DNA of 33,470 nt from a virus (taxonomy: Duplodnaviria; Caudoviricetes), in the IMG/VR virus record IMGVR_UViG_3300025467_000044, positions 1-33,470 of that record. The stretch is one strand, 5' to 3'. Each line of letters begins with the position of its first letter. The stretch's first letter is position 1. A program made the translations under genes and the position numbers. The notes under the pieces are model-generated. The model made no database searches. It saw only the letters and a program-made list of their open reading frames with translations, and had not been told where the DNA came from. This document shows positions 1-33,470 of the stretch, piece by piece.

Positions 1-160
1 CATCCATTTTTATATCGCCATTTTTAATTTGCTGATATAAATTAAATCCAAAATACTGCGTCCATCCTGGACCTTCAGCGACCAAACACATACTCTTCCC
101 ATAATAAATATGCCAATCTCCCAATGGCATGGCCCTCCAATAAAATTTAGATTTATCCAT
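1..160 (-). CDS. hypothetical protein (3' end runs off the window)
   Basis: Hand translation from ATG at 160 (MDKSKFYWRAMPLGDWHIYYG...) is open to position 1; the start overlaps the stop of the upstream gene (TGATG coupling). Confidence 0.55.
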   Translation of the reverse strand, partial: MDKSKFYWRAMPLGDWHIYYGKSMCLVAEGPGWTQYFGFNLYQQIKNGDIKMD

Positions 161-360
161 CAGTCAGTCTCTTTCGGTGGTTTGGGTAAAATCATCCAGT
201 GAGTAGCCTCATAATGTACAGATGAAGAACAACACCCGCAGCCATTGTGTTTTGGATACATTCCAAATTCTGTTTCAACCAGCCAAATATCTTTTCCATC
301 CCAAACAAGGATTTCTGAATCTTCTGGTGCGGTTTCTATTGGCTGCCAATCAGTCATCAT
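160..360 (-). CDS. DUF551-like small phage protein
   Basis: WQPIETAP...ILVWD...THWMILPKPP, the typical DUF551 N- and C-terminal motifs. Confidence 0.75.
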   Translation of the reverse strand: MMTDWQPIETAPEDSEILVWDGKDIWLVETEFGMYPKHNGCGCCSSSVHYEATHWMILPKPPKETD

Positions 361-540
361 TCATTCTCCTTTTGGTGGTTCGGGAAGTGGCATCCAGTGG
401 GTTGGAAAAATCTGTCCTATTTCTAAAACTATAAAATATGGCTGGCTGTCGTCTCCTCTACAATCTGCCCAACATTCGCCAATGTAAATACCTATTTCAT
501 CCCAAACAAGTATTTCTGAATCTTTTGGTGCGGTGCGCAT
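361..540 (-). CDS. second DUF551-like protein (59 aa, absent from the ORF track)
   Basis: Hand translation MRTAPKDSEILVWDEIG...FPTHWMPLPEPPKGE*; paralog of the adjacent gene. Confidence 0.7.
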   Translation of the reverse strand: MRTAPKDSEILVWDEIGIYIGECWADCRGDDSQPYFIVLEIGQIFPTHWMPLPEPPKGE

Positions 541-784
541 GGGTTATATCGTCTCTAATGGCTCTTTATATAGCCATAAAAGCGTTAAATGTAAATGAAA
601 ATAGCCATTAAGGGCCAGCCATTCCTCTCTCTCTATCTATAGGTTGACACTATCATAGATATTGGGGTTGTCAACTTATTAAGCTTAGCAATAGTAATTT
701 ATTTTTTGGGTGGGATGTATTGCCCTACAAAATGAAAATATGTTGGGTAATAGCTTGGCAATGGGTGTATATGTTGTGTATATA

Positions 785-857
785 GGTTGACAGTTATTTG
801 GAAAATTTTACCCAAATATCGGGGGGTTGGGTTGACACTTGTTTTGAAAATTTTACC
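785..857 (+). repeat. imperfect ~28 bp direct repeat
   Basis: GGTTGACAGTTATTTGGAAAATTTTACC (785-812) versus GGTTGACACTTGTTTTGAAAATTTTACC (830-857). Confidence 0.7.
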
Positions 858-930
858 ATTTTTACGTGGGGGCTAAATCATCATCACCATCGGCTATAGG
901 GGGGTGTATAGGGGGGGCAACAGCCAAGCC

Positions 931-1233
931 GAACAGAACGGGAACAGAATATATTCCTATCCTAGGCGCGCAGTCCTAAATAGCCAAGCCGTGTTTCACG
1001 TGAAACAATATAGCCATGCTTCATGGGCGGGGAGAACAAAACGTGAACGGATTATATTCCTATCGTCTATTGTTAAGCCATATGGCTATGGTTGACAATG
1101 CACCTTGGCAATGTCACGGGATTGCTATAGTATAAGGCCAAGCTAATTGCCACGCTGGGTTGGACATAACGTGAACAATGTTTATGGTTTGTTCATGGTT
1201 TGTTCTATTGCTGGAACGGAACGTGAACAGAAC
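931..1233. promoter_or_regulatory. cluster of alphaproteobacterial LexA-box-like sites (GAAC-N7-GAAC / GTTC-N7-GTTC)
   Basis: Exact matches at 931-945, 1034-1048, 1191-1205 (GTTC form), 1214-1228 and 1219-1233; one-mismatch copies at 936-950, 1162-1176 and 1180-1194. Confidence 0.7.
992..1007. promoter_or_regulatory. parS: parS centromere-like site (ParB binding consensus)
   Basis: Perfect 16 bp palindrome TGTTTCACGTGAAACA, identical to the chromosomal parS consensus. Confidence 0.8.
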
Positions 1234-1403
1234 GTGTCTGGCGTTCTCGGTTTAATCCTAAACAATACTGAGGCGCATTGAGTGCCATAAGGCAACCTAT
1301 CCGCTACCTACGCCAGTCTTATTGCCAAGCCTAGTCATGATCGCTTGGTATTGTTATGGTTATGCGCGCGCGTGAGAAAGGCGGAAAGAAGGGTTGTTGC
1401 GAA

Positions 1404-1463
1404 TAAAAATAATCCCCAAAATAAAAAAAATCGTTTGCATTAAATAGCAATTCGCGGCATTAT
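1404..1463 (+). promoter_or_regulatory. strong sigma70-type early promoter with A-tract UP element
   Basis: TTGCAT (1435-1440)-17 nt-CATTAT (1458-1463), preceded by A-tracts and lying upstream of the first small ORF. Confidence 0.6.
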
Positions 1464-1531
1464 CAGAGTGTGAGGCGCAAGTGATTTGCCCAGCAAGCAC
1501 AAGGCCTTAGCAATTAAGTGGAGATTGAGAC

Positions 1532-1789
1532 ATGATAGCAATTCACACGAAATATATAGCGCCAACAAATACCAAGGGTGCGCGGATTAAAGCTTACACC
1601 CACAGTAGATTCTCAGTCGTGGTTTCTTATCCTTACGAAAAATCAACTGAGATGGCGCACTATGAAGCCGTGAAAGCATTGGCGGAAAAATACCATCTCT
1701 CATGGTCTATAGATGCCATGTGTTTTGGTGATAGTGCTGATGGCAAGGGATATACCTTTTGTTTTAATCAATCAAAAATCGCAGCTTAA
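1532..1789 (+). CDS. early hypothetical protein
   Basis: 85 aa ORF with RBS GGAGATTGAGAC-ATG; N-terminus IHTKYIAPTNTKGARIKA resembles small phage early proteins. Confidence 0.8.
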   Translation: MIAIHTKYIAPTNTKGARIKAYTHSRFSVVVSYPYEKSTEMAHYEAVKALAEKYHLSWSIDAMCFGDSADGKGYTFCFNQSKIAA

Positions 1790-1802
1790 TGGAGATTGAG
1801 AC

Positions 1803-2015
1803 ATGGAGAAAATTGACGAACATTTGAAATATCCTCGCTTAGACGATAAAGGTCAGCCTGATGAACGTTATGAGGTAAACTATGAGTGGACGGGTTATTC
1901 AATCCCCATGTTAGTGTTGCGCTTTTGCGGTGAATCCATAGGTTGCCCAAAAGGTCTTACAACTGCGCGAAGGATTGCCGAGGCGCATTACAATGAAATG
2001 ATTGGCCTTAATTGA
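1803..2015 (+). CDS. early hypothetical protein
   Basis: 70 aa ORF with the same RBS motif; its stop codon is the first codon of hairpin repeat 1. Confidence 0.75.
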   Translation: MEKIDEHLKYPRLDDKGQPDERYEVNYEWTGYSIPMLVLRFCGESIGCPKGLTTARRIAEAHYNEMIGLN

Positions 2016-2077
2016 TTGCAGCTTCAAGCACCATAGCAATATGGTGTTTGTGGAAGCAATCAAGCTTCATAATATAG
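2013..2077 (+). repeat. structured intergenic repeat, copy 1 (RNA hairpin)
   Basis: TGATTGC/GCAATCA outer stem; 11 bp inner stem CAAGCACCATA-GCAA-TATGGTGTTTG. Confidence 0.85.
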
Positions 2078-2089
2078 CGAATTAACATC

Positions 2090-2323
2090 ATGCAATATCA
2101 ACTTATTATTCCACCAATAGCAGAGACACAGATAACGGGTTTTGCAATGGCTGCTGAAAAAATTATTGGCAACTCTCATTGGCGCTTAGAGATATGGCGC
2201 GGTGAAAGCTTGCCTCGTGCTTATAAAGACGGGAAACCGCAAGAGAGCATCAAGGTGTGCAGTAAGTCTGTTATAAATCTTAGCAATGCGATTGTGTTGT
2301 TTTATAATCAAACAAAAAACTGA
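2090..2323 (+). CDS. early hypothetical protein
   Basis: 77 aa ORF co-oriented within the operon; weak RBS. Confidence 0.55.
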   Translation: MQYQLIIPPIAETQITGFAMAAEKIIGNSHWRLEIWRGESLPRAYKDGKPQESIKVCSKSVINLSNAIVLFYNQTKN

Positions 2324-2335
2324 AGGAGTATTGTT

Positions 2336-2620
2336 ATGCTTACATTTAATATCGAATTAACTGACACTTTTGGTGGTGTGGCGAATTATGCGTGGGTTAA
2401 GCGTGCTAGTGTTGTTATGCCTGAATTGACACACTATGGCTATGACGGCTCGCAAGGGTATCATAAAGCAAATAAGAAAATGGAACGTGAGTTAATCAAG
2501 AAGGCCAAGAAAACCATAGGCCTATGCGGAAGGCATATTAAAGAAACATGGGGAGACACAATAGTCCTGCGTTATCCTTCTTCTAATGTAGTATGCTTTA
2601 TAGAGATTGATCCTGCCTAG
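2336..2620 (+). CDS. early hypothetical protein
   Basis: 94 aa, AAGGAG RBS, IELTDTFGGVANYAWVKR motif typical of small phage early proteins. Confidence 0.8.
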   Translation: MLTFNIELTDTFGGVANYAWVKRASVVMPELTHYGYDGSQGYHKANKKMERELIKKAKKTIGLCGRHIKETWGDTIVLRYPSSNVVCFIEIDPA

Positions 2621-2649
2621 TGTTTCCTTACCAGCGATTAGGTGGAAAA

Positions 2650-2712
2650 ATTGCAGCTTCAATCCCATCATTCGTGGTGGGATTGTGGAAGCAATCAAGC
2701 TTCACAATATAG
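2650..2712 (+). repeat. structured intergenic repeat, copy 2 (covaried stem, UUCG loop)
   Basis: Same flanks as copy 1, but the inner stem is CAATCCCATCA-TTCG-TGGTGGGATTG. Confidence 0.85.
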
Positions 2713-2723
2713 GGGATTGAGAC

Positions 2724-2969
2724 ATGATTATGATAAACGAAACGCTAATAAATCAAGCAAATAACGCATTCGGGAGAACTTTTTATCTTATCCACGCAAA
2801 AGCGGCGAACGTACCCGCTGGCTCTGGTACTAGATGGGATGACGAGTGCTTCAAGGTTATTTCATTAGATCGCAATGGCACGCGCCATGGGCGGGCATAC
2901 AAAACACTTGATGAAGCGCAAACAGACTTTGAAGCTTGCACAACACCGATTGTCGCGATTGAAGCTTAA
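2724..2969 (+). CDS. early hypothetical protein
   Basis: 81 aa ORF with RBS GGGGATTGAGAC-ATG. Confidence 0.75.
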   Translation: MIMINETLINQANNAFGRTFYLIHAKAANVPAGSGTRWDDECFKVISLDRNGTRHGRAYKTLDEAQTDFEACTTPIVAIEA

Positions 2970-2982
2970 TGGAGATTGAGAC

Positions 2983-3255
2983 ATGAGACTGATTATTGTT
3001 AATCGCGCTTGCGGATACATCTTCGCCGATATAATCGCAGAGACACCTATGCAAGCAATCAAAAAAATGGTGGAAGATATGGACATTCGATCCAAATATT
3101 ACCAGACGACAGAGCATGACAATAACGCTCAATATGATGTCTATCAAGTAGATGAAGACTTCCCGCAAGTAGATGACGGCCAAGATCAAAATCTAATTGA
3201 AGCACTAGAAAGATCGGGCAAGTATATCGCAAGCATAGCAATGGAAGAGGCATGA
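2983..3255 (+). CDS. early hypothetical acidic protein
   Basis: 90 aa, D/E-rich, RBS GGAGATTGAGAC-ATG; its stop codon begins repeat copy 3. Confidence 0.75.
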   Translation: MRLIIVNRACGYIFADIIAETPMQAIKKMVEDMDIRSKYYQTTEHDNNAQYDVYQVDEDFPQVDDGQDQNLIEALERSGKYIASIAMEEA

Positions 3256-3317
3256 TTGCAGTTTCAAGCACCATAGCAATATGGTGCTTGTGGAAGTAAT
3301 TAAGCTTCACAATATAG
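3253..3317 (+). repeat. structured intergenic repeat, copy 3
   Basis: Perfect 11 bp inner stem CAAGCACCATA-GCAA-TATGGTGCTTG; outer stem retained through G-U pairs. Confidence 0.85.
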
Positions 3318-3328
3318 GAGATTGAAGT

Positions 3329-3592
3329 ATGGCATACAAAATTATTATTTCTCGCCAATCCGCCGTTTTGTATTTACAAAAAGAATACGGGACGCAACGC
3401 GCTAATGTTATGCTTAAAAACATGCAAAAAGCAAAGGAAGGTTTTTGGTTTTTACCAGATATTTTTTTTGGAAAGCTTAAAACCAAAAAAAATGCCGTTG
3501 CATTAGCAGAAAGAGTAAAAATGAACGTTTTTTATCAACAAGGGAAACTTGGCAAAAAACTTGCTGACCCTTGTGTTTATCTAATAGATTAA
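3329..3592 (+). CDS. early hypothetical basic protein
   Basis: 87 aa, K-rich, RBS GGAGATTGAAGT-ATG. Confidence 0.7.
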   Translation: MAYKIIISRQSAVLYLQKEYGTQRANVMLKNMQKAKEGFWFLPDIFFGKLKTKKNAVALAERVKMNVFYQQGKLGKKLADPCVYLID

Positions 3593-3612
3593 ACTATCCC
3601 TTTCCCTATTAT

Positions 3613-3644
3613 ACCCCTTAGTTTTTGGCTAGGGGTTTTTTTTT
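3613..3644 (+). terminator. rho-independent terminator of the early operon
   Basis: CCCCTTAG...CTAGGGG hairpin followed by a 9 T run. Confidence 0.75.
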
Positions 3645-3674
3645 GCCCGCTTTCCAATCCAAGCTATAGCCCGT

Positions 3675-3710
3675 AAAAAAGAGAGCGGCTAACCCGAAGG
3701 ATAGCCGCCC
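3675..3710 (-). terminator. rho-independent terminator for the - strand genes
   Basis: On the - strand: GCGGCTA-TCC-TTCG-GGT-TAGCCGC followed by TCTCTTTTTT. Confidence 0.75.
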
Positions 3711-3735
3711 CAAGTTTCCCCGCTATAGGGAATTG

Positions 3736-3903
3736 CTAATCTTTATTCCATTCTCTGGGCGTGGGGTTTTTCTCCCACGACCATTTTTCAATTGGCCCTA
3801 ATTCATCCCATGCCTTGCGCTTAATTCCCACGTCATAATAAGGGCGGCGCTTGCAATCTTCCTCATACGCAATTTGACCAAGTGTTTTATTTAATTTTGT
3901 CAT
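3736..3903 (-). CDS. hypothetical protein
   Basis: ORF probably starting at MTKLNK; GQIAYE...W..L....K..W pattern seen in small phage proteins. Confidence 0.65.
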   Translation of the reverse strand: MTKLNKTLGQIAYEEDCKRRPYYDVGIKRKAWDELGPIEKWSWEKNPTPREWNKD

Positions 3904-3917
3904 GGTTAAGCTTCCTC

Positions 3918-4313
3918 TCAATAAACAACAATACCGCGTGAATAATAGGCGCTTGCGTCTTTGCCCTCTGGTACGTCATTAGGCCGCAAGATATACAATG
4001 AAGCGCCGCGTGGGTCTGTCTGGACATAAGGCTTCAAATCAGGATATTTTACCATAATATTGCCAAGACGTTTTAATGCGCCTCTCTCTCGGTCAGGTAT
4101 AATTGTGCCTTCAGGCACGTTATTAGTTTGACGTGCGCGGGCGTTGTAAAACATTGGCTTGCCCGTGTTTTCATTCCTTACGATATGACCCCATGCCGTG
4201 CCACATTCCAATTCATACCAGCGGCGCAAAATCCTGCTAATTCGGCGCAATGCCCTTGCGTCATAATAATCAATGCCAAGTGCTTGAAGTGTTTTGATTG
4301 CGTCATACTTCAT
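3918..4313 (-). CDS. hypothetical phage protein
   Basis: 131 aa with C-terminal YVQTDPRGASLYI motif; has its own upstream promoter. Confidence 0.8.
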   Translation of the reverse strand: MKYDAIKTLQALGIDYYDARALRRISRILRRWYELECGTAWGHIVRNENTGKPMFYNARARQTNNVPEGTIIPDRERGALKRLGNIMVKYPDLKPYVQTDPRGASLYILRPNDVPEGKDASAYYSRGIVVY

Positions 4314-4369
4314 GTCATCACCTATAGGGTTTCAATTATAAACAAGCATTTATGCGCTTGTGATAGTAT

Positions 4370-4414
4370 AAAACCACAAACCCAACCCAGCGTCAACGTG
4401 AACAAAAACAGAAC
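4370..4414 (-). promoter_or_regulatory. promoter with adjacent LexA-like box
   Basis: - strand TTGACG (4396-4391)-N13-GTGGTTTT; GAAC-AAAAACA-GAAC at 4400-4414 abuts the -35 element. Confidence 0.55.
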
Positions 4415-4424
4415 CTGCGTTTTT

Positions 4425-4556
4425 TTACATTTTCATGAGCATGAAGAATAAAACCACGGCCACGACCTGATCGTGAAAGAATGTTGCTAGTATTGCCACG
4501 ATTGCACCTAGAACCATAGTGCCAAGGGCGTCTAAAATGTCGCTATTCTTAAACAT
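4425..4556 (-). CDS. small membrane protein (43 aa, absent from the ORF track)
   Basis: Hand translation MFKNSDILDALGTMVLGAIVAILATFFHDQVVAVVLFFMLMKM*, starting directly after terS. Confidence 0.45.
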   Translation of the reverse strand: MFKNSDILDALGTMVLGAIVAILATFFHDQVVAVVLFFMLMKM

Positions 4557-4557
4557 G

Positions 4558-5106
4558 TTAATCCTCATACTCTGAAACGTCTTCACCCGCTGCCTTGCTT
4601 GCCGCTAGCAATGCACGTTTGAAAGCCTCTCGATCTTGTTCTGATAAGCTTTCCACTGGTACAGATTGCACAGCTTGCAGTTGAACGGGACCACCATTAG
4701 CACCCGTTAATGCCATGCTTCCCCTTTCGCTGTAAGCCTTTGGATGATAGCGAGAGGCAATCCACTTCAAACTGTCAAGCCTTATGCGGTCTTTCATTGG
4801 GTCTTCAACATTGTTGCCAAGTTCTATAATCATGTGCGCGCAATGATCTGCCACGGCTTGTCGTGCTTCATCAAGCGCAGCACTAAAATCAGGATTGGTA
4901 GCTGCCCAAGTGTAAATAGTAGATTTTGGCATTTTGCATTTCTTGCAAGCATTGGCTAAATCAACACCATGCTCTGTCATCTGGTAAATGATGAAATCCG
5001 CTATTTCTTGGTTGAATGTCGTTGGTCTGCCAATCTTAGCAGCGCGAACAATAGTTAAGCTGTCAGCGTACTTTTCCGAGGGAATAAGATCTTTCTTGCG
5101 TGTCAT
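4558..5106 (-). CDS. terS: terminase small subunit
   Basis: GRPTTFNQEIADFI...HTH (STIYTW)...RIRLDSLKWIASRYHPKAYSER...TGANGGPVQ, as in Sf6/P22-type TerS. Confidence 0.8.
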   Translation of the reverse strand: MTRKKDLIPSEKYADSLTIVRAAKIGRPTTFNQEIADFIIYQMTEHGVDLANACKKCKMPKSTIYTWAATNPDFSAALDEARQAVADHCAHMIIELGNNVEDPMKDRIRLDSLKWIASRYHPKAYSERGSMALTGANGGPVQLQAVQSVPVESLSEQDREAFKRALLAASKAAGEDVSEYED

Positions 5107-5115
5107 TTTTAATCC

Positions 5116-5364
5116 TTAAAATGCGATTGCGTCATTTTTTTCACGTTCTTTTAGCGCAATTTCGATTGACCATTGTGTCGCATGGTCAATGTCTAAAGCT
5201 TCATCCCAATATTCAGAAACTTTATGGATTGCACGCATCGCCTCGCTGTGTGTCATGGCGTGACCATGCTTGTGTGCAACATCAAGAACATCATCCACCA
5301 GCAAAACTGCGAGCGGGAAATGCCCATTTTCTCTTAAAGTTTTATATGCCTCTGCTACTGTCAT
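5116..5364 (-). CDS. hypothetical protein
   Basis: ORF likely starts at MTVAEAYK, coupled to the upstream gene. Confidence 0.6.
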   Translation of the reverse strand: MTVAEAYKTLRENGHFPLAVLLVDDVLDVAHKHGHAMTHSEAMRAIHKVSEYWDEALDIDHATQWSIEIALKEREKNDAIAF

Positions 5365-5365
5365 G

Positions 5366-5578
5366 TTATAAATCCCACGGGCTAACATTTTTGATTGCTG
5401 CGTGACACTTGCGTTCAATCGACATTGCTTCATTAGGCACAAACGTGCCATCCGCATCAACAACATCCGAATACTTATTGATGAAGTCAATGGCATCTAG
5501 AAGCGCATCTTCCATGATCGCATTATGCAATTCTAAATTAGCGATTTGCATTTTTAATTTGAATAAATCAGTTTCCAT
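5366..5578 (-). CDS. hypothetical protein
   Basis: 70 aa ORF packed within the - strand operon. Confidence 0.65.
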   Translation of the reverse strand: METDLFKLKMQIANLELHNAIMEDALLDAIDFINKYSDVVDADGTFVPNEAMSIERKCHAAIKNVSPWDL

Positions 5579-5741
5579 TGCTTTTATCCTTCACATATCG
5601 TTGGTCAATATCGAGTGAGCCTACATTCACATCAGGATCATCAACCTGATTATTATTGCGTGTTAATTCTAAATATATTGTGACGCAGATCAATGCCAGC
5701 GGCACAATAAAAAAGATTGAGGCAATGATCGACAAAGTCAT
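5568..5741 (-). CDS. small membrane protein (57 aa, absent from the ORF track)
   Basis: Hand translation MTLSIIASIFFIVPLALICVTIYLEL...; fills an operon gap. Confidence 0.45.
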   Translation of the reverse strand: MTLSIIASIFFIVPLALICVTIYLELTRNNNQVDDPDVNVGSLDIDQRYVKDKSNGN

Positions 5742-5830
5742 CACATCACCCGTTCACAGCGATATAAACACAAAACACTAACAACACGATTGAAACGGCT
5801 GCAATAGCGTCAGCGATCAAAAACATTATT

Positions 5831-6130
5831 TCATACTTCGTCATTGTCAAACCCCTCTAGTTTTACATAAATATCATCATCACTTTTATATGGTATATGC
5901 GTCACAACATAACCAATTCGATTAACAAGATGATAACCACTTGTAAGGCAGGGAACGCCGTTATCATCGTCTTGATAAGTCCAGACTGTGTTAGTGCCTT
6001 CATTGGCAAGAGTTAAAATATAATCCAATTCTTCACCATACGTCTCATAAAACCATGAGTCATTGAAGTGATTAGGAATTGGTTGATAAAGATCATCAAA
6101 TTGATCTTCTGATATAATTATAGTCGCCAT
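5831..6130 (-). CDS. hypothetical acidic phage protein
   Basis: 99 aa, FYETYGEEL...VWT...SGYHLVNRIGY motif; RBS GGAGATTGAGAT-ATG. Confidence 0.8.
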   Translation of the reverse strand: MATIIISEDQFDDLYQPIPNHFNDSWFYETYGEELDYILTLANEGTNTVWTYQDDDNGVPCLTSGYHLVNRIGYVVTHIPYKSDDDIYVKLEGFDNDEV

Positions 6131-6141
6131 ATCTCAATCTC

Positions 6142-6657
6142 CTATGTTTCTTCAGTTTCATCTTCATCTTGATCTTTATTGTCAAGCCAAGATTCATATT
6201 CATATTGCAGCATAACTTTTAACATATCGTTACCAACATTGTCAGCCCAATCTTCATTGTCAAATAATGTATAAATATCGCCTATCTCATAATCCTGACC
6301 AGAGGCATAAACGCCACAAAAACCCATACCAACCTCAAGATAAGCACATTCAACCTCATAACCCATAGATTCAAGCTTTTGCAGTATTTGAATAGGCGGC
6401 CCCCAAGGTGTCATAAAACCACCTTCACCCGATAAACCATCGTTAGAGACTGCAAAAGGATACCCCTCGCAAATATCCCATTTAATTCCCCAATTCTCTA
6501 TACGCCATTCATACCAACCTTCACCAGAAAGCAAATGCTCTGGCATGGGTGAGAATGTCTCACAAAGCTTTCCTTTGTTAATGGCATCGCAGACTTTGTT
6601 CATCATAGCCACATCGTTATGGCTGATTTTAATACGATTTTCGCACCAGTTTGGCAT
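6142..6657 (-). CDS. DUF1281/YubB (Api92-like) ferredoxin-fold protein
   Basis: MPNWCENRI...GWYEWRIENWGIKWD...FMTPWGPP...YLEVGMGFCG signature. Confidence 0.8.
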   Translation of the reverse strand: MPNWCENRIKISHNDVAMMNKVCDAINKGKLCETFSPMPEHLLSGEGWYEWRIENWGIKWDICEGYPFAVSNDGLSGEGGFMTPWGPPIQILQKLESMGYEVECAYLEVGMGFCGVYASGQDYEIGDIYTLFDNEDWADNVGNDMLKVMLQYEYESWLDNKDQDEDETEET

Positions 6658-6660
6658 ATT

Positions 6661-6894
6661 TCAATCTCCTATTTTCTCAATACGATCTAATTCTAATTCA
6701 TGCCATTCACCATCATCACCTTCATAAGAAATCTCAATAATGTCAGCATGAACAGCATTTGATGAGTAACAATCTAAGCCGTTATTCATTTCTTCATGTA
6801 ATTGTTGAACAATGTCGGCGTTGTCATCAGACTCGCACTCAACTTTATATTTTTCGAGATAAGTAACTTCTCGTGTAATGTAATATGTTGGCAT
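6661..6894 (-). CDS. hypothetical acidic protein
   Basis: 77 aa with RBS GGAGATTGAAAT-ATG. Confidence 0.7.
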   Translation of the reverse strand: MPTYYITREVTYLEKYKVECESDDNADIVQQLHEEMNNGLDCYSSNAVHADIIEISYEGDDGEWHELELDRIEKIGD

Positions 6895-6940
6895 ATTTCA
6901 ATCTCCATATAGTCAAGGTCGAATCACCTTGTATCAATAG

Positions 6941-6967
6941 AAAACCACATAAGTCGGAAAGTGTCAA
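6941..6967 (-). promoter_or_regulatory. promoter for the 6894-4558 gene block
   Basis: - strand TTGACA-N13-GTGGTTTT, followed by a leader hairpin at 6914-6931. Confidence 0.55.
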
Positions 6968-7884
6968 CTGTCTTTCGAAAGAAGTTGATCGTTCCAATCG
7001 GTATCTGGCACTATTGGTAAATGAACAGTTACAGCCAAGCCTTGGCGTTTAATATTATAGGCTAGTTCATAAGCCTTATATTGGCCTGTGAAGCTTAGAT
7101 CATGGTCTGCAAAGACATGAACCTCTTGGCATACTTTAGGCGGTATCCATTTAGCTAGCTGGTTGGCGTTGAGTGCTGCCCATACTGGCATATTGAAAAG
7201 AATAGAAGCGGATAAGGCTGTTTCTATTCCTTCAGCAATGCCCATCACTTGATTTTCCGAACCAAGGCGAACGGCGGAACCTTCGGGAAGCGAGCCTTGC
7301 ATCACTCTTCGGCCCACTTTATTGCCATGCTCATCAACATAGGTAATGTGAACATTCACAGCCTTGTTGTTAGGTGTAATAACCTTAGATAGCAAAGCAA
7401 AACACTGCAATCGCGTGTCAGGATAAACAATATCCTTGGCAATACGCAGTACTGAAGAAGGCATTTGGAGAGCCATAGAAGCCACCCCTCTGCTGGATAG
7501 GTACTTACCCACTGGATCAGTAGCTGATATAACCCCTGCGCGTTCCCATAGCATCCTCATGCGCCTCAAAAGTTCTTCTTCGCTAAACTGCCGCACCTGC
7601 TTATATTCTATCGTTAAATTGCTTAGATTCCTAATCTTAAAAGCAATGTCAGCAAATGGCATCTTTGTTTTCTTAGATAGCAAAGTAAATCCATCACCCG
7701 CGCCACAGTTTGAACAGAAATAAGTTCCTAAACCATCCCTGTCATCAAACCGCCAGCGATCTTTACCACCACACAATGGGCATGGGCCGTGTCTATTGTT
7801 AAGGTACTTACGATCAATGCCAAACTCAGGCAAGATGGCTTGCCATTTTCCCTTGGCGTATTCCCTGATTTGCTCGCTATGCAT
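6964..7884 (-). CDS. DNA primase (zinc ribbon plus TOPRIM)
   Basis: HGPCPLCGGKDRWRFDD...CSNCGAGDG zinc-binding domain; AEGIETALS, FADHD and DWND TOPRIM motifs. Confidence 0.9.
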   Translation of the reverse strand: MHSEQIREYAKGKWQAILPEFGIDRKYLNNRHGPCPLCGGKDRWRFDDRDGLGTYFCSNCGAGDGFTLLSKKTKMPFADIAFKIRNLSNLTIEYKQVRQFSEEELLRRMRMLWERAGVISATDPVGKYLSSRGVASMALQMPSSVLRIAKDIVYPDTRLQCFALLSKVITPNNKAVNVHITYVDEHGNKVGRRVMQGSLPEGSAVRLGSENQVMGIAEGIETALSASILFNMPVWAALNANQLAKWIPPKVCQEVHVFADHDLSFTGQYKAYELAYNIKRQGLAVTVHLPIVPDTDWNDQLLSKDS

Positions 7885-9355
7885 ATTTCGCTCTCGATTT
7901 TGCTTTGGCTATGTTGCGGTGTTTAATCCATGACGCAGTTGCGGGTTGCAATGGCAATGGGTCTTTGCGGAAGAATTGCTGCGGCTTTTCGTGAAACTTA
8001 TCTTGATAGGCATAGAACGCCCAGCCATCCTTATAACCCTGAATGCGAGCGTATTGGATTAACTCGCGGTAGAACGTCTCCATGAAGGTCGTATCAAATG
8101 TTGGTTTAGCAACTTTCTTGCCCCGTGTTATCTCAAGCAACTCACCTGCGGCATTCTCAACTTTGTTCACAGCCTCAGCCTTAAAACCACATGATGGGCA
8201 GGTCGTTGTTTTAGGTGGTCTAAGGTAATGGCACTTAGGACATTCCTTTGGCAGCAGTGTTGGTTTTTCTCTGGTTGAAGTGTTCTTGCTACCATCGTGC
8301 AGCTTATCGTGGTGGATGTCTGTAACAAAACCCAACCGCAAAGTTGTGTCACTATGGTCTAAGATCAAACAATGATCCTTACCAGCGGCAGTGCGTAATC
8401 CTCTGCCAATGATCTGCGTGTAAAGTATCTCAGACTTTGTTGGGCGGGCTAAGATGATGCAGCGAACATCCCAATCAATGCCAGTCGTCAGCGTTCCAAC
8501 ATTGCAAACGATTTTGATTTGACCAAGCGCAAACTTATTTGCAATCTCTGTGCGTTCAGTCATATCAGTAAAAGCATCTTGATACGCAGTCGGTATGCCA
8601 GCCGCTTCAAACTCTTTTTGCAAGTGTTTAGCATGGAGGCGATTAACGCAAAAGCAAAGTGTTGGTCTATATTCCGCCTTCTCAATCCATGTCGAGACAA
8701 TATCTGCAACCAATGGCTGCTTATCCATCGCCTCACCTAAACCCTTCAACTCGTAATCGCCTGCCACAGTTTTAACACCGCGCAGATCGGGATGGCTTGG
8801 CGCAAATACCTTAAAATCACACAGATGCCCAAGTTCGATCAACTTTTGAGTTGTTGTGCAAACAATCAGATCATCCCAGATCTTGCCCATACCCTTCGCC
8901 CATGGCGTTGCGGTTAGGCCAATGATCGGTATGTCCTGCCACTCAGGCATTGCGAACCATTTAGTGTAAAACTCAAACGTCACATGGCATTCATCAATGA
9001 TGGCAATATCGAATAACCTAAGCTGACGGCGCATAAGTGTTTGAACCGATGCCACTTGCACCTGCGCTTTCGGATTAGTCAGTTCATGGTCGGCTTGAAT
9101 AACGCCAATCTCGTTGGCAGGGATTCCGTTTTGGATAAATCTCTCGACAGTCTGGTCAATCAAGCTAATTGCGGGAACGCAGAAAATAACACGCCCGTTG
9201 TTTTCCCTAGCCAGACGAACGACTGAGGCAGCCATCACAGTCTTTCCTGCGCCTGTAGGCGCTTGAACAACTGGTCTGCGTTTGCCCGATTTAATCGCTT
9301 CTCTTAGCGCATCAATGGTTTCAAGCTGGTAGTCGCGTAATTGTATATCAAACAT
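7877..9355 (-). CDS. superfamily II DNA helicase (RadD/YejH-like) with C-terminal zinc ribbon
   Basis: LRDYQ, APTGAGKT, DECH, GLTATP, QIIGRGLR motifs; CPKC...CPSCG. Confidence 0.92.
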   Translation of the reverse strand: MFDIQLRDYQLETIDALREAIKSGKRRPVVQAPTGAGKTVMAASVVRLARENNGRVIFCVPAISLIDQTVERFIQNGIPANEIGVIQADHELTNPKAQVQVASVQTLMRRQLRLFDIAIIDECHVTFEFYTKWFAMPEWQDIPIIGLTATPWAKGMGKIWDDLIVCTTTQKLIELGHLCDFKVFAPSHPDLRGVKTVAGDYELKGLGEAMDKQPLVADIVSTWIEKAEYRPTLCFCVNRLHAKHLQKEFEAAGIPTAYQDAFTDMTERTEIANKFALGQIKIVCNVGTLTTGIDWDVRCIILARPTKSEILYTQIIGRGLRTAAGKDHCLILDHSDTTLRLGFVTDIHHDKLHDGSKNTSTREKPTLLPKECPKCHYLRPPKTTTCPSCGFKAEAVNKVENAAGELLEITRGKKVAKPTFDTTFMETFYRELIQYARIQGYKDGWAFYAYQDKFHEKPQQFFRKDPLPLQPATASWIKHRNIAKAKSRAKYA

Positions 9356-9366
9356 GGCAATATCCC

Positions 9367-9560
9367 CTATATGTAATTATATATATTATATTTATTATAG
9401 ATATATAATACTCTTAGGTAATTATAAATACTCTTAGGTAAGTATAATATATATAATATATTCTCTCTGGAATGGATAAGAATAGTTATATAGTACTGTA
9501 TAGTAGTAGTTATATACTCAATGGTTAATATAGTAGTATTATATATAATATATAATATAT
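9367..9560. other. AT-rich putative replication origin
   Basis: Very AT-rich TA-repetitive tract directly upstream of helicase/primase, with AATACTCTTAGGTAA repeated at 9407-9421 and 9427-9441. Confidence 0.5.
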
Positions 9561-9704
9561 AGGGCATAGTTAGACTCCTAAGTAAACTATTGTCGTGCTG
9601 CCGCTTATCATGTATTATTGCTATGTTAGGGACTGGCAGGTCGCTAAGCATAGTTTGTGGTCTGATTAGCTGCACACTGGTCAGACCACCGACCTAAATC
9701 CGTA

Positions 9705-10394
9705 TCACTGATTTGCGCCTTCAACAAGCTTAACTACAAAATTCAACAAAAGCTTGTGATGTTCGCCGTTGTGCCAATGCTTGGCAAGGTATTTCTTGTC
9801 ATACCAATTCTGCTGGCTTTCGGGATGGCAGCCAATCAAGCCGACATTCCCCTGAATGATTGCCATAGGATCGCCGTTTACATACCGCGCAACTACCTCA
9901 GCAATACCAACGCCCTCAAAGGCGCACCCATCGTAGAAGAACATCTGGAGGCTAACACCATACCAGAACACATCGGCGATGGTGCTGTACGACCTTCTAA
10001 TGTCGCTGTCGGGGCGTTTGATATACTGGACTGGTTCAAGATCTGCCAAAAGATCAAAATAATTCCTTCCAGCCCAGTAAGCACCCATGCAAATGCCAAG
10101 GTAGCAACCACCGCTGGCTACATACTCAGCAATGATGTTCCCTTCCCGTCTCTTAAAAAAATCATAGTACTTATCAGCATCCCCTATGCCTCCCCCAAAT
10201 GCCACAACATCAACGCCGTTTAAGGTGCTGAAATTAAACTGGCTTTCGTCAAAGATTTTGACATCATAATGGGGTGAAAAGATACCAACCATAGCCTCAC
10301 AGCATTCCTGCGAACACTCAGGGTCATGCTGAAATATAGCCATGCTTCTACGACCACGATTGGTCAGAAGCTTTTTTGATTGATACCCAGACAT
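9705..10394 (-). CDS. BPL_N-like (class I glutamine amidotransferase fold) protein
   Basis: FGGG, GGCYLGICMGAYWAG nucleophile elbow, GCHPE; start probably at MSGYQSKK. Confidence 0.8.
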   Translation of the reverse strand: MSGYQSKKLLTNRGRRSMAIFQHDPECSQECCEAMVGIFSPHYDVKIFDESQFNFSTLNGVDVVAFGGGIGDADKYYDFFKRREGNIIAEYVASGGCYLGICMGAYWAGRNYFDLLADLEPVQYIKRPDSDIRRSYSTIADVFWYGVSLQMFFYDGCAFEGVGIAEVVARYVNGDPMAIIQGNVGLIGCHPESQQNWYDKKYLAKHWHNGEHHKLLLNFVVKLVEGANQ

Positions 10395-10398
10395 AATT

Positions 10399-10593
10399 TT
10401 ACCGCCTCGTATGCAAAATAGCATAACACTCGTATTCTTTATGCCCATCATCTAAGCATTGTTGATTATATTTGTTAACTTGAGCAAAATGACCTATACT
10501 TCCGAAAATTACTGCAATTACAAAAATAACAATTATACTTACAGCAATTTTAAGAATATATTTATCCAATAAATCCTCAAATGTTCCCATCAT
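10399..10593 (-). CDS. small membrane protein
   Basis: One hydrophobic segment, then C-terminal C...C. Confidence 0.6.
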   Translation of the reverse strand: MMGTFEDLLDKYILKIAVSIIVIFVIAVIFGSIGHFAQVNKYNQQCLDDGHKEYECYAILHTRR

Positions 10594-10907
10594 TTAATCC
10601 TTTTCAATCGTGCTTCCATCATTGCATCAGCGATTTCATAAGCACGTTCAGCTTGTCGCTCTACGGAAGCATTGGTCCTAAAAGATGTAAATGCTGCCAT
10701 TGCAAAGCGGTCACGCATAGTTTCAGTATGAACTTGCATTCGTGGACTAGTAATATTGGTAATATTGTTCCCCAGAGATGATTCCAGTTCCTCAATGCGA
10801 TTAGCGGCTTCGTCAAATAAATCAGAACTTAATGTGAAATTTTGATTTTTTGGATCACGAATCCATTGTTCAAAATTACGCAGTTGTTTAACGATATCCT
10901 GAGTCAT
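10590..10907 (-). CDS. hypothetical phage protein
   Basis: EAANRIEELE and MRDRFAMAA...AYEIADAMMEAR motifs common in phage small proteins. Confidence 0.75.
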   Translation of the reverse strand: MTQDIVKQLRNFEQWIRDPKNQNFTLSSDLFDEAANRIEELESSLGNNITNITSPRMQVHTETMRDRFAMAAFTSFRTNASVERQAERAYEIADAMMEARLKRIK

Positions 10908-10931
10908 TTTTCATCGTCCTTTTTTTCAAGA

Positions 10932-11144
10932 TCAATCATTTTTTATCTCCTTCTCATCTAATTCTTCACGCATATCTTTTATGGTCTGCTCTAATACTTC
11001 AACTTCTTTCTTTAAATATTCATTCTCTGTATATGCCCTTAAAATGTCAGCAGTCATTTGTTCAACCGCATCCTTTTTAATAAGCACATACCCATCATTC
11101 ATCATTTGCTGGTATGTTATTTGCCATTGCGCCATGTTCATCAC
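10932..11144 (-). CDS. hypothetical coiled-coil protein
   Basis: 70 aa ORF within the operon. Confidence 0.6.
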   Translation of the reverse strand: MMNMAQWQITYQQMMNDGYVLIKKDAVEQMTADILRAYTENEYLKKEVEVLEQTIKDMREELDEKEIKND

Positions 11145-11364
11145 TCTCTAACGTATAACTAATTAACTGGCGGGCATCACCTATGCGAATTGCCTCTGGT
11201 TTGGTTTCATCTCTAAGTATTCTATCAATTTCAATCATAATGAACTTAAAGATGCGGTTGCTGACATATAAACGTGCAATTTCTTCCTTTGCCAAGGGAT
11301 AAGTGGCAAATGGGTCGCGCTTCATGTTCCTGAAAAGTTTATCTTCGTTCATCTCTATTTCCAT
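11095..11364 (-). CDS. hypothetical protein
   Basis: 89 aa ORF with GGAG RBS. Confidence 0.6.
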   Translation of the reverse strand: MEIEMNEDKLFRNMKRDPFATYPLAKEEIARLYVSNRIFKFIMIEIDRILRDETKPEAIRIGDARQLISYTLESDEHGAMANNIPANDE

Positions 11365-11400
11365 TTCGGTAACTCCAACAAGTGGAGATTTGATTAAGTG

Positions 11401-11628
11401 TTATTTGATACGTTTTGTCAACCCAAATAATTCTATCAACTCTGTTTCCGATAAATAGGATAAATAATCCTTTAATTCCTCGTAGCTTGGCTTTTGGTTT
11501 TTACGCATAAAAGCCATGATTTTGACTGGGTCCAACCCAGCCATTTTAGTCAAGCTTTCTAATTCTTTAAGATCGTCTGTAACGGCTGATAATCTGTCAG
11601 CTAGGTCAGCTATTGTCGTAGCCTTCAT
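11401..11628 (-). CDS. hypothetical protein
   Basis: ORF probably starting at MKATT, overlapping the end of rusA. Confidence 0.6.
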   Translation of the reverse strand: MKATTIADLADRLSAVTDDLKELESLTKMAGLDPVKIMAFMRKNQKPSYEELKDYLSYLSETELIELFGLTKRIK

Positions 11629-11974
11629 CAAGCGTCTCCACAATGATCAAAAAGGGCGGGCCTTCCTCAACCCACTTCGCTTCAAGCCATTGGCATTGGC
11701 AATCATCTGCCACGACGCCTCCAGACTGTAATGCATCATTTACCGCTTTTGAGGATATGTTGTCTATATCTCTTTTGCGCTTATCTGGCTTTTTTGCCAA
11801 GACAGTCAATTTATAAAAGGATGTAATTGTTTTAACCCGTTCCAGAGAGAAAACTGCATGAGCCTGGGTAATCCAGTCAGTATATTCCTTGGATCGGTAA
11901 AGACCTTTGCCTCGCCCCCTGCGCCAAAGCCTATTAATAGATGGCGGACGGGGAACTTCAAACCTTACTATCAA
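11606..11974 (-). CDS. rusA: RusA-like Holliday junction resolvase
   Basis: PPSINRLWR...PDKRKRDIDN..K...DALQ..GV.ADD catalytic motif. Confidence 0.88.
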   Translation of the reverse strand: MIVRFEVPRPPSINRLWRRGRGKGLYRSKEYTDWITQAHAVFSLERVKTITSFYKLTVLAKKPDKRKRDIDNISSKAVNDALQSGGVVADDCQCQWLEAKWVEEGPPFLIIVETLDEGYDNS

Positions 11975-12158
11975 AGATGTCTGGCCTTAATTCTTCAGGT
12001 GTCATCTTCGACATCTTGGCAATAACATGAACGTGTTCTACGGGAATCTGTCTCCATTTGGATACAGCTTGCCGTGTAATTCCAAGCTTTCGGGCCAGAT
12101 TGGACAAATTGCCGTTACGGGCGAACACAGTGGTAAGGATAGGGTTTCTTTCTTTCAT
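11958..12158 (-). CDS. Cro-like (YdaS-type) HTH regulator
   Basis: LARKLGITRQAVSKW...IP...LRPDIF. Confidence 0.85.
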   Translation of the reverse strand: MKERNPILTTVFARNGNLSNLARKLGITRQAVSKWRQIPVEHVHVIAKMSKMTPEELRPDIFDSKV

Positions 12159-12164
12159 TCTCCT

Positions 12165-12229
12165 AAAATGGCCAAGTATAAATAAATAGTCAACAGCTAA
12201 TTGACAGGGGGTGCAAAATAATTCATAGT
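12165..12229. promoter_or_regulatory. back-to-back divergent promoters with operator-like palindrome
   Basis: + strand TTGACA (12201)-17-CATAGT; - strand TTGACT (12193)-17-CATTTT; the two -35 elements form GTCAA-N7-TTGAC. Confidence 0.65.
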
Positions 12230-12258
12230 CGCTTCATTGATTGATATGGAGAAACGAT

Positions 12259-12579
12259 ATGCAGAAGTTTTATCTACCTATATCCAGTAGTCACTTGCCA
12301 CCCAAGTCACCACTTGGATTTATCTACGAACATGAAACATACCTTAGCATTAACAAGGTTGTATCTGATATTTATGACCAGCAGATCGAAAACATTATCC
12401 ATGTTTATGAAATTGATCCTCAACGTGGGACTGTCCACGATGTGATGGTTGACATCTGCGAACTTATACGTCAGAGATACATTATTGATTTGCCATACAT
12501 CGAAGATGGCAAGTACGAAATTGAAGCATTATTAGATCAACACCAACCAACATGGAGATACGATTATGAAAATGTCTGA
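12259..12579 (+). CDS. hypothetical protein
   Basis: First ORF of the rightward operon; GGAGA RBS before MQKFY. Confidence 0.7.
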   Translation: MQKFYLPISSSHLPPKSPLGFIYEHETYLSINKVVSDIYDQQIENIIHVYEIDPQRGTVHDVMVDICELIRQRYIIDLPYIEDGKYEIEALLDQHQPTWRYDYENV

Positions 12580-13147
12580 AACAATCGCAGAACTTGCCAC
12601 CGCATTATCTAAGGCACAAGGCCAGATTGAGGCTGCGTCCAAAGGTTCTGTAAATCCACACTTCAAAAGCAGATACGCTGATCTTAATTCACTGCGTGAT
12701 GCAATCCGTGAACCATTGGCAGTCAATGACCTTTCAATCATTCAGCTTCCTCGTGTGGACGGCAATCACGTAGAAGTTGAGACAATGCTTCTTCATAAAT
12801 CAGGAGAATACATTGCTGAAACATTACGGATGCCATTCGGACAAAATAACGCACAGGCTATCGGGTCCGCTCTTACTTACTGCCGCCGTTATAGCTTGGG
12901 CAGCTTGCTTAACCTGTCTGCTGATGATGATGATGGTAATGCTGCCGTTGCGTTATCTGGGAAACAAGATAGCCAAGGAAGTTCTAAAGCTGAACATTCT
13001 AATATCAAGGATGAAGCAAAGAAAATAGCACAGGATGGCACAGAAGCTTTAACTGTGTGGTGGAATAACCTCACCAAAGAAAGCCGCGAATCATTTTCTA
13101 AAGATGATCTTGCAGAATTGAAAAAGATAGCTTCAAAGGTAATCTAA
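12566..13147 (+). CDS. erf: ERF-family single-strand annealing protein
   Basis: NPHFKSRYADL...QAIGSALTYCRRYSL...DDDGN. Confidence 0.9.
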   Translation: MKMSETIAELATALSKAQGQIEAASKGSVNPHFKSRYADLNSLRDAIREPLAVNDLSIIQLPRVDGNHVEVETMLLHKSGEYIAETLRMPFGQNNAQAIGSALTYCRRYSLGSLLNLSADDDDGNAAVALSGKQDSQGSSKAEHSNIKDEAKKIAQDGTEALTVWWNNLTKESRESFSKDDLAELKKIASKVI

Positions 13148-13776
13148 TGTCTGGATTTAATGATCAGCGCACACCTGAGTGGTTTGCTCAACGATGCGGT
13201 AAAGTTACCGCCAGCCGTGTGGCTGACATTTGCGGAAAAACGAAGAGCGGGTATTCGTCTACTCGCGCTTCGTACATGGCAGAGTTATTGGCGGAGCGTT
13301 TGTCTGGTACACCTACGCAGAAGTTTCAATCTCAAGCCATGATGTGGGGGACAGAGTACGAGGATGAGGCACGCAGTGAGTATGAAAAACGCACTGGGTG
13401 TCTTGTAGAGGGAATCGGCTTTGTCCCCCATCCATCCCTTCAGTGGGCTGGCGCATCGCCTGATGGATTGGTGGGTAAAAATGGTCTTATCGAAATTAAA
13501 TGTCCTAATACCAGCACTCACCTTGCAACATTAGAAGATAATGAAATACCATCTAAGTATGTGTTCCAGATTTTTTGGCAAATGGAATGTATGGGGGTAG
13601 ATCGCCAATGGTGCGATTTTATCTCATATGACCCACGCTTGCCTGAAAACCTGCGTTTGTTTGTTAAGAGAATAGATCGAGACGACAATCGCATTACCGA
13701 AATTCGTAACGAAGTCATTCTATTTTTGGATGAGATTGAAGCGAAGATAACCAAACTAAATGCACTATTTAAATAG
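13147..13776 (+). CDS. YqaJ/lambda-type exonuclease
   Basis: QRTPEWFAQRCGKVTAS, WG...E, ASPDGLV...EIKCP, QIFWQM. Confidence 0.92.
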   Translation: MSGFNDQRTPEWFAQRCGKVTASRVADICGKTKSGYSSTRASYMAELLAERLSGTPTQKFQSQAMMWGTEYEDEARSEYEKRTGCLVEGIGFVPHPSLQWAGASPDGLVGKNGLIEIKCPNTSTHLATLEDNEIPSKYVFQIFWQMECMGVDRQWCDFISYDPRLPENLRLFVKRIDRDDNRITEIRNEVILFLDEIEAKITKLNALFK

Positions 13777-13785
13777 GAGAAAAGT

Positions 13786-14070
13786 ATGGCGTACGAAAGC
13801 AATGTTAACTGGATTAATGTTTTTCGAAATAAGTATAAGTCTGGCGATAAGCAGCCAGATTTTAAGGAAAACAACAAAAACAATAACCAAATTGAAGTTG
13901 AATGCCCGCATTGCAATAAGACATCAATTATGGATGTTGCTGTTGCTGTATGGGAGAAAACAACCAAGGCTGGAGAAACTTATTTTTCCATTAAGTTTGG
14001 CAAAAAATATGTAAAGCCAGACCAATTTCCACAGGAAAACAACGGCCCTGTCGATAGCATTCCATTCTGA
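13786..14070 (+). CDS. putative single-stranded DNA-binding protein
   Basis: Follows ERF and exonuclease; K..DKQPDF...AVW...YFSIKF pattern and C-terminal DSIPF tail. Confidence 0.55.
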   Translation: MAYESNVNWINVFRNKYKSGDKQPDFKENNKNNNQIEVECPHCNKTSIMDVAVAVWEKTTKAGETYFSIKFGKKYVKPDQFPQENNGPVDSIPF

Positions 14071-14071
14071 T

Positions 14072-14536
14072 ATGACAATACTTGAGACACCAAAGGAAAA
14101 GCCAAAACGTGATCAGTCACGCGCATTTGATTTGTGGTTATCCAAATATCCGCAACTTAAGCCAACCCAGACAAGCCAAAACGAATGGTTGTTTGGAGAA
14201 ATGCGTAAGGACGGCAAAATTGTTAGCGCAATAAACTTTACCATGATGCCAGATTTTATCGACCATAATGGAGATGATAGCTGGGGTGGCATAGAGTGGG
14301 TCAGAAACATAGATGTAGAAACTTTTCTTATATCTATCCAGTTTGGCAGCCAATACGGCGTTCCTTTGGTGCATCTCTTGTATTTTCCCTTTACTGATAC
14401 TCTTATGTTTCAAACCATTTGGAAAGATGGCATTAAAACAGAAGTAAAGTTTGAGGAGAATAATAAATATAAAAATGGGTTAGCTAAAGTTTACTTTACC
14501 TCTCCTAAACTTATTGAGGGTGATGATGAGAAATAA
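14072..14536 (+). CDS. hypothetical protein
   Basis: 154 aa ORF within the operon. Confidence 0.7.
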   Translation: MTILETPKEKPKRDQSRAFDLWLSKYPQLKPTQTSQNEWLFGEMRKDGKIVSAINFTMMPDFIDHNGDDSWGGIEWVRNIDVETFLISIQFGSQYGVPLVHLLYFPFTDTLMFQTIWKDGIKTEVKFEENNKYKNGLAKVYFTSPKLIEGDDEK

Positions 14537-14846
14537 TAATATACCATTATCTGAGCAATTCAGGTTAATTTCCGAAAAATGGGTTGAAGCAGAAACAGCC
14601 GCATCACTTCTTGAGGAAACAAAATCTGCTGTTCTATCCAAGATGATGGCAGATCTTGGTGATATACCAGTCAGTAGAGCAGAAATGAGAATAAAAGCGA
14701 CACAAGATTGGCGTGATTACATTGAGAAAATGGTTGAGGCTAGATCGCAAGCATCTATGCTCAAAGTTGAAATGGAATTCATAAAAATGCAATTCTCTGA
14801 ATGGCAATCGCGTGAAGCTACAAAAAGAGCAGAAATGAAATTGTAG
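14523..14846 (+). CDS. hypothetical helical/coiled-coil phage protein
   Basis: All-helical ORF ending WQSREATKRAEMKL. Confidence 0.75.
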   Translation: MMRNNNIPLSEQFRLISEKWVEAETAASLLEETKSAVLSKMMADLGDIPVSRAEMRIKATQDWRDYIEKMVEARSQASMLKVEMEFIKMQFSEWQSREATKRAEMKL

Positions 14847-14855
14847 GAGTTAAAT

Positions 14856-15119
14856 ATGAATGATGCTAACCTATACCAGATAACACCTGATCAAATTGAT
14901 GAACTTCGTGAAGTTGTTGTTCAAATGTCTGATGTGTTTGAGGGACATGAACTTGATGTTGTTATGGTTGCTTTAAACACAATAGTTGTAAGCACTATAA
15001 TGTCTCATGTGCCAGAAGCTTATCAAAGATATTCAGCGCAAACATTTATGAACACATTTATGATTACAATGGCAAATTCAGGAGTTAACTTATATCCCGA
15101 CAAGGAATATATAAATTGA
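14856..15119 (+). CDS. hypothetical protein
   Basis: 87 aa with AGGAG RBS. Confidence 0.7.
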   Translation: MNDANLYQITPDQIDELREVVVQMSDVFEGHELDVVMVALNTIVVSTIMSHVPEAYQRYSAQTFMNTFMITMANSGVNLYPDKEYIN

Positions 15120-15466
15120 AACGAGTTAAAATAACCACCTCTATGCGGGTGAAAATATTTGAGAAAGATAACGGCATCTGCCATATGTGCAAACTTAAGG
15201 TAGATGCTGGTCAGGAATGGGATGTATCACATGAAATTCCTTTGGAAGCTGGCGGTAAGGACGATATTTCTAATTGGTTTGTGGCACATCGCAAATGCCA
15301 CAGGCATCATACCGCCACTGTTGACATGCCACTCATAGCTAAAGTAAAGCGTATAAGGGCAAAGAATATGGGTGCTAAGAAGACAAGATCGCCCATGCCA
15401 ATGGGTAAAAACTCCAAGTGGAAAAAACGAATGGATGGAACTGTAGTTAGGAGAGATAAAGAATGA
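15116..15466 (+). CDS. HNH endonuclease
   Basis: CHMC...WDVSHEIPLEAGGKDDISN...AHRKCHRHHT. Confidence 0.85.
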   Translation: MKRVKITTSMRVKIFEKDNGICHMCKLKVDAGQEWDVSHEIPLEAGGKDDISNWFVAHRKCHRHHTATVDMPLIAKVKRIRAKNMGAKKTRSPMPMGKNSKWKKRMDGTVVRRDKE

Positions 15467-15783
15467 AATTTTTGTTCACCATGAATATGCCATCAGCAAC
15501 GGACAATCTTGTTCACCAGATTATTGGTGACGTTGATGGTGCGAATAGCATTGATGATTTGAAATATATGTTGAACCATGCAGATTTTATCAAAATCCGC
15601 CAATTCTACAGTCATCGCACACCCAACAATGAAAAGAGATTGGAGGATCGCGGCGACATGATCATCAATGTGCAACATATCGGTAAAACACAAGAGTATT
15701 TAGAGGGTAAAATACATGACGCCTACAATGATGCTGGAAGAAGCGGCCCGTATTCTGAAAGAGCGGAGCGAACAATACGGTAG
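15463..15783 (+). CDS. hypothetical protein
   Basis: 106 aa with ATGA overlap. Confidence 0.7.
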   Translation: MKFLFTMNMPSATDNLVHQIIGDVDGANSIDDLKYMLNHADFIKIRQFYSHRTPNNEKRLEDRGDMIINVQHIGKTQEYLEGKIHDAYNDAGRSGPYSERAERTIR

Positions 15784-16138
15784 CGCAGACGAATGTTTTG
15801 ACCGCATCAGTAAGTTAGCGTCAATTATTCTTAACAAAGAGATTACCAAGTACGATGTTGCTATGATCCACGTGGCAACAAAGCTTGGTCGGCTGCAAGA
15901 AACTCGGTGGCTGGACGACAACTATATTGATGGTGTAAACTACTTGGCTTTCGCGGCGCAATTCATAAATGCCCGTGGGAAGAACAGTAAACCTGATAAC
16001 GCAACGGAGGATGACGGCGTTATTGAAATGGCGCGGAAGCTAGCGCCAACACCTAGACGAGAGGAGAAACCTCGTGAGAAAAATAGTACCCCTAGCACTT
16101 TTGCTAGTGACGGCATCTACACAGGTGTCCAAAGCTGA
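15716..16138 (+). CDS. DUF6378-like protein
   Basis: LEEAARIL.ER..QYG....F.RI..L...DVAM....KL.R......DNYIDGVNY. Confidence 0.75.
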   Translation: MTPTMMLEEAARILKERSEQYGSADECFDRISKLASIILNKEITKYDVAMIHVATKLGRLQETRWLDDNYIDGVNYLAFAAQFINARGKNSKPDNATEDDGVIEMARKLAPTPRREEKPREKNSTPSTFASDGIYTGVQS

Positions 16139-16670
16139 TGAAAGTGCGGCAGAATTCTTCGCCAAAGACAAAACCTATTGGTCGAAGGGTCTGAAAGCGC
16201 CAGATAAGCTTGAGTATAATGGATCTAATGTTGTGGCTGATGTTATAAAAGCTGGCGATTACCAAAAGCAAAAAGTCGTTCAGATGGTCACTGAGAAAGT
16301 ACGCGCTGCGCTTGGATCGGAATGGGTCCCAACTGCATTGCGTATTGCCAAGGTAGAGTCTGGATTTAACTGTAACGCCGTGGGGCCACGTACACGGGTA
16401 GGCAGAGGTAGAGGGGTATATCAACTCATGCCAGGGTCTAGCGCCGCTCTAGGGTATTCCTATGGCCGTTTAAATGAGTGTTCCTATGGTATTGATGCGG
16501 GCGTTGCCCATATGCAGAAGTGCCTAGAGTCAGCTGGTGGGCATATGAATCCAAACCAGATGGCAGCGTGTCACGTTAGCGGCTGGGGTGGCTGGAACCG
16601 CAAACTGAAGCGCCGTGATGAAAAATACCGCAAAAAGTATATTCATATGGCGAGTCGCGCTAGGATATAA
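16074..16670 (+). CDS. secreted lytic transglycosylase (SLT)
   Basis: Signal peptide MRKIVPLALLLVTASTQVSKA; IAKVESGFN (catalytic Glu) and GVYQLMP motifs. Confidence 0.8.
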   Translation: MRKIVPLALLLVTASTQVSKADESAAEFFAKDKTYWSKGLKAPDKLEYNGSNVVADVIKAGDYQKQKVVQMVTEKVRAALGSEWVPTALRIAKVESGFNCNAVGPRTRVGRGRGVYQLMPGSSAALGYSYGRLNECSYGIDAGVAHMQKCLESAGGHMNPNQMAACHVSGWGGWNRKLKRRDEKYRKKYIHMASRARI

Positions 16671-16745
16671 GAGGGAACGGGTGGTTGCGTAATAGACTCG
16701 CGTGGGTCCATGGTTAGCCCACACCTTAATAATATGGAGATTGAT

Positions 16746-17312
16746 ATGACTAAACCAATGAGTGTTCAAGAATTAAATGTCGTAGATAAAAGAATGATCG
16801 AATTGTGGAACAGTGGTTTCACAGGTCAGATGCTTGCCGAGTATTTTGGTAAAACACGAAATGCAATTTTAGGTCGCCTATCAAGGCTAAGAGATGCTGG
16901 CCACAACGTATCAGTAAAAGGCCAGTTAAACCCGAACAAAAATAAGCAAGAAAAACCAAAGCTTTATAATACAACCAAAGAAAGGGCGATCACAAGACGG
17001 GTTAAAGATGCTATTAAGAAGCTTGACAGTAGGAAGAAAAAAGACCTTACGCATGAAGATGATTTGATTCGAGTTGATAATTTTGACAGGTGCAAAGATA
17101 CCCGTGTGCGTATTTATGACTTAAAAAGTCATCACTGCCGATATATAGTAGACAATAGAAACCCAGATAAGTCTTGGTATTGCGGTCATCCCAAGGAAGT
17201 TAATAGCTATTGCGGGTATCATGCCAAACTTTGCTACTTACCGCCAGACCGACAACGATCAAAACAATCAGCAAGAAAATCCTCATTTGCCTATGGAAGA
17301 ACGTCACGATGA
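16746..17312 (+). CDS. gcrA: GcrA-like transcriptional regulator
   Basis: LWNSG.T...LA...G.TRNAILGRLSRL N-domain; C-domain IYDLKSHHCRYIV...YCG......SYCGYH...Y. Confidence 0.85.
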   Translation: MTKPMSVQELNVVDKRMIELWNSGFTGQMLAEYFGKTRNAILGRLSRLRDAGHNVSVKGQLNPNKNKQEKPKLYNTTKERAITRRVKDAIKKLDSRKKKDLTHEDDLIRVDNFDRCKDTRVRIYDLKSHHCRYIVDNRNPDKSWYCGHPKEVNSYCGYHAKLCYLPPDRQRSKQSARKSSFAYGRTSR

Positions 17313-17542
17313 TGCTGCAACTAGATCCTCCCATTCCAGTAGAAACGCCCAAAGGAAAAGCGATGGCTGTTGGCTGGTTGGATTATGGTGCGGAACATCA
17401 TCTTCTTTGGATTTGCTTTATTGACAAAACAGGCGAATGTTGGTCTTATCCTAATCCAGAGATTCGTGCGCAGAGCAATCCAAGCATGGGCAGAGTATAC
17501 AACGAGACATTCCTAGGGGAACCTTGGAAAATCAAATCATAA
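17309..17542 (+). CDS. conserved hypothetical phage protein
   Basis: MMLQLDPPIPVETPKG.A.A...DYG.EH...W.CF...TGECW...N..IR; ATGA overlap with gcrA. Confidence 0.75.
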   Translation: MMLQLDPPIPVETPKGKAMAVGWLDYGAEHHLLWICFIDKTGECWSYPNPEIRAQSNPSMGRVYNETFLGEPWKIKS

Positions 17543-17654
17543 GCTTGAAGTAGGGCGTAACCATTGTTCATATAAGGGGCTGATGGGGCGAAAGCGGGCT
17601 GTGATATTAAGTGCTATATCCACGCCATGTGGCACTTATTAAGAGGGACATAAA

Positions 17655-17861
17655 ATGAAATTTATTAAGTTAACAAATTCTGTGATGCAAGGAAGTCCAA
17701 TTTGGATCAATATTGATCAAATTACGGCTGTATTTGAAAAACCATCCCAGGAAGGTGGTAGTTTACAAACGCATATTTTTGGCGGCAATACAGCGAATGG
17801 TGTAACTTGGATAGTTGATGAAGGAATATCAGAAGTAATTAAATTTATAAAAGAAGCTTAA
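17655..17861 (+). CDS. hypothetical protein
   Basis: 68 aa, GAGGG RBS; last gene of the rightward operon. Confidence 0.7.
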   Translation: MKFIKLTNSVMQGSPIWINIDQITAVFEKPSQEGGSLQTHIFGGNTANGVTWIVDEGISEVIKFIKEA

Positions 17862-18752
17862 TTACTTCGACTCCAACGCAGCAACCTTATCTGATAATTC
17901 TTTAATGGCTTCAATTAGAACGCCAACAATGTTGCCATAAGCAACAGACAATGTGCCATGCGTATCATGCACAACTTCAGGAATGACTTCTTGCATTTCC
18001 TGAGCGATAACACCAACGCCACGTTTGCCACTATCAATACGGGTGTAATTAACTCCGCGCATTCTTTCCACTAACATAAGAGCGTTTTGAATTGTTGTTA
18101 CATCTGTTTTTAAATTAGCATCTGAATATGCTGTAACATTTCCTGTGGCGGTAATATTCCCGCCAGATGTAATATTCCCGCCAGATGTAATATCACTTGC
18201 AACAGACAAGGTTGAATTTATAGTTGCGCCATTCGAAACAGTAAGCGCATTTGCGGTTAATGTTGTACCATTAAATGTAAGTCCAGCAGTACCAACTGTT
18301 GTGCCACTAGAATTGTACTGGACGTATGTATTACTTCCAGCCGCGCCTGGTGAAATATTATTGTTTAGAACAACATTTGTGCCGTCAGATACAATGTTCG
18401 CCCGCGATCCTTGGGAAATTATATATGATGATCCACCACCTAAAGATGATATTGTTACTGTAAATGCGCCAGTTGTGTTATTCTGCGCTATCCACTGACC
18501 ACCAACTCCTGACGGCAACGCATAAACCACATTTGCAGTTAATGTGCCAACAATATTTAAAATTAATGGTATATATTGGGTTGAAGTGAGATTTACAGTC
18601 CCAGATACACCAGTGACTGTTAAGGTTGTTGTGCCGCCGAAAGCCTGATCAATGATTGCCCAATCGGAGTTAACTGGTACGTTCCAATCATTGACGTAAT
18701 CACCATTAGAGGGTTTTTCGATGGACTTGTTTGTTGTAAATGAACTTGCCAT
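17862..18752 (-). CDS. tail fibre/spike protein with C-terminal intramolecular chaperone (peptidase S74)
   Basis: T/S/G/N-rich body; YSDANLK...GVIAQEMQEVIPEVV...VAYGNIVGVLIEAIKEL. Confidence 0.85.
   Translation of the reverse strand: MASSFTTNKSIEKPSNGDYVNDWNVPVNSDWAIIDQAFGGTTTLTVTGVSGTVNLTSTQYIPLILNIVGTLTANVVYALPSGVGGQWIAQNNTTGAFTVTISSLGGGSSYIISQGSRANIVSDGTNVVLNNNISPGAAGSNTYVQYNSSGTTVGTAGLTFNGTTLTANALTVSNGATINSTLSVASDITSGGNITSGGNITATGNVTAYSDANLKTDVTTIQNALMLVERMRGVNYTRIDSGKRGVGVIAQEMQEVIPEVVHDTHGTLSVAYGNIVGVLIEAIKELSDKVAALESK
18151..18193. repeat. 18 bp tandem repeat (ITSGGN x2)
   Basis: GTAATATTCCCGCCAGAT twice plus a partial copy. Confidence 0.85.
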
Positions 18753-18761
18753 TGGTTACCC

Positions 18762-21149
18762 CTAAATCTTCTCGTTGGCGATGGCCAATGCTTTTGTGAT
18801 TGCTTCGTCTGGAACGGTTAATAGTGGTTCCGTTCCTTTATTGATGCGATTCTTAGCACGTTCTGCGTCCCGAACCAAGGTTTGCGCATCCATTACTTTG
18901 CCACCCATGGCGCGGCCCACACGTCCGCCTGAAGCATGAGATGTAGCCGTTCCAGCCGTAGCCGCGACAGCAGCAGTCATGCCAGTTTTAAGCTTTTGCA
19001 TAATCTCTCTTGATTGCGCATCGCTTTGCAGCATTCTTTGCAACAATTGAAAGTCTTCTGGTTTTTGTGATGTTGCTAGACGAACAATCGCATTTGCCTT
19101 ACGTGCCGCAACAGCCTCAACACCCTTTTTAGCACCATATCCCAAACCAGCGACAGCAAGCGCTTTAGGGTTGGTTAAGAGGGCTGGGTTTTCAATTAAA
19201 GCTAAACCCATTGCCCCCAAGCCAACTTGATTAATAGTGTTTGATGGAAGCTTGGGCGTAATAGTATTTGCAACAGCAGCAAGATGCGCCGTATCGGTGG
19301 CGTTCTTTACCGAATCAAATGTGCCAGGTCCAATACCAGTATTTAAAACAGTTTTGTAGCGACCAAGCGTTGTGTTATCCGCTGCGTTAAATACGCGAAT
19401 AGCTTGTTGAGGATTCTCTTTAATAAACGACAACAACCCATTAGCCATGCTTTGTTTTTCTGCGGGCGTGTACTCCGTAGAAAACGCATTCATCATCTGG
19501 TCTGGCAACTCTGGTGTTGATGTTTTTGATGCAATATTGCCAACATCAAAGAATTTCTGACCAGCTTCATAAGCGTTATCATTTTGAAAATAACGGCGAG
19601 CAGTATCAGTTGCATCCCCATAAAGAAAGTTGCCATTTTGATCTGTAACAGCATTTCTCATATAATCAGATAACTGATTTTTCTGATCCGTTATAAGTGT
19701 TGATAGTTGGTTTTTACCCTTTTTATAAGCTTGTTTAGCCTGTTCATTAAGGCTACGTTTTACATAATCTAAATACTCAAGGCTAAAACCAGTCTGGGGT
19801 GAATTTTGTATATTAGGTTGACCATTAACAGTAGTGGGTTTTAATGCGGGAAAGCTTGGCGGAGCCGTTTGTTGACCACCAGTGAAAGGTTTGCCATATT
19901 TAGCATTCCACATCATATCCGCTTCGGAAAAAGCTTTTGTGCCAAATTTATTATTAATTAAAAACCCTAAATTAGGAGGAGTTAAATTTTGTGCGTTTGG
20001 GTCATTATAAGCGGCTGAATAGACTTTATCTAAAACATCCGATTTAGCTTTATCAGCTAATTGTTGTTGCGCGGCGGAATTTATTGGCTTTCCAGCTGCC
20101 TGATCTATAGCTGATTGGAACACGCCAGTGCTATCGGAATAACGGTTGTTTAAATCCGACACAAGATTATCGACGGCGGTTGTGTCGCTTGCCTTACCAG
20201 CAGCCTTTTCAACAATACCCTTTGCACCAGATATATCTATTGGCATAGCACTTTTGTCTTCAGCTAAACCTTTTTGAATTATAGAAGGTGCAGCCTCCCC
20301 AGCGGCGGTAGGTGCTTGCCCAGATAAAAGTGAACGAGCAGCGGCAGATTGGGTATCAAATAAATTTTCAAATGTATTACGCGCAGCCCCAGCCAAAGAG
20401 CCAAGACCACGAGCAACTAAATTACCCGCTGGGCCAGCTATGGTACCCATTTCAGCGCCTGTTAGGGCATTTTTACCAATATCTGACCAAGTAGATCCTG
20501 GAGCGGATGAAGCGGCACTTGATGCGGCACCTGTTAAAGCACCCAGTCCAGCTGCGCCAGCTAATGTAGCACCAGCTTCAGGTGCAAGAACTGCGGCAGG
20601 TATAGCAGATGCTATGTTTGTGGCTACGTGACCAGCGCCATAGGCCCAAGGATGCTGTTGCCAACGAGCATTATTATAAGCTTCTTGCTCTGCTAAAATG
20701 TTTTTATAACGCTCGTCTTCGGTATCACCATAGCTTGCGTAATCATCAGATTTAGCTTTTGATGAAGCAATTGTTTTTGCGACCAATGGGCCGACTATAG
20801 GAACACTTGATTCTGTTGGCGTAGTAAATGCTTTCATTGCTCCTTCTTTAGCAACGGCGGCATCTGCTATTGGTTGGTATCTTGCTACTCTTGCTTGATG
20901 CTCTTCTTCAGCTGATTGTGGCCCAGTTTGTTGTTGCTGACCGCCAGATGCAATTTTCATTAGATCTTGATCGGACATTTGTGCATATGGATTGTCTTTT
21001 GGTGCAGAACCAACAATCGACATCAACTGGTCATTTGACATATTTTGCAATGAAGGCGTTTGTTGTTGATCCTGTGATTGCTGGCCACCAGATACAATTG
21101 ATTGTAAATCAGAATCAGACATTTGGGAAAAATCAGGAGTATCAGCCAT
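18762..21149 (-). CDS. internal virion (ejection) protein
   Basis: 795 aa, A/G/Q-rich with hydrophobic Gly/Ala segments; lies downstream of the nozzle as in podoviruses. Confidence 0.65.
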   Translation of the reverse strand: MADTPDFSQMSDSDLQSIVSGGQQSQDQQQTPSLQNMSNDQLMSIVGSAPKDNPYAQMSDQDLMKIASGGQQQQTGPQSAEEEHQARVARYQPIADAAVAKEGAMKAFTTPTESSVPIVGPLVAKTIASSKAKSDDYASYGDTEDERYKNILAEQEAYNNARWQQHPWAYGAGHVATNIASAIPAAVLAPEAGATLAGAAGLGALTGAASSAASSAPGSTWSDIGKNALTGAEMGTIAGPAGNLVARGLGSLAGAARNTFENLFDTQSAAARSLLSGQAPTAAGEAAPSIIQKGLAEDKSAMPIDISGAKGIVEKAAGKASDTTAVDNLVSDLNNRYSDSTGVFQSAIDQAAGKPINSAAQQQLADKAKSDVLDKVYSAAYNDPNAQNLTPPNLGFLINNKFGTKAFSEADMMWNAKYGKPFTGGQQTAPPSFPALKPTTVNGQPNIQNSPQTGFSLEYLDYVKRSLNEQAKQAYKKGKNQLSTLITDQKNQLSDYMRNAVTDQNGNFLYGDATDTARRYFQNDNAYEAGQKFFDVGNIASKTSTPELPDQMMNAFSTEYTPAEKQSMANGLLSFIKENPQQAIRVFNAADNTTLGRYKTVLNTGIGPGTFDSVKNATDTAHLAAVANTITPKLPSNTINQVGLGAMGLALIENPALLTNPKALAVAGLGYGAKKGVEAVAARKANAIVRLATSQKPEDFQLLQRMLQSDAQSREIMQKLKTGMTAAVAATAGTATSHASGGRVGRAMGGKVMDAQTLVRDAERAKNRINKGTEPLLTVPDEAITKALAIANEKI

Positions 21150-24100
21150 TATTGATTCCCACTTGCTGTTTGACGGCGCGCTAATTCAGCAGCAGCTTGC
21201 CTCCGAATTAACTCGCTTTGCGCTTGTTGTTGAACCTGTGTATTGGGTGTACTTTGCGTTGATTTTTGCGCTTCCGTACCAGCGGGTGGAATATAGAAAG
21301 GATTAGCTTTATCAAAATCCTTAGCAGCCTTAATTATATTATGTTTTGCAGGGTCCATTCCACCTAAATAGTCACCCTTTTGGATAATTTTATCAGCCTG
21401 AGGTACAATAGCATTTTGGATCATAAATTTAATTGCCCTCGCATCAACGCTTGCAGCATCGGGAGAGCCGTTTTTTAACATTGCATTAAATTGCGAAACC
21501 CTTTGCTGGTCGCCACCAAGCGCAGCTTTTACGTTTTCAATGGCAAGCGGTGTAACGCCTTTTTTAATTTCATCATAAATAGCTGGATTTGTTATAAATT
21601 TATCGGTCCAACTAGAATCAACACCAGCACTATTTAAAACTTTAGCTACATTAGCTTTCCATTCAGCAATTCCACCAGTTTGAATACGGGGATTACCATC
21701 TTGGTCAAAGAGCGTATTTAATAATTGTTGTGCTGTGGCTTTTCTACTTACAGCTTCAGTTGATGCATGCATAGCATCATTTTGTGTTGTTAAGTTAGCT
21801 GTTTGTTGTTGTTTTCTGTTATCAGCATAAAGATCAGCCAATTTACTGACGTCAGCATTTTCAGTGGTATTTGCGGTTAACCTAAGTTGAGCGGCTTCAC
21901 GTTGCATTTCATCGGCAGCATCTTTATTACCAGATAATCTAAATTGATACGCTTGATTAGATGCATTATCGGCAGCGCGATTTAATTGTGCCGCCTGAGA
22001 TGATGGATTTGAAGCGTAAGTTGAACGTAATTGTTGTATGTCAGAAATAGGATTTGACATAAGATAATCTTGATATGGGTCTTTAGGCTGACCATTAGTA
22101 GTGGGTTGTTGCCCAGAAGAAGGTTGTGCTTGCGCCTGTTGCGGCCCTTGCGCTTGTTGTTGTCCTTGTGCTGGAACTGGTTTTGTTTGCTGCGGCGTAC
22201 CCCCAACTGGAGTGGGTGCAGAAGGTGCAGACGGCGCTTGAGGACCAGCCAAAGAACCTAAGTTTGATGTACCACCCTTTAAAACATTTGGTAGGTTGGC
22301 ATAAAATTGGTCAGATGGTATGGGATGATTAGGATCAAATTTACTTACTGTCAAAAATTTCCCAGGATTTTTAGGATCTGGAACTGTTGTATAAGTGTTA
22401 TTTATTAAATCAAATGTATTTTTCGCAATTTGGCTTTGCTGCAATTGCTGACGTTGTGAAGCTTGAGCAGCGCCTCCAATACCTTGTAATATAGCCGCAC
22501 CAAGATAACGACTTGGCGATGAAGCCATAGTACCCAAGCCAGTAGCCAGCGGAACAAGCCAATTTTGGTTTCGATCATACCAGTTTCCGACACTATCAGC
22601 GGCACTTCCAATTTGACCGAATATTCCTTGTGATTCTTGACCGCCAGCAAGACCTGGAGCAACCCGCGCTGTTTTTGGACTAGCGCCTGTTTGAGCCATA
22701 GATTGTGATGCCCAATTAATCAAATCCGAATTAGTATTCATCTTAGCTAAAAATGGATTTGATTCAATAGCTTTAGGGCTAACAGTGTCTTTTATATTAG
22801 CGTCTGGATCTGAAAGAACTTTTTTAGCACCCTCTGCACCAAGGAAATGAGCAAGATATGTATTTGTCAAATTTGGTTCAAAACCAGCATTTTGAAGTGA
22901 AGTTTGATTGTCTTTAATAAATCTTGCACCAGCTTGTGCATTGGCAACTGGATCAAATTTATCCTGTCCACTGCCGTATCTCTTCCATGTTCCATCAGTA
23001 AATTGGAAAAGACCACCCGCAGACGAATTTTGATTTTGTGCATTTGGCGAAAATTGGCTTTCGTGCGCTGCTATGTGCAACCCAATTTGTGGATCAACCC
23101 CTTCTTTATTAAAAGCATCAGTGATAACATTTGGAATATATGTCTGAGCATTATCGCTGCTGTCGTCAGGTGGGTTTCCGACAACATTCCCTTCAGATCC
23201 ATCGTGATGTTCACGCTGCGGAACAACACCACCATCCTTGAATGGTAAAAACATTGCAGCTGGGCCAAGAGATGAAAAAAATGAACCTAAACCACTTCCA
23301 ATGCTACCCATTAAACCCGTACCAGCAGCGGAAGCACCACCAGCACCAAGGCCAATATTTTCAGCTGTAAAACCAGAACCAAGAACAGAATCCAGTGTTC
23401 CCGCATTTGTTGCTGCATTGAATCCACCAGCTAAATTTCCAAGTCCGCCAGCCACATCAGAGCCAAGGCCATATAAACCTTTTAATGTGCTTGCTGCACC
23501 AAGAAGATTACCAGCTGTTGAACCTTGCCCGCCAGCCTGTGCTGTCTGCGCAGCTTTTAGCATTTGAGGTGATTTTTCGCCTTCTTTAGCTACTTCTCCA
23601 ACTATGCTGTCCCCACCATAAGGAATAGCATGGTCTTTATTATCATCAACTTCACCGCCATCATCATAATGATGACGGCCTATTACACCACCTCTTGCAT
23701 TCCCAGAAGGTTGTTGTTGCGAACTATCTAACCAACTTTTAGCTTGGCTAATCAAACCAGGTTGTGCTGGAGTTGTATATGTTGACCCATCTTTTGTATA
23801 TGATTGGGCTGGTGTACCCATAAGACCTTGCTTGGCCCAATTAAAATCACTAACACCTTCTTTTAAATCACCTATGTCGGACATTATTTGTTTTCCGACA
23901 GGCGCTTGTTGTGTGCTTGGCGTAGATGCTGTTACAAGCTTTGGTGTTGGCAAATTACCAGATGGGACCACACCCTTAGCGCCAGGCGTTGAACTGTTTT
24001 GCTGACCATACAGGCCGCCAGATGCGTAAGGTGCATACATCTGCGCACGGGCAGCAACAAGTTGTTGAAGATCCATAGGATCAACTAAACCGCCACCCGC

Positions 24101-25222
24101 AAAACCCAACCCAGCGTGTTCTGGGCCTACTGCCCCTCCTTGCGAATTAGCAACAAGGCCGCCAGCATAATAATGACCACGGCGAGCCGCTTCATCTGTG
24201 GCTTTGTCATAGTCAACGGTTTTGTACCCGTTTTGTTCCCCAACGGCTTCTGGGTGATGCTTCTCGACATCTTGTGCGACAAGACCAATTTGTTTAGGAC
24301 CATGTTGCCCCTTATAACGGAATTTAACAATCTTCTGACCATCGAAGGTCTTACCAATTGTTTGTACATCTTCCTTGAGTCGTTCATCAGAGAAAAATGG
24401 TGCGGGACCAGTAGTTGTTGTAGTTGATCCAGATAACGCACCAGTGCCTTCTGCAATGTTTGCGAGAAATTGTGCCGTCTGGAATGGGTATCCCTGTTGT
24501 TGCAGGAATTGATTGTAGAGGGCTGTAAGGCCAGCCTGTTGGGTTTGCTGTGGTACTGTACCAGCGGTAAGCGCAGCCTGACCACCAGTGATGGCAGCGT
24601 TTTGTGCGGCTGTGCCAAGACCGCCAATGGCCTGACCTGCTTGTGATAGACGAGCAAGGTTTGCCTGTTGTGCGGCTAAATCAGCACCCTGTTGTTGTGC
24701 AGCAACATTTTGTGCTTGGGTATATCCAGATTGTAGTTGGCCAGCTAATGCTTGCTGGTTAGCAAGATTTTGCTGATAAGCCAAATTAGAAAGGCCAATA
24801 TTACCACGATCACCGCCAAATGCTCCCTGTGTAGCTTGCTGACCTTGTAATTGCGAAGCTTGTTGCGCATTTTGCATTTGTTGCGCGGCGAGAGTTGTAC
24901 CCACCACATTTTGCAAATATGGCGACATATATTGATTTGTATTTAATTGACCCAAATTAGCGGGGCCAGCACCAGCCATTGTTAAGCCAGTCGCAACATC
25001 GTAATAAGGCTGTGCGCTTCCCATATTAGACTGGATCTGATTAATGCCAGACTGTTGCGTTTGATTAATTGGCGCAACGAAAGCGTTAGGATCAGTGGAA
25101 TATTGCTGGAACGGAGTTTGGGCGACCTGTTCAGCTTGGGCGTTAACTGCGTTATATCTCGCTAGCACCTCGGGAGGTATACTCACAGTTGACGATGAGG
25201 TACTCGTTTTGCCGCCGCCCAT
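21149..25222 (-). CDS. large internal virion (ejection) protein with internal S74-like domain and lytic transglycosylase domain
   Basis: MGGGKTS N-terminus and Q-rich pilot-like region; FFSDERLK...IGLVAQDVE...VDY; AHESQFSPNAQN..SSAGGLFQF..GTW...YLAHFLG. Confidence 0.8.
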   Translation of the reverse strand: MGGGKTSTSSSTVSIPPEVLARYNAVNAQAEQVAQTPFQQYSTDPNAFVAPINQTQQSGINQIQSNMGSAQPYYDVATGLTMAGAGPANLGQLNTNQYMSPYLQNVVGTTLAAQQMQNAQQASQLQGQQATQGAFGGDRGNIGLSNLAYQQNLANQQALAGQLQSGYTQAQNVAAQQQGADLAAQQANLARLSQAGQAIGGLGTAAQNAAITGGQAALTAGTVPQQTQQAGLTALYNQFLQQQGYPFQTAQFLANIAEGTGALSGSTTTTTGPAPFFSDERLKEDVQTIGKTFDGQKIVKFRYKGQHGPKQIGLVAQDVEKHHPEAVGEQNGYKTVDYDKATDEAARRGHYYAGGLVANSQGGAVGPEHAGLGFAGGGLVDPMDLQQLVAARAQMYAPYASGGLYGQQNSSTPGAKGVVPSGNLPTPKLVTASTPSTQQAPVGKQIMSDIGDLKEGVSDFNWAKQGLMGTPAQSYTKDGSTYTTPAQPGLISQAKSWLDSSQQQPSGNARGGVIGRHHYDDGGEVDDNKDHAIPYGGDSIVGEVAKEGEKSPQMLKAAQTAQAGGQGSTAGNLLGAASTLKGLYGLGSDVAGGLGNLAGGFNAATNAGTLDSVLGSGFTAENIGLGAGGASAAGTGLMGSIGSGLGSFFSSLGPAAMFLPFKDGGVVPQREHHDGSEGNVVGNPPDDSSDNAQTYIPNVITDAFNKEGVDPQIGLHIAAHESQFSPNAQNQNSSAGGLFQFTDGTWKRYGSGQDKFDPVANAQAGARFIKDNQTSLQNAGFEPNLTNTYLAHFLGAEGAKKVLSDPDANIKDTVSPKAIESNPFLAKMNTNSDLINWASQSMAQTGASPKTARVAPGLAGGQESQGIFGQIGSAADSVGNWYDRNQNWLVPLATGLGTMASSPSRYLGAAILQGIGGAAQASQRQQLQQSQIAKNTFDLINNTYTTVPDPKNPGKFLTVSKFDPNHPIPSDQFYANLPNVLKGGTSNLGSLAGPQAPSAPSAPTPVGGTPQQTKPVPAQGQQQAQGPQQAQAQPSSGQQPTTNGQPKDPYQDYLMSNPISDIQQLRSTYASNPSSQAAQLNRAADNASNQAYQFRLSGNKDAADEMQREAAQLRLTANTTENADVSKLADLYADNRKQQQTANLTTQNDAMHASTEAVSRKATAQQLLNTLFDQDGNPRIQTGGIAEWKANVAKVLNSAGVDSSWTDKFITNPAIYDEIKKGVTPLAIENVKAALGGDQQRVSQFNAMLKNGSPDAASVDARAIKFMIQNAIVPQADKIIQKGDYLGGMDPAKHNIIKAAKDFDKANPFYIPPAGTEAQKSTQSTPNTQVQQQAQSELIRRQAAAELARRQTASGNQ

Positions 25223-25245
25223 ATTAAACTCCTAATTTCCGCTGA

Positions 25246-25740
25246 TTATACAGCAGATTTATCCTTCCAACCACCAGTTTTAGCGCCATATAACCAATAT
25301 GCCCCGTGCGGTTCGCCAAACTGACGTTGATACAATCGAACTTTACTTTCAGCCCGATTAGAACTTAAGATTCCAATTACCAAGGGGATGCCAAGCTTAT
25401 CGGCAGCGGCCTTAGCAAACTCACACATTTTACGTGCGCGACCACCCTTGGCGCTGCGGTAATCTGGATGGACGAAAATGGCCCGTTCAATCAAGGTCAG
25501 ATCATCCGAATACCACATTGGTTCTGTGCGAAGAAGGATTGCCGATTCGAATTGTTTACCTGGCGCACCAATGATTCCAACAATTCCCCGTTCCAGATTA
25601 AGTGCTGCCCAAATCTCAGCAAGCAACTTGGTTGGATTCGGGTTAGTCAAACCATTCTCCTCACACGCAGCCAACGCTAATTGCATCATGCCATCAACGT
25701 CGTCTTTAGTGCCAACACGCACTTTTACTTCATCACTCAT
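25246..25740 (-). CDS. GNAT-fold protein (virion morphogenesis module)
   Basis: VRVGTKDD, ERAIFVHPDYR...GRARKM, RLYQR; position analogous to GNAT-like genes before podovirus ejection genes. Confidence 0.75.
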   Translation of the reverse strand: MSDEVKVRVGTKDDVDGMMQLALAACEENGLTNPNPTKLLAEIWAALNLERGIVGIIGAPGKQFESAILLRTEPMWYSDDLTLIERAIFVHPDYRSAKGGRARKMCEFAKAAADKLGIPLVIGILSSNRAESKVRLYQRQFGEPHGAYWLYGAKTGGWKDKSAV

Positions 25741-25758
25741 AGACCCTCTCTCTATGGG

Positions 25759-26475
25759 TTAGTTCTTTTTTGGTCCTGGAAGATTTTTGAGTGTCTTCAC
25801 AGTTTTCTTGCGTTGTTCACGCACGAATTTGTCTAATGTGTCATGGCCCTTATTAATGTCACCACCACCAATCCAAGTAACGTCATCTGGGTGGATAACA
25901 AATTCCCCACCAGCAGCCACAATCGGAACAGGCGAATCACTTGTTAATGCCCCACCTTTTGCTTTCTTAACTTGGGGTTGTCCGTAAGGTGTGCCAGGCG
26001 CGCCATATGGCATTGAACCACCGCCATAAAGTGGACGATTAAAGATGCTTTTAGCGACCTTAAAACCAGCTATTGTATTACCTTCACCCATTGAGGAAAT
26101 AATATCGGCAGGAATAACATAAGATCCGCTTGCGACATGGATGGGTAGATGATCTGTACGGCCAGCAACTTGGCTATGAATAGGGCCAACATGAATGCGA
26201 TTGGTTGTGACCTTAGCTTCTGGTGGCTTAACAGGCTTTGGCGATGCTGGTTTGGGCATTGGTGCAGAATGGAACATACCAGCTTGCGGCTTGGTCGTCT
26301 GCATAATGAAATTGGGTGTATGTCCGCCAAAAGCACGATGGGGACGCTTTTTAGACACTTCGCGGGCTGTGCTAAGGGCAGCGGCTATCGCTTGCTTAAT
26401 CGGATGGCCCGAATGAACAAGTTCGGAAATATTGCTGGATATAGCCTTACGCGAAGACCCTTTGATCAGCGGCAT
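25759..26475 (-). CDS. hypothetical basic virion-associated protein
   Basis: MPLIKGSSRKAISSNISEL...QAIAAAL N-terminus; two copies of D..P.....G.(Y/F)VI..D. Confidence 0.75.
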   Translation of the reverse strand: MPLIKGSSRKAISSNISELVHSGHPIKQAIAAALSTAREVSKKRPHRAFGGHTPNFIMQTTKPQAGMFHSAPMPKPASPKPVKPPEAKVTTNRIHVGPIHSQVAGRTDHLPIHVASGSYVIPADIISSMGEGNTIAGFKVAKSIFNRPLYGGGSMPYGAPGTPYGQPQVKKAKGGALTSDSPVPIVAAGGEFVIHPDDVTWIGGGDINKGHDTLDKFVREQRKKTVKTLKNLPGPKKN

Positions 26476-26518
26476 ATTAATTCCCCAAATGTTCCAGCAT
26501 AATACACGATTTTCCCGC

Positions 26519-26866
26519 TTAAGAATAGATAAGTGTGAGGACTTGTGAAGTTCCAGGCGTTACGACAATTCCATTAACCACGGGGATATTAAATTCATAT
26601 ACCCCAATAGCTTCTGGTATGGATGCTATAATAGATGCTGATGTGGCTGTTGTTGTATTGGCGGCGTCATAAATAGCACCATTTGTCGAACCAGCTGTTG
26701 TTACGCTTACCCGAAGAACACGCGCAGCGCCTTGGACAACAACTCGTTGTGCAGATACCGCAACGGCTGTTTTATTGCCGTTTAAAGCCAAGCTTGTTTG
26801 GGACGACGTGTTTAGTGCCGTAACAATGTTTTTGGAGGTGGTGAAAATATCGTCTAAACTTGCCAT
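26519..26866 (-). CDS. hypothetical virion protein
   Basis: 115 aa, beta-rich, coupled to the nozzle gene. Confidence 0.7.
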   Translation of the reverse strand: MASLDDIFTTSKNIVTALNTSSQTSLALNGNKTAVAVSAQRVVVQGAARVLRVSVTTAGSTNGAIYDAANTTTATSASIIASIPEAIGVYEFNIPVVNGIVVTPGTSQVLTLIYS

Positions 26867-28983
26867 TAGTACCGTCCATCTGGTTGGAAGCGATACCTAA
26901 TACCGCCAAGCCGCCACCACGAACCAACGTCATTGCTGTTTATTTGTATAGAAACCAAACGGCCACGGAACCGAGGACTTATAAATTCTGTCCCTTGAGT
27001 TAACGTGTAAGGTCCGTAAGAACGGGGCGTGTCGCCTGGATAATCCGTAACATAGAATGTTAATTGGACTGTGGCAGTCGGGTTTTGGTACACCGCGCCG
27101 CCATTAACATTCCCGTTGTAATAACCCCATTTCATATCAGGCCATACCTGATCTATGAAGTTTTTCACATTAGCCTCTGATAGGGCAAAGTAACCCGTTT
27201 GGAAGCTTGATTGCATTGGTTGGTTATTAACGCCATTATAAGCTGCGTCTGGAGATGTTTCGTGCTGGTAAATATATTGATCAGAAGATGCGCCAATGGG
27301 TGGTCCAAGCACACTTTGATTGATCCAAGCGGTGCGAGATAACGTACCAAAATCCCATTGTTGCATATATACGTTGTATTTAACGTAAGCGTTAACTTCG
27401 CCGCCATCGCTAATATTTGGATAGAACCAAGAAATTTCGCCAAAGTTTGAGTTGACTGCAACTCTTATTTTATTAAGGTTTGTCTCATCCAAATCTTGGA
27501 ATATCACGTCCCAAATTGGGCATGGGAGCGGGACAACGCCAGCTGATGAGTATGTCCAGAATTGGCTTTGCCCCATCCAGTAAACAACATTATTCAGCGA
27601 TGCCGCAGCTTTTCTGGAAATTAATCCGCAGCCCGTACCTAATTCGTTAAATGAATAAATATATGGCTGATTAATATATTGCATTGACCAAAGGCCAATA
27701 TCGGTCCAGATCAAACCTTGTTGCTGAGCCTGAATTGCGCCAACAATCTTAGAACCTTTAGGGATGCGATAAGAACCAGCCTGATTTGTAGTCAATGCAA
27801 TCCAGCTTGTTGTGCTGGTAAAATCATTAATATCTGACCACCGAACAAGCAGTGGGTCTTGTATGCCATTTAATGTGCTGCCCCACGCTACAATTTGGCG
27901 TTGAGGCATAGCCACAAAGATACCATCATTGACGACAGGGCCAGCATTATCAACGATAGCTGTTGGGTTACCAGATGTTGGGTCCCAATAATAAATAGCG
28001 CCACCGACTGGGCAAGCTATCAAAATTTGGCCCCAGTTATCCATTGTCCAGTCTGTTGGCTGGATTGGATTACCTGTGGTCGGAACTACAGCTGCCCCTG
28101 CACCATATGCACCAACGCCATAAGCACCAATGCCATAACCCGTACCAGCGGGAACTGGTCCTGTGCCAATATAATAATCGTATTGCGCCGACCCGCCATT
28201 TTCAGAACCAGTGGTCGTAGATGACGCTGTTGTTGATCCTGTAATAACGAAATTATTAGCATCAGTTATACTTTGGACAGTATAATTACCGAAGAAAGTA
28301 ATCCCACCAACAGTTGTTGAAACCAAAACTGGGAATGTATTTCCAGCAACATATCCATGATTATTTAGGGTGACAGTAACTGTTGCACTTCCACTGGTGA
28401 CATTAAAAATAGGGACAGCGCCACCATTAGTAACAGTGCTAGTAGCATAAGCGGGACCACCAAGTGCATTTGTTGCCAGAATGTCAAACGTGCCTGTTCC
28501 AACTGTAATTGCAGGATAAAAACCGTAGAGTATAAGACCACCAACGGAAATTTGAGTTTTGATAAATACTGAATCATAGCTGGTGATAGTAGCGCCTGAA
28601 TCATTAATTGTTACAACATTACTTCCAGATGTAGTGGAAACAGATACTGGGGTAACATTGTCCTCTATGGTACGAGGAGTGATGTTTTGGCGGCTACCAT
28701 TTGATATGACGCTTAATGTGTTTGTATTTCCAGCACCATATTCCGCACCAACAGCAAGCCAAGCTTTAGAATTAGTGTCTTCCCATGCCCACAAAGCGCG
28801 AACAATTGAACCTATTTTATTGGGAAAATAAGTTAGCCAGCCGCCAAGCTTTTGAACCAAACCAAAACCATTACGATCTGGGACAAAACGCACAAGGTTA
28901 GTGAATGAAAGTCCCGCTTGATTTAAAGCAGGGGTTTCATTTTGATCGACACCAGGAGTAATTTTTACCTGTGCGTGGGGCAT
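26866..28983 (-). CDS. tail nozzle / tubular protein B-like
   Basis: 705 aa with propeller-like W/D repeats (LVRWSD, WTDIGLWSMQY, YWMG) and C-terminal PRFRGR...WRLG..R....PDGR. Confidence 0.7.
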   Translation of the reverse strand: MPHAQVKITPGVDQNETPALNQAGLSFTNLVRFVPDRNGFGLVQKLGGWLTYFPNKIGSIVRALWAWEDTNSKAWLAVGAEYGAGNTNTLSVISNGSRQNITPRTIEDNVTPVSVSTTSGSNVVTINDSGATITSYDSVFIKTQISVGGLILYGFYPAITVGTGTFDILATNALGGPAYATSTVTNGGAVPIFNVTSGSATVTVTLNNHGYVAGNTFPVLVSTTVGGITFFGNYTVQSITDANNFVITGSTTASSTTTGSENGGSAQYDYYIGTGPVPAGTGYGIGAYGVGAYGAGAAVVPTTGNPIQPTDWTMDNWGQILIACPVGGAIYYWDPTSGNPTAIVDNAGPVVNDGIFVAMPQRQIVAWGSTLNGIQDPLLVRWSDINDFTSTTSWIALTTNQAGSYRIPKGSKIVGAIQAQQQGLIWTDIGLWSMQYINQPYIYSFNELGTGCGLISRKAAASLNNVVYWMGQSQFWTYSSAGVVPLPCPIWDVIFQDLDETNLNKIRVAVNSNFGEISWFYPNISDGGEVNAYVKYNVYMQQWDFGTLSRTAWINQSVLGPPIGASSDQYIYQHETSPDAAYNGVNNQPMQSSFQTGYFALSEANVKNFIDQVWPDMKWGYYNGNVNGGAVYQNPTATVQLTFYVTDYPGDTPRSYGPYTLTQGTEFISPRFRGRLVSIQINSNDVGSWWRLGGIRYRFQPDGRY

Positions 28984-28987
28984 TTAA

Positions 28988-29812
28988 TTACCTTGTAGGT
29001 GTAGCAGCAACTGGAGAAGATAAAGAAGTCCACGCAGATGCGGCAAACTTCTTACGAAACTCTTCTTCAATTGCCTTTTGTTTAAGTGCCTGATACTGAC
29101 CCTCATAGCTTTGCGCCATTGCAGGATCATCCGACTCACGCCCAAAGTTGCGTTGATATGCAGAGATGTAGACCATTGATGCCATGATCAAAAGATCAGG
29201 CAAGTAGGTGCTGATAAATGTTGTCGAACTATTTGCCAAGCTTGATGTGGCAAATTGATAAAGAGACTGTGTGCGAATTGTACCTGTTAATAAAACAGGA
29301 TACGATGAATTGGGGTATGGTCCGACAATAATATTTTGTGACGTATTTCCACTAGATGCAGCGTCTCCACCATAAATTGCAAAAAAAGTCGGAACGGCAG
29401 TGTAAGAACTGTCATTATAAACATTTTGTATGTATTCCTTCGATGTAGGGGTAAGGGGCAATGTTGCAGTGCCAGATACCACACTTACGGTCTGAAGGGT
29501 AACAAAATCATTAACAGATATAGAAAGAATGTTATTTCCTGAAGAAAATGTATAGTTTGGGTTGCTAGTTACGGATTGCGATAGATCCAAATCACGTTGA
29601 ATGCGCAACTCAGCGTAATTCAGCATTTGAGGAATCAAATTATTAAAATTGGTGTCAGGCTGCGATAATGTGCCGCCATAAGCCACATTTGCCAAATAAG
29701 TAATGCCATTAATTGTTGTATTAGTTGTAGGTGTAAAAATATCAACAACGGCCATCGTACCGATCTGGTTAATGTACCCATTGTACGTTAGCGCATTTGT
29801 TGGAACTGACAT
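28988..29812 (-). CDS. head-tail adaptor / tubular protein A-like
   Basis: AELRIQRDL...P..FA...VGP.P...Y...PDLLIMASM; directly upstream of the nozzle gene. Confidence 0.65.
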   Translation of the reverse strand: MSVPTNALTYNGYINQIGTMAVVDIFTPTTNTTINGITYLANVAYGGTLSQPDTNFNNLIPQMLNYAELRIQRDLDLSQSVTSNPNYTFSSGNNILSISVNDFVTLQTVSVVSGTATLPLTPTSKEYIQNVYNDSSYTAVPTFFAIYGGDAASSGNTSQNIIVGPYPNSSYPVLLTGTIRTQSLYQFATSSLANSSTTFISTYLPDLLIMASMVYISAYQRNFGRESDDPAMAQSYEGQYQALKQKAIEEEFRKKFAASAWTSLSSPVAATPTR

Positions 29813-30015
29813 TACTTAATACCTTTGCAATAAGCTTGGCGACGAGCATTGTTTTCTTTTACGCCACGTATTGTCTCGTCAGTGTCCTTTGGTGACCAGC
29901 TGATACCAGTCCAGACAGTGCAAGCACTACTTCCGTTCAAAGGAATCTGGGTCGCGCAACCTTGCAGGATTAGCGTCAACGGAATCAATAGCATCCCCAG
30001 CTTTAACGGCTTCAT
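29812..30015 (-). CDS. o-spanin (Rz1-like lipoprotein)
   Basis: Lipobox LQGC after a hydrophobic signal; overlaps the i-spanin gene in another frame. Confidence 0.7.
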   Translation of the reverse strand: MKPLKLGMLLIPLTLILQGCATQIPLNGSSACTVWTGISWSPKDTDETIRGVKENNARRQAYCKGIK

Positions 30016-30166
30016 CGACTTTCTCCAAAGATTGCGTGTTTTCCTTGTTAATGTATGCGTTAACAGCATCGGTGCTAATTTTATAATACACCCCCGTCAA
30101 CACTAGCACAACAATAATTGCTGCGCCTACATATCTCCCTATCGGTGTCAGGAAAAAGGCAAACAT
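29927..30166 (-). CDS. i-spanin (Rz-like)
   Basis: N-terminal TM plus helical periplasmic part, immediately downstream of the endolysin. Confidence 0.7.
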   Translation of the reverse strand: MFAFFLTPIGRYVGAAIIVVLVLTGVYYKISTDAVNAYINKENTQSLEKVDEAVKAGDAIDSVDANPARLRDPDSFERK

Positions 30167-30167
30167 C

Positions 30168-30917
30168 TTAAACTCCGTGTTCCTCTAAATGCTTTGATCT
30201 AAAGTACCAGATGGCGACTCCGCACAAGACGATAATTGCGAACATGTCGAAAGTCGTATTGGAAAGAAGGCTTTGTATCTGGGTAAATAGATCGTTTGCT
30301 GATTGCGCCTGACCAACATAGTCTTGCGCATTGCTGGTAAGGGTTTTAGCTGCACCAGCCACGCCAAGCGCAGAAGTTGCCAAGGCTGTATTCCCCTGTT
30401 TACTGTCCGCCATTGTCTTGGTTGGCGGTGTGTCAGGGGTAGCGCGATGTTCCTGCTCTTCAATGGGTTTGCCACCCGTTGTCCACCATTCCGATTCTGC
30501 GTTGCGGCGGCGTACCAAGCCTGGGAGGACTTTCCCACCACCCCGTGTCCATTTTTGTAATTCTGTTGGGACTTTTTCAAACTGACCTGCATTGACGCAT
30601 TTCAAAAGAGTTGAAGATGCAAGGTTTCCCTTACCAGCATTATAGCAAAAATCGACCAAAACATCGAACTGATGCTGAGTTAATTCAACCTTCACCAGAG
30701 ATTTAACATCGTTCTCAAACCTAACCATGTCAGCGGCTAAGATACGATTAGCATCCTCTTGGGTAATCGTCATGCCTTCCTTAACTTCAGGCGCGCCAGC
30801 CGCAGAAGTGTGTCCATATCCGATGGTTAAAATACCAGCAGGACAGCGGTAGGCAGTCAACTTGCAGCCTTCAAATGGCTTTGTGAGGGCGTTTAAACCA
30901 CCTTCGGACATTTGCAT
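30168..30917 (-). CDS. GH24 lysozyme endolysin with C-terminal transmembrane extension
   Basis: FEGCKLTAYRCPAGILTIGYGHT, QFDVLVDFCYNAG, GLVRRRNAE; C-terminal FAIIVLCGVAIWYF. Confidence 0.9.
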   Translation of the reverse strand: MQMSEGGLNALTKPFEGCKLTAYRCPAGILTIGYGHTSAAGAPEVKEGMTITQEDANRILAADMVRFENDVKSLVKVELTQHQFDVLVDFCYNAGKGNLASSTLLKCVNAGQFEKVPTELQKWTRGGGKVLPGLVRRRNAESEWWTTGGKPIEEQEHRATPDTPPTKTMADSKQGNTALATSALGVAGAAKTLTSNAQDYVGQAQSANDLFTQIQSLLSNTTFDMFAIIVLCGVAIWYFRSKHLEEHGV

Positions 30918-30921
30918 GGAA

Positions 30922-31392
30922 TTAGCCTTTCACAGTGAGGATGTAAGCTACGAAAAACACAACTATAATTACCACAAATATGAGGATAAAAACACTCCCC
31001 CATACTGCCAAGCCACGTAAAAACTCAGCTTTTTCTCTAGCTGCTTTCTCGGCGGCGAGGCGATCAGCTTTTTTGATTCGGGTAATCTCTTCCTGAAGGC
31101 GTATCCACTCACCATAACCATATTGTGACACAAACAGGTTTTGCGCTTCCTGCATCCATTGGTTAATTTGCTGCTTGGCGGCATAGGCATCCATTGCCCT
31201 TTTTTCGGCGCTTTCCTTGGATTGGAAAAGACTTTTGGGTGGATCTGCCACCATACGGGTAATTTCACCAACGCTCCCCATTAATGAGGAAACGTCCTGC
31301 ATCATACCCTGAATTTCCTTACCAGCGGCAATACCTGATTTAATAGCGCCGTATGCCGTTTGCGCTAATGCGAGGATTGTTAACGGGTCCAA
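30922..31392 (-). CDS. membrane protein (lysis/virion associated)
   Basis: MDPLTILALA N-terminus, helical core, long C-terminal TM. Confidence 0.75.
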   Translation of the reverse strand: MDPLTILALAQTAYGAIKSGIAAGKEIQGMMQDVSSLMGSVGEITRMVADPPKSLFQSKESAEKRAMDAYAAKQQINQWMQEAQNLFVSQYGYGEWIRLQEEITRIKKADRLAAEKAAREKAEFLRGLAVWGSVFILIFVVIIVVFFVAYILTVKG

Positions 31393-31444
31393 TTTGTTTC
31401 CCCATAGTAATCCCCTCTTGTTAAGAATGAATGATATATATCAG

Positions 31445-31678
31445 TTATTTGTCTGCTTTGGCATCTAATTTATCAAATATTTTAGCTAACATATCTTTAA
31501 TTTCACGCATTGATTCTGAAAATTCATCTTTTCTAATATAGTTTGAAGGAAGGTCCACTTCTAGTCGGTGGATGTCTTCCTTCATTTTTTGTACCGCATC
31601 CCATACTTGTCGGCCTAGCCAACCACCCAACGCAAACCCCGCTCCTACAGCTGTGTCAATTAGGGTCTGCATTTCCAT
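31445..31678 (-). CDS. holin-like small membrane protein
   Basis: N-terminal TM plus coiled coil ending KIFDKLDAKADK, upstream of the endolysin. Confidence 0.6.
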   Translation of the reverse strand: MEMQTLIDTAVGAGFALGGWLGRQVWDAVQKMKEDIHRLEVDLPSNYIRKDEFSESMREIKDMLAKIFDKLDAKADK

Positions 31679-31687
31679 GGTTAACTC

Positions 31688-31888
31688 CTACGAGGCTGGC
31701 GCGTCTGGGCTATCAGGAGCAGCAGAAGTTTCAGGCGCTACTTCTTGAGCAGGTGCTGGCGTCAATTGACTTTCTGCGTCCTGTTTAATTTTAAAAATAA
31801 GTTGCTGAACCTCAGCAAATGGACGGTTGCCCAATGCACCGAGGATATAATTAACTTCATCTACTGTTAAGGTTAAATTCACGTTCAT
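31688..31888 (-). CDS. hypothetical protein
   Basis: LTVDEVNYILGALG.RPF.EV..LI.KI..Q motif seen next to phage tail genes. Confidence 0.75.
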   Translation of the reverse strand: MNVNLTLTVDEVNYILGALGNRPFAEVQQLIFKIKQDAESQLTPAPAQEVAPETSAAPDSPDAPAS

Positions 31889-32127
31889 TTTCCATTTCCC
31901 TCTGGTTTAATGATCGCAGTCGATGACTCACGATCTATATTTAATACACCAAAACAACAGATATTCCAATCCTCCCCATCACGTTCATCCGTAATTGGGA
32001 CAGAAATATTTAAGTGCTTGAATAGGTATTCTTTGCTGTTGTCTTCAAATACCCGCCATACATGGTCAGGCGTACCCCGCCCATCCATGCCACGGCTTTT
32101 GTTAAATCTGATGCTATACTTTGGCAT
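31885..32127 (-). CDS. hypothetical protein
   Basis: Starts at MPKYSIRFNKSRG, coupled to the oxygenase gene. Confidence 0.7.
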   Translation of the reverse strand: MPKYSIRFNKSRGMDGRGTPDHVWRVFEDNSKEYLFKHLNISVPITDERDGEDWNICCFGVLNIDRESSTAIIKPEGNGK

Positions 32128-32780
32128 TAGATTATTTCCGCTGCTGGAGCGGGACAAGCGGGCGGCGGCGCAAATTGAACGCTAAGGTTAAAATGCACAA
32201 ATTTAATTGGCTTTTTACCTGCATGACGACCAAATGAATGTGGCAACCAACCATTTGTAAATACAATCATGCCAGGCTTAGGTTCAAAATTAATCATGTC
32301 GCTGGCTTCTGTAGCCATTGTCATGTTTGTTTCATCCAATCCAACGATTGTCTTGGCAGGGCGTGGATCATGAATAACCAAACGTGAACAACCTTCTGGC
32401 GTATCAAGGAAATAAAAACCTACTATTTGTGCGCCGAATTTATGTGTATGCTGTTCCATAAGGGAATGTTTGGAATGTTCTTGTGTCCACATTTCCGTAA
32501 AAAACGTCTGCTTATTCTCCATGTTATATCCTTGATCTTTAAGAATATCCCACGCAGTTTGTGCAACGAACTTAGAAAAATCAGCAATTCGTGGATCATT
32601 AAAATAACTTTGCGACATATATACTGGATATATTTCGTTTTTAGGATGCGCTTTTTTTGCTTCACGAAGATTATCTTCTGAAACTTCCATCACAGATTTA
32701 AGAAAATCTGGACGCTGTGCCACATATACTGATGTTGGAAAATAAATATATTTTTCCATTTGTGGTTGTACATTATACAT
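32127..32780 (-). CDS. 2OG-Fe(II) oxygenase-like protein (TIGR02466-like)
   Basis: FPT, W, HxH (QHTH), GFYFL, DPRP, P.PG....F..WLPHS, FN. Confidence 0.8.
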   Translation of the reverse strand: MYNVQPQMEKYIYFPTSVYVAQRPDFLKSVMEVSEDNLREAKKAHPKNEIYPVYMSQSYFNDPRIADFSKFVAQTAWDILKDQGYNMENKQTFFTEMWTQEHSKHSLMEQHTHKFGAQIVGFYFLDTPEGCSRLVIHDPRPAKTIVGLDETNMTMATEASDMINFEPKPGMIVFTNGWLPHSFGRHAGKKPIKFVHFNLSVQFAPPPACPAPAAEII

Positions 32781-32807
32781 TTTAATACCCTCTGATTTAA
32801 ATAAACA

Positions 32808-33206
32808 TTACGCTGATTTAGGAACGACAGCAATCCACGTTTTGGTTGGCTCGTCCCATTTATACATTTTAGGGGGCGTTCCCGTTCCAGCATCAGATGG
32901 AATTGCTACAGGAGCAGTCCAAATCCAATTTGTTGCTGCACTGATTGTCCATGATGGATATGGCTGAGGAGGATAAAACACATCATGTGTTGCATCATAA
33001 GTATAGCCAGTGCCAGCGTAATTACCTCTCAATGCAACGCCGCCATCAGGTTTTCCATCCTGACCATAATGAACATTACCACGGGTGTTATATGATGTTT
33101 GTACCCACTCAGAAGCAGGGCCAAACAAACCAGAGTTAATGACATCTTGTTCAACAACAATGACTTGCTGAACTATTCCATTAATAACTTGTGCAAAATG
33201 GCTCAT
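32808..33206 (-). CDS. tail-associated hypothetical protein
   Basis: MSHFAQV...WVQTSYN...RGNYAG.GYTYD...D.F.PPQPYPSW...W.APV..P...Y.WDE. Confidence 0.8.
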   Translation of the reverse strand: MSHFAQVINGIVQQVIVVEQDVINSGLFGPASEWVQTSYNTRGNVHYGQDGKPDGGVALRGNYAGTGYTYDATHDVFYPPQPYPSWTISAATNWIWTAPVAIPSDAGTGTPPKMYKWDEPTKTWIAVVPKSA

Positions 33207-33210
33207 TTCA

Positions 33211-33470
33211 TCACCACTTAATTGAACCTGAACCAGTGAATTTGTAAATGCGATTGCCACCAGAGCAAATTACTGTTGGCGAACCAGTCGTTGCAGATGC
33301 TGCCGAATATGTGTTTGAGTAAGATATGACAACAATACCTGATCCACCAGAACCGCCAGTTCTACAATAAGCGCCTCCCCCGCCGCCGCCAGTATTTGCT
33401 GTCCCGCTAACACCATTACTAGGGTAAATTCCGCCGCTGCCGCCGCCGCCAATTCCCCCCGATCCAACAC
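33211..33470 (-). CDS. glycine-rich tail protein, C-terminal part (5' end beyond the window)
   Basis: Hand translation ...GTANTGGGGGG...GGSGGSGIVVISY...IYKFTGSGSIKW*; a different frame from the ORF track call. Confidence 0.75.
   Translation of the reverse strand, partial: VGSGGIGGGGSGGIYPSNGVSGTANTGGGGGGAYCRTGGSGGSGIVVISYSNTYSAASATTGSPTVICSGGNRIYKFTGSGSIKW

Follow-up and report, generated by a model that had tools for sequence, protein, structure and literature searches.

The virus record comes from an uncultured phage in freshwater metagenome runs; it is 58% complete and was analysed over its whole 33.5 kb (33,470 nucleotides), here called the window. The window encodes a small terminase, primase, helicase, Erf-like protein, exonuclease and podovirus-like structural proteins. 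Seven short plus-strand ORFs (1532–3592) run opposite to the neighbouring genes and end at a terminator-like hairpin (Table 1). By its gene content this operon is presumably early. No promoter was established: promoter-like matches in the region number 17 against a chance expectation of 11.2 ± 3.0, and they do not lie at equivalent places across three 65-nt intergenic repeats within the operon. Each repeat can adopt one of two folds, a long hairpin (P1, a small internal loop and a variable stem P2) or a short rival hairpin P3 (GAAGC-N4–8-GCTTC) just ahead of the next start, whose formation excludes P1.

Table 1. Features of the plus-strand operon and its intergenic repeats (window positions).
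Feature	Position	Strand	Remarks
85-aa ORF	1532..1789	+	phrog_3199, function unknown
70-aa ORF	1803..2015	+	stop codon forms nt 1-3 of copy 1
Copy 1	2013..2077	+	outer stem 2013-2019/2056-2062, 5x5 loop, P2 2025-2050
Copy 1 P3	2053-2057/2064-2068	+	predicted cut between 2052 and 2053
77-aa ORF	2090..2323	+	after copy 1; no family, no clear Shine-Dalgarno
94-aa ORF	2336..2620	+	phrog_22729; DNA-level similarity to Stenotrophomonas phage gene
Spacer	2624..2647	+	moves together with copy 2
Copy 2	2648..2712	+	5-bp outer stem, replaced P2 2660-2685
Copy 2 P3	2688-2692/2699-2703	+	predicted cut between 2687 and 2688
81-aa ORF	2724..2969	+	after copy 2; no family
90-aa ORF	2983..3255	+	stop codon forms nt 1-3 of copy 3
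Copy 3	3253..3317	+	outer stem with two G-U pairs, P2 3265-3290
Copy 3 P3	3293-3297/3304-3308	+	one G-U; predicted cut between 3292 and 3293
87-aa ORF	3329..3592	+	after copy 3; no family
Start repeat GGAGATTGAGACATG, hairpin-less	1520, 1791, 2971 (within 1520..2985)	+	variants at 2712, 3317
Terminator-like hairpin and T run	3615..3645	+	closes the plus-strand unit

A homologue of the cell-cycle regulator GcrA (16710–17309; PF07750, E = 1e-15) suggests that the host is probably an alphaproteobacterium, the range of GcrA being the alphaproteobacteria. This gene is preceded by the start repeat GGAGATTGA (16736 region), which also stands, without a hairpin, before leftward small genes at 6134, 6661 and 6898 (minus strand). 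Upstream of the operon, two tandem DUF551-family paralogues (160–540) have a 49-nt repeat in common; a related contig (L001) has more copies of this family, yet is without one of the window's two. The long non-coding stretch at 620–1500 contains short repeats (GAACAGAAC/GTGAAC; pairs 785/830 and 931/1034), is 94% conserved in L001 and is a candidate origin, packaging or promoter region. At 992–1007 there is a perfect 16-bp palindrome, TGTTTCACGTGAAACA (chance expectation 0.06 even allowing two mismatches), which matches the bacterial parS consensus; it is kept in the related contigs L001, L003 and L007 and present in Stenotrophomonas phage BUCT548 (L458:1245). The window ORFs scanned include no ParB, so the phage may recruit that of its host.

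The initial annotation had recognized three copies of the repeat, setting the start of copy 2 at 2650 instead of 2648; identities in register are 100, 74 and 92% for copies 1, 2 and 3, and no fourth full copy occurs in the 33.5-kb window. On the sense strand the copies fold at −27.1, −23.4 and −22.4 kcal/mol (z = −5.98, −4.90 and −3.98; 0 of 200 shuffles as good); antisense folds are weaker (−18.7, −19.0 and −19.2 kcal/mol), and the G–U pairs are, as annotated, valid on the sense RNA only. The 11-bp inner stem is present in the copies, as is the 5 × 5 internal loop, in which two central pairs can close. The proposed outer stem TGATTGC/GCAATCA holds in general, but in copy 2 it shrinks to 5 bp (ATTGC/GCAAT). 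Copy 2 does have a replaced inner stem and a UUCG loop in place of GCAA, although its closing pair is A–U and not C–G; the extra-stable form of this tetraloop is C(UUCG)G. AGCTTCA flanks both sides in copies 1 and 2 (2020/2063 and 2655/2698). The alternative fold that these flanks had suggested exists through the downstream GCTTC, but pairing of GAAGC with the upstream GCTTC is 7–9 kcal/mol worse than the minimum free energy (MFE) fold. A slipped bulge–helix–bulge fold of the window copies was rejected (7–9 kcal/mol above the MFE, pair probability 0.0). Copies 1 and 3 begin on the upstream TGA stop; copy 2 is without a stop-codon anchor, the preceding ORF ending at 2620. The tail had been described as leading to the next ribosome-binding site, which does not hold for copy 1, where there is no clear Shine–Dalgarno sequence (2077–2092).

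Relatives of the phage differ in gene content precisely in this region. L004 is the same genome (99.98%). L001 is missing 1536–2965 and is joined at GGAGATTGAGACATG; L003 has the copy 2 block (2624–2727) after the 85-aa gene, followed by a different 70-aa gene and a hairpin-less tail; L007 has the 90-aa gene without any copy of the element. Contigs from four other runs are joined at 1777–2007, 2070–2968, 2711–2971, 3241–1997, 3253–3329 and 3264–3624/3632, most of these joints being seen in a single contig each; at 3253–3329 (one contig) the same two genes are joined without the element. The arrangement of these joints indicates that genes are exchanged at the elements and at the start repeat, and that a given junction can do without the element; GGAGATTGAGACATG is a second, hairpin-less class of cassette joint.

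Pattern scans of viral contigs, followed by a descriptor without a tail requirement, place the repeats in a widespread phage RNA family of about 90 distinct copies from some 33 groups of viral contigs. Across 315 sequences (1.06 Mb) the descriptor has 104 distinct matches; a shuffled control has 2. GCTTC lies 4–8 nt past GAAGC in 90 of the 104; the other 14 are seven reverse-strand shadows of real copies, two apparent chance matches and five copies whose tails are changed or lie further downstream. Since the patterns that fetched most loci contained the tail, conservation of the core letters is in part a product of the search; 20 of 34 matches outside the fetch patterns carry it exactly. Type A (84 copies) pairs TGTTTC with GAAGCA and measures about 10 bp, a 3 × 2 loop of purine–purine and pyrimidine–pyrimidine mismatches and a variable P2 of 7–14 bp. 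Type B, the window's slipped subtype (six copies with tail), has a 3-nt insertion that shifts the register; a type A model detects the window copies only partially (13.7–18.2 bits). Both types are treated as one family because they share arrays (L085, L130).

Whole-record searches of five genomes (G001–G005) found 14, 9, 19, 5 and 5 copies, in each case clustered on a single strand; the carriers include podovirus-like phages and one provirus that encodes an integrase and a tail sheath. The arrays of G001, G003 and G005 (L442, L448, L437) include an ATPase (phrog_1297) and phrog_1314 as a pair among the element-separated genes. Between element copies in a small-gene array of G005 (L036:2645–2752, minus strand) lies a match to Rfam Atu_At1, a Rhizobiales sRNA, at 83.4 bits (gathering 60). 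At seven loci (L075, L094, L135, L147, L154, L159, L178) the element is followed by A-rich leaders without a Shine–Dalgarno sequence. Such leaders are Bacteroidota-like, suggesting hosts outside the Proteobacteria for these members.

Searching GenBank phages by blastn with the region or with three single elements gave no match on the element, and model R1, to which the window's subtype is only partially detectable, found none in ten protein-level relatives in GenBank. A pattern search of three further phage records returned unstructured-looking matches only. Among 120 loci listed from 23 of 64 parts of the prokaryotic genomes three passed a loosened descriptor, none of them clear (L324 and L330 score 27.9 and 31.5 bits); among 114 loci listed from 4 of 64 parts of a metagenome scan, in which chance matches are abundant, there is at least one clear subtype B copy. 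The cores that we assume for hammerhead, hairpin and twister, and the SRP loop, do not fit the element. Rfam 15 has no match to the window at gathering score, and at E up to 10 the element in two sets of 8 and 12 loci gives weak overlaps only, far below gathering. The Rfam comparison proposed in the initial annotation thus yields no family match and leaves the novelty standing. A published description was not found. The catalogue of viral candidate RNAs in PMC10690425 may hold one: its accessible supplementary files contain no match to motif words or contig identifiers, and its alignments may still include the family. As far as Rfam 15 and the literature search reach, the suggestion of an undescribed cis-RNA motif holds, and on these comparisons we regard the element as a real, uncatalogued two-state phage RNA.

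Covariation in the homologues is present for both folds. In an alignment of the 74 of 84 type A copies with a common junction, 90.9% of cells are paired, with 258 two-sided changes against 91.6 ± 8.4 after shuffling and 53–108 after sliding; the copies were selected for a stem, so that this count is no probability, and because they are related the changes are not independent events. For P3, core variants were taken from 97 distinct model matches. Core and tail changes compensate each other in GAAAC/GTTTC (L448:16908), GGAGC/GCTCC (L448:16616) and GAAGT/ACTTC (L442:16390), and L442 and L077 have a three-way compensated change, GTTCA/TGAGC/GCTCA. A scan for this last variant gave seven structured matches among 120, of which two repeat L077 and L442, one is clear and new (L692), one doubtful (L696) and three apparently due to chance. 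P3 is kept despite hairpins inserted in its loop (L116:278, L116:4290, L106:4744); it is absent from L444:14553 and L189:1959 and weak in L448:8473.

P3 has only 5 bp (−4.7 to −6.6 kcal/mol). In 86 of 90 fragments that start at the G of GAAGC its probability is above 0.5, against 3 of 90 uncut RNAs; this calculation used the core GAAGC throughout and slightly overrates copies with GAAGT, but with its actual sequence the copy 3 fragment still forms P3 (−4.7 kcal/mol). For window copies 2 and 3 the two folds differ little in energy when the RNA is uncut (P3 probability 0.21 and 0.27). An extension of P3 5′ of the G is paired in only 8 of 90 copies.

The scoring of RNase III registers used the pair counts from 85 in vivo Escherichia coli double-cleavage sites (Table S4 of PMC6212723), with strand orientation inferred from its text. 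When the score is confined to paired columns, the best register in 74 of 84 type A copies is a cut of the 3′ strand immediately before GAAGC, and P3 begins at this very base. Among the columns that the search left free, this register is the only one with a positive mean (+0.65; others −0.67 or lower), its score being reached by 0 of 2000 column permutations (28 of 84 copies used). When mismatches are counted it is best in only 44 of 84. Independently of the search patterns, position D in P2 is A–U or U–A in 84 of 90 copies (60 U–A, 24 A–U) and in 30 of 33 groups; neighbouring pairs are so in 5–40 of 90, and the stems are otherwise GC-rich. According to PMC1540722, A–U or U–A is required at proximal-box position 2 (pb2), the strongest determinant. 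All three window copies have A–U or U–A at position D, in the inner box, and the outer box is mismatched in their subtype. Of the pairs expected of a substrate at the two flanking positions, G–C at pb1 and A–U at pb3, the first occurs at the inner pb1 in 61 of 90 copies; the inner pb3 is A–U in the window copies and C–G in 66 of 90.

The fourth box position departs from the E. coli rule, which admits neither G–C nor C–G there: the window copies have C–G at the inner pb4, and type A copies all have C–G at the outer pb4, with an inner pb4 mismatch as in the T7 site R1.1. PMC1540722 describes C–G at pb4 as a catalytic antideterminant that lowers E. coli cleavage 7–14-fold, 7-fold being the figure for the pair of the window copies, and the data of PMC6212723 have it in 7/85 and 15/85 in vivo E. 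coli sites. The window hairpins, with 7 bp (copy 2: 5), the 5 × 5 loop and 11 bp, span about the two helical turns expected of a substrate, as do the type A hairpins. Counting pairs only, the predicted register is the best of 13 in the window copies (scores −0.2, 2.1 and 0.8); with mismatches counted it no longer is. By the inner box alone it is the top register of copy 2 and the third-best of copies 1 and 3, with scores of 0.8–1.3 vs 2.7–4.9 for T7, and in L047, L085 and L130 it lies outside the top three. As a control, the T7 inner-box score peaks at three of the five cut positions, is second at one and misses the last. The window's subtype thus fits the E. coli rules only modestly; the rules are those of E. 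coli, and the host here is probably an alphaproteobacterium.

We consider it probable that the element is an intergenic processing site for host RNase III, from which the downstream piece refolds a 5′-terminal hairpin. This reading is preferred because the predicted cut, derived from enzyme preferences, coincides with the first base of P3, derived from covariation; the initial annotation had noted the alternative fold, though neither its start at this point nor its covariation in relatives. Of the functions proposed in the initial annotation, processing or stability is thereby supported by sequence tests (RNase III register, A–U at pb2 and T7-like geometry), and nothing was found in support of antitermination. 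Starting from the repeat, its two covarying and mutually exclusive helices and their stop–start position, the course of events would be as follows. Host RNA polymerase would make a single long message, in which P2 and P1 fold to about two helical turns with mismatches at the scissile positions. RNase III would nick the 3′ strand only, once, directly 5′ of GAAGC; according to PMC1540722, internal loops confine cleavage to one strand, leaving protective 3′ hairpins, and single cuts at such loops leave a 2–3-nt overhang. The tail GCUUC would then displace the 5′ arm of the weaker P1, which pairs through a U–G wobble or, in the window's subtype, a mismatched 5 × 5 loop, and P3 would form without an unpaired 5′ base. 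The upstream mRNA would retain P2 (2–3-nt overhang) as a barrier to 3′ exonucleases, and the 5′ monophosphate of the downstream mRNA would be base-paired and hidden from RNase E/J. On base-paired 5′-P ends RNase E is more than 10-fold slower in vitro (PMC3997798). In many members P3 may also free the Shine–Dalgarno sequence from weak pairing with the tail. Gene exchange at the repeats, as crossover points, would be a by-product.

Several known systems offer parts of this scheme. The ompA/papA 5′-terminal stem-loops (PMC3997798) are stabilizers in which, as proposed for P3, a base-paired 5′ end hinders RNase E; P3 differs in that the uncut primary transcript does not allow it, so that it would arise only once the RNA has been cut. 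The T4-type phage PeSL cassettes, as described in PMC2839356, are likewise repeated intergenic modules with small non-essential genes that are gained and lost, but they hold a sigma-70 promoter and a terminator stem-loop; the element has neither and has two exclusive folds.

The processed mRNA of Bacillus phage SP82 is of RNase III origin. Its new 5′ end is stabilized, in a manner that depends on the ribosome-binding site according to PMC7509114, whereas a refolded hairpin is proposed here.

The RNase III sites of the T7 early transcript are R0.3, R0.5, R1, R1.1 (the site studied in PMC1540722) and R1.3. Like the element, they are intergenic hairpins between short genes, start at or near a stop codon and have an upper stem of about 10–11 bp, an internal loop and a lower stem. 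The T7 intergenic hairpins (L450) and the window copies have in common C-AAG...CUU plus 3 nt before GA, and GCAA loops occur in both. The T7 sites belong to a different sequence family. The element has a dedicated covarying downstream partner, GCTTCA, whereas a comparable 5′ hairpin is predicted in one of five T7 products (R1.1). It is also present many times in one genome, with 19 copies at most, and its carriers include podovirus-like phages and a temperate provirus with a contractile tail; cleavage of the element is a prediction. The T7 hairpin, of 7 bp (L450:5888–5910), would lie one base from the 5′ end past the R1.1 cut, and by this folding prediction one T7 site may work in the same way. 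Judged from these likenesses, the element most likely works as the T7 R sites do, its pb4 pairs departing from the E. coli rule.

The main rival is a ribosome-gated switch without cleavage, because of the 75 copies whose upstream ORF was identified 61 have its stop at the base of P1 (−8, −9, −11 or −12 from the 5′ arm end). A terminating ribosome would melt the 5′ arm of P1, P3 would form and take the CUUC tail off the Shine–Dalgarno sequence, and translation of the next gene would be coupled. In 51 of 74 copies the start region does open more easily when P1 is absent (median 1.2 kcal/mol), but in the window's real context the gain is just 0.5, 0.5 and −0.2 kcal/mol. Copy 2 has no stop at its base, the A-rich leaders without a Shine–Dalgarno sequence keep the tail, T7 sites likewise begin at stop codons, and the A–U rule inside P2 is left unexplained; we think this switch rather unlikely.

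A long hairpin that RNase III binds and does not cut, or that another double-strand nuclease or a phage factor of similar preferences cuts, is distinctly unlikely. In E. coli, C–G at pb4 separates cleavage from binding (PMC1540722), and the outer-box mismatches of the window's subtype would suit such a reading. An uncut RNA could hardly make use of a covarying P3 whose first base lies right at the predicted scissile bond, and the window ORFs scanned (record 58% complete) encode no nuclease of the kind.

An element acting as DNA, whether a PeSL- or attC-like joint of cassette recombination or a palindromic operator GAAGC-N6-GCTTC, would suit the relatives that gain or lose genes exactly at the element or start repeat and the window's Erf-like annealing protein and exonuclease; we hold it to be very unlikely. 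The G–U pairs favour the sense strand, hairpin-less start repeats work equally as joints, no integrase was found among the window ORFs scanned (record 58% complete), and neither promoter nor U-tract lies inside the element. A dimeric operator was rejected: the half-site spacing is not fixed (4–8 nt, and longer where inserted hairpins are tolerated), and the variable P3 spacer therefore rules out a fixed operator. A reading as terminator was dropped as well, the copies containing no terminator-like site.

Most improbable is an RNA that modifies host RNA polymerase in the manner of put, for antitermination or pausing: a structured RNA repeated along a unit that is presumably early, transcribed by the host and closed by a terminator would suit it, but put is a single site after a promoter and the element occurs in up to 19 copies between consecutive genes, its two helices are mutually exclusive and the RNase III signature would go unexplained.

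RNase III processing with refolding may be part of a widespread phage RNA device, in which one event, an RNase III nick or a terminating ribosome, sets off a programmed strand displacement with three simultaneous effects: the products come free, the new 5′ end is capped and the ribosome-binding site of the next gene is turned on. This is possible, if doubtful. Were it true, it would mean ordered gene-by-gene activation of host-takeover arrays, with each gene and its element a portable expression cassette. RNase III cuts leave 5′-monophosphate ends, which usually speed decay, and even for model phages the stability of processed messages is not fully explained. The family, in which both folds covary and the cut site is predicted to the base, would be a compact natural answer; new here are the slipped subtype B and the RNase III register test. 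The 65-nt element is a candidate insulator for synthetic operons, and the family marks swappable small-gene arrays in uncultured phages.
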